Of a DNA stretch of 64,000 bases, positions 1 through 64,000 are shown in pieces. The notes below the pieces were generated by a model. It was not told where the DNA came from. It saw only the letters and a program-made list of their open reading frames with translations, and made no database searches. Within the stretch, counting starts at the first letter, position 1, and each line of letters opens with the position of its first letter. The DNA comes from Candidatus Bathyarchaeota archaeon (lineage in GTDB: Archaea > Thermoproteota > Bathyarchaeia > Bathyarchaeales > Bathycorpusculaceae), in the NCBI GenBank assembly GCA_963767735.1, contig CAVYES010000008.1, positions 32,001 to 96,000 of the forward strand. The letters run 5' to 3'. Both the position numbers and the translations under genes were made by a program.

Positions 1-437
1 ACGCCTCTTGGTGTGAGTAATTCAAAGCAGACGTCAGTAGCTCTAATTCGTTCCTTAGGGGAAATGTAATGGTGGGATTGTATAGCGGTGATAACATCAG
101 GACTTACCATATTCTTGGGCAAGTCTTGGGTGCTTGATGGTTCCAAGAATTGAACCCTGCCGTTTGGAGCGTTTGCCAGCTTTTTCTTGGCATTGTTTAG
201 CATTTCTTGTGATGGGTCAGCAAGAAGGAAGTTGGTGCCTAAAAATATAGAGAGAGCCTTTTGTGCAAGTGTGCCAGTTCCGCAACCAGTATCCAACCAG
301 TTTTCGGGCTCAAAACGCATGGCTTTTATCAAGTTGATGGTTTCTTGATGAAAAACATCGTAATAAGGAATTGTGTTGCGGACTTGTGAGTCGTAATCGC
401 CTGCTGGGTGGGGAGTAGAATTATCTAACTTTACCAT
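1..437 (-). CDS. Class I SAM-dependent methyltransferase (CmoA-like), runs off the left edge
   Basis: Manual translation from ATG at 437: MVKLDNSTPHPAGDYDSQVRNTIPYYDVFHQETINLIK...WLDTGCGTGTL; motif I DxGCGTG. Not in the ORF track because it is truncated. Confidence 0.85.
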   Translation of the reverse strand, partial: MVKLDNSTPHPAGDYDSQVRNTIPYYDVFHQETINLIKAMRFEPENWLDTGCGTGTLAQKALSIFLGTNFLLADPSQEMLNNAKKKLANAPNGRVQFLEPSSTQDLPKNMVSPDVITAIQSHHYISPKERIRATDVCFELLTPRG

Positions 438-516
438 ATGCTCTCTTTCCCAGTAAGAGATGAATTGCTTTTCGTTTTAACTTTTACGCTCGTAACTTAA
501 CAAAAGAGTGCAGAGC

Positions 517-1278
517 TTATTTTCTGATTATTTTTTTCAGGGTTTTTCTGTATTCTCTTAGCCGCCGCATGTCTAGGTATCGTGTCAAAATCGAGTCTTC
601 TGGCGCATCGGTTACTTCACCAAGTATGCCCCATGGAGCAATAATTGCGCTTCTTCCACCTCTCATGCTGGAGCACACGTTTCCCACCTTAAGCAGAAAC
701 AAGCCATAATCGCGTGCAATCTGCTCAGTTAACGGGTGACCTTTCACTGTTGGGTGGGTGCCCATTGCTGCAACGGGTAGAGAAAGAATTTCCGCGCCCA
801 AGTCGGCTGTGCGTTTTACAAGGTCGGGGTCAAATGTGTCAGCACACACCAGTAATCCAATTTTGCCGATTTCCGTGTCGACTACAAGAGGTTGAGTGCC
901 TTTGGCAACGCCAGCTTTGATTTCAGCTTGAATAGGATTTATTTTTTTGTACTTAGCTAAAAGAGAACCGTTCTTCCAAAATGTGCTTGTGTTATAATAT
1001 TTCCCATTATCTTCTTCAAGCACTGAACCGCCCAACAAGTAAATATCGGGGATTTCCTTAGAAATTTCAGTCAGAAAATTCAGAGTTTCTTTGCAGGTTT
1101 CCTTGGAAATGCGTGATGCATCAGTGAAGTCTGCCATGCAATTTGGAACGGTGAAGTATTCAGGCAGAGCGATTAAGGCTGGCTTTTGCTTGGCGGCTTT
1201 TTGGATAGATGTTTTGGCTGCTGCTATATTTTCTTGAAGTGAGTTTCGTATTTTCATGTGAAGTAGGCTTGTCTTCAA
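517..1278 (-). CDS. Carbon-nitrogen hydrolase (nitrilase superfamily)
   Basis: LPEY, YKK and LVCAD motifs give the Glu-Lys-Cys triad; GxSxIIxPWG near the C-terminus. Confidence 0.9.
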   Translation of the reverse strand: MKTSLLHMKIRNSLQENIAAAKTSIQKAAKQKPALIALPEYFTVPNCMADFTDASRISKETCKETLNFLTEISKEIPDIYLLGGSVLEEDNGKYYNTSTFWKNGSLLAKYKKINPIQAEIKAGVAKGTQPLVVDTEIGKIGLLVCADTFDPDLVKRTADLGAEILSLPVAAMGTHPTVKGHPLTEQIARDYGLFLLKVGNVCSSMRGGRSAIIAPWGILGEVTDAPEDSILTRYLDMRRLREYRKTLKKIIRK

Positions 1279-1508
1279 TGTGGATCCCTAGGTATGTTAG
1301 TTTGGTTGTGTTATTGAGTTTGAGTTTTGTTCTTTTAAATGTGCTGTTTGCAGGCTAATGAATTATCTGCTGTTTGTGTAAGACTGCGTCTGTTCAGTAT
1401 TTTGCCCACTTTCAACACATATGTTTATTATTTTTTTGCTTTTGTTTGCATATGGAGAAACCTTAAATACTGGATATAGGACAAACAATGTATTACGAGG
1501 CTTAAGAA

Positions 1509-2492
1509 ATGACTCTAGACCCATCCGAAGTCACTAAACTTTTACCAGAAGTTAGAACTTTAGTAAACAAAGTTGTTAAGAAAAACATGGCTGACGGCTT
1601 CTTGTTTTCAGCTGGAACAGACACCCAGATAATCGCATATGAAGCAGTGAAATACAAACCCGACATCCCATGTCTCACTTTAGCTTTTAAACATGGAACC
1701 CCCAAAGACACCGAATATGTCAAGAAAATGGTAGAGCTCCTGCACCTGAAACAGGAGACTTATCAATTCGGCAAAGAAGATGTACTGAAATTTTACCCAA
1801 AAGTCGTGGAAGCTCTCAAAAAATACGACCCTATGGAAATTAGAAACAGCCTACCCGTCTACATCGGCTTAACCCTTTTCAAACCAAAAGGAATAAAGAG
1901 TGTATTCACGGGCGACGCACTAGACGAGCTTTTCGGTTACCCATGGCAATTCCACTTAACTGAAGCTGAATTTGCAAAGAAACAAGAGGAAATGTGGGCA
2001 GAAATGGGCTTCTCCTCAGTACCTATGGCAGAATCTCTTGGAATGGAAATCAAGTCACCCTACAGGGACCCAGCCTTCATGAAGTGGGCAATGAAGCTAC
2101 CTATCAAATATAAGATAAACATGTATAACGGCGTAAAATACAGCAAATGGATAATGCGCAAAGCCTACGAAGACGTAATACCTAAAGACATCATTTGGAG
2201 ACCAAAAGCGCCACTTGAAGCAGGAACCGGAACAGAAACGCTCCGAACATACTTCAATGACATGGTCACCGACAAAGACTTCGCAGAGAAAAAGGCAGCC
2301 ATCAAAAAAGCAGATGACGTCGAAATCCAAGACAAAGAACAGTTGCTTTACTATGAAGTTTTCCGCAAAAAATTCGGTAAGCCAAAAGACGTGTTCCCCA
2401 AGGTTGCAGGCGGCGTCGAATGTCCAAAATGCCACAGCTACATCAAAACTAAAATACAGTTCTGCAAAACCTGCGGAGCTTACCCAATCTAA
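1509..2492 (+). CDS. Asparagine synthase C-terminal-domain protein with C-terminal zinc ribbon
   Basis: PP-loop-like FSAGTDT, TGDALDELFGY, KWIMRKAYEDVIP..IIWRPK; C-terminal CPKC..CKTCG; no N-terminal glutaminase domain. Confidence 0.8.
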   Translation: MTLDPSEVTKLLPEVRTLVNKVVKKNMADGFLFSAGTDTQIIAYEAVKYKPDIPCLTLAFKHGTPKDTEYVKKMVELLHLKQETYQFGKEDVLKFYPKVVEALKKYDPMEIRNSLPVYIGLTLFKPKGIKSVFTGDALDELFGYPWQFHLTEAEFAKKQEEMWAEMGFSSVPMAESLGMEIKSPYRDPAFMKWAMKLPIKYKINMYNGVKYSKWIMRKAYEDVIPKDIIWRPKAPLEAGTGTETLRTYFNDMVTDKDFAEKKAAIKKADDVEIQDKEQLLYYEVFRKKFGKPKDVFPKVAGGVECPKCHSYIKTKIQFCKTCGAYPI

Positions 2493-2568
2493 ACTTTCTT
2501 TCTATTATTTTTTTGAAATTTCTTGGCTTCTATTATTTTGAGAAAGACTTAATTCTTTAATTTAGTAC

Positions 2569-3661
2569 TTGTGGGCGTTAACGAGAGGGTTAAAGTTGGC
2601 TAGTCTTTCACAATTAAAGTGGGCAATGGCAACTTCAATTTTCTTAGCCGCCTTCATATTTGGTCTTCTCGTTTTTGCAATTGTTTACTTCTTGCAATTA
2701 GATGTTTTCATTGGGTTACTTGTCGCTTTAGCTGGTACCGCACTCTTCATACTGTTTGAGTATGCGATAGGTCCAGTTATGGTTAAAGCTTCAACAAAGC
2801 TGCGTTACCTAAAGCCTGGCGAGAACCCCTGGCTTGAAAAAACAGTTAAAGATTTAGCAGACAAAAGCGGTTTACCAATGCCCAAGTTGGCTATAGTTCC
2901 AAACAGTACTCCCAACGCGTTTACTTTTGGCAGATCCCAAAGCAGCGCCACTTTAGCGGTGCATGAAGGTCTTCTGAGAAGTTTGAAGGAAGATGAAATT
3001 AGAGGCGTAATAGCTCACGAGTTAGGTCACATTAAACATAAAGATTACATTGTGATGACTGTTCTCTCCGCGCTGCCGTTAATTGCCTACATAATTGCAG
3101 AAGTAGCGTTGATATCAGGCGCGTTTAGCGGCGGCGGAAGCACCAGTGGCGGAAGAGGAGGAAAAAACCAGGGCAATGCAGGTTTAATATTAATCTTAAT
3201 CGGAGTAATCTCGTTTATAGTGTACATACTAACATTTTTGATCGTTATGAGGCTTAGTCGTCTCCGGGAACATTTTGCTGACTCATACTCCGCTTACGTG
3301 ACAGGTTCGCCTCAGAGAATTAGAAAGCGCCTTGGCAAAAATCACTTATGGCTTATCCATTTCGCCCAAGCCACCTGAGGGAGCAAGAGCGTTCTACATT
3401 GCAGACCCGGCAACGGCGAAGCAGGAAGTTAAAGAAGTCATGGAGAAAAAAGACGAGTACGATTTAGATCATGATGGGGTTTTGGATGAGCGCGAGTTGG
3501 AATTGGCAATGGAGAAAGAGTCCAAAAGCACATGGCACCAAATTAACAGCTTGTTTTCGACTCACCCGCCGACGTTTAAGCGCATTTTGCTTTTGCGCGA
3601 AATTGAACAGGAAATGGACACGGGAAAATACAATAGCGACAAAATATACACCCATGTCTAA
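2569..3661 (+). CDS. htpX: HtpX-family (M48) zinc metalloprotease, interrupted by a +1 frameshift near 3313
   Basis: PNAF, HELGH, SRLREHFAD in ORF 2569-3378 and STHPP in ORF 3332-3661; removing C3313 gives TGSPRELESALAKITYG. Confidence 0.85.
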
Positions 3662-3759
3662 AATCGCGCCCATCTTTTGGTTAAAATTAATTAAAGCGAT
3701 GCGAAGACTAATATTTCTCCAGAAACGATTTAGTATAAAACCTAAAAGAGAAACCTAAA

Positions 3760-3966
3760 ATGACGATTTATTGTCCTGAATGCGGCGGAGAATGCCATTA
3801 CGAAATAGGCACCAAACGTTATATCTGCAAAAGCTGCGGGTTATCAATGACACAGCAAGAACTCAATGATTTGCGAGACAAGAACAGGCCAAACGAGGAA
3901 ACAGCAGAGGAAGAGAGAGAAAACCGCCGAAAAGAATACCTCAAATGGTACCTTAGCAAAAAGTAA
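3760..3966 (+). CDS. Small zinc-ribbon protein
   Basis: CPECGG...CKSCG followed by a charged helix ending YLKWYL. Confidence 0.75.
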   Translation: MTIYCPECGGECHYEIGTKRYICKSCGLSMTQQELNDLRDKNRPNEETAEEERENRRKEYLKWYLSKK

Positions 3967-4033
3967 AACGGCACAGCCAAGTAAGGTTTAACCGTTTAGC
4001 TAGCAAACACTATAAAATATACTTTTTAGTTAC

Positions 4034-4867
4034 GTGGACTATCGAGTGAAGGCTATGACGGTGAACATTGAAATAATCTGTGTAGGCAACGAGTTACTGA
4101 TTGGCAAAGTAATTAACACAAACGCTCATTGGCTCGGTAAACAAGTAACAAATCTCGGAGCCAACGTTAAGCGCATAACAGTAGTAGAGGATACTGTAGA
4201 TGAAATAGCCAAGGTTATTTGCGAAACCATAAAGCGAAAACCGCAGTTCATAATTACTACAGGCGGGCTGGGTCCGACTTTTGACGATAAAACTTTGCAG
4301 GGCATAGCCCAAGCGTTAAACCGCAAATTAGAAATCAACCAGAAGGCGTTAGCGATTGTTAAGGAAAAATGCGAAGAATACGCCAGAAAAAGGCAGCTCT
4401 CAACAACAATTGAATTAACACCGCCTAGAGTAAAAATGGCAACTTTACCGGAAAAAACAGAGTCAATCATCAACCCAATCGGCACTGCACCTGGAGTGCG
4501 CGTAGATCTGGAGGGAACTGTTCTGTTTGCCCTGCCCGGTGTGCCTTCAGAGATGGAAGCGATTTTTACGGAGACGATAGCGCCACTGCTAAAAAAAGCC
4601 ATAGGTGACAGGGTTTTTTGTGAAAAAAGCATGTTTCTAAGTAACATAATGGAGTCGAATTTGGCTCCGTTAATTGACAAAGTCATGATTTCCAATAAGG
4701 GAGTTTACATAAAGTCTCATCCGATGGGTGTAGAAAATAAGCCGCATATAGAAATTCATTTAACAATTGCAGCCAAAGCTGAAGAAGAGCCAATGAAAAT
4801 TCTTGAGAAATCCATGAAGCAACTTTCAATTTTGGTTGAAGAGAACGGCGGAAAAGCCGTCTTCTAA
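4034..4867 (+). CDS. CinA-like molybdopterin-binding-domain protein
   Basis: GNELLIG..INTNA, TTGGLGPTFDDKT, NPIGTAPG, LPGVPSEM; true start probably slightly downstream. Confidence 0.9.
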   Translation: MDYRVKAMTVNIEIICVGNELLIGKVINTNAHWLGKQVTNLGANVKRITVVEDTVDEIAKVICETIKRKPQFIITTGGLGPTFDDKTLQGIAQALNRKLEINQKALAIVKEKCEEYARKRQLSTTIELTPPRVKMATLPEKTESIINPIGTAPGVRVDLEGTVLFALPGVPSEMEAIFTETIAPLLKKAIGDRVFCEKSMFLSNIMESNLAPLIDKVMISNKGVYIKSHPMGVENKPHIEIHLTIAAKAEEEPMKILEKSMKQLSILVEENGGKAVF

Positions 4868-5092
4868 GCTTATTTCGCAGTCGTAGACCAAATTTTTCGT
4901 CGGGTAGCGGGAGGGTAGGTCAATTTTGCTGGTGGAAATTAGCAGCTAAATTTGGGGTGAAAGGGGTAATCAGTAGAATTGTCGATCAAGGAAGAGTTTT
5001 AACTTTCGGTCGGGGCATCCTCAAAAAGTGTGATATGTTGATGGCTGTAAGCGAAAAATGAAAAAAGGAAATAAAGTTAAGAAGGGGAAAGT

Positions 5093-6271
5093 TTATGCTT
5101 TTTTGGCTTTTTCTAGTTCTTTGCGAAGCACTTCTGCCTTGTCTGTTTGTTCCCAGGTGAATTCTGGTTCTTCTCTTCCGAAGTGGCCGAACACTGCTGT
5201 TTTCTTGTATATTGGTCTTAGCAAGTTTAGTTGATCAATGATTGCTTTAGGCCTCATGTCGAAATGCTTTTTCACTAAGTCGAGAATTTGGTCATCTGTC
5301 AGTTTCCCAGTTTCAGAAGTATTTACCAGCACAGAGATTGGTTGCGCTACCCCGATTGCGTAGGAGATTTGGATTTCACATTGGTCAGCTAAGCCAGCGG
5401 CGACAATGTTTTTGGCGATGTACCTTGCCATGTAACAGCCTGAACGGTCAACTTTTGAGGGGTCTTTACCGCTGAAGCATCCGCCACCGTGACTTCCAAC
5501 TCCGCCGTAAGTGTCAACAATGATTTTTCTGCCGGTTAATCCTGAATCTGCGAGGGTTCCGCCGATTACGAATCTGCCTGTGCCGTTTATAACGTATTTT
5601 ATGTCTTCAGCAATCATGTCTGCGGGTATAACGTTCTTGATTACTTTTTCAATAATATCTTTTTTTAATGTTGCATCGTCAACTGACCCGTTATTTTGTG
5701 CGGCAATAACAACAGCTTTAACACATCTTGTTTTGCATCCGTCATATTCCACTGTTACTTGAGATTTGCAGTCGGGACGCAGATAAGGCATAAGTTTTGT
5801 TTTTCTGCATTCAGCTAAACGCTTAACAAGCTTATGCGCCAGCATGATCGGTAGGGGCATGAGCTCTTTTGTCTCGTTTGTTGCGTAGCCGAAAACCATT
5901 CCTTGGTCGCCAGCGCCCTGCTCATGGCCTTCGGATTCCGTGACACCCATAGAAATGTCTTTAGACTGCTCAGTAATTGAAGTCAAGATGCCGCATGTTT
6001 CCCAGTCTAAGCCATCTTTAGCATTGTCGAACCCGATTTCTTTTAGGGTTTGGCGAACAATTTTCGGGATGTTTACGTAGGTGCATGTGGTTATTTGCCC
6101 CGTAATCATTACGGTTCCCTGCATAACGAGGGTTTCGCAGTCAACTCTTGCTTTGGGGTCTGTGCTGAATATTGCGTCTAAAACGCTGTCGGATATTTGG
6201 TCTGCCACCTTATCTGGGTGACCTTCTCCAACTGACTCTGAAGTGAACAAGTATTTTCCAGTTTTTTTCAT
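5093..6271 (-). CDS. metK: Methionine adenosyltransferase (SAM synthetase), bacterial/eukaryotic type
   Basis: [47 protein letters not shown]; start placed at ATG 6271 (MKKTGKYLF). Confidence 0.97.
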
Positions 6272-6419
6272 AAGAATCGTTCCGTTCAGTTGCAATAAGA
6301 AACTAACATACTTTGCATTTTTCTTAAAAGGTTTTCTGTTAAAAATATTCCGCCGAGAAATATCAAGCCTCCAATTTTGGTACACTGTTAGTTTCTGGGA
6401 ACAACTCTATGTTATTTGC

Positions 6420-6542
6420 CATTTTTGAAACAGTTGTTTTGGTTTGCTTTTTTGGTTTAGGGTTTGAATTGTTTGCAGGTAGAATCGCAAATAATCGTGA
6501 ATAATCGCGTTTAATCGCAAATAATCGTGAATAATCGCGTAG
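6420..6542 (+). repeat. Leader-plus-decamer element, copy A
   Basis: TTGCTTTTTT (6444-6453), N17, GTTTGCAGGTAG (6471-6482), then 6 x 10 bp AATCGYRWWT-type units (6483-6542). Confidence 0.85.
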
Positions 6543-6753
6543 AGGAATGCATATGCGATTACAAGAAAAGTCAGTTTCAAATCGACTGCGGTTAACCAAG
6601 TTGAAGTAATGGCAAGATCATAACTCAAATGACCTCTAACCTAACAGCAATAGCGAAAAATTTTTCGAGGCAGAGCTGATGAGAAATATCAATATACTTC
6701 CTCTTGCAAAAGTGATTTTAACTGCAAATGACACAGACAGGAAGATGAATAAC

Positions 6754-7131
6754 ATGAAGGCAACTGTATTTACTGAGAAAGCGCCAAAACCGGTAGGTCC
6801 ATACAATCAAGCGGTGAGGGCAGGCAAATTCCTATTTGTTTCAGGGCAACTGGCAATCGATCCAAAGGAAGGTAAAATCGTTGCCAAAACCGTGACGCTC
6901 CAGACAAAGCAGGTTATGGAGAACATAAAAGCCATCTTGGAAGCTGCGGGTGTTAGTTTGAAAGATATTGTTCAATCCAACGTGTTCCTTTCTTCTATGG
7001 CCTCGTTTGATGAGTTCAACAGCAAATACGCCGAGTACTTTGATGAGGAATTTCCTGCTCGCGCCACAGTCGGCACAGAATTAAGGGCAGATGCTCTTGT
7101 TGAGGTTTCAGTTGTTGCTTACAAAGACTAA
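6754..7131 (+). CDS. ridA: RidA/YjgF family enamine/imine deaminase
   Basis: APKPVGPYNQAV, FVSGQL, FPARATV, LVEVS; start placed at ATG 6754. Confidence 0.9.
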   Translation: MKATVFTEKAPKPVGPYNQAVRAGKFLFVSGQLAIDPKEGKIVAKTVTLQTKQVMENIKAILEAAGVSLKDIVQSNVFLSSMASFDEFNSKYAEYFDEEFPARATVGTELRADALVEVSVVAYKD

Positions 7132-7194
7132 TCCGCATGGTTCTTTGACAAATTATAAAAACTTAACCAACAATTAGTTAGGGCAGGGCAAAAT

Positions 7195-7821
7195 ATGGCT
7201 GTATCGCTAAAAAAGTTTATACAAGAAATAGCTGGGAAAAAAGCTCCCGGGCCATCAACTACCTTTACGGTATTCCATGTCTTCTATGCTTTAGAGCTTA
7301 TGTCGCGGGAACCTCTTGGCAGAAATAAGCTGGCTAAGAAACTCAACGTTGGCGACGGAGCAGTCCGCACAATAATAAGCAGACTTAGAAATGCTGGTCT
7401 AATTGAAACCTCAAAAGAAGGCTGCAGTTTAACGAAGATGGGTTTAGAGGTTTGGGGGCAGTTTGAACAAGTTTTTCCTAAACGCGTTGAGATTCCGAAA
7501 AATGAATTGATTGAATCTGAATTTGTTTTTGCTTTTTTGGTGAAAAACAGCGGGCAAAAAGTTCGATCAGGAATAGATCAGCGCGATGCGGCTATCATAG
7601 CGGGTGCACGTAAAGCCCTAGTTATCGTTTTTAAAGACGGTCATTTGTGCATTGAATCAGTCAGTGAATGTATCGAGAAGGATTATCCGAAGGCAGCATG
7701 CGAAATTCTCAGGGAATTCGCGCCTCAGGACAACGACGCAATTGTTATTGCTGGTGCTGATTCAGCTCTGAGAGCTAAGCGTGGGGCTTTTGCAGCGAGT
7801 TGGTCGCTGATTAGCGCTTAA
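7195..7821 (+). CDS. Archaeal winged-HTH domain protein (DUF4443-like)
   Basis: GRNKLAKKLNVGDGAVRTIISRL HTH; GIDQRDAAIIAGA motif. Confidence 0.75.
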   Translation: MAVSLKKFIQEIAGKKAPGPSTTFTVFHVFYALELMSREPLGRNKLAKKLNVGDGAVRTIISRLRNAGLIETSKEGCSLTKMGLEVWGQFEQVFPKRVEIPKNELIESEFVFAFLVKNSGQKVRSGIDQRDAAIIAGARKALVIVFKDGHLCIESVSECIEKDYPKAACEILREFAPQDNDAIVIAGADSALRAKRGAFAASWSLISA

Positions 7822-7825
7822 CTTT

Positions 7826-8587
7826 TTAAGTTGTGTATTTTTCTCCTTCGTTTAAGATTCTCTCAAGGACTGTGTTAATGTTTGTCATGCCTTCGTTTGT
7901 TTTGGATGAAAGGGGCATGAGCAAAAATTGTAATCCGAGCTTGTTGATGGCTTGCATCATGTTGCGGCTGAACAGACGTTTTGTGCCTTCAAGTTTCTCT
8001 TCAATTGCGTCTTCCAACGCTCTTGTGTTAGCTGACCAAGTTGCAATTGCTTGCACATCCTTTTTTGGTAGCAAATCGATTTTGGAGAGAACATGCAGTT
8101 GCGGCTGGAAGAAACGATTGTAAACTGCGGCGGAAAGAAACATGTTTGAAACATAGTTCATCGGATTAGCTGAGAATACAGCGTCAAAGAGGTAAATTAA
8201 CGCTTTAGGCTCCTTTGTTAACTCATCAACAATGTATGGTCCGCTCGCCCGGAAAGCAAACAGCTCCATCTGCCCAGGAGTATCAACCAAAACGATGTCA
8301 GCGTGGGCTTCTTCGATGTCGCGTGTCAAATTTTCGATTTCATCAGCAATTAAATCTGCAGCCATAATCAAAGCGCCATTTGGACCTAAACCATACTTCT
8401 CCATTATATCGCCGACATCGACATAGTTGCGCACATCAACATCCGGCGAGTAAGGCAACTTCAACGCACCAGGATCCAAATTAACAACGGCGACATCCTG
8501 CTTAGACATTTTTAGCCATTCACTAAAAGCTGCAGTGAACAAAGATTTACCAGAACCAGCTGTTCCAATAACAAACGCGAGGGGCAC
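7826..8587 (-). CDS. GPN-loop GTPase
   Basis: GTAGSGKS, NLDPG, GLGPNGAL, DTPGQMELF, SKID. Confidence 0.95.
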   Translation of the reverse strand: MPLAFVIGTAGSGKSLFTAAFSEWLKMSKQDVAVVNLDPGALKLPYSPDVDVRNYVDVGDIMEKYGLGPNGALIMAADLIADEIENLTRDIEEAHADIVLVDTPGQMELFAFRASGPYIVDELTKEPKALIYLFDAVFSANPMNYVSNMFLSAAVYNRFFQPQLHVLSKIDLLPKKDVQAIATWSANTRALEDAIEEKLEGTKRLFSRNMMQAINKLGLQFLLMPLSSKTNEGMTNINTVLERILNEGEKYTT

Positions 8588-8699
8588 CTTTTTTTCTCTC
8601 CGCTAACGTGTGAATGAAACTAAAAGTAATAACCTTTCTGTATCAAGCGCCCAGCACTAAATAGCGAAAACCACACAAAATTGAACAGACTGATTCGGG

Positions 8700-8798
8700 T
8701 TGTTTTTTTAATTTGGGCTTGGTTTTGTTTGCAGGTTGTGTGCTTTTTTGTGCTTTTTTGTGTTGAATTGTGCGGATTTGTGTGGAATTGTGCCGGAT
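8700..8798 (+). repeat. Leader-plus-decamer element, copy B1
   Basis: TTGTTTTTTT (8700-8709), N17, GTTTGCAGGTTG (8727-8738), then 6 x 10 bp TGTGY-started units (8739-8798). Confidence 0.8.
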
Positions 8799-8830
8799 TA
8801 TTGAAGAGTCACTCTGAGTTGTTTAGCGGC

Positions 8831-8953
8831 AAATTTTGAACAAGCCGTTCTAAGTTGCTTTTTTGGTTTAGAACTCGATTCGTTTGCAGGTTGAGTAAAG
8901 AAAAGTAACAGAAAGTAAGGAAACGTAAGGAAAAGTAAAGGAAAGTAACAGAA
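8831..8953 (+). repeat. Leader-plus-decamer element, copy B2
   Basis: TTGCTTTTTT (8855-8864), N17, GTTTGCAGGTTG (8882-8893), then 6 x 10 bp AGTAANRRAA-type units (8894-8953). Confidence 0.85.
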
Positions 8954-9178
8954 AATTTCCGTATGCATAGGCAAATTTTCGTGGCTTGAACAGTTTTGAT
9001 CCGCAGAGATAGTCGAATTTGATTGCATTATTTTAGGGATGCGTGGATTACTTTTTGGAGGTGTAGATGAAATATATCGCCGGATAAAGTTAAGCAAGCA
9101 TACTAACAGTATTGATACTAATAAGACGATAGAAGAGAAAACAAACCTTGAATGCACTCGGTAATAGCCCTAACTTAT

Positions 9179-9529
9179 TCAAGTAGAAGGCACTAAATTC
9201 TCTGTGAATGTGGTTATTCCTGATGGGACGTAAAATGACTTGTAAACGTTTTCTTGATATGCATATGGTGGAAGGTTAAATACATTGTATGATTGTCCAC
9301 CTGTCAGCAAAACGCTGTATTGACCATTAACAACATTTGCACTTGTGTTAAATGTTCCACTTAAACTTTCGAAATAAAGAATACTAGCATTGTGAGGAGA
9401 AACCGTACCAGATACTTGCACTACGTTGTTCAATTCAGTTGGCAACTTAATAACTGCACCAATCCATATTCCTAACACTAAAACAACCACTAAACCAACT
9501 GCAATACCAATGATTACTTTACTAGCCAT
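9179..9529 (-). CDS. Hypothetical protein, N-terminal membrane anchor plus small beta-rich domain
   Basis: Hydrophobic N-terminus; VSGTV...GQYSVLLTGGQSYNV; GGAG upstream. Confidence 0.7.
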   Translation of the reverse strand: MASKVIIGIAVGLVVVLVLGIWIGAVIKLPTELNNVVQVSGTVSPHNASILYFESLSGTFNTSANVVNGQYSVLLTGGQSYNVFNLPPYAYQENVYKSFYVPSGITTFTENLVPST

Positions 9530-9799
9530 TCTGCTAATCTCCTTTTTTTATTTAGCTTATTCTGAGAATTGAAGATTTAAGACTTATCTACTCTGTAATA
9601 GCGAAGTTCCTAACCCTCGAATATACTCTTGGTAATAGCCCTAAAAATGAAAATATCGCTTTACTCCCTTACTGAGAAAGTGGGCAATACAAAATGCTGA
9701 ATAGACGATTGGTCCAATAATCTCAAAATAAAAGCCTTCTGAAATGCGGTTCTGTGAAGTCCTCGGTTGAAATGGGGTTCATGTGAAAATTCGGTTGAT

Positions 9800-10138
9800 T
9801 TACACGTATTTATTCTCGTTATTACAATACCATCGCTTGTATTGTTCTATGTATGTTAGGGGTTGTCCACATGAACTACAATAAATTTTTTGTTGAGGGC
9901 TTGACATGGAACTGGGCACTGAATATAATCTAATAATTCTCTGTTCAGCCTGAGCGAATCCCCCTGCAAATCCAACACCGAAACCAATCATCGACATTCC
10001 AGCTATGCCACTATCCAAAAGACTGTATGCTCCAAAAATTGCTGAGAAAGTTATAGCGAGTCCAGCGATGATTAGACCCACTGAAATTATTGAGACAACT
10101 CTATTATACTTCTTGATTTTTATTTCTTTTTCATCCAT
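9800..10138 (-). CDS. Membrane protein with C-terminal zinc-ribbon-like motif
   Basis: Two hydrophobic segments; YCSSCGQPLTYIEQYKRWYC. Confidence 0.75.
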   Translation of the reverse strand: MDEKEIKIKKYNRVVSIISVGLIIAGLAITFSAIFGAYSLLDSGIAGMSMIGFGVGFAGGFAQAEQRIIRLYSVPSSMSSPQQKIYCSSCGQPLTYIEQYKRWYCNNENKYV

Positions 10139-10280
10139 GTTAGCCTATTTCTACACTATGCGAATTTAACACTTATCACCATAGAAACTATAGGACAAAA
10201 AACTTGATGTACCAAGAAAGAAAATGCTCGTTAATAGCCCTAACCATTAATGTACTTTGCAGAATATTGGAATTAACATT

Positions 10281-10523
10281 TCAAGACAAAGATGTGCGAA
10301 TCACTTTTTGATAGACGTAAAGGAAGTAGAAGGCTGTAAAGACCGTCAGGGTAATTTCAAGAAGGAGGATGGTGGGGTTTGTCTCTACAGCGCGGAAATA
10401 TCCTTGCAAGAAGATGTCTGAGAACACGAGGATTTGGAGGAAGATTGCGCCGCCCAAGCAGCTTAAGCCTAGGCTGTGTAATACTAGGCGGATTCTGTGG
10501 TTTAGTTTTGGATCTATGGTCAT
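10281..10523 (-). CDS. Small two-helix membrane protein
   Basis: Two hydrophobic segments, ATG start. Confidence 0.65.
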   Translation of the reverse strand: MTIDPKLNHRIRLVLHSLGLSCLGGAIFLQILVFSDIFLQGYFRAVETNPTILLLEITLTVFTAFYFLYVYQKVIRTSLS

Positions 10524-10611
10524 CGTTTACCCCCAAAACTGTACTATTAGCAGTAAGACTTAAGATTTATGAAAACGCAAACAGAATTTTCAATAAGCAA
10601 ATACTTTCAGA

Positions 10612-11367
10612 CTAACCGAACTGGCCAGTAATATAGTTGTGAGTCAACTCGCTTTTTGGGTTTTCAAAAAGGATTTTCGTGTCGTTATATTCTACTAGTT
10701 CGCCCACATACATGAAAGCGGTAAAATCCGACACTCTTGCCGCCTGCTGCAAATTATGTGTTACAATAATGACCGTGTATTTCTCTTTAAGGACTCCGAC
10801 AAGGGATTCGATGCGGGATGTTGCTGCTGGATCTAACGCGCTGCAGGGTTCATCCATGAGAATCAGTTCAGGCTCTACAGCCAACGCACGTGCTATGCAA
10901 AGTCTTTGTTGTTGCCCCCCTGAAAGGGAAAGGGCACTTTCATTTAGCCGGTCTTTAACTTCGTCCCATAACGCCGCTCCCCTAAGACTATTTTCGACAA
11001 CTTCTTTGAGCTTTTCGCCTTTTGCGGTATTATGGATGTGTGGACCGAAAGCCACGTTTTCGAATATTGATTTGGGGAATGGGTTAGGCTTTTGAAATAC
11101 CATGCCTATTCTTCGTCTCAAGTCATAAACGCTGTTGCTACCCTCGCCATAGATATTTTGTCCATCAAGCGTTATCTCTCCTGATGTGCGGCAGCCGATG
11201 ATGAGGTCATTCATCCGATTGATTGACCGCAGAAGAGTTGATTTGCCACATCCTGAAGGACCCATAATGGCTGTAACAGCGTTTTCTTTAACTTGAAAGT
11301 CGATGTCTTTTAGGATATGATTGCTCTTAAACCACAGATTAAATTTTTTAGTTTCGACTTTTCCCAA
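10612..11367 (-). CDS. pstB: Phosphate ABC transporter ATP-binding protein
   Basis: [54 protein letters not shown], ending YITGQFG; start placed at TTG 11367 after GGAG. Confidence 0.95.
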
Positions 11368-11611
11368 GTTTTTCTTCTCCTGCGTTAAGGTAGAGTGTTT
11401 AATTATGGTTATACAGGCTTGTGCTGAGAATGCTGAAAGGCAAAGCGGCTGTTCTCCATGGGAAGTCATTGTGGAGATGTGTGTGTTATACGTTTCCTCA
11501 ATAGCCGACATAGACTATAATATAATATATAATTTGTTTAGATAAGGAATTTATTATATAAACCGCCCTAGGAAATTGTTGCTTATTGGCTAGAAGGAAA
11601 GGAGAGATTTA

Positions 11612-12652
11612 TTGTTGTGGCAGGGAAAATGGGAGGAAGAAACAAGAAAAGTGCAATTTACTGGCGGGTCTACCTACATAATATCGTTACCTAAAAGGTG
11701 GATCGCCGAAAACCAAGTAAAAAAGGGAAGTTTCATAAAACTCCGCACCGATGAAGGCGGATTATTAACGATTGTTCCCCCGACCTCTACGATGCAGAAA
11801 AGGCTCGATGAAGCTGCAATTATGGTTTCTGAAAATAATGATACTGACATGATTGTACGAAAGATTGTGTCCGCTTACTTGGCAGGATATAATTCAATCC
11901 ATATAAAAGCAGATAAGCATCAATTATCCACAAAGCAAAGGCACGATATTAAGATTTTTGTTCGGCGCATGTTGATTGGAACTGAAATCGTGACTGACAC
12001 TGCATCTCAATTAACTCTACAAGTTCTTTTAAGCTACCCTGAATTGACAGTTCAAAGCGCTTTAAGAAGAATGACCATAATCACAACATCCATGCATAAG
12101 GACGCAATATTGGGGTTAACAGCAAGCGATAATTCACTGGCGAAAGATGTAATAACAACTGACAACGAGGTAGATCGATTCAATCTCTACGTGACCAGAC
12201 TATTAAGAGCAGCAATACAGAATCCCCGAATAACCAAAGAAATTGGTCTTGCAAGCGGCAAGGACTGCTTAGGCTACCGCCTAGTAATTAAGTCGGTCGA
12301 ACGGACAGCAGATCACGCTGTAAACATAGCGGAGAATGTGTTGACGCTTAAACGCAAGGTGAATAATGATACTGCGGAAAAAATTGAGAACATGAGCGGT
12401 ATTGCCATTAAAATGTTTGACACTGCCATGGAATCACTGTTTAGGCAAGACTACAACGCAGCCGAAAATATTATAGAAAGCATTAAAGAAATCGCTACCT
12501 TGGAGAGAGAGGCGATCGAGTCAGCTCAACTGGACACTCAAGATGATGCCACTTCGCGTTTAATTATTGAAAGCGTTAGAAGAACAGCCGAATACGCCTG
12601 TGACATCGCTGAAATTGTACTCAATTTGACTGTGGATTCAATACTTGTGTGA
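11612..12652 (+). CDS. phoU: Archaeal phosphate uptake regulator (AbrB-like N-terminus plus PhoU domains)
   Basis: RKVQFTGGSTYIISLPKRW; DNEVDR, ERTADHA, RRTAEYACDIAE. Confidence 0.92.
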   Translation: MLWQGKWEEETRKVQFTGGSTYIISLPKRWIAENQVKKGSFIKLRTDEGGLLTIVPPTSTMQKRLDEAAIMVSENNDTDMIVRKIVSAYLAGYNSIHIKADKHQLSTKQRHDIKIFVRRMLIGTEIVTDTASQLTLQVLLSYPELTVQSALRRMTIITTSMHKDAILGLTASDNSLAKDVITTDNEVDRFNLYVTRLLRAAIQNPRITKEIGLASGKDCLGYRLVIKSVERTADHAVNIAENVLTLKRKVNNDTAEKIENMSGIAIKMFDTAMESLFRQDYNAAENIIESIKEIATLEREAIESAQLDTQDDATSRLIIESVRRTAEYACDIAEIVLNLTVDSILV

Positions 12653-13224
12653 AAAAAATGTTAGGAGAAGTCAAAGGTTATTTATCGAAAATCAACAACT
12701 ACATACTAAAATTTAAAAATTACATAGATGATCGAGCTCTAATCACCGATCTACTAACTAAGATCATCATTACATTTGGAGTAATTCTGATTATTGGCGG
12801 GCTTTATTTAATGACTATCGATCCAAGCGCTTCAACTCAAGTCGCACAAACAAATTCAGCTACCCAGTCATCTGCATCCATTGTCAATTGGATTCCAGGA
12901 ATTCCATTTTACATTGGCGCTCTTACTAGTGGTGGCATTGCAATCATTGGTTTAGTTTCTTGGATTTTGGGTTTAGACTTCCTTCTAATCGGCTTAGGTT
13001 TTTGGGTAAGAAACGAACTTGCTCGTTTTGCTGGATTAATGACATTTGGATTAGCTTTTTTTTTCCAGTTTGTACAGTTCCTGTTAAATGGGATTATAGG
13101 TTCGCCAGTATCAGTTTTAGAGTTATGCGTGGATGGAATTTTTGTTTATTTTCTTTTCGCAAAGTTTGATTCACAAAAAAAGACCCTAATAAGCAGTCTA
13201 AGCAGTCAATCGATCAAAGCTTAA
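12649..13224 (+). CDS. Hypothetical membrane protein (about 4 TM), overlaps the phoU stop
   Basis: Hydrophobic segments; GTGA overlap with phoU. Confidence 0.7.
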   Translation: MKKMLGEVKGYLSKINNYILKFKNYIDDRALITDLLTKIIITFGVILIIGGLYLMTIDPSASTQVAQTNSATQSSASIVNWIPGIPFYIGALTSGGIAIIGLVSWILGLDFLLIGLGFWVRNELARFAGLMTFGLAFFFQFVQFLLNGIIGSPVSVLELCVDGIFVYFLFAKFDSQKKTLISSLSSQSIKA

Positions 13225-13358
13225 TCTCACAAACGTTCATTCGTTCATTAATGCAACTTAGCTAAAGGCAAATAGAATTGACATTCAGAAGCTGAGTTTC
13301 TTTGCTGATTTTTCGTTTCTCTGTCTGGTTTATGGTAGGGGTTTGGGGTCGGCGTTGG

Positions 13359-16300
13359 TTATGGAGTTGGAGTTGGAGAAGTCCTGCTGGCTGGACCGTA
13401 GGTGGCGACAAGGGCTGCGTTGTAGTCCTGTAGGAATAGCACTATATCTTGATAGTCCATTGTCCCACTATGGTCTAGTGCACATGCTGAATTAAGGGCG
13501 CCTGTTTGATAGTACCCGATGTAGCCATCAAGGAAGTATATTTCGTCGCTAAAGCCAACTGTGCCAGTATGGTAGAAATCAACTGGTGAAAACTGTTGTG
13601 CACTGTTAACGGTTAATTGAGTAGTTCCTGAAATGCCGGTGCTGCTGGCTGTGACAGTCCAACTGCCTGTGTTTAACGAAGTATATACGTTTCCAGTCCA
13701 GGAGCCGCCAGCGCCAGCACTCGTGAGCCAACTAACAGAGTTTGTTACATCCCACGAGTTACCCTCAGAATCATATGCCGTTGCAGTGCAAGATTGACTG
13801 GAACCAGAATTGATTGAAGCTGAGGCTGGACTTACAACAATACTTGAGACTACACCGTGGTTAATAGTCAAGGATGCTCTGACGAGTATGCCGTCAAGTA
13901 CACCTGTAACAATCCAGTTTCCTGAGTTAGCGGAAGTAAAAACGTTGGCACTCCATGAACCGCCAGCGCCTGAATCAATAATCCAAACTGTTGAACTTGA
14001 AACATCCCATAAATTACCGTACGCATCAGATGCCGTTGCTGTAAATGTTTGAGTGGATCCTGCGACGATTGTTTGTGTCTCTGGCGATATTACGAGGCTT
14101 GTTGGGGAGCCATGAATAACTGTGACGGGAGCTGTTGCAGAAAAGCCGCTCCATGTGGCGGTGATGGTCCATGTGCCTGCGTCGGCTGGAGTGTAGATGT
14201 TGGCTGACCATGAGCCGCCGGCACCCGAGGTTATGCTATAACTGGCCAAACCGGTAACGTCCCAGGTATTACCAAAAGTGTCAACTGCGATGGTACTGAA
14301 GGCTTCATTTGAGCCAGCTGCAATGGTCGCACTGTAGGGAGTAACCTGTATGCCTAATGCAGAAGCATGGGTTACCGTTAAAAAGACTGACTTACTCAAG
14401 CTGCCAAATGTGCCTGTAACGCTCCAGACACCAGCGAGTTGAGATGTGTAGACATTGCCTGAAAATGAGCCGCCAGCGCCCGCGTCAATAGTCCAAACTG
14501 TTGAAGGTGTAACGTCCCATGTGTTTCCGTAAACGTCAGCAGCGGTTGCTATGAAAGTTTCTGTTGAGCCAGCTATGATAGAGCCTGAGGTTGGTCCTAC
14601 CGTAATACTGGCAGCTGGCGCGTGATTTACCGTTACGGAAGCTGTGCTTGATAGACCTGAGTAAATGCCCATAACAGTCCAGCTTCCGGCATTGTTAGAG
14701 GTGTAAGTATTGCCAACCCAGGAGCCGCCAGCACCGACATCAATACTCCAACTTGTGGAGCTGGTTTCGTCCCAGCTGTTGCCGTTAGAGTCTGTCGCCG
14801 TTGCGGTAAAAGTCTGAGGTGAGCCAGCTGTAAGTGCAGCTGATGATGGACTTACTGTAATGCTAAGAGCTGCACCATGGTTAACTGTTAAAGAGGCTGT
14901 ATCGGATAATCCTGAGTAAATGCCGGTTACCTGCCAAGTGCCAGCCGTAATAGAACTATAAACGTTGCCGCTCCATGAACCGCCAGCGCCTGAATCAATA
15001 ATCCAATTTGTTGAAGGGGTAGCATCCCAAACATTATTGTAGTCATCGGTTGCTGTAGCTGTGAAGGCTTCGTTTGAACCTGTTGTGATAGTGGCAGTGC
15101 TAGGGGAGATGATGAGGGTAACGGCTGAGGCGTGATTTACGGTTAAGTAAGCATAGTTCGATAGCCTTGTGTATGTACCGGTGACAATCCAGTTTCCTGC
15201 AATAGCGGAGGTATACTGATTGTTAGCCCAAGAACCTCCAGCGCCGGAACTGACACTCCATTCTGTTAAGGCGGTAACATCCCATACGTTACCGTAGCTA
15301 TCGGATGCTGTAGCGGTGAAAGCTTGGCTGGAACCAGCAGTAATTGAAGCGGAATTTGGATCCACAGTAATGCTGACAGGTGAAGCATGAGTGACAATCA
15401 AAGTAGCTGTACCAGACAAACCTAAGCCCATGACAGTCACCGTCCATGTTCCTGCATTAGCAGAAGTATAAACATTATCAGATAAAGAACCGCCGGCATT
15501 TACGTCAACACTGAAACTGGTCGAACTAGTGATATCCCAACTGTTACCAAAGTAGTCGAATGCGGTTGCCGTGAAAGTTTGTGTTGAACCAGCCACTATA
15601 GTCGAGGTGCTGGGATTTACTTCAATTTTAACTGGATATCCGGGATTAACGGTTAAAGAAGCTATATTGGATAATCCTCCATAAGCACCAGTTATTGTCC
15701 ATGTGCCTGCTATAGCAGAAGTGTAAACACCTCTTGACCAAGAGCCGCCAGCGCCAGTGCTTGTACTCCAAGTTGCCGAATCAGTGACGCCCCAACTGTT
15801 ACCATAAACATCAGAGGCTACTGCCGAGTAAGACTGACTGAAACCAGCAGCCAAACTTGATGTTTGAGGAGATACTGTTAGGCTGATAGGTACGGCAGGG
15901 GTAACGGTGAGAGAAGCTTTATCAGATAATTCCCCATAAACGCCGGTTATTGTCCAAGTGCCAGCTTTGTCAGAAGTATAAACGTTACCGCTCCAAGAAC
16001 CTCCAGCGCCAGAATCAATAATCCAAACCGTTGAACCAGTGGCATCCCACGTATTGCCAAAACTGTCTATAGCTGTGGTCGTGTAAACTACAATTGTTCC
16101 AGCTGTGACTGAAGTTAAAGTCGAGCCCACCGCTATGTTAACAGCCGTACCATGATTAACAGTCAAAGAAGCAGTATCAGATACACCTGAATATGAACCT
16201 GTGACAATCCACTGGCCAGAAACTGCAGAAGTATACGTATTGCCTGACCAAGAGCCGCCGGCACCCGAGCTTATACTCCAATCAACTGAACTGGTAATAC

Positions 16301-17635
16301 TCCATGTGTTACCAAAGACGTCGGTAGCAGTGGCTGTAAAGGTTTGTGAAGAACCAGCCGACAAAGTTGCTGTTGCTGGAGAAATCACGATGCTAGAAAC
16401 AGGACCGTCGTCAACGGTTAAGGAAGCTGTACCTAATAATCCGTCATAAACACCGTAAACAGTCCATGTGCCAGCTTTGTCAGAAGTATAAACGTTACCG
16501 CTCCAAGATCCCCCTGCACCAGAATCAATAATCCAAACCGTTGAACTGCTAACGTCCCATGTGTTGCCATCGCTGTCACTGGCAGTAGCCGTAAAGGTTT
16601 GGCTGTGGCCTGCAACAACTGCTGGGTTTTGGGGAGATATGGTTATGCTAACGGCTGGACCATCTTCTTCAGTCAACATGGCTGTGGATGATAGGCTTCC
16701 CATTTTAGCCGTGACGACCACGGTGCCAGCTTTATTGGAAGTGTAAACATTGTTTGACCAAGAGCCGCAGGCGCCAGAGCTGGCACTCCAAGTTGCCAAA
16801 TTAGTAACATCCCAACTGTTACCGTAAACATCAGAAGCTAAAGCCGTGTAAGTCTCATGAGAACCAGTTTTGACAGAGGCTGAATTGGGGTTTATAGTAA
16901 TACTGGTGGCTGTTGCATGATTTACGGTCAGAGAGGCTGTGTCGTATAGACCTAAATAGCCGCCAGTTATGGTCCAGGTTCCGGTTGTTGCGGAAGTGTA
17001 GACGTTGCCCGACCAAGAACCGCCTGCGCCTGCAGTTATGCTCCAACTTGTTAGTGCTGTCACGCTCCACGAGTTGCCATAAAAGTCTGTTGCAGTAGCT
17101 GTATACGCTTGGTTAGAACCCGCGGTAACTGTCGCTGTTGTAGGAGAGATTTGAATACTGATCGGGGTTGCAGGATTTACCGTTATCACACTAGTTGCTG
17201 CCGAGATTGACCCGCTGGTTACTGTTATAGTTTGAGAGCCAGCGGTTGCAAGAATGAAACCTGAAAAGGTATGGACGCCCTTATCGCCCTTGCTACCTGT
17301 TGTAAAGGTGTACTCGCTCTGAGAAGTATAAGGCAAAGTAGCCTTGGGATCGGTTGAAGTGAAATAGATTGTACCCTTAAAGCTAGTTGCCACTTTGCCA
17401 TTAAATTATAAACAGTAACTGTTAAGCCGCTAAAACTTTGCCCTGCAGTGGTCGAAGATGGATAGCCGGTTATGGTGAAATATTGGGTAGGTGAACCATT
17501 AACAAAGAGAGTTTGAGAGGTTGATATTGTATACAATTCGGCAGCACCTAGCGTTGAAATCAGCATTATGATTATCAATAGCAAAGCTGGTATGGCATTA
17601 CCTCTAACTAGCCTTCTCATGTTTAACTTCTCCAA
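13359..17635 (-). CDS. Large secreted protein: signal peptide, 14 tandem ~85-aa Ig-like repeats, C-terminal dockerin-like domain; 1-base deletion near 17404
   Basis: Repeat ITxSPxxAxxxAGxxQxFTATAxDxxGNxWDVT...GAGGSWSGNVYTS; tail DFYHTGTVGFSD...ALDHSGTMDYQD; ORF 17225-17635 supplies the signal peptide and joins at TAT AAT TT- AAT GGC AAA GTG GCA. Confidence 0.8.
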
Positions 17636-17771
17636 CTATTTTTATGCGCCCTAAAAGTATTTACCGTTTGTCGTTATAGTTTCAATAGTTTTAATTGGGA
17701 CTAAGTATTAACTTGTTTAAGAAAGGAGTAGTCTAGAGTTTATTTAGAACCTATAGTTTTTTTGGTTTATT

Positions 17772-19112
17772 TTATGGTAAAATTTGGAAGTTAGCAGCTG
17801 TTTCCGGGGCTAATGCTGTGCCATTTGCTGTTAATAGGCACATGTATGCTGTGGCTTGGCCGGTGAATGCCCATTGGGGAATGGAAATTGTGAGGTCAAC
17901 GACTGTGAAGTTTTGCAGTTGCATGGTGTTTCTGTAGGTAAATGATCCTATTGGAACATTGGCGTGGTCAAATACTGTTATGTCCAATTCTGAAGATGGG
18001 GTTGAAAACAATCCGTTATCGATTGTCAGCTCAATTGGGAGAGTTTGCCCTAAATTAACGCTGGCAGGCATTTGTATGCTTTCTATGTTGCTTAAGTAGT
18101 TAAAAGTAAAGGATGTTGAGTTGGTCAGCGTAGACGAGGAAAGGTTTATCGAAGCGGTTATATTCCATATGCCAAAAACAATTTCGGTTGCATTCGGGTT
18201 TGGAGCAGGCAACCTGTATTGGACATTTGCAATTCCCGTTTGATTTGTTAATCCGTCACCAACGGCTATTACGGTTCCGTTGGGGTTTTGCAGTGAAAAT
18301 GATACAGTTTGGTCAGGAACTGAAACATTCTGGGAGGTTACTAATCCATAAATTTGCAACAGGTCTTGGGGCCCGTAGGTGCCGCCGTTGCTGGAGCCTC
18401 TGCTGCCTCTGCCTGTGAATACTTGAAGAGTTGCACTGGATAAATTACTGGTTGTGGTGTTTGAGACGGTGACAGTTGCGCTATCACAAGTAACATCGTT
18501 GTGAGGGGCGGTAATAACGCTTGTAGCTACCACATACCCACTGCTGATTGTTATTGGACTAACACCGTAGTTCGTTATGTTAAAAGTTAACGTTGCTAAC
18601 ACGCCAGAAGGTTCAGTTGATACATCCGCACCTTCAATTCCTCCAGCTAAACCGCCTAGGATCTGCCCATTTACATTGTCGAATAAGGAACTTTGGCTTC
18701 CAGTAAATTCGGGTGTGTCATCTCCGGGAGCGTTGTTTGCTAGGAATGGACCTCCCGTAGCTTTTATCAGCTGTAGCACTGTTGCATTCCAAGAAACCGT
18801 AGGCAAAAACCAACCCCAAATGCCAGGTGAATTATCAATTCTAATATCAATCATAACGGTCGTGTAAATAGGATTTGGTTTGGGACCCAACGTAATACTT
18901 GAAGTGCTCATGGTACCCGATTGTACGGCGCTAATAGTTGGAGCCGGAGTGCTAGCTATGCTTACATGCGAGATTGTAAGTGGTATTGCGATAAGTAAGA
19001 TAATTGCTAATGCCACGATTATCTGTTTTCTTGGTTTCAGCTTTTGTGCACCGTCCGATTTTATCGTATTGATGTTTTGGGTGATGGTATTTTGCGTTTT
19101 TGAGCGTTTCAA
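17772..19112 (-). CDS. Secreted protein: one cohesin-like module plus C-terminal two-Ig-domain unit
   Basis: IDIRIDNSPGIWGW..PTVSWN..VLQL....GPFL...SGVLATLTFNI. Confidence 0.75.
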   Translation of the reverse strand: MKRSKTQNTITQNINTIKSDGAQKLKPRKQIIVALAIILLIAIPLTISHVSIASTPAPTISAVQSGTMSTSSITLGPKPNPIYTTVMIDIRIDNSPGIWGWFLPTVSWNATVLQLIKATGGPFLANNAPGDDTPEFTGSQSSLFDNVNGQILGGLAGGIEGADVSTEPSGVLATLTFNITNYGVSPITISSGYVVATSVITAPHNDVTCDSATVTVSNTTTSNLSSATLQVFTGRGSRGSSNGGTYGPQDLLQIYGLVTSQNVSVPDQTVSFSLQNPNGTVIAVGDGLTNQTGIANVQYRLPAPNPNATEIVFGIWNITASINLSSSTLTNSTSFTFNYLSNIESIQMPASVNLGQTLPIELTIDNGLFSTPSSELDITVFDHANVPIGSFTYRNTMQLQNFTVVDLTISIPQWAFTGQATAYMCLLTANGTALAPETAANFQILP

Positions 19113-19114
19113 AT

Positions 19115-21286
19115 TTAAGACAGGATTTGGAAGGTACCAGTTTCTTGAGGACAGAGTGGGATTCCGCCGGCTGTGGGAAGACCAGTCATGACGTCAACGT
19201 AAACGGTTGCTGTTCCTACATAAGCCCATGAAGGAATTGTGATGCTTACTGGAACAGTGGCGGCACCTCCTCCTGATGCGGGGGAAATGTTAACTGTGTA
19301 ACAGTCTATTGGGACGTCTTGTGAGTCACAAACCGTAACTGCTAGCAATGAAGTTGATTTTAAGTTTTCCACAATCACATCAAAGCTCAAAGTGCCGGAC
19401 CTGTCCACGCTTGTGGGCAGTTGGATTCCTGTGATAGTGACAAGGTTGCTAACGCAGGTGAAGTTACATGTATCAGTTATGACAACAGATCCAACCTCAG
19501 TTAAGCCAACTATGGACCACATCCCTAATACTGAGTTAGGGTTGGGGCTGGGTAAAGGTATCCTAAATTCGAAGTAGGCATAGCCAGTTGTGTTTGTCGG
19601 GTCTACATTAAGAGCGGCAACTGTTCCATTTGGATAAGAAATCTCGAAGCCTACTAGATTGTCGGCTAAAGGCGCGTCCTTATAATCTACCAGTGCGTAC
19701 ACTTGAACTAGATCTTGCGGATTGTAGGTGCCGCCGTTAACATCATGGCCTATGCCGCCTTTATTAGTGAAAACGTCGATACTGGCAAGTTGCTGAGCAG
19801 TTTCAATTTGTATCCAAGCAACTTTTGTTGCCGTATCTATGTAACTTGAAGAGGGAGACGGATTCGTATCGGGCGCAGTCACGATTAGAGTTATTTTAAG
19901 ATAACCGACACTTGTAGCCTCAAAAGAAATTATTTGTCCATTAAAGGATCCAAAGATTGTAGAATTCTCAAATTCCACTAACCAAACATAGCTGGTTATG
20001 GGGCAAGTTTGCTTATCGTAGCCAGGCGTTGAAGCGCTTGCATCCATCAAAACTGTATCTCCTACCACATATATCGTTCCGTTGGGAGGAGTAAATTCTG
20101 CCACTGGACTATAGACGCTTGATGAACTGGGGGTAGGGGTGGGCGAGGGGGTAGGAGAAGATGAAGGGGTAGGAGTGGGACTGGTTGATGGAGTAGGAGT
20201 GGGACCGGTTGGTGATACAGCAGTAACAGTTGCACTATTACACGTAACAGTGGTTTCAGGGGCGCCTACGGTGCTGGTCGGTATCACGTATCCTCCGCTG
20301 ATCGTTACTGGACTGGTGCCGTAGCCGACCACTGTGAACGTCAAAGTAACAAGTACACCTGAAGGATCAGTTGATACATCCGCACCTTGAATAGCTTGAG
20401 CTAAACCACCGTCAATCTTTCCTGGATTGTCTGTGTTGTCAAATAAGCTGCTTGAGGTTCCAGTGGTTAATACTGCATCTCCTCCTGGTGTGTTATCTGA
20501 CAGGAATGGACCTGCCGCAACATGAGTCAGTTGTAGCACTGTAGAGTCCCATGTCACGGTGGGTATAGCCCAGCCCCAAAAGCCAACAGTGACATCGTCG
20601 ACTCTGATATCGATTTTGAACGTTGTACCCATTGGATCAGGACTGGGACCCAAAGTAATACTGGAGGTGGTTGTGGTTCCAGACGAAACCGCACTAAAAT
20701 AAGCGGTTGAAAGACTGCTAGCTGCGTCTGCTGCTGCTAATTCCGTCGGCTGATTATAGGTAAAAACTGCGTTTGTTTGTGTTGAAGATATTTGGGGATT
20801 TAAACTGGCAGAGCTTGTTGCGGGTCCGAGCAGTTCAATGTTGGTAAATTCTATCGGGCTTGATCCGTAACCGACGATTTGGAACGTGAACGAGACCAAG
20901 TTTCCTGAACCTGAAACGCCATTTTGCAAGATTAAAACATCATTTATGTTTGAAATTACTCCATCAGTATTGTCTATTGGCGAAGCTGTGAGCGATGTTT
21001 GTCCTGCAGAGTCAAGGAAGGATCCTTCGCTGAAACGCGTCATTTGCAGGATTGAAGGATTCCATGATAAGCCTAAACTCCAACCCCACAGATTAGTAAC
21101 ATCAGAAATATTGGCTGTGACTATGAAGGTTCCGCCAATCCCCAATGATTGACCGGAGATCGACGGCGGGTTTAGGCTGACACCCGCAGTTACATTAGCG
21201 TAGGTATTTCTTGAAATTAAAATCGCAGAAAAAATAATGCTTAAAATTATCACTACGCAAAGTATAGCTTTGATTTTTGTATTCAT
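19115..21286 (-). CDS. Secreted scaffoldin-like protein: two cohesin-like modules, PT/S linker, PKD-like domain, C-terminal Ig unit
   Basis: Two WGW...TW...GxFL...SGxLxxxTF modules; PTPTPS linker; VLMDASASTPG. Confidence 0.75.
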   Translation of the reverse strand: MNTKIKAILCVVIILSIIFSAILISRNTYANVTAGVSLNPPSISGQSLGIGGTFIVTANISDVTNLWGWSLGLSWNPSILQMTRFSEGSFLDSAGQTSLTASPIDNTDGVISNINDVLILQNGVSGSGNLVSFTFQIVGYGSSPIEFTNIELLGPATSSASLNPQISSTQTNAVFTYNQPTELAAADAASSLSTAYFSAVSSGTTTTSSITLGPSPDPMGTTFKIDIRVDDVTVGFWGWAIPTVTWDSTVLQLTHVAAGPFLSDNTPGGDAVLTTGTSSSLFDNTDNPGKIDGGLAQAIQGADVSTDPSGVLVTLTFTVVGYGTSPVTISGGYVIPTSTVGAPETTVTCNSATVTAVSPTGPTPTPSTSPTPTPSSSPTPSPTPTPSSSSVYSPVAEFTPPNGTIYVVGDTVLMDASASTPGYDKQTCPITSYVWLVEFENSTIFGSFNGQIISFEATSVGYLKITLIVTAPDTNPSPSSSYIDTATKVAWIQIETAQQLASIDVFTNKGGIGHDVNGGTYNPQDLVQVYALVDYKDAPLADNLVGFEISYPNGTVAALNVDPTNTTGYAYFEFRIPLPSPNPNSVLGMWSIVGLTEVGSVVITDTCNFTCVSNLVTITGIQLPTSVDRSGTLSFDVIVENLKSTSLLAVTVCDSQDVPIDCYTVNISPASGGGAATVPVSITIPSWAYVGTATVYVDVMTGLPTAGGIPLCPQETGTFQILS

Positions 21287-21383
21287 TTACGAATCCTCCT
21301 TTCAATTAACATTTACTCAATTAAATTTTGTTAGGCTTAAGTTTGGGCCTTCTCTTTCCCTAAGTATACAATTTTGCTCCAAG

Positions 21384-21424
21384 TTATTCTGTCTTTGTTA
21401 AATAAAGTATTTAGAGATAAATAG
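21384..21424 (-). promoter_or_regulatory. Conserved 41-bp upstream motif, copy 1
   Basis: TTATTCTGTCTTTGTTAAATAAAGTATTTAGAGATAAATAG, 98 bp upstream of start 21286; aligns without gaps to 24170-24210 and 26862-26902. Confidence 0.65.
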
Positions 21425-21579
21425 TTTTATTGAAGTTTAAATAGAATAAATAGTTAGCTAACGAAATTGCTCTATGCAGATGTTTTGCACGCAGAAGATT
21501 TGTCACAACATAGTAGTAATGACCGAGTTGGTTTGGGTGTAAGAGAAATGAAAATGGATTGATTTTGCGGTGATGTCTC

Positions 21580-22240
21580 TTAAGGTGTTATTGCACCTAT
21601 GTCTACATTGCCATTTACTATCGTGGTGCCAATTGCTTCATGAAGTCCTTCTTCTAACATAGTCTCGTTTAGTACATATTGGTTGTATAAGTCTGCGCTT
21701 GATATATTGATTGGCGATGTCCCAGCGGCAACCACTCTAAACGTTAGGGTTGCAAGAGTTCCGCTGCCGCTTACAGTGATATTTTCATTAAATGCGTCAT
21801 CTACGCTTGGAAGGACACCTTGCTGGACCATAGGCACGCTGGCTGTGGATATAAAGAAAGTCGGTCCAGCAGATTTTAAGAAGGGACCTTCCGTAACATG
21901 TGTGAGGTTTAGAACAGCAGAGTTGAACGTTAGGTCAGCAATATCCCAACCCCAAAGGTCATGGACGCCACTCACGGTGACGTTTATTTCTATTGTTTGT
22001 CCGATATTTGCCGTCTGCAACTGTAAATTGGTTGGCTCTATGGCTAAGAGTTGCGTTAGGATATATTACAGGAAGGGGTGTCGCTGAAGGTGTCGGCGAG
22101 GGTGTTGAAGATGGCGATGCGGTTGTTGATGATGAAAAATGCACATAGGCAAATATGGCAACAGTTAAGATGATAATTGCGACTAAACCAACGATGATCT
22201 TGCTCTTCATTCCCTTTTTTCCTATTCTCTTTTTCTTCAT
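21580..22240 (-). CDS. N-terminally anchored single-cohesin protein; +1 frameshift near 22043
   Basis: ORF 21959-22240 (TM plus PTPS linker) joins ORF 21580-22020 (LWGWDIADLTFNSAVLNLTHVTEGPFL...SGSGTLATLTF) after removing one base in CTTAGCCATAGAG. Confidence 0.7.
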
Positions 22241-22265
22241 ATGTTTCGACCTGTCATTTAGTTAT

Positions 22266-23117
22266 TCAAATTATGCCATATCGTTTAGAAAGAGCATTCA
22301 ACCGGTTGGAAGCCTCATTACGGTTTTTTTTACTCCAGATGATTGCAGGCACCGCAAAAATCGTAATTATGATTAGGATTATTGGCACGATTATCCCTAA
22401 GGGAAATTCTGGCGCTGAAGGATTAGTTGAATGTACTACGATTGTTGCATCATTGCATGTAACGTTGACGCTGGATGAATCACTGCTGTTTGGTATTAAG
22501 TTGCCCCCTACAATGTTTATAGTACTACTGCCTGAGCCTGTAACCAGAAAAGTTAAAGTTGCCAACACACCAGAAGCATCCGTCGACGTGTCCACTCCCA
22601 AAATGCCCTCCGCTAAACCGCCGCCAAGTGTACCCTTTGTGTTATCCCAAAGTTGGCTTGCGCTTCCAACAAAGTCCGTTGTATCTCCTCCGGTGTTAGC
22701 TGAGAGGAAGGGACCTTGTTGAACTTGGGTCAGGTTCATGACTTTATGATTCCAAGTTACCGTGGGTATCTCCCAGCCCCAAAAACCAACAGCAACATCA
22801 TCAATCCTAATATCTACGCTTACATTAGTACCAACAGGATTCGGACTTGGACCCAACGTAATAGTTGAAGTACTCGCAGTCCCAGATTGAACCGCACTAA
22901 TAACAGCAGTTGAAAGACTAGGGGTATTGCTCATAGGTTCCAACTGCAATACGTTAGCCGGGTTTACGAGCGGCTCTATTGATGGGACAGATGCCGAGGG
23001 CCCGTTTAAATTAGCGACGGTGCACTCGCCCCTACCGATTCCAGAAACACAGACTAAAGTCAATATGATAAGGGTGCTCAGAACAATTGAAGCGATCAGG
23101 TTTCTCTTTATTTTCAC
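22266..23117 (-). CDS. Cohesin-like protein with PEF-CTERM-type membrane anchor
   Basis: Signal peptide, cohesin-like module, APEFP followed by TM and KK. Confidence 0.8.
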   Translation of the reverse strand: MKIKRNLIASIVLSTLIILTLVCVSGIGRGECTVANLNGPSASVPSIEPLVNPANVLQLEPMSNTPSLSTAVISAVQSGTASTSTITLGPSPNPVGTNVSVDIRIDDVAVGFWGWEIPTVTWNHKVMNLTQVQQGPFLSANTGGDTTDFVGSASQLWDNTKGTLGGGLAEGILGVDTSTDASGVLATLTFLVTGSGSSTINIVGGNLIPNSSDSSSVNVTCNDATIVVHSTNPSAPEFPLGIIVPIILIIITIFAVPAIIWSKKNRNEASNRLNALSKRYGII

Positions 23118-23147
23118 TTTCTTGACCTCATTTAATTGATAGTTTAT

Positions 23148-24065
23148 TCAAATTATACTGTATAGTTTAAAGAGAGCATTCAACCGGTTGGAAGCCTCAT
23201 TACGGTTTTTTTTACTCCAGATGATTGCAGGCACCGCAAAAATCGTAATTATGATTAGGATTATTGGCACGATTATCCCTAAGGGAAATTCTGGCGCTGA
23301 AGGGAGCGGTGTGGGTGAAGGGGATTGCGTGGGAGCCGAGGTAGGTGTCGTTGTCGACTTTGGGGTTGGTGTAGGCGACGGGGATGAAGTTGGAGTAGGA
23401 GAGGGGCTTGTAGAGGAGGAGGGGGTAGGAGTGGGACTTGGAGAAGAGGTTGGTGTAGGTGAAGGATTATTTGCAAGTACTATAATTGTTGCATTGTTGC
23501 AGGTAACGGTGACGTTGGATGTTGGGTTACTAAAGTTCGGTATTAAGCATCCTCCTGCGATGTCTATCGTACTACTGCCTGTGTCTGTAATGAGAAAAGT
23601 TAAAGTTGCCAATACACCGGAAGTATCCGTCAACGTGTCGTCTCCATAAATGGCCTCCGATAAACCGCCGCGAAGTGTGCCACCTGTGTTATTCCAGAGT
23701 TGACTGGAGCCGCCAATAAAATCCGTTGTATCTCCTCCAGTGTTAGCTGAAAGGAAAGGACCTTGTTGAACCTGGGTTAGGTTCATAACTGCAGGATTCC
23801 AAGTTACCGTGGGTGTAGCCCAGCCCCAAAAACCAACAGCAACATCATCAATCCTAATATCTACGCTTACATTAGTACCAACAGGATTCGGACTTGGACC
23901 CAACGTAATAGTTGAAGTACTCGCAGTCCCAGATTGAACCGCACTAATAACAGCAGTTGAAAGACTAGCCGCATCGCCCCTACCGATTCCAGAAACACAG
24001 ACTAAAGTCAATATGATAAGGGTGCTCAGAACAATTGAAGCGATCAGGTTTCTCTTTATTTTCAC
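23148..24065 (-). CDS. Cohesin-like protein with long PT/S linker and PEF-CTERM-type anchor (paralogue of 22266-23117)
   Basis: Identical signal peptide and APEFPLGIIVPIILIIITIFAVPAIIWSKK tail. Confidence 0.8.
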   Translation of the reverse strand: MKIKRNLIASIVLSTLIILTLVCVSGIGRGDAASLSTAVISAVQSGTASTSTITLGPSPNPVGTNVSVDIRIDDVAVGFWGWATPTVTWNPAVMNLTQVQQGPFLSANTGGDTTDFIGGSSQLWNNTGGTLRGGLSEAIYGDDTLTDTSGVLATLTFLITDTGSSTIDIAGGCLIPNFSNPTSNVTVTCNNATIIVLANNPSPTPTSSPSPTPTPSSSTSPSPTPTSSPSPTPTPKSTTTPTSAPTQSPSPTPLPSAPEFPLGIIVPIILIIITIFAVPAIIWSKKNRNEASNRLNALFKLYSII

Positions 24066-24169
24066 TTTCTTTAACCTCGTTTAATTAATGTTACACGGTA
24101 ATAGTCAAATTAGCTTAAGTGAGTGCAAGCATACACTTAGCATCATTTGGTAGAACATTGCATGAATGG

Positions 24170-24210
24170 TTATTCTATGTTGAGTAAGTAAATTATTTAG
24201 AAATCAATAG
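24170..24210 (-). promoter_or_regulatory. Conserved 41-bp upstream motif, copy 2
   Basis: TTATTCTATGTTGAGTAAGTAAATTATTTAGAAATCAATAG, 105 bp upstream of start 24065. Confidence 0.65.
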
Positions 24211-24491
24211 GTTTTGTCTAATCTATATATTTGGATTCTTAGCGTTTGAAATGGCTTCAAAAACTCATTGTTTTCTTAATAAAGTGATAAACTTAGTCTG
24301 GGAACTAAGAGAATAATTTATTGATGCGTTTATACTCGCAATTTTGTTTATCAAAACGCCTCTATATCTGGAGGTATTATTGAAAGAGGCTGATTTCCAT
24401 GTTATAAGGTTCGTTGTCGAGGCATCTGCGAGGAATAGAAGAGTACTTATAAACGGAAAAGAGCGGTTATGATTTTGTTTTCATTGCTGCA

Positions 24492-26739
24492 CTAACTGCC
24501 GTAGTAAATGTATAGCGGAGCTTGTTGTTGTGGAGAGAAAGCTATTCCGCTGTTTGCTGGGGTGCCGTTGAGGATGTCGACGTCAGACATATGCTGGACC
24601 TACGTATGCCCATGTTGGAATGGTTAGGCTTAAGGTGTATGTTTGTGTGTTGCTGCTTGTCGCAAGATTTCCTGTTGCTGCTGGTGCTGTTTCCGCAAGT
24701 ATTTGGAATGCAACAGGTACGGTGTTAGTGTCGAAAACTGTTGCCGTCAGATAGAATGGTGTTGGAGTCCAGTTTGTGCTGTTAACGGTTGCTGTAAGGG
24801 TTATAACGTTGAGTCCTGCATAGTTTGGAAAGAAGACTGGACCTACACCGTTGGTGTCGTAAACGCCGTTGTTTATTGTTACGCCTTGCAGGTTAAGTTG
24901 GTATCCGTAGTAGAATTGGCATGTATCGTTTAATGTAACTTGAGATAGGTCAACTGTTCCTTTCACGGTAACCACACCGAAATAATCTGTCGGATCGCTG
25001 CCTTGCCATGGGAATCTGTAGGAGGTGGTTGCGTATCCCGTCGAGTTGGTTGATGCTTCTGCGTAGTCGATGTATTGGCCGTTGTCGTAGATATCAAAGG
25101 TAACTTCTTTGCCGACGACTGGGGCATTGTTGAAAGTTACGTAGCCTATGAGGTTAACTAACTGTTGAGGTCCGAATGCAGATGCGTCAGCACCAGCTCC
25201 TTGACCTCCGTTTTGAGTCCATATGTCAAGGGCACTTTCCGATTGAAGAACCTGTATGGTTAATGTTGTTGTGCCAGTTTCGCTATATCCCGGTGCAGGA
25301 GTATTGGTTGGTGAGAGTGCCGTTACAGTTAAAGTTGCAACTATTGTGCCAGGTGCCGACCCGACTTGAGCTGCTGACAGACTTACTGCTGAAGCACTTG
25401 AGGTCAATACTGCCCCGTCCACGAGAGTAATGCTCCAGCTGTATTTAGTAATAGGGCAAATCTGGTACGGGGGCACCATGTTGATGCCAGGCATCGATTG
25501 TGAACCATTAAGGATTAAAGCGAAGTCTGTTAAAGTCTGGTCGCTGCCAGTACCGAATGGGCCGCCCGAAGCAATTATGACTGCTTGTGGACCGGTTGCT
25601 GGTGCGGGAGTCCAGCTGTATGCTGCATTGTTTAATTGGACTGGGGTTATCGCTTGGTGTGGGGAAGCGTCATTTTGCAGAGTTGGTGTTCCTGTTATTA
25701 GGCCGAGGGCAGAGTCACTGTAGGTAACAATTTGGAAAGTTAATGTTGTCAAAACACCTGATGAAGCACTCGCACTCATAGCAGAGGTGTACTCGTCACT
25801 GATTCCGTCATCCACTTTACCCAAATAATTATCTATGAATCCTGGTGAGAACGATGTTTTGCCGCTCTGACTAAGATATGGACCTTCAGTAACGCTGGTA
25901 CATTTAACCACGTTTGGATCCCATGTAACGTCAACGCTCCAGCCCCAAACACCAGCCGCGCCGGTGATGTACAGGTTAATACTAAAGGTTGCGCCGATTG
26001 GATCTTGTAGAGATGGAAATTGAATGTTTGCGTTTGTGGTTGACCCACTTTGGTATATGCTGATGGAGGTTACTGTTGACTGTACTGCAGCGACTGATGC
26101 GCTATTACATGGTGCACTGATTTTGGGGGTGCCCACGGCGGCTGACCCCAGCAGGTAACCTTGATTGATGGTTATTGGACTGCTGCCGTAGCCCACAATG
26201 GTGAATGTTAGAGTAGCAACTACACCTGATGGATCAGTTGATACATCTGCAGCTGTGATAGCTTGTGCTAAACCGCCTGAAATGCTTCCTGGATTGACAG
26301 TGTTGTCAAATAAGCTGCTTGAGGTTCCAGTGGTAGATACTGTATCGCCGCCAGTATTGTCTGCTAGGAATGGACCTGCTACAACTTTTGTCAAGTGGAC
26401 CACTGCAGTATTCCAAGTTACTGTGGGTACAGCCCAGCCCCAAATGTCTGCTGCGCCGCTGATGTAGATGTCGAACTTTACTGTCGTGCCGATTGGATTC
26501 GGACTTGAAGGCACACTAACGCTATTAATGTTAGTCGTGCCTCCAGTGCCTAATTCCACTGTACTAAAGGTGCCGCTGGTAGCGGGTTGTGCACCCACCA
26601 TATTTAATGCAAAGAACATGGACGCAGTCATGATAAAAACTAGCGCTAATGCGACGTAGGGTTTTTTGTTTTTTAGGTTTAAAGGCGAAAAGAGTTTGCT
26701 GATTACAGCTACTATATAAGGTATATTTCTCCTTTCCAT
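24492..26739 (-). CDS. Secreted two-cohesin scaffoldin-like protein (paralogue of 29132-31357); +1 frameshift near 24585
   Basis: Two cohesin-like modules; removing one base from GTC T GAC restores VDVDILNGTPANSGIAFSPQQQAPLYIYYGS*, matching the paralogue C-terminus. Confidence 0.8.
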
Positions 26740-26861
26740 TCCTCTCCTACACCGTCCTCTGTCTAGTATAGTGTATGAAGGGTCAATGCCCGAGTGAACT
26801 TCGGTGAGCGCCTTGGATACACTTCACTTTTCGCGCTTTAATAGAATCTATGTGAGGAGGA

Positions 26862-26902
26862 TTATTCTGTCTTCAGTAAGTAAAATATGTAGAACCAAAT
26901 AG
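26862..26902 (-). promoter_or_regulatory. Conserved 41-bp upstream motif, copy 3
   Basis: TTATTCTGTCTTCAGTAAGTAAAATATGTAGAACCAAATAG, 123 bp upstream of start 26739. Confidence 0.65.
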
Positions 26903-27055
26903 ATTCCGTTTTGACATCATACTTGTCAATGTACTATGGAGCTTAACAAGCAATCAAGCCACCTCGTTGTTGGCATTTTTAGTTTTGGGAAGATGAAGAG
27001 TGAAGAGTTTGATTTAGGTGGAAAAAGAAAAGCGGTGGATTGCGTGGTTTTTTGT

Positions 27056-28120
27056 TTATGTTCGTTTTCTGAGCCAGATAAATGATCCGGCGAGAACGAA
27101 TACTGTTAGGATAACGAGGATTCCTGTTATTGTTGGGGGCACGTTGAATGATCCTGTGTTTGCTGTTGCCGCGGAGGTAGAATCTGGAGTGGTAGTTGTT
27201 GTTGGGGTTGAGGTTGAGTCGGTGTTAGGCGTCGCGGTAGCGGTTGGGGTGGGTGTTGCTGGTTTGCCTGTGACGCTTATTATTACTGTGCTGTTGTCGG
27301 TTCCAAGTGAATCTGTCACCGTTAACGTTACGGTGTAATTTCCTGGATTATTGAAAGTGTATGTTGCTGTCTTGCCTGTGAGGGTTTGTGGTGTGACATC
27401 GGTGAAAGTCCAAGTGTAGTTTGTGTTGGTTCCAGTTGAAACGGATTGTGATGCATTAAAGACTACCGGTGTACCTACGGGCACAGTTTGGTCTTCGCCT
27501 GCATTAGCGGTTGGAGCCCCAGCAATTTCAAGGGAAACTATGCTTGTTGAAAAGTAAGAGGCCGGAACTATTTGAGGGTGAGCTGTACCGGTTGTATCAA
27601 TCGATGGGTTAGGTCCTTCAAGAAGTACGACGCCGAGAGCTATTGGAGTTGATCCAGTTTGCCTCATTATTTGGAAGGTCATGCTTGCAAGAACGCCGCT
27701 TCCGCTTACAGAGTTGTCTTCCCCATTTGAAAATGTGTCAATAGCGCAACTTAAATACGCTTCCTTATAAGTATCCGTAGCAATTGCACCTGCAACATCA
27801 ACGATTGGGGAAGGCGTAAAAAGTGTTTGGTATTGGCTGTTCAGGAAACTTCCTTCTTGTTTGCTTATTAAGGTTAGGTAATTGGTGTCCCATGTAACGT
27901 TAAGCGCCCATCCCCAGAGGTTTTGAACATTTGAAATGTCGATGTTAATGGTGAATTGTTCGTTAAGTGTGGTCGCGTTGTATGTCGCAGGATCTAAAAA
28001 AACGGAGGGGGATTGTGAAGCCTGTGCGTTTACTGTGCGTGCATATGGAATTGCCGGAATTGCTGGGATTATCATGGCTGCAATCAGTATTAGGAGTAGA
28101 TAACCGATTGTTTTTTTCAA
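27056..28120 (-). CDS. Cohesin-like plus PKD domain protein with C-terminal TM anchor
   Basis: NVQNLWGWALNVTWD...SGSGVLASMTFQI; PKD ANAGEDQTV..VVFNASQS...YTWTF..GNYTVTLTVTD; TM plus RKR; start placed at TTG 28120. Confidence 0.8.
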   Translation of the reverse strand: MKKTIGYLLLILIAAMIIPAIPAIPYARTVNAQASQSPSVFLDPATYNATTLNEQFTINIDISNVQNLWGWALNVTWDTNYLTLISKQEGSFLNSQYQTLFTPSPIVDVAGAIATDTYKEAYLSCAIDTFSNGEDNSVSGSGVLASMTFQIMRQTGSTPIALGVVLLEGPNPSIDTTGTAHPQIVPASYFSTSIVSLEIAGAPTANAGEDQTVPVGTPVVFNASQSVSTGTNTNYTWTFTDVTPQTLTGKTATYTFNNPGNYTVTLTVTDSLGTDNSTVIISVTGKPATPTPTATATPNTDSTSTPTTTTTPDSTSAATANTGSFNVPPTITGILVILTVFVLAGSFIWLRKRT

Positions 28121-28127
28121 GGTGCTT

Positions 28128-29126
28128 TTAGCTGCTCCAGTACAGTATGTAGTAAGATAGGAAGAGGAAGAAGTCGGCTGCATTTATTTTACCATAACCA
28201 CCGAGGTCACATGCAGTATTATAAGATTGTCTCAGGTTGGATGAGATGTATGCGCTCAGGAAAATGAAGAAGTCCGTGGAGGTTACTGAGCCGGCTCCGG
28301 TAAAGTCGTCTAGTAACTGGACGTTGAACGACGTGGTGGCTGTGCCAAAATAGCCTGACCAGGTTCCGGAAGCATATACTTGGTAGGTGCCACTTGGGGC
28401 ATTGTCTTGTATTTGTGGGAGTGTGAATGTCATGCTGTAAACTCCTGCGCTGCCGCTGTTGCTTGGTGCTGAACCTGCAGCGGGGTTGCTTCCTACGATT
28501 GTGAATGTGAAGGGATATTCTTGGGCGAGCGGATATCCGCCGTTCTGTGGGAAATCGGTGTACACATCTGCGTAACCATACGCTGTTCCTGAGTGTGCAG
28601 TGGTTGGTATCGGAATGCTTCCTGTTTCTGTCTGAGATGCGTCCGCCCCGACTGAAACTTGTGCAGTATATACTCCAAGCGGAACCCCGTTGCCATCGTA
28701 AATGCTGATTGCAATTAAGGTCGTCCACAATTGGTCGTCTTGGTTCGCGACTACCATAGAGAAGTCGCCATCCGTGCCGCTATAGAAAGAGGGCGGTACA
28801 GGATTTCCGTCTGCGTCAGAAGTGTAAGCCGAAGTGATTTTTTCTGGCTCACTAAATTCTGTTGCCGTACCTGTTTGGATCGTTCTTAAAACTATGGGAA
28901 CCCCTCCACTTGGAAATTGTACTTGTATTCCGACCAGACCGTCGCTCGGATTCTCTCCGTTATACGAAAGCGCTCCATTGAGAGTGATGGGAGAATAGAA
29001 ATCGTATGTTGTTGTCTGGTTTGTTGTTACTGTAAGATTTACTGTTGGTGATTGAGCATGTACTAATGCGAAACTTGATATAATTAATATAAAAAGAAAA
29101 GAAAGGGAGATGATTTTTGTTTTCAT
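28128..29126 (-). CDS. Secreted Ig-like protein with C-terminal dockerin-like domain
   Basis: Signal MKTKIISL...VHA; tail DDFTGAGSVTSTDFFIFLSAY...ACDLGGYGKINAADFFLFLSYY; start ATG 29126. Confidence 0.8.
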   Translation of the reverse strand: MKTKIISLSFLFILIISSFALVHAQSPTVNLTVTTNQTTTYDFYSPITLNGALSYNGENPSDGLVGIQVQFPSGGVPIVLRTIQTGTATEFSEPEKITSAYTSDADGNPVPPSFYSGTDGDFSMVVANQDDQLWTTLIAISIYDGNGVPLGVYTAQVSVGADASQTETGSIPIPTTAHSGTAYGYADVYTDFPQNGGYPLAQEYPFTFTIVGSNPAAGSAPSNSGSAGVYSMTFTLPQIQDNAPSGTYQVYASGTWSGYFGTATTSFNVQLLDDFTGAGSVTSTDFFIFLSAYISSNLRQSYNTACDLGGYGKINAADFFLFLSYYILYWSS

Positions 29127-29131
29127 GGCTA

Positions 29132-31357
29132 TCACAAACTTGTGTTGTATATGTATAGCGAAGCTTGTTGCTGTGGACTGAATGCTAGTCCGTTGTTTGC
29201 TGGTGTGTTGTTGAGTATGTTGACATCGACATATGCTGGTCCTGCGAATGCCCATGTTGGAATAGTCAAGCTTATGGTGTACGTCTGTCCGATATTGCCG
29301 CCTGCAACGTTTGGTGCTGCTGGTGCAGTTTCCATAGTTACTGTGCATGCGACTGGTACGGTATTAGCGTCGAAGACTGTTGCTGTCAGGTAGAATGTTG
29401 TTGGGGTCCAGTTGAAGCTGTAGACTGGTACTGTAAGGGTTACAACGTTTTGTCCTGGATAGTTTCTGAAGAAGACTGGTCCTACGCCAGCGCTGTAAAC
29501 GCCGTTGGTGATTGTTATGGGCTGTAGGCTAAGTTGGTATCCGTAGTAGAATTGGCATGTGTCAGTTAATGTTACTTGAGATACGTCTACTGATCCTGTC
29601 ACTGTGACTGTGCCGAAGTAACTTGTTGGGTTGGTGTCTTGCCAAGGTAGTCTGTATGAGGCGTATGCATATCCGGTAGAGTCTGTTGATGCGGTGACTA
29701 CGTCAATGTAGACGCCGTTTAGGTATATGTCGAAGGTAACTGTCTTGTCTACTACTGGGGCGCCGTTGAATGTTACGTATGCCGTGAGGTCAACTAACTG
29801 TTGGGGACCGAATGCTGATGCGGGTGCGTTTAATCCTTGTCCGCCGTTTTGTGTCCAGATGTCTAGAACGCCGTTTGACCAGTTATTCCAGCCTGCTGGG
29901 AGTGGTAGAATAACTTGAACGCTCTGGGTTGTGGTGCTAGTTTCAGTGTATGTTGGTGCTGGGGTGTCGGTTGGTGAGGGTGCTGTAACGGTTAAGATTG
30001 CAGTTATTGTTCCAGGGGTCAAGCCTACTTGAGCTGCTGATAGGGCAACTGTTTCGGTATTAGCTGTCACTATTGTGCCGCCAACTAGAGTTATGCTCCA
30101 GCTGTATGTTGTGATTGGGCAGTTTTGCATTGGTGGGATCGTGTTTGTGCCTGCTTGTGAGGGCGTACCGTCAAAGGTTAAAGCGTAACCTGTTACAGTC
30201 TGGGAGTTGTCTGTGCCGAATGGGCTGCCTTCGTTGGTTATGATTGCTACTGGTCCTGTTGCGGTTGCTGGGGTCCATGAGTATGTTGCTCCGGTTAGGA
30301 TTGGTGCTGGTGTTATTACTTGAGCTGGGAGATTGTCGTTTACTAGAGTTCCTGGGGTTCCTGCTGTTAGACCGATGTTAGAGTCGCCGTAGCTGAGGAT
30401 TTGGAACGTTAATGTGCATAATACGCCTGATGTGGCACTGTCGCTTATTTGAGAGCTGTATGCGTCGCTGATTCCTGCGTCAACTTGTCCTAGATAGTTG
30501 TCTATGAATCCTGGTGCGAACAATGTTGCCCCGCCTGAACTTAGGTATGAGCCTTCGGTGACACCTGTGCATTCGAGTACGCTTGGATTCCATGTAACGC
30601 CTATGCTCCATCCCCAAACATTGGCAGGAGCGTTGCTGATGTATGCATCAACGCTGAATGTTGCGCCGATTGGGTCGCTTGCAGATGGCCAGGTAATGGC
30701 TGCATTTGTGGTTGATCCGTGTTGATACAAGCTGATGGAATTTGGTTTTTGAACTAAGAGTGATCCGCTGTTGGCTGATGTTGGGAGATGTGGAGAGCCT
30801 ACTGTGCTGGTTGCGATCAAGTATGCGCCGCTGATGGTTATTGCACTGCTGCCGTAGCCAACTATAGTGAAAGTCATAGTAATGACTACGCCTGCTGCGT
30901 CAGTTGATTGATCTGCAGCTGTGATAGCTTGTGCTAAACCGCCTGAAATGGTTCCTGGATTGTCTGTGTTGTCAAATAAGCTGCTTGAGGTTCCGGTGGT
31001 AGATACTGAATCTCCGCCAGGCGCATTGTCTGATAGGAATGGACCTGCTACAACTTTTGTCAATTGTATCACATTGGTATTCCAATTAACGGTGGGTATT
31101 GCCCAGCCCCAAATGTCTGATGCGCCGCTGATGTAGATGTCGTACTTTACCGTAGTGCCTATTGGACTAGGGCTTGAAGGCACTGTAATACTGCTGGTTT
31201 GACCAGCTGTGCCTCCAGTGCCTGATGCCACTACGCTAAAGGTGCCAGTGGTTGCTTGCGCGTGCACTACACCCATTGCAAAGAACATTGACGCTAACAT
31301 GAAAAAAACTAGCGCAAATGCTCCAATGCTCTTCTTGTTTTTAAAGTTTAAGTTCAT
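29132..31357 (-). CDS. Secreted two-cohesin scaffoldin-like (possibly S-layer-associated) protein
   Basis: Signal ending VHA; two cohesin-like modules; C-terminal Ig unit FGPQQLV...IPTWAFAGPAYV. Confidence 0.8.
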   Translation of the reverse strand: MNLNFKNKKSIGAFALVFFMLASMFFAMGVVHAQATTGTFSVVASGTGGTAGQTSSITVPSSPSPIGTTVKYDIYISGASDIWGWAIPTVNWNTNVIQLTKVVAGPFLSDNAPGGDSVSTTGTSSSLFDNTDNPGTISGGLAQAITAADQSTDAAGVVITMTFTIVGYGSSAITISGAYLIATSTVGSPHLPTSANSGSLLVQKPNSISLYQHGSTTNAAITWPSASDPIGATFSVDAYISNAPANVWGWSIGVTWNPSVLECTGVTEGSYLSSGGATLFAPGFIDNYLGQVDAGISDAYSSQISDSATSGVLCTLTFQILSYGDSNIGLTAGTPGTLVNDNLPAQVITPAPILTGATYSWTPATATGPVAIITNEGSPFGTDNSQTVTGYALTFDGTPSQAGTNTIPPMQNCPITTYSWSITLVGGTIVTANTETVALSAAQVGLTPGTITAILTVTAPSPTDTPAPTYTETSTTTQSVQVILPLPAGWNNWSNGVLDIWTQNGGQGLNAPASAFGPQQLVDLTAYVTFNGAPVVDKTVTFDIYLNGVYIDVVTASTDSTGYAYASYRLPWQDTNPTSYFGTVTVTGSVDVSQVTLTDTCQFYYGYQLSLQPITITNGVYSAGVGPVFFRNYPGQNVVTLTVPVYSFNWTPTTFYLTATVFDANTVPVACTVTMETAPAAPNVAGGNIGQTYTISLTIPTWAFAGPAYVDVNILNNTPANNGLAFSPQQQASLYIYNTSL

Positions 31358-31415
31358 TGTTTTTTTTCTCCTTTCTGATTTTTTTTTATCATAAAAAAAA
31401 TATAGGGCCCACTGT

Positions 31416-32807
31416 TTAGTGGGTTGGAGCGTAGACTGTGTAGTAATAGACGTATTCGCTTAGGAATGCTAAGAAGCTGCCGCCGTTGATTGTGCCTTGG
31501 GCTGTAATGTCTGCGTATGGGTTGTAAATGTGGTTCGCGTAGTATGCGATGTATGCATCAGTGAAGTAGAAGAAGTCGTTTGCATCAACAACCAATCTTG
31601 GGACAGTCTGAGTCTGGCCTGCGAGTGGTGTATAGCCTCCAAGAGCTGAGTTTAGAACTGGTCCGCCTGCCATTGCTGCGCGTGGCATAACCATGTAGTT
31701 GTTGTCTGAGACGAAGTTAGGATTCGGTGAACCAGTGCTGTACGGTGCCGTGGTAATTATGCCTGCATCGAGTTTCATGTATGCGATCCATACTCCTTCT
31801 GCCAGGTTCGGGCCTGTAGTTGGAATAGTATTTGGTGTTACTTCCCAGAGCCATCTGAATGGTGTGTATGTGCCTGCGATAACGTTAGCTTGTGATGGTG
31901 CAAAGTAGCCTGCTACTGCTGGTGATGGAGGACTTGCATTGTATATGCTTAGTGGGATCATGACTGCCTCGTTAGATATGTAGTAGCCTAGTGAAATGAA
32001 TGCGATGGAGTCAGTTGCGCCTGTTATGTCAGTTACAACGTTTGGGTTACCCTCAGCTAATTCGTATGGAGCCATGTATTGACTGCCGGTAACTGCACCT
32101 GCTGAGTTTGTAGCTTCAGCACTGTTGCCAAGTTGTTTGCCAAAGAAGTTGTTGAAGCAATCGTAGGTTCCTGAGGTTGGGTCTCTTACAATTCTGTTGA
32201 TTGGGTCACTATCGTGTGCTGCTGCACCTGCTGGGAGGGTTCCGCCTGCTGCTGTGTATGCAGTGAAGAATTGTCCCCATGTAGTGTAGATCGGGCTTGC
32301 GCCTCCTGCGTCAGTGGATTCGAATAGTTGGCAAACTTGTTTTGCGGTAAGGTCGGTTGGTGCCCATGTCATGTCTGCACTGTAAACTATGGCGACACTG
32401 TCAACGCCGACTGCCCAAATCTGAACGGTGCCTGCGTTGGATTGTCCCCACTCTCCTGTGGTTGGTGGTCTTGACATTTCACCTATGTCTGCTGTTGCAG
32501 TGCCGGTAGTTGGTAGGATTGCTGGGAACGCTGTTCCACTGCCTAATCCAGCTATGTTCATAGTGCTGATCGTGCATTGGGCTAAGGTATTGCCTGTCCC
32601 CAACAAAGATGGGTTTGCGGTAATCAAGTTGTTCCAATAAGTTGGAAACGTCGCTGACGCTTCCTGGGCTATTGGAAGGACGGTGCTTGAACCTGCGATG
32701 TTAATCGTGTTCGGAGTAATCAAAGCTTGTATCGGAAGAGCGGCTATAGAAAAAGCGAGCATTGCCATTACTAACACAGAAAATAATATTTTTTGTACTT
32801 TATTCAA
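31416..32807 (-). CDS. pstS: Phosphate-binding protein PstS with C-terminal dockerin-like domain
   Basis: IAGSSTVLP, GSGT, DIGEMSR, RDPTSGT, PFRWLW; tail DANDFFYFTDAY...ADITAQGTINGGSFLAF. Confidence 0.9.
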   Translation of the reverse strand: MNKVQKILFSVLVMAMLAFSIAALPIQALITPNTINIAGSSTVLPIAQEASATFPTYWNNLITANPSLLGTGNTLAQCTISTMNIAGLGSGTAFPAILPTTGTATADIGEMSRPPTTGEWGQSNAGTVQIWAVGVDSVAIVYSADMTWAPTDLTAKQVCQLFESTDAGGASPIYTTWGQFFTAYTAAGGTLPAGAAAHDSDPINRIVRDPTSGTYDCFNNFFGKQLGNSAEATNSAGAVTGSQYMAPYELAEGNPNVVTDITGATDSIAFISLGYYISNEAVMIPLSIYNASPPSPAVAGYFAPSQANVIAGTYTPFRWLWEVTPNTIPTTGPNLAEGVWIAYMKLDAGIITTAPYSTGSPNPNFVSDNNYMVMPRAAMAGGPVLNSALGGYTPLAGQTQTVPRLVVDANDFFYFTDAYIAYYANHIYNPYADITAQGTINGGSFLAFLSEYVYYYTVYAPTH

Positions 32808-33088
32808 TTTTTATTTCTCCTTTCAATATCTGTGAACGATTTCTCGTTCAAGCATTAATCGAGGTCTAACCCATATCTAGCTTCTCGCTGTAGATTATGA
32901 GGAGAAATTTATTCTATAGATATACCAATAGTTTACAATATCCAAATGAGAAATACCAATTCAACAAGTGAACCTAATTATTACTATTGATAATAAATAG
33001 AAAAGCATTATCTTTACGGTTCTCGCCCATTCACATAGTTGAGAGGGAGCTATCCCGCCTTTTAAGGCAGGCTTTAGGAAGGGAAACT

Positions 33089-33991
33089 TTGCCAAGAAAC
33101 TGGAATTATAGAGTCTTTAAGGATAACTTGTTCAAAATAATCCTGTTTCTATGCGCAGTTTCATCAATCGGCATTGTTCTTTTTATCTTCGGTTACATGT
33201 TATGGCAAGGAGGGCAACAGTTTTCCGATTGGATCTTGAATGGAATCTGGAACCCTTCCTTACCGTCAGTTGTAGCCCCATTTGGGTACGTATTCAATAC
33301 CTTATACTGTTCAATCGTAGGGGCATTGATAGGATTTGGCATAGGACTCCCATGTGCTATCTACTTAGCGGAATTTTCAAATTTTAGACTGAGAAATTTT
33401 GTCAAACCATCTCTCGAAGTGTTAATGGGATTTCCCTCAGTTGTGATAGGATTGCTAATCCTGGTCCTTTTATGCAAAACTTTAATCCAACCCTATACTC
33501 ATACTTCGGGAACGTGCATTCTTGCTGCGTTTATTGCTCTTGGAATAATGTCTTTGCCAATAATCATAAGCGTTTCAGAAGATTCGTTAAGAGCTGTTCC
33601 TCAAGATCTAAGAGAAGCATCTTTCGGGTTAGGAGCCACAAGATGGCAAACAGCAACCAAAGTTACAATCCCGAGCGCTTTTTCAGGAATTTCTACAGCG
33701 TTTCTCTTGGCGCTTCTAGATGTCATGGGAGAAACCATAGCTGTATTTCTAGTTATCGGTCCGATTATCCCTCCTCCAATCACACTTAACCCCTTGGCAG
33801 GATCCGATGTTGTTACCGCTTTAATCGCTAATTTATCAACCCAAAGCGGTGAAACCGGAGGTGTGGGAAGTTTATATTCCCTTGCCCTTGGTTTAGCAGT
33901 CGTACTTTTCATTTTAACGATGATCACTAATCTTGCTGTAAGAGTAATGAGAGGAAACCGAACTAACGTGGGCGCTCCAGGGAAGAGGTGA
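33089..33991 (+). CDS. pstC: Phosphate ABC transporter permease PstC
   Basis: AIYLAEF, GFPSVVIG, SEDSLRAVPQDLREASFGLGATRWQT, GETIAV; start placed at TTG 33089. Confidence 0.92.
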   Translation: MPRNWNYRVFKDNLFKIILFLCAVSSIGIVLFIFGYMLWQGGQQFSDWILNGIWNPSLPSVVAPFGYVFNTLYCSIVGALIGFGIGLPCAIYLAEFSNFRLRNFVKPSLEVLMGFPSVVIGLLILVLLCKTLIQPYTHTSGTCILAAFIALGIMSLPIIISVSEDSLRAVPQDLREASFGLGATRWQTATKVTIPSAFSGISTAFLLALLDVMGETIAVFLVIGPIIPPPITLNPLAGSDVVTALIANLSTQSGETGGVGSLYSLALGLAVVLFILTMITNLAVRVMRGNRTNVGAPGKR

Positions 33992-35391
33992 GTAGGATGA
34001 AACTGAAACTACCATTAGGGGTAATCTACGCTAAGCTAAAAAAGACAAAAAAAGAAAATTTACTGACGTTCGGGCTTCTTTCTGCCGCAGGCATCCTAGT
34101 GTTGATTCCAGGTTTTACGTTTCTTCTCCATACTTTTTCCACTAAGATTCCAGCCAATCAAAATGATGATTGGTTAGTTGCACGGTCGGTGTTGTCCTTA
34201 TTTATGATGCTACCAAGTTTTGTTTTATTCTGTATAGGATACCTCTTACTGGAATCTCACTCAATTGGCTGGAAACTGTCACTTGGAACATGCGGAGCAT
34301 CAATTTTGCTAGCAGCCTTAAGTCATCCAGAGATTGATCTGGCGCTCGCAATAGGATTTCTTAGCGCCGTAGCAGTCGTATTAGAAATTAGAAATAGAAA
34401 AAGCGGAGAAATCGTACCTAAAGATTTGCCAATTGTAATAGAAAACATTGCAGTATTTGGCATGTCCATCTGTGTAACAATTTGCATAGGCATCATAGTT
34501 TTCCTATTTGGATACGTAATCGTAAGGGGAGCTCCATACATAAACATTGATTTCCTCACAAAAATAAATTTCAACTTTGACCAAGAGTCCCTTAAGTTAG
34601 CGGACATTTCGTCAGCTTCTGGGGGGGGAATACTAGGCTACACTTTTGGATCCTTGATTGTAACTGCAGTTTGTGAGGCTATTGCAATTCCGTTAGGTTT
34701 AGGCGCAGCTCTCTATCTATCAGAGTACGCTAAACGAAACAAAATAACAGATACTATTCGCTTCTTCGTCGAGACACTCGCTGGACTTCCTTCCGTTATT
34801 ATAGGATTACTAGTATTCATCGTTCTTGTCCGCGACCTGAATTGGGGATTTACAATTCAAGCGGCTGCAATAGGATTAGCAATTATGATCCTACCGTTCA
34901 ATATCAGGGTAGTAGAAGAAGCTTTGAGGTCTGTTCCAGACGCCTTCAGAGAAGCGGCATTTGCACTTGGAGCCACCAAATGGGAAACGGCAAAAAGCAT
35001 CGTATTTTACGCAGCGTCTCCTGGAATTATCACTGGAATTCTTTTAGGGGCAGGAGCAGCAATCGGGGAAGCCGCAGTGGTTTTTGTAATTTTTGGGCAG
35101 AATCTTCCTCAGGGGACCTCAACGAACCCCACTTTTCCACCTTTAGGCAACCTGTTTGGACGCCAAGCAAGCGGTTTTCCAACCTTGCCAGTTTTAATCT
35201 TCAAAGCAGCAACTTTAGCGCCATTAGCAATCGGCGACGGCAGATCTACTTTACCGGGAGATGTCATTTACCAAAACATATGGAGCTTTGCTTTCGCAAC
35301 AGCCGCCGTACTTATAACAATTTACCTTGCAATCTGTGTCGTAGCATTAATTGCTAGAAATCGTTTAACCAAAAAAATCACAGGAAAATAA
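33988..35391 (+). CDS. pstA: Phosphate ABC transporter permease PstA with extra N-terminal membrane domain
   Basis: AALYLSEY, LAGLPSVIIGL, EEALRSVPDAFREAAFALGATKWET, GEAA. Confidence 0.9.
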   Translation: MSRMKLKLPLGVIYAKLKKTKKENLLTFGLLSAAGILVLIPGFTFLLHTFSTKIPANQNDDWLVARSVLSLFMMLPSFVLFCIGYLLLESHSIGWKLSLGTCGASILLAALSHPEIDLALAIGFLSAVAVVLEIRNRKSGEIVPKDLPIVIENIAVFGMSICVTICIGIIVFLFGYVIVRGAPYINIDFLTKINFNFDQESLKLADISSASGGGILGYTFGSLIVTAVCEAIAIPLGLGAALYLSEYAKRNKITDTIRFFVETLAGLPSVIIGLLVFIVLVRDLNWGFTIQAAAIGLAIMILPFNIRVVEEALRSVPDAFREAAFALGATKWETAKSIVFYAASPGIITGILLGAGAAIGEAAVVFVIFGQNLPQGTSTNPTFPPLGNLFGRQASGFPTLPVLIFKAATLAPLAIGDGRSTLPGDVIYQNIWSFAFATAAVLITIYLAICVVALIARNRLTKKITGK

Positions 35392-35552
35392 GGGAAAAGG
35401 GAGAAATAAACAATGAAAAACCAGAAAACGCGAAATATAAACAAGCAACTTGTTCAGCGTTGCCAGCGCATGCAATCTGCATTATGGCATTTTTCGCAAT
35501 ACTATTTAAATAAGAAAGTTACGGGAAGTTAATCAGAGGAAGGGAAGGAGCA

Positions 35553-37145
35553 ATGAAAGACCACGCGTGCATACAAAGAAGAAAAAGAAAGAGCCAACTG
35601 ATTTATGCATCATTGATTCTGCTTCTATCCCTTTTCCTAATTCAATCAATCCAGGCAACCCAAGTAACAAATGCCCAAAGCACGGCTAAAAACGGTCAGT
35701 GGGCGCTAAGTTTTCAGATCCAAAAAGTTGGGCAAAACACTACAAGCAACACCTTTACACCTTTTGATCAGATTCAACTAAGCGCAAGCGTAACCTATGG
35801 AAACGCAACTCAACCCGACATCTTAGTCACATTCAAGGTGCAAGGGCCATCAAATGCCTCTAACCCTGCAAACATTACGGCAGCTGTCGCAACAAACGCC
35901 ACTGGTCAAGCTGAAACTTCATTTAGGGTTCCAGCAGAAGTCCAAAACCAAGATGCAGTGGGGACATGGCAAGCCACAGCAACAATACAAGCAGACAACA
36001 GTACCCTTCAGCAAAGCTTAAGCTTCACAACACAATGGAACCTTGAAATCACATCAATAAGCACCCAAAACACCCAAGGACAAAAGCAAACAATCTTCTA
36101 CCCAGGCAAAACCGTCACAGTCCAACTGACAATCAGCAACAATGCACAGCCCCAAGAGGCAAATGTCACGCTCAACCTGATAGATTCAACCGGCAAAACA
36201 GTCAACCAAACACAAATCCAAAACACCCAAATAAACGCAAGTTCCAATTCAACTCAAGTAGAAGGAAATATCCAAATTCCAGACAACGCAAACACAGGCG
36301 AAGCAACAATCAGCGCAGCCGTATTTTCAGGAACCTACCTGAACATAAACATACCAGCAGCCGAAAACAAAACCGCCTACTTCACAATAGCCACCAACAC
36401 AACACCCATAACTACTCCTACCCCGACGCCCACTTTGATCGAAAGTTCAGTAAGCCTCTTCTCATGGCTCTTAATAGCAGTAGGACTCTTCACATTCACA
36501 TCTCTTCTTGTGTTCGTCAAAAGAAAACCAACTCCAACAATGGGCACTCAAATGCCGAATCTGCCACCTACAATAACCAGTCCAAACGTTGCATCGCCAC
36601 CGCTTTTCCCGCCAAACTCACAAGAAACAACACAAAAGCCATCACTACAATCCACAGCAACGCCTAAAATGGTTCCAGAAAAAACAATAAACGCAACATT
36701 AATGACGCAAGTGCCCAGCATTTATCAAACGTTAGATATTCCCACATTAGATATGCCCATATCAGAATCAACGACTCCTCAAGACCAAAAACAAAAAATG
36801 GTGGATCACTTAACCAAAATCTCAAGCATCAACCAAAGAGTCCAAACTTTAGAAACGCAGCTTAAAACCGAAAAAGAAGAGCTTAACAAAGCGATAACGG
36901 ATTTAAATAAGACACTTGAAGAGCAAGAAAGAGCTGTAAAGAGCTACTTTGACTCAATAAGACAAGCTATAGCAGCGATAAACACCCAACCCTTCGAAGT
37001 TAGCGAAGAACGCGACACAAAACCAACAGAAGTTAACGATAAACAAAACCCTCCTCAAACAGAAATTAGCAACAAACAAAACAACCAACCAATACAACAA
37101 AGCATTGAAAACCAAAAACCAAAGGAACTACAATCCAAAACCTGA
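35553..37145 (+). CDS. Single-pass membrane protein: extracellular Ig unit like the scaffold C-termini, TM, cytoplasmic Pro-rich and coiled-coil tail
   Basis: FTPFDQIQLSASVTY...TNATGQAETSFRVP resembles YGPQDLLQIY...TNQTGIANVQYRLP; TM LFSWLLIAVGLF; heptads LETQLKTEKEELNKAITDLNKTL. Confidence 0.7.
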   Translation: MKDHACIQRRKRKSQLIYASLILLLSLFLIQSIQATQVTNAQSTAKNGQWALSFQIQKVGQNTTSNTFTPFDQIQLSASVTYGNATQPDILVTFKVQGPSNASNPANITAAVATNATGQAETSFRVPAEVQNQDAVGTWQATATIQADNSTLQQSLSFTTQWNLEITSISTQNTQGQKQTIFYPGKTVTVQLTISNNAQPQEANVTLNLIDSTGKTVNQTQIQNTQINASSNSTQVEGNIQIPDNANTGEATISAAVFSGTYLNINIPAAENKTAYFTIATNTTPITTPTPTPTLIESSVSLFSWLLIAVGLFTFTSLLVFVKRKPTPTMGTQMPNLPPTITSPNVASPPLFPPNSQETTQKPSLQSTATPKMVPEKTINATLMTQVPSIYQTLDIPTLDMPISESTTPQDQKQKMVDHLTKISSINQRVQTLETQLKTEKEELNKAITDLNKTLEEQERAVKSYFDSIRQAIAAINTQPFEVSEERDTKPTEVNDKQNPPQTEISNKQNNQPIQQSIENQKPKELQSKT

Positions 37146-37314
37146 AGACAAGACCGCACGCAGCAAGAAGACATAAAAATAGCAGAGCACACCAAAGAAG
37201 ACTAAGAAAGCATGAATTTTTTTAAGACCTCAAAGCATTTGCTATTTCTACATCTACAAGCCTAGCTGCTGTTGCCTGTCAGTTAAACCGAAGTCGCCGT
37301 TCTTACTATGTTGA

Positions 37315-38682
37315 TTACTGATGAATACTGTTGATTTTTTGCTTAGTTTTCAATCGGTTTCGAGACATAACGAAAAATAATGCAATGATAATTACAGCTG
37401 CAATCACTATTCCAACTATAATGAATAGATTGTCAGAAGAGCTAGTCGAAGAGACCGAGGTAGGCGAAGGAGATGACGTAGACGAAAGAGATGACGTAGG
37501 CGAAGGAGACAATTCAGAAAAAGCGCCTAAAGCATAAACTTTGTGGTTGTATGAGCCTATGTAGACTACTCCATTAACAACAGCGGGAGAAGAATACACC
37601 CAGAGGCCTGTATTGTAATTCCAGAGTTTGGCGCCGTTAGCAGCATTCAAAGCATAAACGTTACCATCACCAGAACCTACGTAAACTACACCGTCAACAA
37701 CTGCAGGAGACGAACCAATATTACCGCCAGTAACATATTTCCAGAGCTGATTCCCGTTGGCAGCATTTAAAGCGTAAACGGTACCGTTATAGGTGGTGCT
37801 AAACAAGTTGGAATTTTCTGAACCTATGTAAACTACCCCATTAACAACGGCAGGTGACGAACCAACATTACCGCCAATGGAGTGCTTCCAGACTTTGGTG
37901 CCGTTAGCAGCATTCAAAGCATAAACATCACCATTATTCGAGCCAACATATACTACACTGCCGACAACTGCTGGAGAAGAATTGACTGCGCTTCCAGTGG
38001 TGTAATTCCAGAGTTTGTCACCGTTAGCAGCGTTCAAAGCATAAACATTACCATCACCAGAACCGACATAGACTACACCTCCAACAACAGCAGGAGACGA
38101 AACTACCCCACCGCTAGTATGATAGTTCCAGAGTTCGGAACCGTTAGATGCGCCCAAAGCGTAAACGTTACCAGTATAGGTGCCGAACAAAGAGGTGGAA
38201 ACTTCTGAACCTATGTAGACTACGCCATTGACAACAGCAGGAGAAGAATCAACAGCGCTACCAACCGTGTAATTCCAAAGTTTTACTCCATTAACAGCGT
38301 TTAAAGCATAAACATCACCGTCATCCGAGCCAACATAAACCACCCCGCCAACAACAGCAGGAGACGAATCAACATAGTCATAATAGCCAGCAGTATAATT
38401 CCAAAGTTTTGCGCCGCTAGCAGCGCTCAAAGCATAAACATCACCGTCATCCGAGCCGACATAAACCACCCCGCCAACAACAGCAGGAGACGAATCAACA
38501 TAGTCACCAGTAGTATAATTCCATATTAGAGTGGGAGTAAGCACCGAATTGCCGGCGGCCACACCACTATGAGATAAATCCGAGTGGAACATTGCCCAAT
38601 CAGCGTTCGCAAACGGAATTAAAACTAAGCTCAAAAGAAAAATCAAGCAAGCTACTGCTACTACCGCATGCAACCTCTTCAT
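37315..38682 (-). CDS. PQQ-binding-like (BamB-type) beta-propeller surface protein with C-terminal TM
   Basis: Repeats SSPAVVxGVVYVGSxDGxVYALNAxxGxKLWNY; WAMFHSD. Confidence 0.9.
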   Translation of the reverse strand: MKRLHAVVAVACLIFLLSLVLIPFANADWAMFHSDLSHSGVAAGNSVLTPTLIWNYTTGDYVDSSPAVVGGVVYVGSDDGDVYALSAASGAKLWNYTAGYYDYVDSSPAVVGGVVYVGSDDGDVYALNAVNGVKLWNYTVGSAVDSSPAVVNGVVYIGSEVSTSLFGTYTGNVYALGASNGSELWNYHTSGGVVSSPAVVGGVVYVGSGDGNVYALNAANGDKLWNYTTGSAVNSSPAVVGSVVYVGSNNGDVYALNAANGTKVWKHSIGGNVGSSPAVVNGVVYIGSENSNLFSTTYNGTVYALNAANGNQLWKYVTGGNIGSSPAVVDGVVYVGSGDGNVYALNAANGAKLWNYNTGLWVYSSPAVVNGVVYIGSYNHKVYALGAFSELSPSPTSSLSSTSSPSPTSVSSTSSSDNLFIIVGIVIAAVIIIALFFVMSRNRLKTKQKINSIHQ

Positions 38683-39267
38683 TGCAAACCACCTTTTTGT
38701 CCCTTATCGTTAAAGAACTATTAAAGGTCTTTTACTATAGGTTCTATAGCTTAGAAACCAAGAAGAAGCAAAAACAAATGTGAAGTTGCTTGTACGTTGA
38801 ATTAGGAAAAAATATTGTTTTGCTAAAATAATTGTTAAAGCCAGTGCCAACGCTCCCTTCCACTTCACAGCCGATTCCTCAAAGAACTAACTATTTGCAG
38901 ACAATCATTACATGAGGTTTGTTGCTATAAAAGATGGCAGGCAAATAAGTCCAGCCAGAACTATTTAGTGTAACTTGCTCCCGCCGGTTATGTATATGCG
39001 TTCCCTAAATAGCATTAAGCTAAAACTATTTTGTATAACATTTCTATATTGAAAAATATAATATATGTTTGTCCATTTAGAGGGTTCTTTGAGAAGGTTA
39101 AGAATAATGGAGTATGAGTTTGCTTTTGGTAAAGCGTTTTCAGCACTTAATTTCAGGAATTGCTTACCTGAAGCCAAAGGGCAAATTCTTACTGATAACT
39201 CTACTATTGTGAACGACGTGTGTTTTCAGTTAATTGTAGGCGTCGGGACACAAAGAGGTAGAGCCAA

Positions 39268-40482
39268 TTGAAGGAAACGTACAAAGTACTGCTAATAGCT
39301 CTCTCATCTAGATTGTTAGTCGCCCTCTTGCTTGTTCTATTCAACTATCTGTTTGGATATCAGACTGGATATCAGATTGGAACAATTGATCTGCCTTTCG
39401 TAAATTTGTTTTTTCGAATGGATTCTCCCCATTACTTGGATATTGCACTCAACGGATATCCTCACGGTTACCCTGACGTTTCAACATGGACGAATGGTGT
39501 ATCAGAAGCAGTTATCCCTGTTCTTGCCTATCCTCAATGGGCGTTCTTTCCGTTATATTCGGCAGTTATGAGAGCTTTCGGGCTTTTGCTCATGCCTTTT
39601 TATTCAGTTTCAAACGCTTTAATTGTAGCCGGTTTCTTGATAAGCAATTTCTGCTTTTTTGTTAGCACATACTTTCTATTTAAATTAACCAACAAATTGT
39701 TCAATTCGACAAAGATAGCGTTAGTAACAGTAGCTTTCTATTCTTTTTGGATAGGCAGTGTTACCCTTTCTGCAGTATACAGCGAATCGTTATTTATGGC
39801 CTTAACATTAGCTTCTTTCTATTATCTAGAGGAAGGTAGATTTTACAAAGCCACATTTTTCGGCTTCTTAGCCACCTTTACAAGAAGTGATGGCTTTATA
39901 ATATTCATACCATTCTTTGTCTACGCAATACAACAGCTGAAAACTCTAAAGACAGAAAAAATGCAGAGCTTAAAGAAATCTTTAAGACTGGTGGGGTTTT
40001 CTGGAATAGTTGCATCTCCTTATCTATTATGGAATATTGAAGGGTACTTCGTGGCAGGAGGTGTTTTTCCAGTGCAAGTTATATCGCGAAATTTGAATTG
40101 GGGAGTATTCCCGAATCTATATCTTCAATTTACTGACGGCACAGTCCGCCTTCCTGTTCAACAAGCTTATCTAATTTTAGGAATTTTGTTCATTTTGATC
40201 CCAACAGTTTATCCGATAGTTAAAACAAGAAGATTGATCACAACAGAAGCGCAAACACTAAAATATTGGGCATTCTATTTTGCAATGCTTTATGTTCTAA
40301 TCACTCAGTCATCAGTATTCAGTGTAATACGTTACGCGATTCCCTTGCTTCCTATATATTGGGTTTCTGCAAAGATTTATGGAAAAAACCGCTTTGCTGG
40401 CGGAATCATTTTTGTAATAATGACAGGACTCATGATTTTAAGCACGTATTTCTTTGAGACAGGAAACTATGTTTACCAGTGA
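39268..40482 (+). CDS. GT-C membrane glycosyltransferase, PIG-V/mannosyltransferase-like
   Basis: RMDSPHYLDIALNGY, WAFFPLY, YSESLFMAL, TRSDG, RY; multiple TMs. Confidence 0.8.
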   Translation: MKETYKVLLIALSSRLLVALLLVLFNYLFGYQTGYQIGTIDLPFVNLFFRMDSPHYLDIALNGYPHGYPDVSTWTNGVSEAVIPVLAYPQWAFFPLYSAVMRAFGLLLMPFYSVSNALIVAGFLISNFCFFVSTYFLFKLTNKLFNSTKIALVTVAFYSFWIGSVTLSAVYSESLFMALTLASFYYLEEGRFYKATFFGFLATFTRSDGFIIFIPFFVYAIQQLKTLKTEKMQSLKKSLRLVGFSGIVASPYLLWNIEGYFVAGGVFPVQVISRNLNWGVFPNLYLQFTDGTVRLPVQQAYLILGILFILIPTVYPIVKTRRLITTEAQTLKYWAFYFAMLYVLITQSSVFSVIRYAIPLLPIYWVSAKIYGKNRFAGGIIFVIMTGLMILSTYFFETGNYVYQ

Positions 40483-40572
40483 GGAATCGAGTTTGAAACG
40501 CTTTGTAATGCCGCTTTCAAAACTATAAATTGCATCGCAGCGCATATTTTTGAACCCATATTTTTCATTTCT

Positions 40573-41940
40573 TTAGCCACTCATAGGGTGGGTTAGTGCG
40601 TAGGTAGTAAAGTAGTACACGTAGTCGCTCATGAATGCCAGGAAGCTTGCGCCGTTGATTGAGCCTTGAGCTGTAACGTCAGCATACGGATTGTAAACGC
40701 CGTTAGCATAGTACGCGATGTATGCATCCATGAAGTAGAAGAAGTCGTTTGCATCAACAGTCAACCTCGGAACAGTCTGAGTCTGACCGGGTAACGGTAA
40801 GTAGGCTGCAAGAGCTGAGTTCAGAACTTGTCCGCCTGCCATCGCTGCACGTGGCATAGCCATGTAGCCGGTGTCTGTGACGAAGTTCGGGTTGCCGCCA
40901 GCTACGCCTGCGTCAGCTTTAAAGTAAGCGATCCAAACACCTTCCGCCAGGTTAGGACCTGTGCTTGGAATAGTGGACGGTGTCACTTCCCAGAGCCATC
41001 TGTATGGCGTGTATGTGCCGCTAATGATGTTAGCTTGTGTTGGACCATAATAGTTTGAGCCGTTCCAGATGCTAATAGGCAACACGTCGGAGGTTTTCTG
41101 TAGATCTTCCCATGCAATGAAGGTTATTGTGTCTGTGGCACCCGTCATATACTCTTCGACTGTCTGTTCATTCTCAGCCACGGTATATGGAGCCATGTAT
41201 TGACTGCCGGTAACGTAGCCTTGAGCATTCGTGGCTTCAGCGTTATTTCCAAGTTGTTTGCCAAAGAAGTTGTTCCAGCAATCGTAGGTTCCTGATGTCG
41301 GATCCTTCACAATCCTGTTGATCGGGTCATTCATGTGTGCTTGAGCTGCCGCTGGGATGTTGCCTGCGCCGTAGTAAGCGGTTAAGAATTGTCCCCAAGT
41401 AGTGTAGATCGGGTTGTTACCTGCGGCGTCAGTGGACTCGAATAGTTGAGCGACCTGCTTAGCGGTAAGGTCAATTGGAGCCCACGTCATGTCTGTACTG
41501 TAAACTATAGCAACGGTGTCAACTCCGACTGCCCAAATCTGGACGTTGCCTGCATTGGATTGGCCCCACTCCATTGTGCTTGGAGGTCTTGACATTTCAC
41601 CAATGTCTGCCGTCGGGTTGCCTGTAGTAGGCAGGATTGCTGGGAAAACTGTTCCACTGCCTTCCCCTTGAATGTTCATGGAGGTGATATCTAATGCGCT
41701 TGCATCTCCCCAGTAAAATGGACTGGTAGCTGCAAAGGCGGCATTATTTGCAGCAACCAACGAGTTCCAATAAGTTGGAAACGTCACGGATGCTTCTAAT
41801 GCTATTGGCAAGACGGTGCTTGAACCAGCGATGTTCAAAGTGTTGGCAGCGACTAAAGCATGTGCCGGAATTGATGCTGAAGAAAATGCCACAATTACAA
41901 GCACCATTATTGAAATTACTACTTTTGGGGTTCTGTTCAA
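40573..41940 (-). CDS. pstS: Second PstS paralogue with C-terminal dockerin-like domain
   Basis: IAGSSTVLP, DIGEMSR, KDPTSGT; tail DANDFFYFMDAY...ADVTAQGSINGASFLAF. Confidence 0.88.
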   Translation of the reverse strand: MNRTPKVVISIMVLVIVAFSSASIPAHALVAANTLNIAGSSTVLPIALEASVTFPTYWNSLVAANNAAFAATSPFYWGDASALDITSMNIQGEGSGTVFPAILPTTGNPTADIGEMSRPPSTMEWGQSNAGNVQIWAVGVDTVAIVYSTDMTWAPIDLTAKQVAQLFESTDAAGNNPIYTTWGQFLTAYYGAGNIPAAAQAHMNDPINRIVKDPTSGTYDCWNNFFGKQLGNNAEATNAQGYVTGSQYMAPYTVAENEQTVEEYMTGATDTITFIAWEDLQKTSDVLPISIWNGSNYYGPTQANIISGTYTPYRWLWEVTPSTIPSTGPNLAEGVWIAYFKADAGVAGGNPNFVTDTGYMAMPRAAMAGGQVLNSALAAYLPLPGQTQTVPRLTVDANDFFYFMDAYIAYYANGVYNPYADVTAQGSINGASFLAFMSDYVYYFTTYALTHPMSG

Positions 41941-42003
41941 TTTTATCGTTCTCCTTTTTGGTTTGTGAAACCTATCTTTGATTGCTTAGGAAGCCAATCA
42001 ATG

Positions 42004-43056
42004 CTATCTCGAAATAGTGATTTGCTGAGGCAGCGTTTGCATTCCAAGCGCTTCTCCGACAATGTAGTAACTCCCAGGTGATGCATGAAAAACCGGGCAT
42101 GACAAAGTGGGAACAAGAAGGCAAGGGCTAGCGCTTAAAGAGTTCAAATTGCAAACCTGATCCCACTCGAAACTCTGAGTGAAACTTGCACCTAGCAACA
42201 GGGAAACCTCCATGGCGAACATTGGAAAAGCCTTTCCTAAAGAATCCCGATATATTATTCCTGTGCTATTGTAAACTATGTAATCAAAACAATCGCCTGT
42301 ATAGGTGAAATCAATGGTTTTGTCGCTAACGTTGTTTATGCTTAAGGTAAAATCAACGGGTTCGCCAAGCGTATAATCGGTTTGTGCAGTAGATAGCGTT
42401 AGCGTTAATCCACCATCATGAATAAAAGGCGTTGGACCAGTCCAGTAGGCTATGTAAGCACTCATAAAAGCAAAGAAGTCGGCTGTCGTTATCGCGCCGT
42501 CATGCTCAAAATCAGCGGCTGGATTATACTGATTCTCACTATAATAGCTGATATAATCGTCCATGAACGCAAAAAAGCTTGTTGAATCGACTTCCCCTTG
42601 GCCGGTCAAATCACCGGGGCAAGTCAATAGTAACGTGCTACCCGTGCAAGTTTCACTTGTGATGCTGGTTTCTTCCGCAACAGGCCAAACTGTGGCACTT
42701 AAAACATAGTTGCCTAAGGCGAAACCAGTGGTGTTCCACACTGTTGATGCAACAGTTGAGCTTTCGCTCTGCAAAGTAATAGTTTGAGTACTGATTGTGA
42801 TACCGTTAACGGAAAATGTTACGTCAAAACTAACAGGTGAGGAACCAGAATTCTCGATATTACATGTTAGGGTTGCTGGAAATCCTTGTTCAACGAAAGA
42901 CTGAGAGCAGGTTACTCCTGTAGGCACTATATTATTTACAGTGTTTCCGCTTGACCCATCAAGTTGGGCGTCGGCCCAGAGTTTTGTCTCAGAAAACGGT
43001 AAGAGAACGCTTGCTACAAGAACAATCATAAGAAGCACGCATAGGTATTTTTTCAA
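42004..43056 (-). CDS. Secreted protein: CARDB-like, dockerin-like and BsuPI-like domains
   Basis: WNTTGFALGNYVLSA; GDLTGQGEVDSTSFF...AADFEHDGAITTADFF; YTLGEPVDFTLSINN...FDYIVY...GKAF...FEWDQ. Confidence 0.7.
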   Translation of the reverse strand: MKKYLCVLLMIVLVASVLLPFSETKLWADAQLDGSSGNTVNNIVPTGVTCSQSFVEQGFPATLTCNIENSGSSPVSFDVTFSVNGITISTQTITLQSESSTVASTVWNTTGFALGNYVLSATVWPVAEETSITSETCTGSTLLLTCPGDLTGQGEVDSTSFFAFMDDYISYYSENQYNPAADFEHDGAITTADFFAFMSAYIAYWTGPTPFIHDGGLTLTLSTAQTDYTLGEPVDFTLSINNVSDKTIDFTYTGDCFDYIVYNSTGIIYRDSLGKAFPMFAMEVSLLLGASFTQSFEWDQVCNLNSLSASPCLLVPTLSCPVFHASPGSYYIVGEALGMQTLPQQITISR

Positions 43057-43300
43057 AGCGCTTACGCCCTAGAGAATATTGTTGCAGAAAAAGTATTTGA
43101 TGCTTACCAACATATAACATGAGGGGTCCAATAGTTTGGGTGGAAACTATTTAGAGACTTTTTGTCCTTTGAATCTGGAGCGCACTCCTATAATTGGCCA
43201 GGATATTGTTAAGTTAAGTTACCCAAGATAGAAACGTTTTAGAATATATAGGATAAATTAAAAAGTAAAGTTGTTTGCTTATTATTAAAATAGACTTACG

Positions 43301-43942
43301 ATGATGATTAAATACCCAAAGACAATAATTGTTGCCCTTGTTTTTCTAATTCTTGGTTTAATCATTTTCTTGCCCAGCCTAGTGTCAACACTTGCGGCAA
43401 GTAGCCAGATGAACAATATAACAAGTCAAGTAAATGCCTTAGATAGCCACTACGCTAACCTTCACCCCGACTGGAACCAAACTACTACGGACAATTACGT
43501 TTTTAACCAATATTTTTCTTCTCTTTTTCTTCCCTATATGGTTGCTCAACAGTCATTTTCACAGGGTATTCAAGGTATCGAGTTTAGCGCAGTATTATTT
43601 GGTGTTTCAACTGTTTTATTTGTAACCAGATTTGCCCTGATTAGAATCAAAAGCAAACAGATAGCCAACGTTATTCTTCTCAATGTATGTTTATGCGTTG
43701 TTTACGTTGTTTCTTCTATTTTTGTTTGGTCATATGCGAATGAAGTAGCGAATAACAGCGTTAAACTATATTGGAACCCTATAGAAATAGTGCCACAACA
43801 GACTCCGTTCTTAAACAGTTCAGTATACTTTGCGACTTTTTTGAATCTGCCATTCATAACTTTTTGGTTAATTCCCATCGCCAACCTGTATTATTTTTCC
43901 AGAATAATAAGAGAAAAAAATCGCCAAACTACTGAACCTTAA
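43301..43942 (+). CDS. Hypothetical membrane protein
   Basis: About 4 hydrophobic segments, AT-rich. Confidence 0.65.
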   Translation: MMIKYPKTIIVALVFLILGLIIFLPSLVSTLAASSQMNNITSQVNALDSHYANLHPDWNQTTTDNYVFNQYFSSLFLPYMVAQQSFSQGIQGIEFSAVLFGVSTVLFVTRFALIRIKSKQIANVILLNVCLCVVYVVSSIFVWSYANEVANNSVKLYWNPIEIVPQQTPFLNSSVYFATFLNLPFITFWLIPIANLYYFSRIIREKNRQTTEP

Positions 43943-44147
43943 ACCTTTATTTAACTTTCTTTTCATATTCCTCTTCTGTTATGCGCTTGTTATGCGCTCT
44001 TCCAGAACCAAAAGTACTATTATCCAAATATTCGCATTTTTTAAATTCAGTTTCTTATTCAAAATGATTAAGATTTTTCTGTAAGTTTTAGACATAAAAA
44101 ATGCGTCCAAAAAGTACGGCAAGACAAAAAATGAATCTGTCAAGAAA

Positions 44148-44240
44148 CAGTCGCGACATTGCGACATCGAAAATGTGTTTTAAAACTGAAAAATGATTTT
44201 GAAAAATAATTGAGTTTTTCAATTCTCAACTTCGCAACTG
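44148..44240. repeat. 93-bp element with imperfect terminal inverted repeats, copy 1
   Basis: CAGTCGCGACATTGCGA...TTCGCAACTG; about 80% identical by eye to 46761-46852. Confidence 0.7.
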
Positions 44241-44304
44241 ATCGCCCGCAATTCTTTCTTTCTTTTTTGGCAATCGAAATTGGGAAAAGAGCAATTAAAA
44301 TAAG

Positions 44305-46437
44305 TTAGTTGGTGTGTCCTGTGAGCGATTCTCCGTATGCTATATAATAACTCATGAATAGGAAGAAGTCCACATTGTCAATTTTTCCGTCATGATTCAA
44401 ATCGCAAGCCGCGGTGTAAACACCGTTAGCGTTGTACTGAATATACGCATCCATCCAAAAGAAGAAGTCACTTGCATCAACCTTACCATTATTGAAAAAG
44501 TCAATGGCCGTCCATTGGAGGCTGCTCCGCGCGACCACATAAACTGATGCATTCACGACTTGGAAGGCAATACTGCTGATTCCCTGATCACCGTCGCCTG
44601 AGGATGGGGCAATTATAGTATTGAGTGGATCAATAGTTATGTTGGCGTTTCCTATGCCTATTGCTTGAAACTCGAGCGTAAAAAGAACCCCTGAGCCGCT
44701 TGCGGCTGCTATTCTGCCAAGAGCATCGCCTACTCCTCCTTCGATTGTGCCGGCTGTATTATTTATAAGCCCGACCAAGAAGAAAGTATTGCCTGCCTGA
44801 TCAAGGTAAGGTCCCTCAGTTACTTTTAGCAATTTAAGAACGCCAGGCGTCCAATCTAAGTACACAACGTAACCCCAAACGGAGTATGCTTCACCTATCC
44901 TAACGTCAACATTGATTAATGTACCATTGAATGCGGCAATGTCCGAATTCAAGGTCCCTGACTGAACAACGCTAATCTGGGTCGGAAGACTTGCATTTAA
45001 CAATTCTAAACTAACAGTCTGGTTGCTAGGCACATTATTCGTATCTCCACTGTAAATCGCTGTAATCAACACTTTCCCTGGGTTAGCGTCAATGTATGTA
45101 GTGGATGATGTTCCAGAGTTCAGAGTAGTAATGTCAGAACTAAAAGTTCCTGAGCCGCTGCTGGTTTTCCAAGTTATAGTACCGGTTGGATTTGCGCCTG
45201 ATACCTTCACTATGCATATGACGGAGCTTCCAGCTGAAGCAGAATTTGAGCTGAGGTTAAGGCTTGTTAAAGATCCATATGAACAAAAAGAGTAAAGGTT
45301 GCCATCCGAGGAGCCTACATAAAGATTTCCATTGGCAAAGGCGGCAGATGTTGGATTGGCAATCTGGTAAACCCTTAACTCATTTCCGCTTGTCGCATTC
45401 AAGACGTAAAGATTTTCAGTTGAACCAATGTAAACTGCACCCGAAACTACTGCCGGAGAATCGAGTATAGCATTACCAGTGGTTTGATAACTCCATATTA
45501 CGCTACCTGATTTAGCGTTCAAAGCATAAACGTTGCCGTCTTCCGAGCCCGCATAAACAATCCCGTTCGCAAATGCGGGAGACGAGAGCACTGGACCTTT
45601 GGCTTGATAATTCCAAAGTTCTATGCCAGTTGTCGCATTTAATGCATAGACATGACTGTCGTCTGAACCGAAATAAACGACTCCGCTGTCAACTGCTGGT
45701 GTGTAAACCCAACCGCCGGACGTGAAATTCCAGAGGCTTTTACCATTTGAAGCATTCAAAGCGTACAAGTTATCATTAAATCCGCCAAAATAAACAAACC
45801 CATTGTCTACAGCGGGAGATGTGGGGCTAGCATAAGTAGTCAGTGGGGTCGTATCATAGCCCCAGATCTTGTTCCCTGTTGTCGAATTCAAAGCATACAT
45901 GATTCCATCATAAGAGCCAACGTAGATTATGCCTGAAGCAACTGTTGGAGAAGAATCTATAGCTTCGCCTGTTTGGTAACTCCAGATTTCGCTGCCAGTA
46001 GAAGCGTTCAAAGCGTATATGTTGCCGTTGCTGCTACCGACATAAACTACAGAATTATCCACGGCTGGACTGGATTCAATTACGTCGCCAGGCGCGCCTG
46101 TTGCGTAATTCCATATTTTATTACCTGTCGACGAATTCACAGCATATACGTTATCATCAAGTGAGCCAACGAACACAGCCCCATAGGCGATTACTGGAGC
46201 CCCCCATATTTGGTTTTGTGTTTTAAATTGCCATTGAGATTGATTGGCGGCTGTAACATCAGACAGTAAGTAGCCTGTATGGCTTGGGTCATGTTGGAAC
46301 ATAGGCCAAGAGTTTTGGTCGCTGTTTGAGTTGCTGCTTTGAGCGTTATCGTCAGCTTTTGCTTTCGGCAAAAGCGCAGTGAATATTGATACACACATAA
46401 TTGCAATTAGCATTATCGCTATCGCTGTTTTCTTCAC
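44305..46437 (-). CDS. Secreted PQQ-like beta-propeller plus Ig, cohesin-like and dockerin-like domains
   Basis: WPMFQHD and propeller repeats; VWGYVVYLDWTPGVLKLLKVTEGPYL...SGSGVLFTLEF; DFFNNGKVDASD...CDLNHDGKIDNVD; start placed at GTG 46437. Confidence 0.85.
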   Translation of the reverse strand: MKKTAIAIMLIAIMCVSIFTALLPKAKADDNAQSSNSNSDQNSWPMFQHDPSHTGYLLSDVTAANQSQWQFKTQNQIWGAPVIAYGAVFVGSLDDNVYAVNSSTGNKIWNYATGAPGDVIESSPAVDNSVVYVGSSNGNIYALNASTGSEIWSYQTGEAIDSSPTVASGIIYVGSYDGIMYALNSTTGNKIWGYDTTPLTTYASPTSPAVDNGFVYFGGFNDNLYALNASNGKSLWNFTSGGWVYTPAVDSGVVYFGSDDSHVYALNATTGIELWNYQAKGPVLSSPAFANGIVYAGSEDGNVYALNAKSGSVIWSYQTTGNAILDSPAVVSGAVYIGSTENLYVLNATSGNELRVYQIANPTSAAFANGNLYVGSSDGNLYSFCSYGSLTSLNLSSNSASAGSSVICIVKVSGANPTGTITWKTSSGSGTFSSDITTLNSGTSSTTYIDANPGKVLITAIYSGDTNNVPSNQTVSLELLNASLPTQISVVQSGTLNSDIAAFNGTLINVDVRIGEAYSVWGYVVYLDWTPGVLKLLKVTEGPYLDQAGNTFFLVGLINNTAGTIEGGVGDALGRIAAASGSGVLFTLEFQAIGIGNANITIDPLNTIIAPSSGDGDQGISSIAFQVVNASVYVVARSSLQWTAIDFFNNGKVDASDFFFWMDAYIQYNANGVYTAACDLNHDGKIDNVDFFLFMSYYIAYGESLTGHTN

Positions 46438-46760
46438 TGTTTCTTTCTCCAACAAGCAATCGATTATACAAAAAATAGTATTTGACACCTTTCGCTTTAG
46501 AAAACATAGACAAAGCTGCAAAATTATAGGGCTATTTAGCTGATAAAAGAAGAGCGCTGCCTTGTCGAGAGTGTGTGAAAAGTCTCTTATTTTGCTGACT
46601 GGTTACCGTTAGCCTTAAATCTAGACTAGCTTCACAGCAAATGGAAGAGAAGTTGAAAAGCCATGAGCGAACATGTAGAAGGTCTAAGCAGAAACCAGAC
46701 AGCCCTCTTCCGGTTAAAAAATAAAAGGTTTGTTTGAGGAACTGCAAGGAATAATGTTAA

Positions 46761-46852
46761 CAGTGCAACATTGCGACATTGAAAAGGGTTTTTAAAAATG
46801 AAAAACGATTTTAAGAAATATTTACGTTTTTCAGTTCGCGAAGTCGCGACTG
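46761..46852. repeat. 92-bp element with imperfect terminal inverted repeats, copy 2
   Basis: CAGTGCAACATTGCGA...AAGTCGCGACTG. Confidence 0.7.
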
Positions 46853-47209
46853 AAACTATGTCAAACGTTCACTTCATTGCCCCAAGTTGAAAGATTGAAA
46901 ACGCGCGCGCTTGATGAAGGAAAAGTCACCATCACTGTAATCATAAAATGGTGTTTATGTAATGGTACTTTCCCCTCACCGTGCCTTCTCGCTTTCTCCT
47001 GGGTTTAATTAAGAACGCTATCACTATATGATATTTGCCGCTATAGAAAATATTGAGCAAATAGTTTTTTCGAATCTATTTAGTACGCATATCCATTGGA
47101 AAATACCAATGGATTGGTCGCTATTTAGCAATAATGTTAACGCTTAGTTTTTTATTCAGTTTAGAGTAAGATTTGAAACAGCCAAAAAAGCCGGCGCTTT
47201 TAGGTCATT

Positions 47210-47335
47210 TTAGCAATCTATTAGATGCGCTGTTCCGTCGGGACAGTAACATTTGTCTCCAACATTGGCTTTGGCAAAGCGTCGTTTGCATTCGTATAAT
47301 CGTTTCCCGCAGCCATTGCAATCTCGACTAAGCAT
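47210..47335 (-). CDS. 41-aa Cys-rich microprotein
   Basis: Manual translation MLSRDCNGCGKRLYECKRRFAKANVGDKCYCPDGTAHLIDC. Confidence 0.55.
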   Translation of the reverse strand: MLSRDCNGCGKRLYECKRRFAKANVGDKCYCPDGTAHLIDC

Positions 47336-47643
47336 TTTGTTTCTTCATCCTTAAGATTCAATCGACAATAATCATTAATGAAAGAGATAAAACTATTCTA
47401 TGAATACAATATAGGGATACTATATTTCGTTAGGCTTGCAAACTTGCGCACTTCAGATAATATTGATTTTAATGATAAGTAAAGCAAAATCTTGCTCTGT
47501 AACACGCCAGTTTAAACCAGAGTTTTCGCAGAAACATTGCGGTAGAAACGAGCCAACCTCGAAGTCTTGCTATATAGATAATAATCTTGTTGTTAGATTA
47601 TGCAGCAAGACTTTATTTATGCAATTTAAGTAAGCAGATAAAC

Positions 47644-47751
47644 ATGGGCACCTGTACAATGCGTGAATCCCCGTGCAAGTGCGGGGGCAGATGGTTCAAG
47701 TCAGAAGCGGATGGTACGCGCAGATGCATTAAATGCGGCCAACCCAGATAA
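47644..47751 (+). CDS. 35-aa zinc-finger microprotein
   Basis: Manual translation MGTCTMRESPCKCGGRWFKSEADGTRRCIKCGQPR. Confidence 0.5.
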   Translation: MGTCTMRESPCKCGGRWFKSEADGTRRCIKCGQPR

Positions 47752-47940
47752 AAGCCAGCAGATAATAAACTCCTCTTTAAAGCAAACTTTTCAAGGTCAG
47801 AAATTGTTTTAGCCATGCCATTTATAGCGTTTTTGCTTTGAAGGAGTATAGAACCAAAGCGTTTTCTATATAGTTAATACAATCTACCAAGGTATTTCTT
47901 AAGTTTGAGAAAGTTCAAACATAGTATGGGAAGAGGAACG

Positions 47941-48165
47941 ATGCAAAAAATCAGCAGTTCAATAATCTTTACGTGCCCAGGATGCAAAGAAGCCTTCGAA
48001 TTCGATCCTGTTGATGAATACCAATTAGTCTTCTGCCCAATCTGCGGCAGCAACTTCATGACCATCCGAAAAAACGGCACATTACTGCTTGAATCCTTTG
48101 AGTTTAACCCAAATGAAACTTCCCATCTGGTCGAACTAAGTGAGGTGACAATGGTTGAAAGTTAA
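47941..48165 (+). CDS. Small CPxCG zinc-ribbon protein (LysW-like fold)
   Basis: CPGC...VFCPICG; no C-terminal EDWGE. Confidence 0.7.
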   Translation: MQKISSSIIFTCPGCKEAFEFDPVDEYQLVFCPICGSNFMTIRKNGTLLLESFEFNPNETSHLVELSEVTMVES

Positions 48166-48310
48166 ATGCGTAGGCTGCGAAAGAAAATTTGATGTTTCTC
48201 CAGAAAACTTTTCAAACTATGAAATAGTCTTCTGCCCAATCTGCGGATTAGACTATCGAGTCATCAAGAAAACAAGCAACGTTATAATAAAATCAATACA
48301 ATACGCATAA
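48155..48310 (+). CDS. Small CPxCG zinc-ribbon protein, paralogue of the preceding gene
   Basis: Manual translation from TTG after GAGGTG: MKVKCVGCERKFDVSPENFSNYEIVFCPICGLDYRVIKKTSNVIIKSIQYA. Confidence 0.7.
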   Translation: MKVKCVGCERKFDVSPENFSNYEIVFCPICGLDYRVIKKTSNVIIKSIQYA

Positions 48311-48428
48311 ATCAAAAATAAACAACCATAATTTCTTAATTTTTCGATCCCTACGCTCATGTTCAAGAGCTTTTCTGACCTCAAAAAAATACGCAAGCTT
48401 TTAACTCTCAATAGCTTTCTTTGTTTTT

Positions 48429-48959
48429 ATGAAAGAACTGGAAGTCAAAATTTTAGAGGTTAACAGGTTAAAGATTGAAGAAATCCTCATCAGTTTGGGT
48501 GCCAAAAAAGTTTTCGACGGTGAGATCCAAACTTTGCTTTTTGACTTTAAAGATGGCTCAATAATTAAAGCAAAAAACGTGTTGCGCTTAAGGAAAGAAC
48601 AAGATAAGATCGAATTAACCTTCAAAAAAGTTCACATCACAGAAACAGCCAAACTAGCGGAAGAATATACTGTAGAAGTATCAAATCTGGAAACTATGAA
48701 GAAAATCTTGGAAAACGTAGGCTTATCCATTATCGAAAACATGACAAAACACAGAGTAAGCTACAAAATCGATAATACACGATTTGATATTGATCATTAC
48801 ACGGGTAACTACGGATACATCCCTGAGTTTATGGAAATCGAATCGGAAAACAGTGATTTGATCCATAAATACGCTGCTCTTTTAGGATTCCAAGCCAAAG
48901 ACTGCCTGCCATGGTCAACTGACGAATTAATCCGCCACTATTCCTCAAAAAAAACCTAA
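48429..48959 (+). CDS. CYTH-domain (triphosphate tunnel / class IV adenylate cyclase-like) protein
   Basis: ELEVK, LRLR, LTFK, KHRVSY, FMEIE. Confidence 0.9.
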   Translation: MKELEVKILEVNRLKIEEILISLGAKKVFDGEIQTLLFDFKDGSIIKAKNVLRLRKEQDKIELTFKKVHITETAKLAEEYTVEVSNLETMKKILENVGLSIIENMTKHRVSYKIDNTRFDIDHYTGNYGYIPEFMEIESENSDLIHKYAALLGFQAKDCLPWSTDELIRHYSSKKT

Positions 48960-49341
48960 GCCCACTAATAAAAAATCCATTGTCCTAAATGCAAGATGCG
49001 GTATTTGTTTAGGAGGAGGAAGCTCTCCAAGCGCAATGCATGAGGTTGCTTCTCTTACTATATAGCCTATTTATAACTATATATTCTATTTTCGGAGTCC
49101 TTTAATGATAACTTCTTCAATTGAAACAGAGGTAACGCCAAATGCACCGAAAAGTTCCCCTCTTCGAATATGAGACGTTTGCAGTCCGCAAAACAAAATG
49201 CATCGAAACTCAGGATTTGCCCAGGAAGCGCGACCGCTGAAGGCAAATAACACAGCCCAGCGAAAAATTGTTTTTCACACAGATCGATTGATAAGTTACA
49301 AACTCCATTTTATAGCCCAAAGTAACCCATCTCCAAAATAA

Positions 49342-51486
49342 ATGAAAACCCAAGAGGTAAAACCCTTGACAGCCTCAAATACCCTTGATTCAGAAGCAAA
49401 CAATGCCTTGAGCCAGAAAAAACTCTTAGACAACCCAAACTACTACATTAACAGAGAACTCAGCTGGATAAGATTTAACAAACGAGTCCTTGAAGAAGCA
49501 CAAGACCAGTGGCATCCCCTGCTGGAAAGGGTAAAATTCATTGCCATCTGCGGCAGCAACCTTGATGAATTCTTCATGACACGAGTACCTAGGCTCATGA
49601 AAAAAATCAAGGCGGGTTCCGACGAAAAATCGATGGATGGAATGACAGCCATAGAGCAGATTGAGGCTACAAGAAAAGAGATAATGCCCTTAGTCGAAAA
49701 GCATGCTGCTTGCTGGCGAAACGAACTTCTTCCCGCTTTAGCAAAAGAAAAAATCTACATTTGGAAATTTAACCAATTAGGAGAAAAAGAGAAAAAAAAC
49801 CTGCGTGACTTCTTCCAGCAATCTATTCTTCCACTCGTAAAAACGCATAAGGAAGGCCTAAATGACCCTGCAGCTGAGAATCTTCACGTCACACTCTACG
49901 TATCAGGCTTCACTAACCAAGATTTTTACAGCTTAGTGGATGTCCCAACCGAAGATTTTGGAAGGCTGATTAGAATCCCAAAAAGCGTTTACAGCCAAGA
50001 AGTAGAATATAACTTTGTCTTTGTTGAAGATATAATGGTAAACAATTTAGACCTAATTTTCCCAAATGAAAAAAACTTGACGGCATATCAGTTTAGGCTT
50101 ACACGCAATGGAGAAATAAACATTCTAATGGATGAGTCAGCAGACTTCCTCAGTTCTGTAAAGAAGAGTCTGTCGACCAGAAAAGCTGGGTTCCCAAGCA
50201 GGCTAGAATTTGAAAGGAAAGTGCCAGAAACCATTAAAGAAGACATAGCTGAAGCCTTAGGCTTGCCAGAATACGTAACTTACGAGTTTGATGGACCACT
50301 TGGGTTAGTGGATCTATGGCAAATGCTTAAAATAAATCGCCCCGACCTTAAAGACAAAAGTTTCCTCCCCTGCATTTCGCCCCTTCTGACCCCTGAAAAA
50401 GATATGTTTGCAACCATCGACAAACAAGACTTCGTCCTATATCATCCCTACGACGGCTTTGAAGTAATCATTGACCTTCTAAAAGAGGCCGCCGAGGATA
50501 GTAATGTTTTGGAAATCTGCATAACAATGTACCGTATGGATCATAACTCTCCAATTGTTGGTGCATTAATTGAGGCGGCTGAGAAAGGCAAAAAAGTAAC
50601 TGCAATAGTTGAGCTGAAAGCTAAATTTGATGAAGAAAACAATATTCTTCTAGTTTCAAAACTTAGGCAAGGCGGAATAAATACCGTTTATAATTTTCCG
50701 AACTTTAAGGTTCATGCAAAACTCTGCTTAATTGTCAGGAAGGAAGAAGATAAAATTGTAAGATATTCGCACATCGGGTCAGGGAACTATAATGCGGTTA
50801 CAGCGAAAATTTACGGTGATATAGGTTACTTAACGTCAAACCCCGAAGTGGGGGCGGAACTTGAAGAGCTTTTCAACATTATTATAAATGGGCTTCAAGA
50901 AAAAGAATTCAAACACCTTCTTGTTGCCCCTAAAACGCTGAAGAGTGAAATTCTCGGTCGAATTGACAGGGAAATAAGTTTTCACCAAAAAACAGGCAAA
51001 GGCTACTTAGCTTTTAAACTTAACAACTTAGAGGAAACTGAAGTTATTCAAGCCTTATACAAGGCATCGATAGCTGGAATCAAGATTGACCTCAACGTCC
51101 GAGGTTTATGCTGCTTAAGACCTAGAATAAAAGGAATAAGCGATAACATTTCAGTGATATCTATAGTTGGACGCTTCCTTGAACACGCCCGAATCTATTA
51201 CTTCCATGATGATGCTCAAGAGGAAGTCCTTGTTGGCAGCTCAGACATGATGTTCAGAAATCTCAACGAAAGAGTTGAAGTCCTGATGTCAGTGCCAGAT
51301 CCACAGCTACGTCGCGCTATCCTTGAATATATGCTTAAAATCAGCCTTCACGACAACGTCAAAGCAAGAAGATTACTGCCGGATGGAACGTATGAGAGAG
51401 TAAAACCTAGAGAAGGCGAAAAAGCCCTCAACTCTCAAGCGTGGCTCATTCAGAACAGAGGCATTTGGAATGAACGTTCCAATTAA
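49342..51486 (+). CDS. ppk1: Polyphosphate kinase 1
   Basis: NRELSW..FNKRVL, NLDEFFM, YHPYD, ELKAKFDEENN, KVHAK, IVGRFLEHARI. Confidence 0.97.
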   Translation: MKTQEVKPLTASNTLDSEANNALSQKKLLDNPNYYINRELSWIRFNKRVLEEAQDQWHPLLERVKFIAICGSNLDEFFMTRVPRLMKKIKAGSDEKSMDGMTAIEQIEATRKEIMPLVEKHAACWRNELLPALAKEKIYIWKFNQLGEKEKKNLRDFFQQSILPLVKTHKEGLNDPAAENLHVTLYVSGFTNQDFYSLVDVPTEDFGRLIRIPKSVYSQEVEYNFVFVEDIMVNNLDLIFPNEKNLTAYQFRLTRNGEINILMDESADFLSSVKKSLSTRKAGFPSRLEFERKVPETIKEDIAEALGLPEYVTYEFDGPLGLVDLWQMLKINRPDLKDKSFLPCISPLLTPEKDMFATIDKQDFVLYHPYDGFEVIIDLLKEAAEDSNVLEICITMYRMDHNSPIVGALIEAAEKGKKVTAIVELKAKFDEENNILLVSKLRQGGINTVYNFPNFKVHAKLCLIVRKEEDKIVRYSHIGSGNYNAVTAKIYGDIGYLTSNPEVGAELEELFNIIINGLQEKEFKHLLVAPKTLKSEILGRIDREISFHQKTGKGYLAFKLNNLEETEVIQALYKASIAGIKIDLNVRGLCCLRPRIKGISDNISVISIVGRFLEHARIYYFHDDAQEEVLVGSSDMMFRNLNERVEVLMSVPDPQLRRAILEYMLKISLHDNVKARRLLPDGTYERVKPREGEKALNSQAWLIQNRGIWNERSN

Positions 51487-53809
51487 GGCTCCAAATTGCC
51501 AAAGTGACACAAGCTACTGCAAATTCGGCTCTGAAACGCTCTTAAGACTTCTTCCAGTTTTTGAAGACCAAATTGAAGGTGTGATGAAAAGCGATGATAT
51601 CGAATACGTTCATAAAATGCGTGTCACCTCCCGCAGACTGAGAGCTGCACTTCCCCTATTCAGATTCTGCTTTCCTGGAAAAGAATTCAAGCAATGGGCA
51701 AGTCAATTGAAGAAAATCACACGTCTACTTGCCAACGCAAGAGACCTCGATGTTCAAATAGCGTTTATAGAGCAGTACACGAAAAAACTAAAGACCGCTG
51801 CGGAAAAAGCGTGTTTAGAAACATTGCTGAAAGATCAAAAAAACTGCAGAGAAAGCATTCAATTATCTGTTGTCAGCGGATTGCAGAAGCTAGAGGCATC
51901 AGGCGTTTTACAGAGGACTCGCGAGTTTTGTGAAGAAATCGTTGCTGAACAATCAAGCGCCCCTTTTGATTCCGATCAGGTGCTGGAAAAAGCTCATTGG
52001 CACATATCCTTTAGACTGGATGATTTCCTGTCGATGGAAAAATACGTTTACTTGGAAAACAAAAAACTAAAGCATCATCAAATGAGGATATACGCTAAGA
52101 AACTTCGCTATACCATGGAAGCGTTCGCGCCGCTATACAAAAACAAACTTGCAAAAGAGATTAAAACAATAACAGCTTTTCAAGATGTACTTGGAGAAAT
52201 GCACGACTGCGATGTCTGGGAAGAGTATATACCTAAATTCATCGACAAAACAAAAACCGAAATAAAATCCAAAGAAAACAAAAAAGAAGCCGCCTCAAAA
52301 TTTGAGAAGACACTTTTCAACCTCTTAGCTTACATAAAAGATCAAAGGAGAGACCATTATAATCAATTCGTTTGTCTTTGGAGTAAAAGTGAAAACGACG
52401 ACTTTTTTGTTAAACTTAGGAAGACAACCGACGGTGGATTAACTGTGACCAAAGCAAAAACAAAACAATCACTTGCAAATCCCGACGTTAAAATTGCTGT
52501 TTTGTCAGATGTTCATGCTAACCTGCATGCTTTGGAAAAAGTATTCGAAGATGCTGAAAGACGAGGTGTAGAAGTTTTTCTTAATGCAGGTGACTCGATA
52601 GGGTTCGGTCCGTACCCAAATGAAGTAATAGAGATGTTATGCGAAAAAAATGTGCTAGGCGTCGTGGGCAACTATGATTTAGAAGTAATTGAGGGCAAAG
52701 CTAAAGCTAAAGGCGAAAAAAAAATTGCCTGGGAATTTGCTAAGAAAGAGCTGGCCAAGTCATGCGAAAGTTATCTCTATTCTTTACCACACGAACTAAG
52801 ATTTGAAGTCGCAGGCAAAAAACTGTTTGTAACACATGGGAGTCCCAAATCAATTGAAGAGCACATTTACCATGACACGCCAGTTGAGCAGTTAACAGCT
52901 CTTGCTGACGCTGCCAAAGCTGATGTAATAATCGTTGGGCATTCACATGATCAATTTTTGAGGCAGGCAGGCAAATTTTGTTTCGTCAACCCTGGAAGTG
53001 TAGGGAGACCCGGAGATGGAAATCCTCAGACAGCTTATGCAATCTTGAGCTTCAACCCCTTCAATGTTAAGTTGATCCGATTAGATTACGAGGTCACGGT
53101 TGCTGCAGACGCCCTTAGAAAAAAGGCGTTGCCTGAAAGTTTCGCTCAAATGCTGCTTCGCGGCGTATCTCTCGAAGCCATAACCGAAGAGGATCACACC
53201 ATAGAAGACGCCATGGTTCAACACTGCAAAGAAACTTCGGAAGCCTCTCAAGAGATTTCGAAAACTTACTGGCAAGATACTGAACATTACATGCAGGTTA
53301 CCCGACTGGCTTTAGAGATCTTTGACGGATTAACCGATGCGCATCATTTGGGCAAGCGGGAACGATGCTGGCTTGAATGCGCCGCAATTTTGCATGACGC
53401 AGGCTTGTCAAAAAATAGAAAAAGTCACCATAAAGAATCAGCCAAGCTCATCCTAAACGATACACGGCTACCATTCACGTCTCAAGAAAGAAGGATAGTG
53501 GCAAGCATAGCCAGGTACCACCGCAAAGGTTTTCCCAAACCAAAACATTACAATCTCGCGACGTTGGACCCCTTAACCGTCAACAAAGTCAAAATTCTTG
53601 CAGGTATTCTCCGGGTGGCAGACGGTTTAGACTATACTCACCAATCAACCGTGAAAAGCTTAAACATCAGGTGGACCACCAAAAGAGTTATTGCTGAATA
53701 CATATCCGACTCGGAGTTGACTCTGGAAGAGCAGGCTTTTAATAAGAAGAAGGATTTGTTTGAAAAGGTCTTCGCTAGAAAAATGGTGTTAATATGGAAG
53801 CAACAGTGA
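51470..53809 (+). CDS. CHAD, calcineurin-like metallophosphoesterase and HD (Ppx C-terminal-like) fusion
   Basis: VHKMRVTSRRLR, HQMRIYAKKLRY, QDVLGEMHD; SDVHAN, GD, GNYD, HGSP, GHSH, NPGSVG; LHDAG, ARYHR. Confidence 0.9.
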   Translation: MNVPIKAPNCQSDTSYCKFGSETLLRLLPVFEDQIEGVMKSDDIEYVHKMRVTSRRLRAALPLFRFCFPGKEFKQWASQLKKITRLLANARDLDVQIAFIEQYTKKLKTAAEKACLETLLKDQKNCRESIQLSVVSGLQKLEASGVLQRTREFCEEIVAEQSSAPFDSDQVLEKAHWHISFRLDDFLSMEKYVYLENKKLKHHQMRIYAKKLRYTMEAFAPLYKNKLAKEIKTITAFQDVLGEMHDCDVWEEYIPKFIDKTKTEIKSKENKKEAASKFEKTLFNLLAYIKDQRRDHYNQFVCLWSKSENDDFFVKLRKTTDGGLTVTKAKTKQSLANPDVKIAVLSDVHANLHALEKVFEDAERRGVEVFLNAGDSIGFGPYPNEVIEMLCEKNVLGVVGNYDLEVIEGKAKAKGEKKIAWEFAKKELAKSCESYLYSLPHELRFEVAGKKLFVTHGSPKSIEEHIYHDTPVEQLTALADAAKADVIIVGHSHDQFLRQAGKFCFVNPGSVGRPGDGNPQTAYAILSFNPFNVKLIRLDYEVTVAADALRKKALPESFAQMLLRGVSLEAITEEDHTIEDAMVQHCKETSEASQEISKTYWQDTEHYMQVTRLALEIFDGLTDAHHLGKRERCWLECAAILHDAGLSKNRKSHHKESAKLILNDTRLPFTSQERRIVASIARYHRKGFPKPKHYNLATLDPLTVNKVKILAGILRVADGLDYTHQSTVKSLNIRWTTKRVIAEYISDSELTLEEQAFNKKKDLFEKVFARKMVLIWKQQ

Positions 53810-55377
53810 AAACCGTTGGACACGTAGTTGGATTTGTGGACATCGGGACGAATGCTGTGCGTCTTTTAGTGGTGAGGATAAACCCCAATTTCTCCTACAC
53901 CATAGTCAGCCAAGAAAAAGAAGTTATCAGACTTGGCGAAGAAGAATTCAAAGACAGCATATTAAGGCCAGAAGCCATGGAACGCGCCATTTTTGTCTGC
54001 GGAAAATTCGCTGATCTCGCCAAAACTTACGGTGCCAATGAAATAATAGCTGTTGGAACCTCTGCTATTCGGGAAGCGCTAAACCAATCCGAGTTCCTTC
54101 ATAAACTTTTCAAAGAAACAGGACTCAAGGTACAGGTGATTTCGGGGCAAGACGAAGCCCGCTTGATTTGGCTGGGCGTTTCAAGCGGCATAGATATTGG
54201 CGAAGAAAAGGCTATTTTCCTAGATTTAGGCGGCGGCAGCACCGAAATTGCCATCGGAAACCAGCACGAATGCTTTTACGTGAACAGTCTTAAGTTAGGC
54301 GCGATTAGGCTAACAACTCAATTCGTCGGGGAAGGCTGGACTGGACCCATAACAAGCAATGACTATAGAGAGATGAAAAATTATGCTTCTAGCAAGGTTC
54401 ACGCCACTAAAACCAGAGTCCTCGAGTACGGAGTCAGACGGGCATGGGGTTCATCAGGCACAATCATAAACTTGGCTGAAATCGCGAACAAACTTTTCAA
54501 GAAAAACGGCAATGGAGGTGTTCTTACCATATCACGGAAGAACCTCAAAAAACTAGCACCAATTCTTTGCTCTCTCTCCCTCGAAGAAAGAAAAAAATTG
54601 CCCGCCATTAACCCCGACCGAGCCGATATCATAATTGCGGGAGCAGCAATAATTGAGGCAATCATGGAAGAGTTCGGTTTAGAAGAAATCTGTATCAGCC
54701 ATAGAGAACTGCGGGACGGCTTGCTAGTCGAATACTTGTCGAATTTTGAAGGCTTTCGAGAACTACAAAAGGAACCGATGAGAAACAGGAGCGTTTTGCA
54801 TTTAGGCAGGTCTTGCAACTTCGATGAGATACATTCGGAAACTGTAGCATCTTTAGCGTTGCAGCTGTTTGACAGCGCAAAACAAATTGGGCTGCACAAT
54901 TTGGGTATGACCGAGAGAGAACTCTTGAAACATGCTGCAACGCTACATGATGTCGGAGATTTTCTTTCGTTTAATAACCATCAACTTCATTCCCACTATA
55001 TTATTAGCAATGCTGAGCTTCTTGGTTTTGACCCGGCAGAAACGCAGATAATGGCTAACATTGCGCGTTTCCACAGGAAAAAGTTACCTTCCAAAAAAGC
55101 ATTGAAAATCACGGGATTAGACGAAAAAACCAATGACGCTATCGCTATTCTTTCAACGTTTCTTCGATTTGCAGAAAAGCTTGACCGCAGCCACTGTGGA
55201 CTTGTAAAGAAAGCAGAATTTGTCAAAGGCAATAAAGACCAAGTTCTGCTCTCGTTTTATTCAGACTCAGACTGCAGTCTTGAAGAATGGAGCATTATCC
55301 AAAATCGGCAAGCGTTCTATGAAGCCTTCGAAAAAGAGCTCGACGCTAAATGCACGATTACACAAGCTACGCAATAG
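53794..55377 (+). CDS. ppx: Exopolyphosphatase / Ppx-GppA phosphatase
   Basis: DIGTNAVRL, TSAIREALN, DLGGGSTE, RADII, LRDG, LHDVG. Confidence 0.95.
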   Translation: MEATVKTVGHVVGFVDIGTNAVRLLVVRINPNFSYTIVSQEKEVIRLGEEEFKDSILRPEAMERAIFVCGKFADLAKTYGANEIIAVGTSAIREALNQSEFLHKLFKETGLKVQVISGQDEARLIWLGVSSGIDIGEEKAIFLDLGGGSTEIAIGNQHECFYVNSLKLGAIRLTTQFVGEGWTGPITSNDYREMKNYASSKVHATKTRVLEYGVRRAWGSSGTIINLAEIANKLFKKNGNGGVLTISRKNLKKLAPILCSLSLEERKKLPAINPDRADIIIAGAAIIEAIMEEFGLEEICISHRELRDGLLVEYLSNFEGFRELQKEPMRNRSVLHLGRSCNFDEIHSETVASLALQLFDSAKQIGLHNLGMTERELLKHAATLHDVGDFLSFNNHQLHSHYIISNAELLGFDPAETQIMANIARFHRKKLPSKKALKITGLDEKTNDAIAILSTFLRFAEKLDRSHCGLVKKAEFVKGNKDQVLLSFYSDSDCSLEEWSIIQNRQAFYEAFEKELDAKCTITQATQ

Positions 55378-55407
55378 GCGCAGGCTCAAAACTTTCGGTT
55401 TTATAGT

Positions 55408-56310
55408 TTATTCTTTTTCAAGCTCAGCTTTTGCCTTTTCCAAAGCGTCCTTTTGCTCTTTGCTTAAGGCGGGATATTTTAAATTCAGTTTTTTGATTTC
55501 TGACACTATAATCTCAGATATTGATGCATGGGTAACCCATTTTTTATTTGCAGGGATAATATACCATGGTGCCCACTTAGTGCTTGTTTCATTAACCATA
55601 TCTTCATATGCATCCATGTAATCAGCCCATTTTGAACGTTCTGAGAGGTCGGTAGCTGAAAATTTCCAATTTTTTTTAGGATCTTCTAGCCGTTTGAGGA
55701 AACGCTGTTTTTGTTCCTCCTTCGAAACGTGGAGGAAGAATTTCAGCACCACCGTTCCGCTACGAACCAAGTGCTGCTCAAACATGTTTATGTCTTCATA
55801 CCGTTGATCCCAGAATAGTTTTCCTTCCGCGTCAGAAGGTAACCGTTCTTTTTCCAAATCCTCGGGGCGCACCTTAACAATCAGCACATCTTCGTAATAT
55901 GAACGGTTGAAAATTCCAATGCTTCCCTTTTCCGGAAGAGCTTTAACGTTGCGCCATAAGAAATCATGGTTCAGTTCCTCTTCAGAAGGCGTTTTGAAAG
56001 CAGTAACTTGGCAACCTTGAGGATTCACCCCAGACAGCACATGTTTGATAGCGCTGTCTTTTCCAGCTGCATCCATCCCTTGGAGAATAATCAGTATAGA
56101 ATAAGTGTGGCTTGCCCAAAATAACTCCTGCATCTCAACCAGTTTCAGCGTGTTCGCCTCAAGAATAGCTAAGGTCTGCTCTTTTCCCTCTTTTTTCCCT
56201 TCTTCATCGTCCTTTTTCTTGGCCCATTTTGGAACCCAACCTGGATCAAAATCCTTCAAACTAGTCTTTTTACCAGGCGGCACCTTGAAATCTTCTGAGT
56301 TCACCGACAC
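55408..56310 (-). CDS. ppk2: Polyphosphate kinase 2 family protein
   Basis: QGMDAAGKD, FKTPS..EL.HDFLWR, FNRSYYEDVL, KNWKFS..D, APWYIIPA. Confidence 0.95.
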   Translation of the reverse strand: MSVNSEDFKVPPGKKTSLKDFDPGWVPKWAKKKDDEEGKKEGKEQTLAILEANTLKLVEMQELFWASHTYSILIILQGMDAAGKDSAIKHVLSGVNPQGCQVTAFKTPSEEELNHDFLWRNVKALPEKGSIGIFNRSYYEDVLIVKVRPEDLEKERLPSDAEGKLFWDQRYEDINMFEQHLVRSGTVVLKFFLHVSKEEQKQRFLKRLEDPKKNWKFSATDLSERSKWADYMDAYEDMVNETSTKWAPWYIIPANKKWVTHASISEIIVSEIKKLNLKYPALSKEQKDALEKAKAELEKE

Positions 56311-56522
56311 CTAAAACAGCCTCATTAAGAATAAAGATTAAGCCACTTAATAATAGCTACCCATTCAACGAAGAGCACGCAATGAGATAACTGATCAAAA
56401 AAATTGCCAAGAGTGCTATGTGATTGCAAACATCAAAATAAGGAGATATTAAAAAACTCTTTTTGAACGATAGGTTCAGTAATAAAAGAAAAAAGGAGAA
56501 AAGAAGATATCTGTGTTCTTTT

Positions 56523-57149
56523 CTAAGTTTTCATTTCGGTATCTGGAGTCTTGGCCATTCCAGACGCTTCTGCCGCATGTTCCTCTTTGCTCGGCATCTC
56601 CGTTTTTGCTGATGCTTCCGCCTTTGCGGGTTTCTTTGTGGAAGCGGTTTTTGGCTTTGGACCGGGCTTTGTTACTTGACTGAGCATAGCTTTTGTAGGA
56701 GCGACCTTGGTCTTTAGAGCTGGAGCTTTCTTGGTTTTAAAAGCGGGAGCTTCTTTTGGTTTAATGTTAATTTTCTTTTTGGCGTTCCAGGCTGGGAACT
56801 CACCGTGTTCTTCTTTGAATTTGGCGAGCAATTCTTCCTGCATAATTCTTGGTTTGTCTGTTAAAATCCAGCTTATAGCAGCCTTTTCTATGTAGCCTTC
56901 GTCGAAAAGCATCTGGTTGATCTTCCTAACGCTTTTTCCTCCATATCCTGCTAAATATCCACCCAAGATCCTCTTGACGGGTTTTTTTGTTCGCCCAATG
57001 TATAAAATGTCAGATTCTGGTTTTCCTGAGAGTTCCTTATCCACTATTATGATGACGCTGCCCTTGTCTCCAGGCAAAATTGAGTGCGTTAGCGTTTTCA
57101 ATGGAAACCATTCGGCGAATCCTGTTTCGATTAAAGTTTTAGAATTCAT
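56523..57149 (-). CDS. GIY-YIG-like domain with Lys/Pro/Ala-rich tail
   Basis: ILYIGRT...KR, E.LL..F...HGEFPAWN; tail KTKKAPALKTKVAPTK. Confidence 0.6.
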   Translation of the reverse strand: MNSKTLIETGFAEWFPLKTLTHSILPGDKGSVIIIVDKELSGKPESDILYIGRTKKPVKRILGGYLAGYGGKSVRKINQMLFDEGYIEKAAISWILTDKPRIMQEELLAKFKEEHGEFPAWNAKKKINIKPKEAPAFKTKKAPALKTKVAPTKAMLSQVTKPGPKPKTASTKKPAKAEASAKTEMPSKEEHAAEASGMAKTPDTEMKT

Positions 57150-57340
57150 AATTCACTAAGAACTATTGAAGGATTTAACTATTTCTATCTCTTGAAATGA
57201 GCCAACTGTATAGGCACGGCGCCTTGACTTTACATTGTGATTTTTCAGCATGGTGGCAGCATTTTACCAAAGATTTAAGGGGACAAAAGAGAAAAAGAAT
57301 AAACTCGGAAACGTTGTTTATTCCATTCGAGGTCTATATT

Positions 57341-59755
57341 ATGAGCACCCGGTTTGACCCTAACAGCTCCACGACGAATTCTAGCTACTGCCGTTTTGGA
57401 GCCGAAGCTCTGCTGAAACTTCTTCAAACAATTGAAGCACAAATAGGTGGAGTTGAAAAAAGCGAAGACATAGAATATGTCCATAAAATGCGAGTCACCT
57501 CCCGTAGAATAAGAGCCACCGTACCACTTTTCCAGGATTGTTTTCCAAACAAACGCTACAAAAAATGGTTAAACGAAATCAAGAAGGTAACTCAATTCCT
57601 CGGCGCTGCCAGAGATCTGGACGTCCAGATTTCAGTTATAAAAGACTACATTAATCAGCTTCAACATTCCGAGCCCAAAACGGGAATAGAAGCTCTGCTT
57701 GAGCGGCATATTGAGCAAAGAACACAGCTTCAATCGAATGTAATCAATGGACTTCAGGAGCTTGAAGAGTCAAGAGTTTTGCAGCAAACAGCCTGTTACT
57801 GCGAACAAATCATCAAGGAAACAGCGGGCGCCTCCTTCGATTTGCTGGCTGTTCGCGAAAAAGCTTTCTGGCAAATATCCCCCAAACTGGACGAGTTTCT
57901 ATCCATGGAGGACTACGTCCATAAAGAAAACGAAATCCTCAAACACCATCAAATGCGGATTCGAGCCAAATGGCTCCGGTATACTATGGAGGCGTTTGCT
58001 CCGCTCTATCCAGATGAACTTTCGGAAGAAATAGAAATGATGAAGGATTTTCAGGATACGCTTGGCGAAATGCACGACTGCGATGTATGGATCGAGCGTA
58101 TCCCAAAATTCATTACGGAAATCGAAAACGAAAATGCAATGTTCCCAGAAAACGAAAAAGCGAGTACTGAGAGCCACCAAGATCTCCTCATCTTTCTAGA
58201 TCACATTAAAGAAAAAAGGAAAAACCACTATGAAAATTTCGTGAAGTTTTGGGATGAAAAGAAAGGCAAAAACGCTTTTGAGGAATTAAGGAAAAAGGCA
58301 AGTGCAGGATTCGTATCTGCAGCATATAGAGCAAAGGCAGAATTGGCAAATCCTTACGTGAAAATTGCGGTAATGGCAGATATTCACGGCAACCTGAATG
58401 CTCTTGAAGCAGTAATTCATGACGCGGAACGCCGAGGAATAACTGTTTTTCTAAACGCGGGTGACATAATAGGGTTCGGAGCTTTCCCCATCGAAGTTAT
58501 CCAAACGCTATACATGAAAAATACTCTGAGCATAATAGGAAACTTCGATCTTGAAGTCTTGAACACAGACAGCAAAGTGAAAGGTCCTAAAAAATTCGCG
58601 GTTGAGTACGCAAGAAAAACACTGACAAAGTCTTACGAAACCTATCTTCGCTTCTTGCCTGCCAAACTCGAACTTGAAATCGCTCACAAAAAACTGCTCA
58701 TGACTCACGGAACCCCCAACTCAGTCAACGAACACCTTTATCATGATACTCCAGAGGAGAAATTTCAAGAATTGGCCAAAAACGCTGCTGCAGACATAAT
58801 TGTTTTTGGTCATTCGCATGAACCATTCACAAAAAAAGCTGGCGGAGCCTTATTCATTAATCCGGGTAGCGTGGGGAGACCTGGAGACGGAAACTCTCAA
58901 GCCGCCTACGCAGTTATCTCGGCTAGCCCCTTTTCTGTTGAGTTGGTTAGGGTTAGTTATGACGTGGAGGCAGCGGCTGATGCTCTGAGAAGGGCGGGGG
59001 CTCCTGAAAGTTACTCTCAGATGCTACTTCGCGGGCTACCCCTTGAGGACTTAATCGCGGAAGATAAGGCTCGAGAGAACGATATGGAAAGAAAATGCGC
59101 TTTGGTGGCGAGAAGCACCCGAAGAGTCGCAAGAAAATATTGGCCAGACATGAAACATTCCGAGCAGGTTAGAAAACTGTCTCTGGAACTCTTTGACGCC
59201 TTGCAAGACCTGCATAAGCTCGGCAAGAGGGAACGCTGCTGGCTCGAATGCGCGGCGATTCTTCACGACATAGGCTTATCGCGAGGAACGAAAGCGCACC
59301 ATAAGGAAACGCTGAACCTGATCCTAAACGAGACGCAACTACCTTTCACTTCAGTTGAGCGGCGGGTCGTAGGGAACATAGCTCGGTATCACCGCAGAGG
59401 TTGCCCACAATATAAGCACTATAACTTCAAGTCATTGAACCCTGAATTAAGACGGAAAGTTACGATTTTAGTCGGCATTTTACGCTTAGCAGACGGTTTG
59501 GACTTCTCTCATCAATCTATAGTTCAAAGTGTGGAAGCCCACGTGGATCGCGAGAACGTGACCGTTCAAGGGTCGGTTCTTCTAAACCCAATCCTAGAAG
59601 AGTACGCGGTAAACAAGAAAAAAGATGTGTTCGAAAAATCTTTCAAAAAGAAAGTAGTGGTGACATGGAAACAGATCCAACCCATCCAGCAACAACCAAG
59701 TCAGCAACCACGTAACGGGACTCAACAGCCGACTGCACAGTCAACAGAAACGTAA
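57341..59755 (+). CDS. Second CHAD, metallophosphoesterase and HD fusion
   Basis: Same motifs as 51470-53809; start placed at ATG 57341. Confidence 0.9.
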   Translation: MSTRFDPNSSTTNSSYCRFGAEALLKLLQTIEAQIGGVEKSEDIEYVHKMRVTSRRIRATVPLFQDCFPNKRYKKWLNEIKKVTQFLGAARDLDVQISVIKDYINQLQHSEPKTGIEALLERHIEQRTQLQSNVINGLQELEESRVLQQTACYCEQIIKETAGASFDLLAVREKAFWQISPKLDEFLSMEDYVHKENEILKHHQMRIRAKWLRYTMEAFAPLYPDELSEEIEMMKDFQDTLGEMHDCDVWIERIPKFITEIENENAMFPENEKASTESHQDLLIFLDHIKEKRKNHYENFVKFWDEKKGKNAFEELRKKASAGFVSAAYRAKAELANPYVKIAVMADIHGNLNALEAVIHDAERRGITVFLNAGDIIGFGAFPIEVIQTLYMKNTLSIIGNFDLEVLNTDSKVKGPKKFAVEYARKTLTKSYETYLRFLPAKLELEIAHKKLLMTHGTPNSVNEHLYHDTPEEKFQELAKNAAADIIVFGHSHEPFTKKAGGALFINPGSVGRPGDGNSQAAYAVISASPFSVELVRVSYDVEAAADALRRAGAPESYSQMLLRGLPLEDLIAEDKARENDMERKCALVARSTRRVARKYWPDMKHSEQVRKLSLELFDALQDLHKLGKRERCWLECAAILHDIGLSRGTKAHHKETLNLILNETQLPFTSVERRVVGNIARYHRRGCPQYKHYNFKSLNPELRRKVTILVGILRLADGLDFSHQSIVQSVEAHVDRENVTVQGSVLLNPILEEYAVNKKKDVFEKSFKKKVVVTWKQIQPIQQQPSQQPRNGTQQPTAQSTET

Positions 59756-59921
59756 CCATAAAACCAAACCCCAAACAAGACACTGAAAAACAATACGCAA
59801 GGTATGCAACCTATCTCGAGCACAAAGTGTACGTTAAGTCTGCAATGAGTCAAGGAATCAGTGCCTTACAAACAAGTTTTTAGCTAAGAAAACAATTCTT
59901 ACTTATGAGGTTTTTTAAATT

Positions 59922-60416
59922 ATGACTAATGCAAACCAAATTGTTTGGCCCAGTCAATATGAACCTGCGAATTGTCCAGTTCATGCCCGAAATGAGCTTG
60001 CAATGGCTTCAGCCCCAGAAACGGTGTGGGCTTGGCTTATACGCGCGCAACTTTGGCCAACATGGTATTCTAACTCGGCAAACATTGTATTTTTGAGTGG
60101 TCAACCTCCAGAGCTCGCTTTTGGCACAAAGTTTCGCTGGAAAACCTTCGGCGTCACCATCGAATCAACAGTTCTTGAGTTTGTACCCCACGAAAGACTA
60201 GCTTGGGATGCGCACGGCACTGGTCTTAACGCTTACCACGCATGGCTCATCCAAAAAACAGACCAAGGTTGCAACGTCGTCACGGAGGAAACGGAAGGAG
60301 GCGGAATTGCAAGGCTGGGAAAAGCCCTCAGACCAAACCATATGGAGCAGCAACATCAAATCTGGCTTGAAGGGCTACGAGAAAAAGCTAGCCACGGTTT
60401 GCCACCTTCTCCATAG
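59922..60416 (+). CDS. SRPBCC/START-like (polyketide cyclase-type) protein
   Basis: PETVWAWL...WPTWY, GTKFRWKTFG, P.ERLAW, AYHAW. Confidence 0.85.
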   Translation: MTNANQIVWPSQYEPANCPVHARNELAMASAPETVWAWLIRAQLWPTWYSNSANIVFLSGQPPELAFGTKFRWKTFGVTIESTVLEFVPHERLAWDAHGTGLNAYHAWLIQKTDQGCNVVTEETEGGGIARLGKALRPNHMEQQHQIWLEGLREKASHGLPPSP

Positions 60417-60639
60417 GTGCAGCATTTTGTGATTGGATTTTGACTTCTTGTTTTTTTCCGCATTCAGGGCAAAATTTTGCCGTTACTGGAATTCTGGTGT
60501 TGCATCTGGGGCAGATTTTTAGCAAAATTGGTTGACGCAGATGGTAACCGCAGAAGTTGCAGTAGTTAGAGAAAGATGCAACTTGTGATCTGCAATTTGG
60601 GCAAATTATGTACTGGGAATAAGATGGAACAGGAACCAT
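60388..60639 (-). CDS. Double zinc-ribbon protein
   Basis: CPNC..CNFCG..CPRC..CPECG. Confidence 0.8.
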   Translation of the reverse strand: MVPVPSYSQYIICPNCRSQVASFSNYCNFCGYHLRQPILLKICPRCNTRIPVTAKFCPECGKKQEVKIQSQNAAPMEKVANRG

Positions 60640-60812
60640 AATAAAAGCTGAAAGCATGCTTGACACTAAAATTAATATGAAAGAACTTGCTCTTTTCTCT
60701 TTTGTGCCGAACCATTAGCTGTTTTTTAGCTCGCTTAAAACGAGGTTAAAACAAAACCCTTATGCGTTTGAACACAGTAATGAATATTAAATTAATTGTG
60801 AAAGCGAGGAAG

Positions 60813-61065
60813 ATGAACTTTTAGCCCCAAAAAAAGAGCTCCGAGAAATGCAAAAAACAAGCGCGGTAGAGGCATTGATTACCCATTTGAAATTGGAGAC
60901 GAATACGAAGTAGAAGTTGAAGATATGACTCCAAGAGGGGATGGAATCGCCAAAATCAAAGGATTCCCAGTTTTCATCTGCAACGCAAAACCTAAAGAAC
61001 ACTTAAAAATTAAAATAACAGAAATTGGCAGCGGCTGCGCAGACGCCGAAATAGTGCCATCCTAA
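60813..61065 (+). CDS. Single TRAM-domain RNA-binding protein; probable +1 frameshift in TTTT 60819-60822
   Basis: Manual translation YPFEIGDEYEVEVEDMTPRGDGIAKIKGFPVFICNAKPKEHLKIKITEIG; ATG 60813 is in frame after removing one T. Confidence 0.8.
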
Positions 61066-61126
61066 AACAATGACGACGGTTGGCAAACTTTACTTTTTTG
61101 AAGCCCAAAATGATTTTTGATTAAAA

Positions 61127-61153
61127 TGGTGCGGTCACCAGGTTGTAGACCTG
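61127..61153 (-). repeat. Degenerate copy of the tRNA-Gly 3' end (att-like)
   Basis: TGGTGCGGTCACCAGGTTGTAGACCTG versus tRNA antisense AGGTGCGGTCACCGGGATTTGAACCCG. Confidence 0.55.
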
Positions 61154-61435
61154 AAAAGGGTTCAAATCCAAATCAATTGACACGCTATTTCAGAAAAAAG
61201 TCGACCGTTTTTTGCAATGGCTGGCCTGCTTGGATGCGATTAAAAGTTTAAGCGAATCCTTATTAATTCTGGCGCGCTGGCTTGTCCCTAATTTACGTGT
61301 TTACGTAGGTTGGTGATTACGCACACGCTGAGAAATGACATCTGCTTTCGATGTTGCTGACAAATCACAATCACATTTGATTATAAGCTTGACTTGATTG
61401 AAAAATAAATAATAATCAAAAAAAAGCGCGCGTAA

Positions 61436-61789
61436 ATGGAGGTGATTTTGATGAGTGAAGATAAAAATGGAAAAGCGAAGATAACAATTGAAGTAGAGCT
61501 AAACGAAGCTTTAATGACTGCGACAAAAGAGTGGAGACCCAAGATGGGTTGGATGGGTCCCTGGAGGGGCCACGGTATGATGGGAGGACAAATGCCTTTG
61601 GGCTTGCCTTGGAGCTCTGGACCTGGAATGCAGTGCCCAGCGTGTGGCGAACCCATGGTTAAACCAAGCAAGGAGGAAGTTCTGGAGATGCTGCAGCACA
61701 GAAAAGAAAAGCTTGAGGCTGTTCTGGAACACATAAACATGGAAATCGACAAACTCAAAGAAACTAAGGAAGAAGCGAAAAAAGAATAA
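61436..61789 (+). CDS. Hypothetical protein, Gly/Met-rich with CPxCG and coiled-coil (DUF5320-like)
   Basis: GWMGPWRGHGMMGG, CPACG, KEEVLEML...LE...I..L. Confidence 0.7.
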   Translation: MEVILMSEDKNGKAKITIEVELNEALMTATKEWRPKMGWMGPWRGHGMMGGQMPLGLPWSSGPGMQCPACGEPMVKPSKEEVLEMLQHRKEKLEAVLEHINMEIDKLKETKEEAKKE

Positions 61790-61823
61790 ACTTCGCCAAA
61801 TGAAGCCTTAAGGGTTTAATTGC

Positions 61824-62216
61824 TTAGCGTTCGTTGTTGGCTTTGTGTTTTAACTTTGGGATCGTTATTTCAAGGACATTCTTGTTGCACTGAGATACGA
61901 TGAACAGCATGTTTTCCAGTTGCAGATCCTTTAGGTTTAAAGGAATATTTCTGCTGCACACGTCACCGCAAACGACTATTTCTGATTCTTTCTTGATATG
62001 GCACTGTTCCTTGCAAACTGTTATTCCATCATGGTTCTTGTTCACGTGAATACTAACTTGTTCTTCTTGACATCTGCATTGAACCAAAAGCCTAACATTG
62101 TCTTCTTCGTCGATAACATCTATCAAAGGCTCTTCATATTGTTCAAAACTAGCACTATCTGATGTGGGTTTCTTAACAAGCACTTTACATAAATTAACAT
62201 CGAAACTATCTTCCAT
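61824..62216 (-). CDS. Divergent Hsp20/alpha-crystallin-like protein
   Basis: EPLIDVIDEEDNVRLLV...NVLEITIPK. Confidence 0.6.
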   Translation of the reverse strand: MEDSFDVNLCKVLVKKPTSDSASFEQYEEPLIDVIDEEDNVRLLVQCRCQEEQVSIHVNKNHDGITVCKEQCHIKKESEIVVCGDVCSRNIPLNLKDLQLENMLFIVSQCNKNVLEITIPKLKHKANNER

Positions 62217-62522
62217 GTTTTTCGCCTTCTAACAAAGAAGTATCGCCAAAGCATGCTTTAAATGTGCAAACATTGCTGCTCGTTGGCTATTCTCCTCATA
62301 ACTAACATGATAATTGGCTGGGTTAGAAACCTTTCGCAAAACGCGCGCTGCCTTGTCCCGAAATTATGTGTTGAAGAAAGTAGGTGAGGCTTTTTGTCGT
62401 GTCTGCCGATGTTTTCTGCGGCCTCTGTTCAGAACCAAACACAATATGCTGTACAAGGCGTAGCATGCAACGCTTTCTAAGCTTCTGACTTTGTTCGTGG
62501 TATTTTAGGGACAAACCAGCGT

Positions 62523-62655
62523 GCTTTTGACTTTTATTGACGTTTTTTGGCTTTTCTTGACGTCTATTGACTTTCTTTGACTTTTGTTGACGCAACCTGC
62601 AAACAATTTAAGCTCTGCTTCAAAAAAGCAACCTAAAGCAGCCTGAACAAAAATT
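62523..62655 (-). repeat. Leader-plus-decamer element, copy C
   Basis: Minus strand: TTGCTTTTTT (62631-62622), N17, GTTTGCAGGTTG (62604-62593), then 7 x 10 bp MGTCAA-type units (62592-62523). Confidence 0.85.
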
Positions 62656-62783
62656 TGCGACATAACAACTGTTTTCTGCACAAACGATAACCACACCAAA
62701 AATTAGAGACAGAGCAGCTCACGACCTACCCAAGAACAGGTTTCATTTAATATTGGTTTAGAACCACTTTGGTGCGGTTAAGG

Positions 62784-62856
62784 TGCGGTCACCGGGATTT
62801 GAACCCGGGTTGTCAGCTTGGGAAGCTGATGTCCTACCAGGCTGGACTACGACCGC
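62784..62856 (-). tRNA. tRNA-Gly (CCC)
   Basis: GCGGTCGTAGTCCAGCCTGGTAGGACATCAGCTTCCCAAGCTGACAACCCGGGTTCAAATCCCGGTGACCGCA; cloverleaf, anticodon CCC. Confidence 0.97.
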
Positions 62857-63123
62857 AAACGCTTTTTTGCATTGAGACCAGTTTGTTTTAGGTTTGCGTA
62901 AATATATTGATTCTCATACCTTTAATTGAGTAATAACTCCGTCAGGTTTAGTGACCTGTACCTTGTAAAACCTTAAAAAACCTGAAGGCTTCTTTTGATA
63001 ATTGGATGAAAACTCAATAAAAAAATTTTTACAAAAATAAGTTATTTCTTACTTCGGGCATCCGAGCAAGCATAATCGTTATCTCTGACTAAGTTGAAAG
63101 AATATCGAGGAGAAAAAAAAGCT

Positions 63124-64000
63124 TTGCCTAAAAGTTACACTTACACCGACGCAGGCGTAAACCGTAAACAACGTGCAGAGTCCAAAAAAGCGCTAAAAAA
63201 CCTCAAGGAAACTTACAAGTACAACCGCCTCGGCGTCATGCATCTACCATATGGCAACATTTTTCCAATTGGAGAAAACACTTTCCTTGACATGGTCATC
63301 GAAGGGGTAGGCACCAAAGTTCTCATAGCACAATTGGCACAGAAATATGACACCATAGGAATCGACGCCGTAGCCATGGCGGTCAACGACGTTATTCGTT
63401 CCGGAGCTAAACCACTCGCCATAGCAGATAACATACATGCACAAGAAAGCAACCCCGCGCTTGTAAACGCGTGGCTAAAAGGAATCATTCAGGGCGCAGC
63501 TCAAGCCGAATGCCCAGTTACTGGAGGAGAAACAGGCGATGTCGCTGAAATAATAAAGGGCTTAGCAGAAAACGCTGGGTTCGACATGGTGGTCGCTTCT
63601 GTCGGTGAAGTTGAGCGGCAAGAAATCATAACTGGAGAAAACATCAAACCCGGCGATCCGATAATAGGCTTAGCAAGCAGCGGATTGCATAGCAACGGCA
63701 TAACAATGGCAAGAAAAATTCTCTTTAAGCAATGGGGAGGAAAATACGAGCCAAACGACATCCCAGAAGGTTTAGACAGAGCAATTGTGCTCGAAGCTCT
63801 TGAACCAACAAAAATTTATGTTAAACCACTACTCAAACTAGCCAGCGAAGTTAGGGTCAAAGCAGCCGTGCATATCACAGGCGATGCCTACATGAAATTT
63901 AATAATTTGACCAGTTCTTCGTCCGGCATAGGCTTTGGATTCAACAACTTCAAACCCCAACCGATATTCGGGTTGATTCAAAAAACAGCCGCTGAACTAG
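63124..64000 (+). CDS. purM: Phosphoribosylformylglycinamidine cyclo-ligase, runs off the right edge
   Basis: Manual translation MPKSYTYTDAGVN...EGVGTK...IGIDAVAMAVND...GGET...SSGLHSNG...HITG. Confidence 0.93.
   Translation, partial: MPKSYTYTDAGVNRKQRAESKKALKNLKETYKYNRLGVMHLPYGNIFPIGENTFLDMVIEGVGTKVLIAQLAQKYDTIGIDAVAMAVNDVIRSGAKPLAIADNIHAQESNPALVNAWLKGIIQGAAQAECPVTGGETGDVAEIIKGLAENAGFDMVVASVGEVERQEIITGENIKPGDPIIGLASSGLHSNGITMARKILFKQWGGKYEPNDIPEGLDRAIVLEALEPTKIYVKPLLKLASEVRVKAAVHITGDAYMKFNNLTSSSSGIGFGFNNFKPQPIFGLIQKTAAEL

Follow-up and report, generated by a model that had tools for sequence, protein, structure and literature searches.

Ten-base-pair repeat arrays behind a fixed leader in a Bathyarchaeota genome: a probable promoter-operator module of PhS018/MraZ-like regulators, spread in part by miniature transposons

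The window considered here, the whole 64,000-nucleotide stretch of a Candidatus Bathyarchaeota archaeon genome that was analysed, raises the question of what could hold the starting point and the period of a tandem repeat constant from one locus to the next when the repeated unit itself changes. The original prediction had described four copies of one leader, each followed at once by an array with a period of exactly 10 bp and a different unit at each locus, and this description proved accurate. The leader pattern TTGYTTTTTT-N17-GTTTGCAGG matched the window four times with 0 mismatches (6444-6479, 8700-8735 and 8855-8890 on the plus strand and 62596-62631 on the minus strand; below called elements A, B1, B2 and C), compared to a chance expectation of 0.04, and none of 100 shuffled sequences reached four matches. 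Tandem Repeats Finder placed a period-10 array immediately 3' of the leader in all four copies, and the additional upstream similarity that had been claimed for three of them was visible in A, B2 and C and weaker in B1. The explanation that we consider probable is that these elements constitute the promoter-operator module of a family of PhS018/MraZ-like regulators, which has been amplified in the genus partly by MITEs.

Element A is a 314-bp insertion on the plus strand (6367..6680) composed of a leader, an array of ATCG boxes and a tail, and it is bordered by a 12-bp target-site duplication, GAGAAATATCAA, whose left (6355..6366) and right (6681..6692) copies were defined by empty-site alignment with the related genomes G046 and G004. 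Its promoter-like leader (6401..6483, plus strand), in which the pattern reads TTGCTTTTTT-N17-GTTTGCAGG, carries GTTTGAAT where gene-linked copies carry CTTAAAT. The array (6484..6543, plus strand) holds six 10-bp units of ATCG followed by 6 nt, with a 30-bp block occurring twice; Tandem Repeats Finder reported period 10 at 6483-6539 (5.7 copies) and also recovered the 30-bp higher-order duplication already noted, with 100% identity over 1.9 copies. At the right end, a 13-mer on the minus strand (6664..6676), GCTCTGCCTCGAA, resembles an inverted terminal repeat and has 2 mismatches to GCTCTGTCTCTAA. The two B elements are adjacent: the leader of B1 (8670..8740, plus strand) is followed by approximately six units with GTGC/GTGT boxes and T-rich spacers (8740..8799, plus strand), for which Tandem Repeats Finder returned two period-10 rows and one period-20 row at 8739-8799, and the leader of B2 (8818..8896, plus strand) stands directly 3' of the B1 tail and precedes six GTAA boxes with A-rich spacers (8895..8954, plus strand; period 10 at 8894-8954, 6.1 copies). 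Element C covers approximately 376 bp of the minus strand (62343..62718), and an alignment to three paralogous copies put its left end, GCTGCTCTGTCTCTAATTTTTGG, at 62696-62718 and its right end, ...GGCAGCGCGC, near 62343. Its leader (62590..62674, minus strand) has GCTTAAAT at the TATA position, and its array (62522..62591, minus strand) consists of seven GTCA boxes with A-rich spacers (period 10 at 62525-62591, 6.7 copies).

Contigs from four peat metatranscriptome runs were also compared with positions 5000-10000 of the window, where they covered the SAM synthetase and GPN-ATPase genes only. These contigs are 90-99% alike to the window and probably stem from relatives, and with 6336-7671 and 8674-10000 uncovered they have no bearing on transcription of the elements.

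The scale of the phenomenon became apparent when the complete genome (3.04 Mb in 10 contigs) was scanned. At most one mismatch to the leader pattern was found at 60 places, compared to 0 for a reversed control pattern, and an 87-nt leader profile yielded 98 matches at E<1e-3, which group into 68 clusters of 1 to 3 units; two-unit clusters like B1 and B2 occur at eight other loci. The original prediction had proposed a search for 10-bp autocorrelation downstream of such leaders, and the outcome was clear: 10 was the best period in the next 70 nt behind 86 of the 98 leaders, against 184 of 3000 control intergenic windows, and a lag-10 self-identity of at least 0.5 was reached behind 70 of the 98 leaders, against 2 of the 3000 controls. 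Most leaders thus do precede an array, and the reverse possibility, that decamer arrays are equally common elsewhere, did not materialise, since under a strict definition all 43 strong period-10 arrays of the genome stand behind a leader. With the same strict definition, periods of 7-9 and 11-14 gave 0 to 4 arrays genome-wide.

Beyond this genome, the leader pattern was present in 13 of 24 other genomes of the genus, with 1 to 48 copies each, and gave 0 matches in 16 genomes from other families of the order. When species-representative genomes were scanned, it was returned only in Candidatus Bathyarchaeia/Bathyarchaeota, among the 80 matches listed of at least 108. Loci of related genomes amounting to 861 kb contained 167 leader matches, 155 of which were followed by period 10, and these arrays contained many additional unit types as well as some perfect 9-fold repeats. 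Viral carriers were sought in IMG/VR, where the two matches obtained both lacked an array or leader context and were dismissed as chance.

The internal structure of the arrays was analysed in the 44 cases in which the leader alignment extends to the end of the leader, so that the unit register could be taken from the leader itself. In this register, position 0 of the unit is G in 79% and position 1 is T in 92%, and the within-array identity for the ten successive positions is.97,.92,.79,.77,.51,.45,.55,.68,.84 and.76. The unit therefore consists of a 4-nt core, mostly GTNN, that is well preserved inside an array, and a 6-nt spacer rich in A or T, the middle of which is free and the end of which is A-rich, or T-rich in some classes. 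The cores fall into the classes GTCA, GTAA/GTGA, GTGC, GTAC/GGAC, ATCG and others; counts for these classes were read by eye from the 44 arrays, as automatic classing by the commonest triplet was too noisy owing to the dominance of the A-rich spacers. The idea of T-rich arrays as inverted A-rich arrays, and of sense/antisense pairing, was dropped, as all arrays carry GT at positions 0-1 in the leader register. The arrays comprise between 4 and 10 units, 6 (approximately 60 bp) being the commonest number and present in 20 of the 44, and a 10-bp phasing of A/T versus G/C is present, though the lengths do not proceed in 30-bp steps. Perfect and apparently recent expansions occur as well, such as GGACAAGGAA repeated at least nine times at C3:40947.

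A first indication of what the leader belongs to came from the open reading frames beginning with MPLTxxVSFK that stand 3' of several arrays. These encode a family of 92-94 aa proteins, and every locus of this family in the genome stands directly 3' of a leader and an array (14 loci by tblastn and profile search, 12 in a second count). Four of the loci are intact (C5:73684-73968, C4:170399-170677, C4:302699-302977 and C5:317911-318189) and the remainder are frameshifted or truncated, which in this long-read assembly may partly represent sequencing error. Seen from the side of the leaders, 21 of 98 have such a gene or remnant within 560 nt and 77 have neither in that range. Across 24 genomes of the genus, leader and protein were both present in 11 and both absent in 8, with only the leader in 2 and only the protein in 3, though these relatives are not independent observations.

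No Pfam family matched the 92-94 aa protein, and the AbrB model TIGR01439 stayed below its cut-off (15.2 compared to 28.3 bits, in one of four proteins). The 84 homologues retrieved are unnamed, "hypothetical" or labelled "AbrB-type antitoxin", and belong to Bathyarchaeia wherever the organism is given. In their alignment the sequence falls into two halves that resemble each other, ...GNR[IV]Q[IV]P... and ...KDGRITIP.... An AlphaFold model of the protein (pLDDT 90.6) was matched best by Foldseek to PhS018 (2glw), with a TM score of 0.74-0.75 over 88 columns, an rmsd of 2.0 Å and 18% identity, followed by cryo-EM complexes of MraZ with promoter DNA, on which superposition gave a TM score of approximately 0.45. 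A profile search of PDB sequences agreed with this ranking, in that 2glw was recovered at E=5e-4 over residues 8-76 and MraZ and AbrB only weakly (E 0.25-0.34 for the PDB MraZ chains). By both sequence profile and fold, the protein is thus a PhS018-like cradle-loop barrel. It does not belong to the MraZ family itself, having no Pfam match and no dcw (mraW/ftsZ) operon 3' of the gene; the genes found 3' of the four intact regulators are unrelated and differ between paralogues. A toxin-antitoxin pair, as suggested by the JGI "antitoxin" names of some homologues, is unlikely since the four intact genes have no conserved partner 3' of them. A four-copy complex prediction for the protein scored 0.00 and is evidence neither way.

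The arrangement of leader, array and gene was then found to extend well beyond the genus. A metagenome scan for the protein family returned 388 relatives, of which 80 loci were kept, including 54 non-redundant ones with enough upstream DNA. Over the 70 nt that precede the start codon, 10 was the best period at 42 of these 54 loci, compared to 4 of 54 control windows placed 250 nt further upstream. A YTTAAR motif, mostly CTTAAAT, was present upstream at 51 of the 54 loci, and it tends to lie near -63, -73 or -83, so that neighbouring preferred positions differ by one box. The typical upstream sequence of these loci is ...aaaGCTTAAATCcagcttagcccacGTCtaataatGACGcagaaaGGCGcaatacGTCAagaaaaGGCGaaattcaac-ATG; in the genus of the window, GTTTGCAGGTTG lies between the TATA-like motif and the first box, and the distance from TTAAAT to the first box is 20 nt in both the genus and the metagenome loci. 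We read CTTAAAT as a TATA box, since the tRNA genes of the genome carry TTTAAAT-like boxes upstream. Because the architecture is conserved before the gene in metagenomes, the leader is best understood as the promoter of the 92-94 aa family, with the array located between TATA box and ATG, and judging by the 20-nt spacing the array is predicted to begin approximately where transcription starts and to extend as far as the ATG. Of the gene-linked copies, 10 of 15 have a TTAAA-type motif at the fixed leader position, compared to 21 of 83 solo copies.

These observations can be assembled into a mechanism that would answer the question posed by the window. The leader would be the conserved promoter of 92-94 aa cradle-loop-barrel proteins of the AbrB/MraZ kind, with its TATA-like CTTAAAT 20 nt before the first box, and the decamers would be operator boxes, in which a 4-nt core and a 6-nt spacer place successive cores on one side of the helix. 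One protein subunit may then read one core per helical turn in a MraZ-like manner, and a filled array would repress the promoter. The period would be dictated by the geometry of DNA and the starting point by that of the promoter, and the unit would vary by locus as each paralogous regulator possesses its own recognition loop and box. Slippage presumably lengthens and shortens the arrays, and the module has spread without its gene to approximately 100 copies, some of them in MITEs and others as decayed copies of the gene.

The pairing of loops and boxes fits such a scheme. Among the paralogues, variation is greatest in the first recognition loop, and every type of this loop is accompanied by a core of its own: GKGNRIQ with GGTT, EKNNNIQ with GTAA/GTGA, K[RS]RNLLQ with GTGC, Q[SR]F[NS]KVQ with (C)GAC, QKTNTVQ with GCGT, ERYNRII with GGTA/GGTG, QRHNRLA with GATA and Q[KR]GNR[VI]Q mostly with GTC. 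An automatic box caller, which is crude, assigned GGT to 10 of 11 loci with GKGNRIQ/GRGNRIQ and GTC to 19 of 37 with Q[KR]GNRVQ. This pairing is a matter of consistency and no proof, given that a gene is passed on along with the DNA upstream of it. Among the 44 arrays with a leader-defined register, 22 belong to core classes for which an intact regulator of the adjacent type is encoded (GTAA/GTGA 13, GTGC 8, GACT 1), and the other 22 to classes for which none is (ATCG 8, GTCA 7, GCGT 3, GGAC 2, GTAT 1, ATCC 1). Many solo arrays may, in view of the latter half, have no reader.

Most leader copies are solo, and at least some of them are insertions. The comparison of orthologous loci that the original prediction had called for revealed precise empty sites both for element A and for the element at C2:197547-198060. 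At the site of element A, between the SAM synthetase and RidA genes, the flanks abut in G046 and G004 and GAGAAATATCAA is present once and not twice; the elements of the B locus are likewise absent from these two genomes. The C2 element shows a 10-bp duplication and has precise empty sites in G018, G046 and G052, and a corresponding search for C5:350275-350581 gave no flanks in collinear order in any of five relatives. A subset of the elements ends in inverted terminal repeats, GCTCTGTCTCTAAtttttggtg ... ccaccaaaatatTTAGAGACAGAGC, of approximately 25 bp with the consensus GCTCTGTCTCTAA(T/A)NTTTTGGTG. In the genome of the window, five complete pairs of these repeats were found, 307-520 bp apart and flanked by direct repeats of approximately 7-10 bp, some of them imperfect; an end of this type is also present on the left of element C and on the right of element A. 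Terminal inverted repeats (the five pairs) and target duplication with empty site (element A and C2:197547-198060) qualify this subset as MITEs, and to that extent the earlier suggestion of a non-autonomous mobile element is supported, the alternative offered with it, a non-coding RNA, being considered below.

The subset is a small one, as only the five complete pairs and a few single ends occur among the 68 clusters. At up to 2 mismatches, the inverted repeat was lacking from G013, G018 and G019, which contain 48, 8 and 9 leaders respectively; a single match with 2 mismatches was obtained in each of G046 and G052. Other subfamilies of the element end differently, two of them with GCGCGC at both ends, and leader, array and tail modules are combined in mosaic fashion from copy to copy. 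Differing end types, a leader-rich genome (G013) without the repeat and the mosaic copies together indicate that the module spread by at least two routes. A scan of this genome and of G013, G018, G019, G046 and G052 for the inverted-repeat ends revealed no autonomous transposon; one candidate, suggested by a 13-mer match that recurred at three sites, proved to be a 3-kb repeat with a RadA gene and not an insertion sequence.

The mobility of the subset makes it necessary to ask whether selfish DNA would be a sufficient explanation, the solo copies being functionless relics of MITE bursts or decayed gene duplicates, and the arrays minisatellites that are kept by slippage and whose positional conservation is merely inherited. 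The terminal inverted repeats, the duplicated targets and the empty sites all agree with this, as do the absence of elements from orthologous loci of relatives that are approximately 88% identical and the perfect recent expansions, GGACAAGGAA at C3:40947 and others in relatives. So does the condition of the solo copies: the TATA position is degenerate in 62 of 83, half of the arrays have no intact regulator of the cognate type, and orientation to the neighbouring genes is unbiased, with 48 elements in the same direction as the next gene and 50 in the opposite direction, as judged from crude longest-ORF gene calls. Selfish spread would explain the dispersal of the module but not its origin, as the architecture before the regulator gene is conserved across distant Bathyarchaeia, and solo arrays with a matching regulator (the GTAA/GTGA and GTGC classes above) would be occupied even so, provided that the regulator binds DNA in the first place. 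The variety of ordinary genes that have a leader upstream would likewise speak for function in solo copies. As a complete account, we therefore regard selfish DNA as unlikely. The original prediction had offered a different function for the 10-bp phase, namely an architectural signal matching the footprint of the archaeal histone tetramer. On such a view, intrinsically bent or histone-positioning DNA would place a tetramer or hypernucleosome 3' of the promoter, and the identity of the core would be irrelevant. That cores alternate strictly every 10 bp with spacers rich in A or T, that six units are the modal length and that the genome encodes two histone-fold proteins would suit this idea. Arrays of 4 to 10 units are however not quantised by 30 bp, the core is far better conserved than the spacer and its GT is shared between classes in a constant register, the class of the core goes with the regulator paralogue next to it, and all five of the checked genus genomes that have neither leader nor regulator do have histone genes. 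The helical phase matters, and protein binding is its best reading, but a histone footprint is not favoured and we consider it quite improbable.

Two further proposals concern the transcript and the origin of the repeats. If the leader drove a small RNA or a 5' UTR made of ten-nucleotide repeats, an RNA-binding protein could bind the product, or the product could serve as a sponge; the position of the array 3' of a TATA-like motif, which predicts that it is transcribed, and the lack of a same-strand gene after approximately half of the elements would be in line with this. Folding z-scores of -1.40, -1.46, +0.30 and -0.11 for the four window copies nevertheless speak against a stable structure. 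Rfam 15 has no match on the elements (none at E<=1 within 6300-9100), only a tRNA reaching the gathering score in the window, and a structured RNA is not supported. The fold of the associated protein is known for DNA binding, moreover, and a period of 10 nt is readily understood on duplex DNA, which leaves a function at the RNA level with a low probability. An enzyme that recognises the leader and writes the repeats in place had been put forward as well, and would add them under the direction of a template or in a telomerase-like manner; the fixed starting point, the variable units and the perfect repeats of some arrays could be cited in its favour. However, no reverse transcriptase or recombinase gene stands beside the elements in the neighbourhoods inspected, and the unit classes are common to many loci and travel with their flanks as whole elements, as would be expected from copying and not from local synthesis. 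We consider this mechanism very improbable.

The promoter-operator module accordingly remains our preferred reading, and it may be taken one step further, though only as speculation to which we attach a small probability. Promoter-bearing miniature transposons and fast-evolving cradle-loop-barrel repressors could form a co-diversifying system in which each new variant of the box is matched by a paralogue with a changed loop. If this were true, it would constitute an archaeal counterpart of transposon-driven regulon rewiring, or of the arms race between repressors and transposons in animals, and the code by which the fold recognises DNA could in effect be read from the loop-box pairs that occur in nature.

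The module itself would supply an uncharacterised protein family of an uncultured, abundant archaeal class with a testable function and with predicted binding sites and, by extension, the PhS018 fold with a candidate function. Dozens of natural regulator-box pairs offer a route to understanding how a cradle-loop barrel could read 4 bp per helical turn, and a cassette of archaeal promoter and operator spread by miniature transposons would be raw material for rapid evolution of regulons. For annotation, approximately 100 intergenic repeats per genome in the genus can now be labelled. No publication on such Bathyarchaeia repeats, on MITEs of Bathyarchaeota or on 10-bp operators of archaeal AbrB proteins was found in open-access article text. 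The original prediction had likewise named no known element of this kind; it had missed the regulator gene that owns the promoter and the close analogy to MraZ boxes.

This analogy provides the most informative comparison. The MraZ operator of the bacterial dcw (cell-division) gene cluster is described (PMC12957436) as 3-4 GTG(G/T) boxes with 6-nt spacers, each box being contacted in the major groove by one subunit, with transcription starting inside box 1 and MraZ repressing its own operon. The elements described here share with it GT-initial 4-nt boxes with 6-nt spacers, the resulting 10-bp period, the location between a promoter and the regulator's own gene and a small regulator composed of two AbrB-like half-domains; at least three phased direct repeats are present, and in the gene-linked copies only, the boxes lie at the regulator's own promoter. 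They differ in being archaeal, in having 4 to 10 or more boxes instead of 3-4 and many paralogues each with its own core, in that the gene is solitary instead of heading a dcw operon, and in the approximately 100 copies of the module. By analogy, the element would be best described as working like a MraZ operator, with a protein that is not a member of the MraZ family. The best match of that protein by profile and fold, PhS018 of Pyrococcus horikoshii (2glw, a cradle-loop (RIFT) barrel), has the same size (92 aa) and the same internal two-fold repeat; the identity to the modelled protein is however only 18%, and PhS018 itself has no demonstrated function or known operator, although PMC4333400 predicts from an alignment that it recognises DNA like AbrB-type proteins. 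With MITEs, the mobile subset shares a length of 307-520 bp, the lack of a transposase gene, inverted terminal repeats of approximately 25 bp, target duplications of 9-12 bp and empty sites, and it differs in that the cargo is a promoter and an operator array instead of anonymous sequence. Finally, highly similar promoters before unrelated genes within a prokaryote genome have been described as putative mobile promoters (PMC3575422). The leaders analysed here likewise precede diverse ordinary genes, including RidA, a hybrid-cluster-protein-like gene, membrane proteins and others, and are set apart from such promoters by the operator array that they carry and by a source gene family that can be identified.

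Perfect repetition of single array units was observed both in the window's own genome (G000; C2 to C8 below denote its contigs), at C3:40947, and in related genomes, at loci L058, L076, L098 and L109; across these loci the units are GGACAAGGAA, TGTGTCGGGA, CGTCACTAAA and GTGAAGGAAA, each present in 8–9 or more copies. These expansions are recent and show that slippage is ongoing, in steps of exactly 10 bp. At four G000 loci (C4:8468, C3:122336, C5:547094 and C7:338521) 5–6 ATCG boxes continue directly into 3–4 GTAGC boxes without a second leader. The GTAGC boxes in these hybrid arrays are offset by 5 nt from the ATCG boxes, which puts the two box types on opposite helical faces.

A clear array is missing after 13 of the 98 leader hits in G000, among others those at C6:9436, C6:346549, C6:360019 and C6:350489. 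Two of the array-less leaders are followed by a common sequence, GGCG...GATTTAGGTAAAATTGAAGCTAAATCTTC, and 125 nt downstream of one lies an ORF resembling seryl-tRNA synthetase, a name based on visual inspection of the initial residues. The strand opposite to the 16S rRNA gene (C5:525706-527201) carries two leader-array units (C5:524047-524266) at a distance of approximately 1.4 kb from that gene.

Two element subfamilies in G000, one with ATATCC boxes and the other with GTCA boxes, carry GCGCGC at both termini (C3:96241, C4:206227, C6:348792, C6:514385, C7:378660 and window 62343-62718), which could reflect preferred targeting or mark a site of recombination. The ATATCC type terminates, with ...TTGCCGTTAACACAAAGAGTCATTTTAGCGCGC, inside the opening codons of the regulator gene, which encodes the PhS018-like cradle-loop-barrel protein. 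In the GTCA type, an ORF of 63–67 aa (MSLKYHEQSQK...) lies within the 250-nt tail, found in the window at 62345-62520 on the minus strand and with paralogues at C2:167069, C6:517111 and C8:6695; the frame is open in three of the four copies, which are too alike for coding to be judged.

Other repeats were also encountered. Outside the window, G000 holds a 3-kb repeat in triplicate, 98–99% identical (C5:134814-137885, C5:1-3067 and C6:1-3065), with a RadA/Rad51-family gene and a ribbon-helix-helix gene inside it. Two of the copies stand at contig starts, and the triplication may be genuine or may have arisen during assembly. Within the window, the interval 37614-38500 contains long tandem repeats (periods 120, 126 and 387 bp) and is probably a gene for a repeat-domain protein. 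Finally, the window genes for SAM synthetase and a GPN-loop ATPase (5093-6385 and 7826-8587) are covered by peat metatranscriptome contigs that are 90–99% alike, indicating that relatives of the organism are present in those peat RNA libraries.
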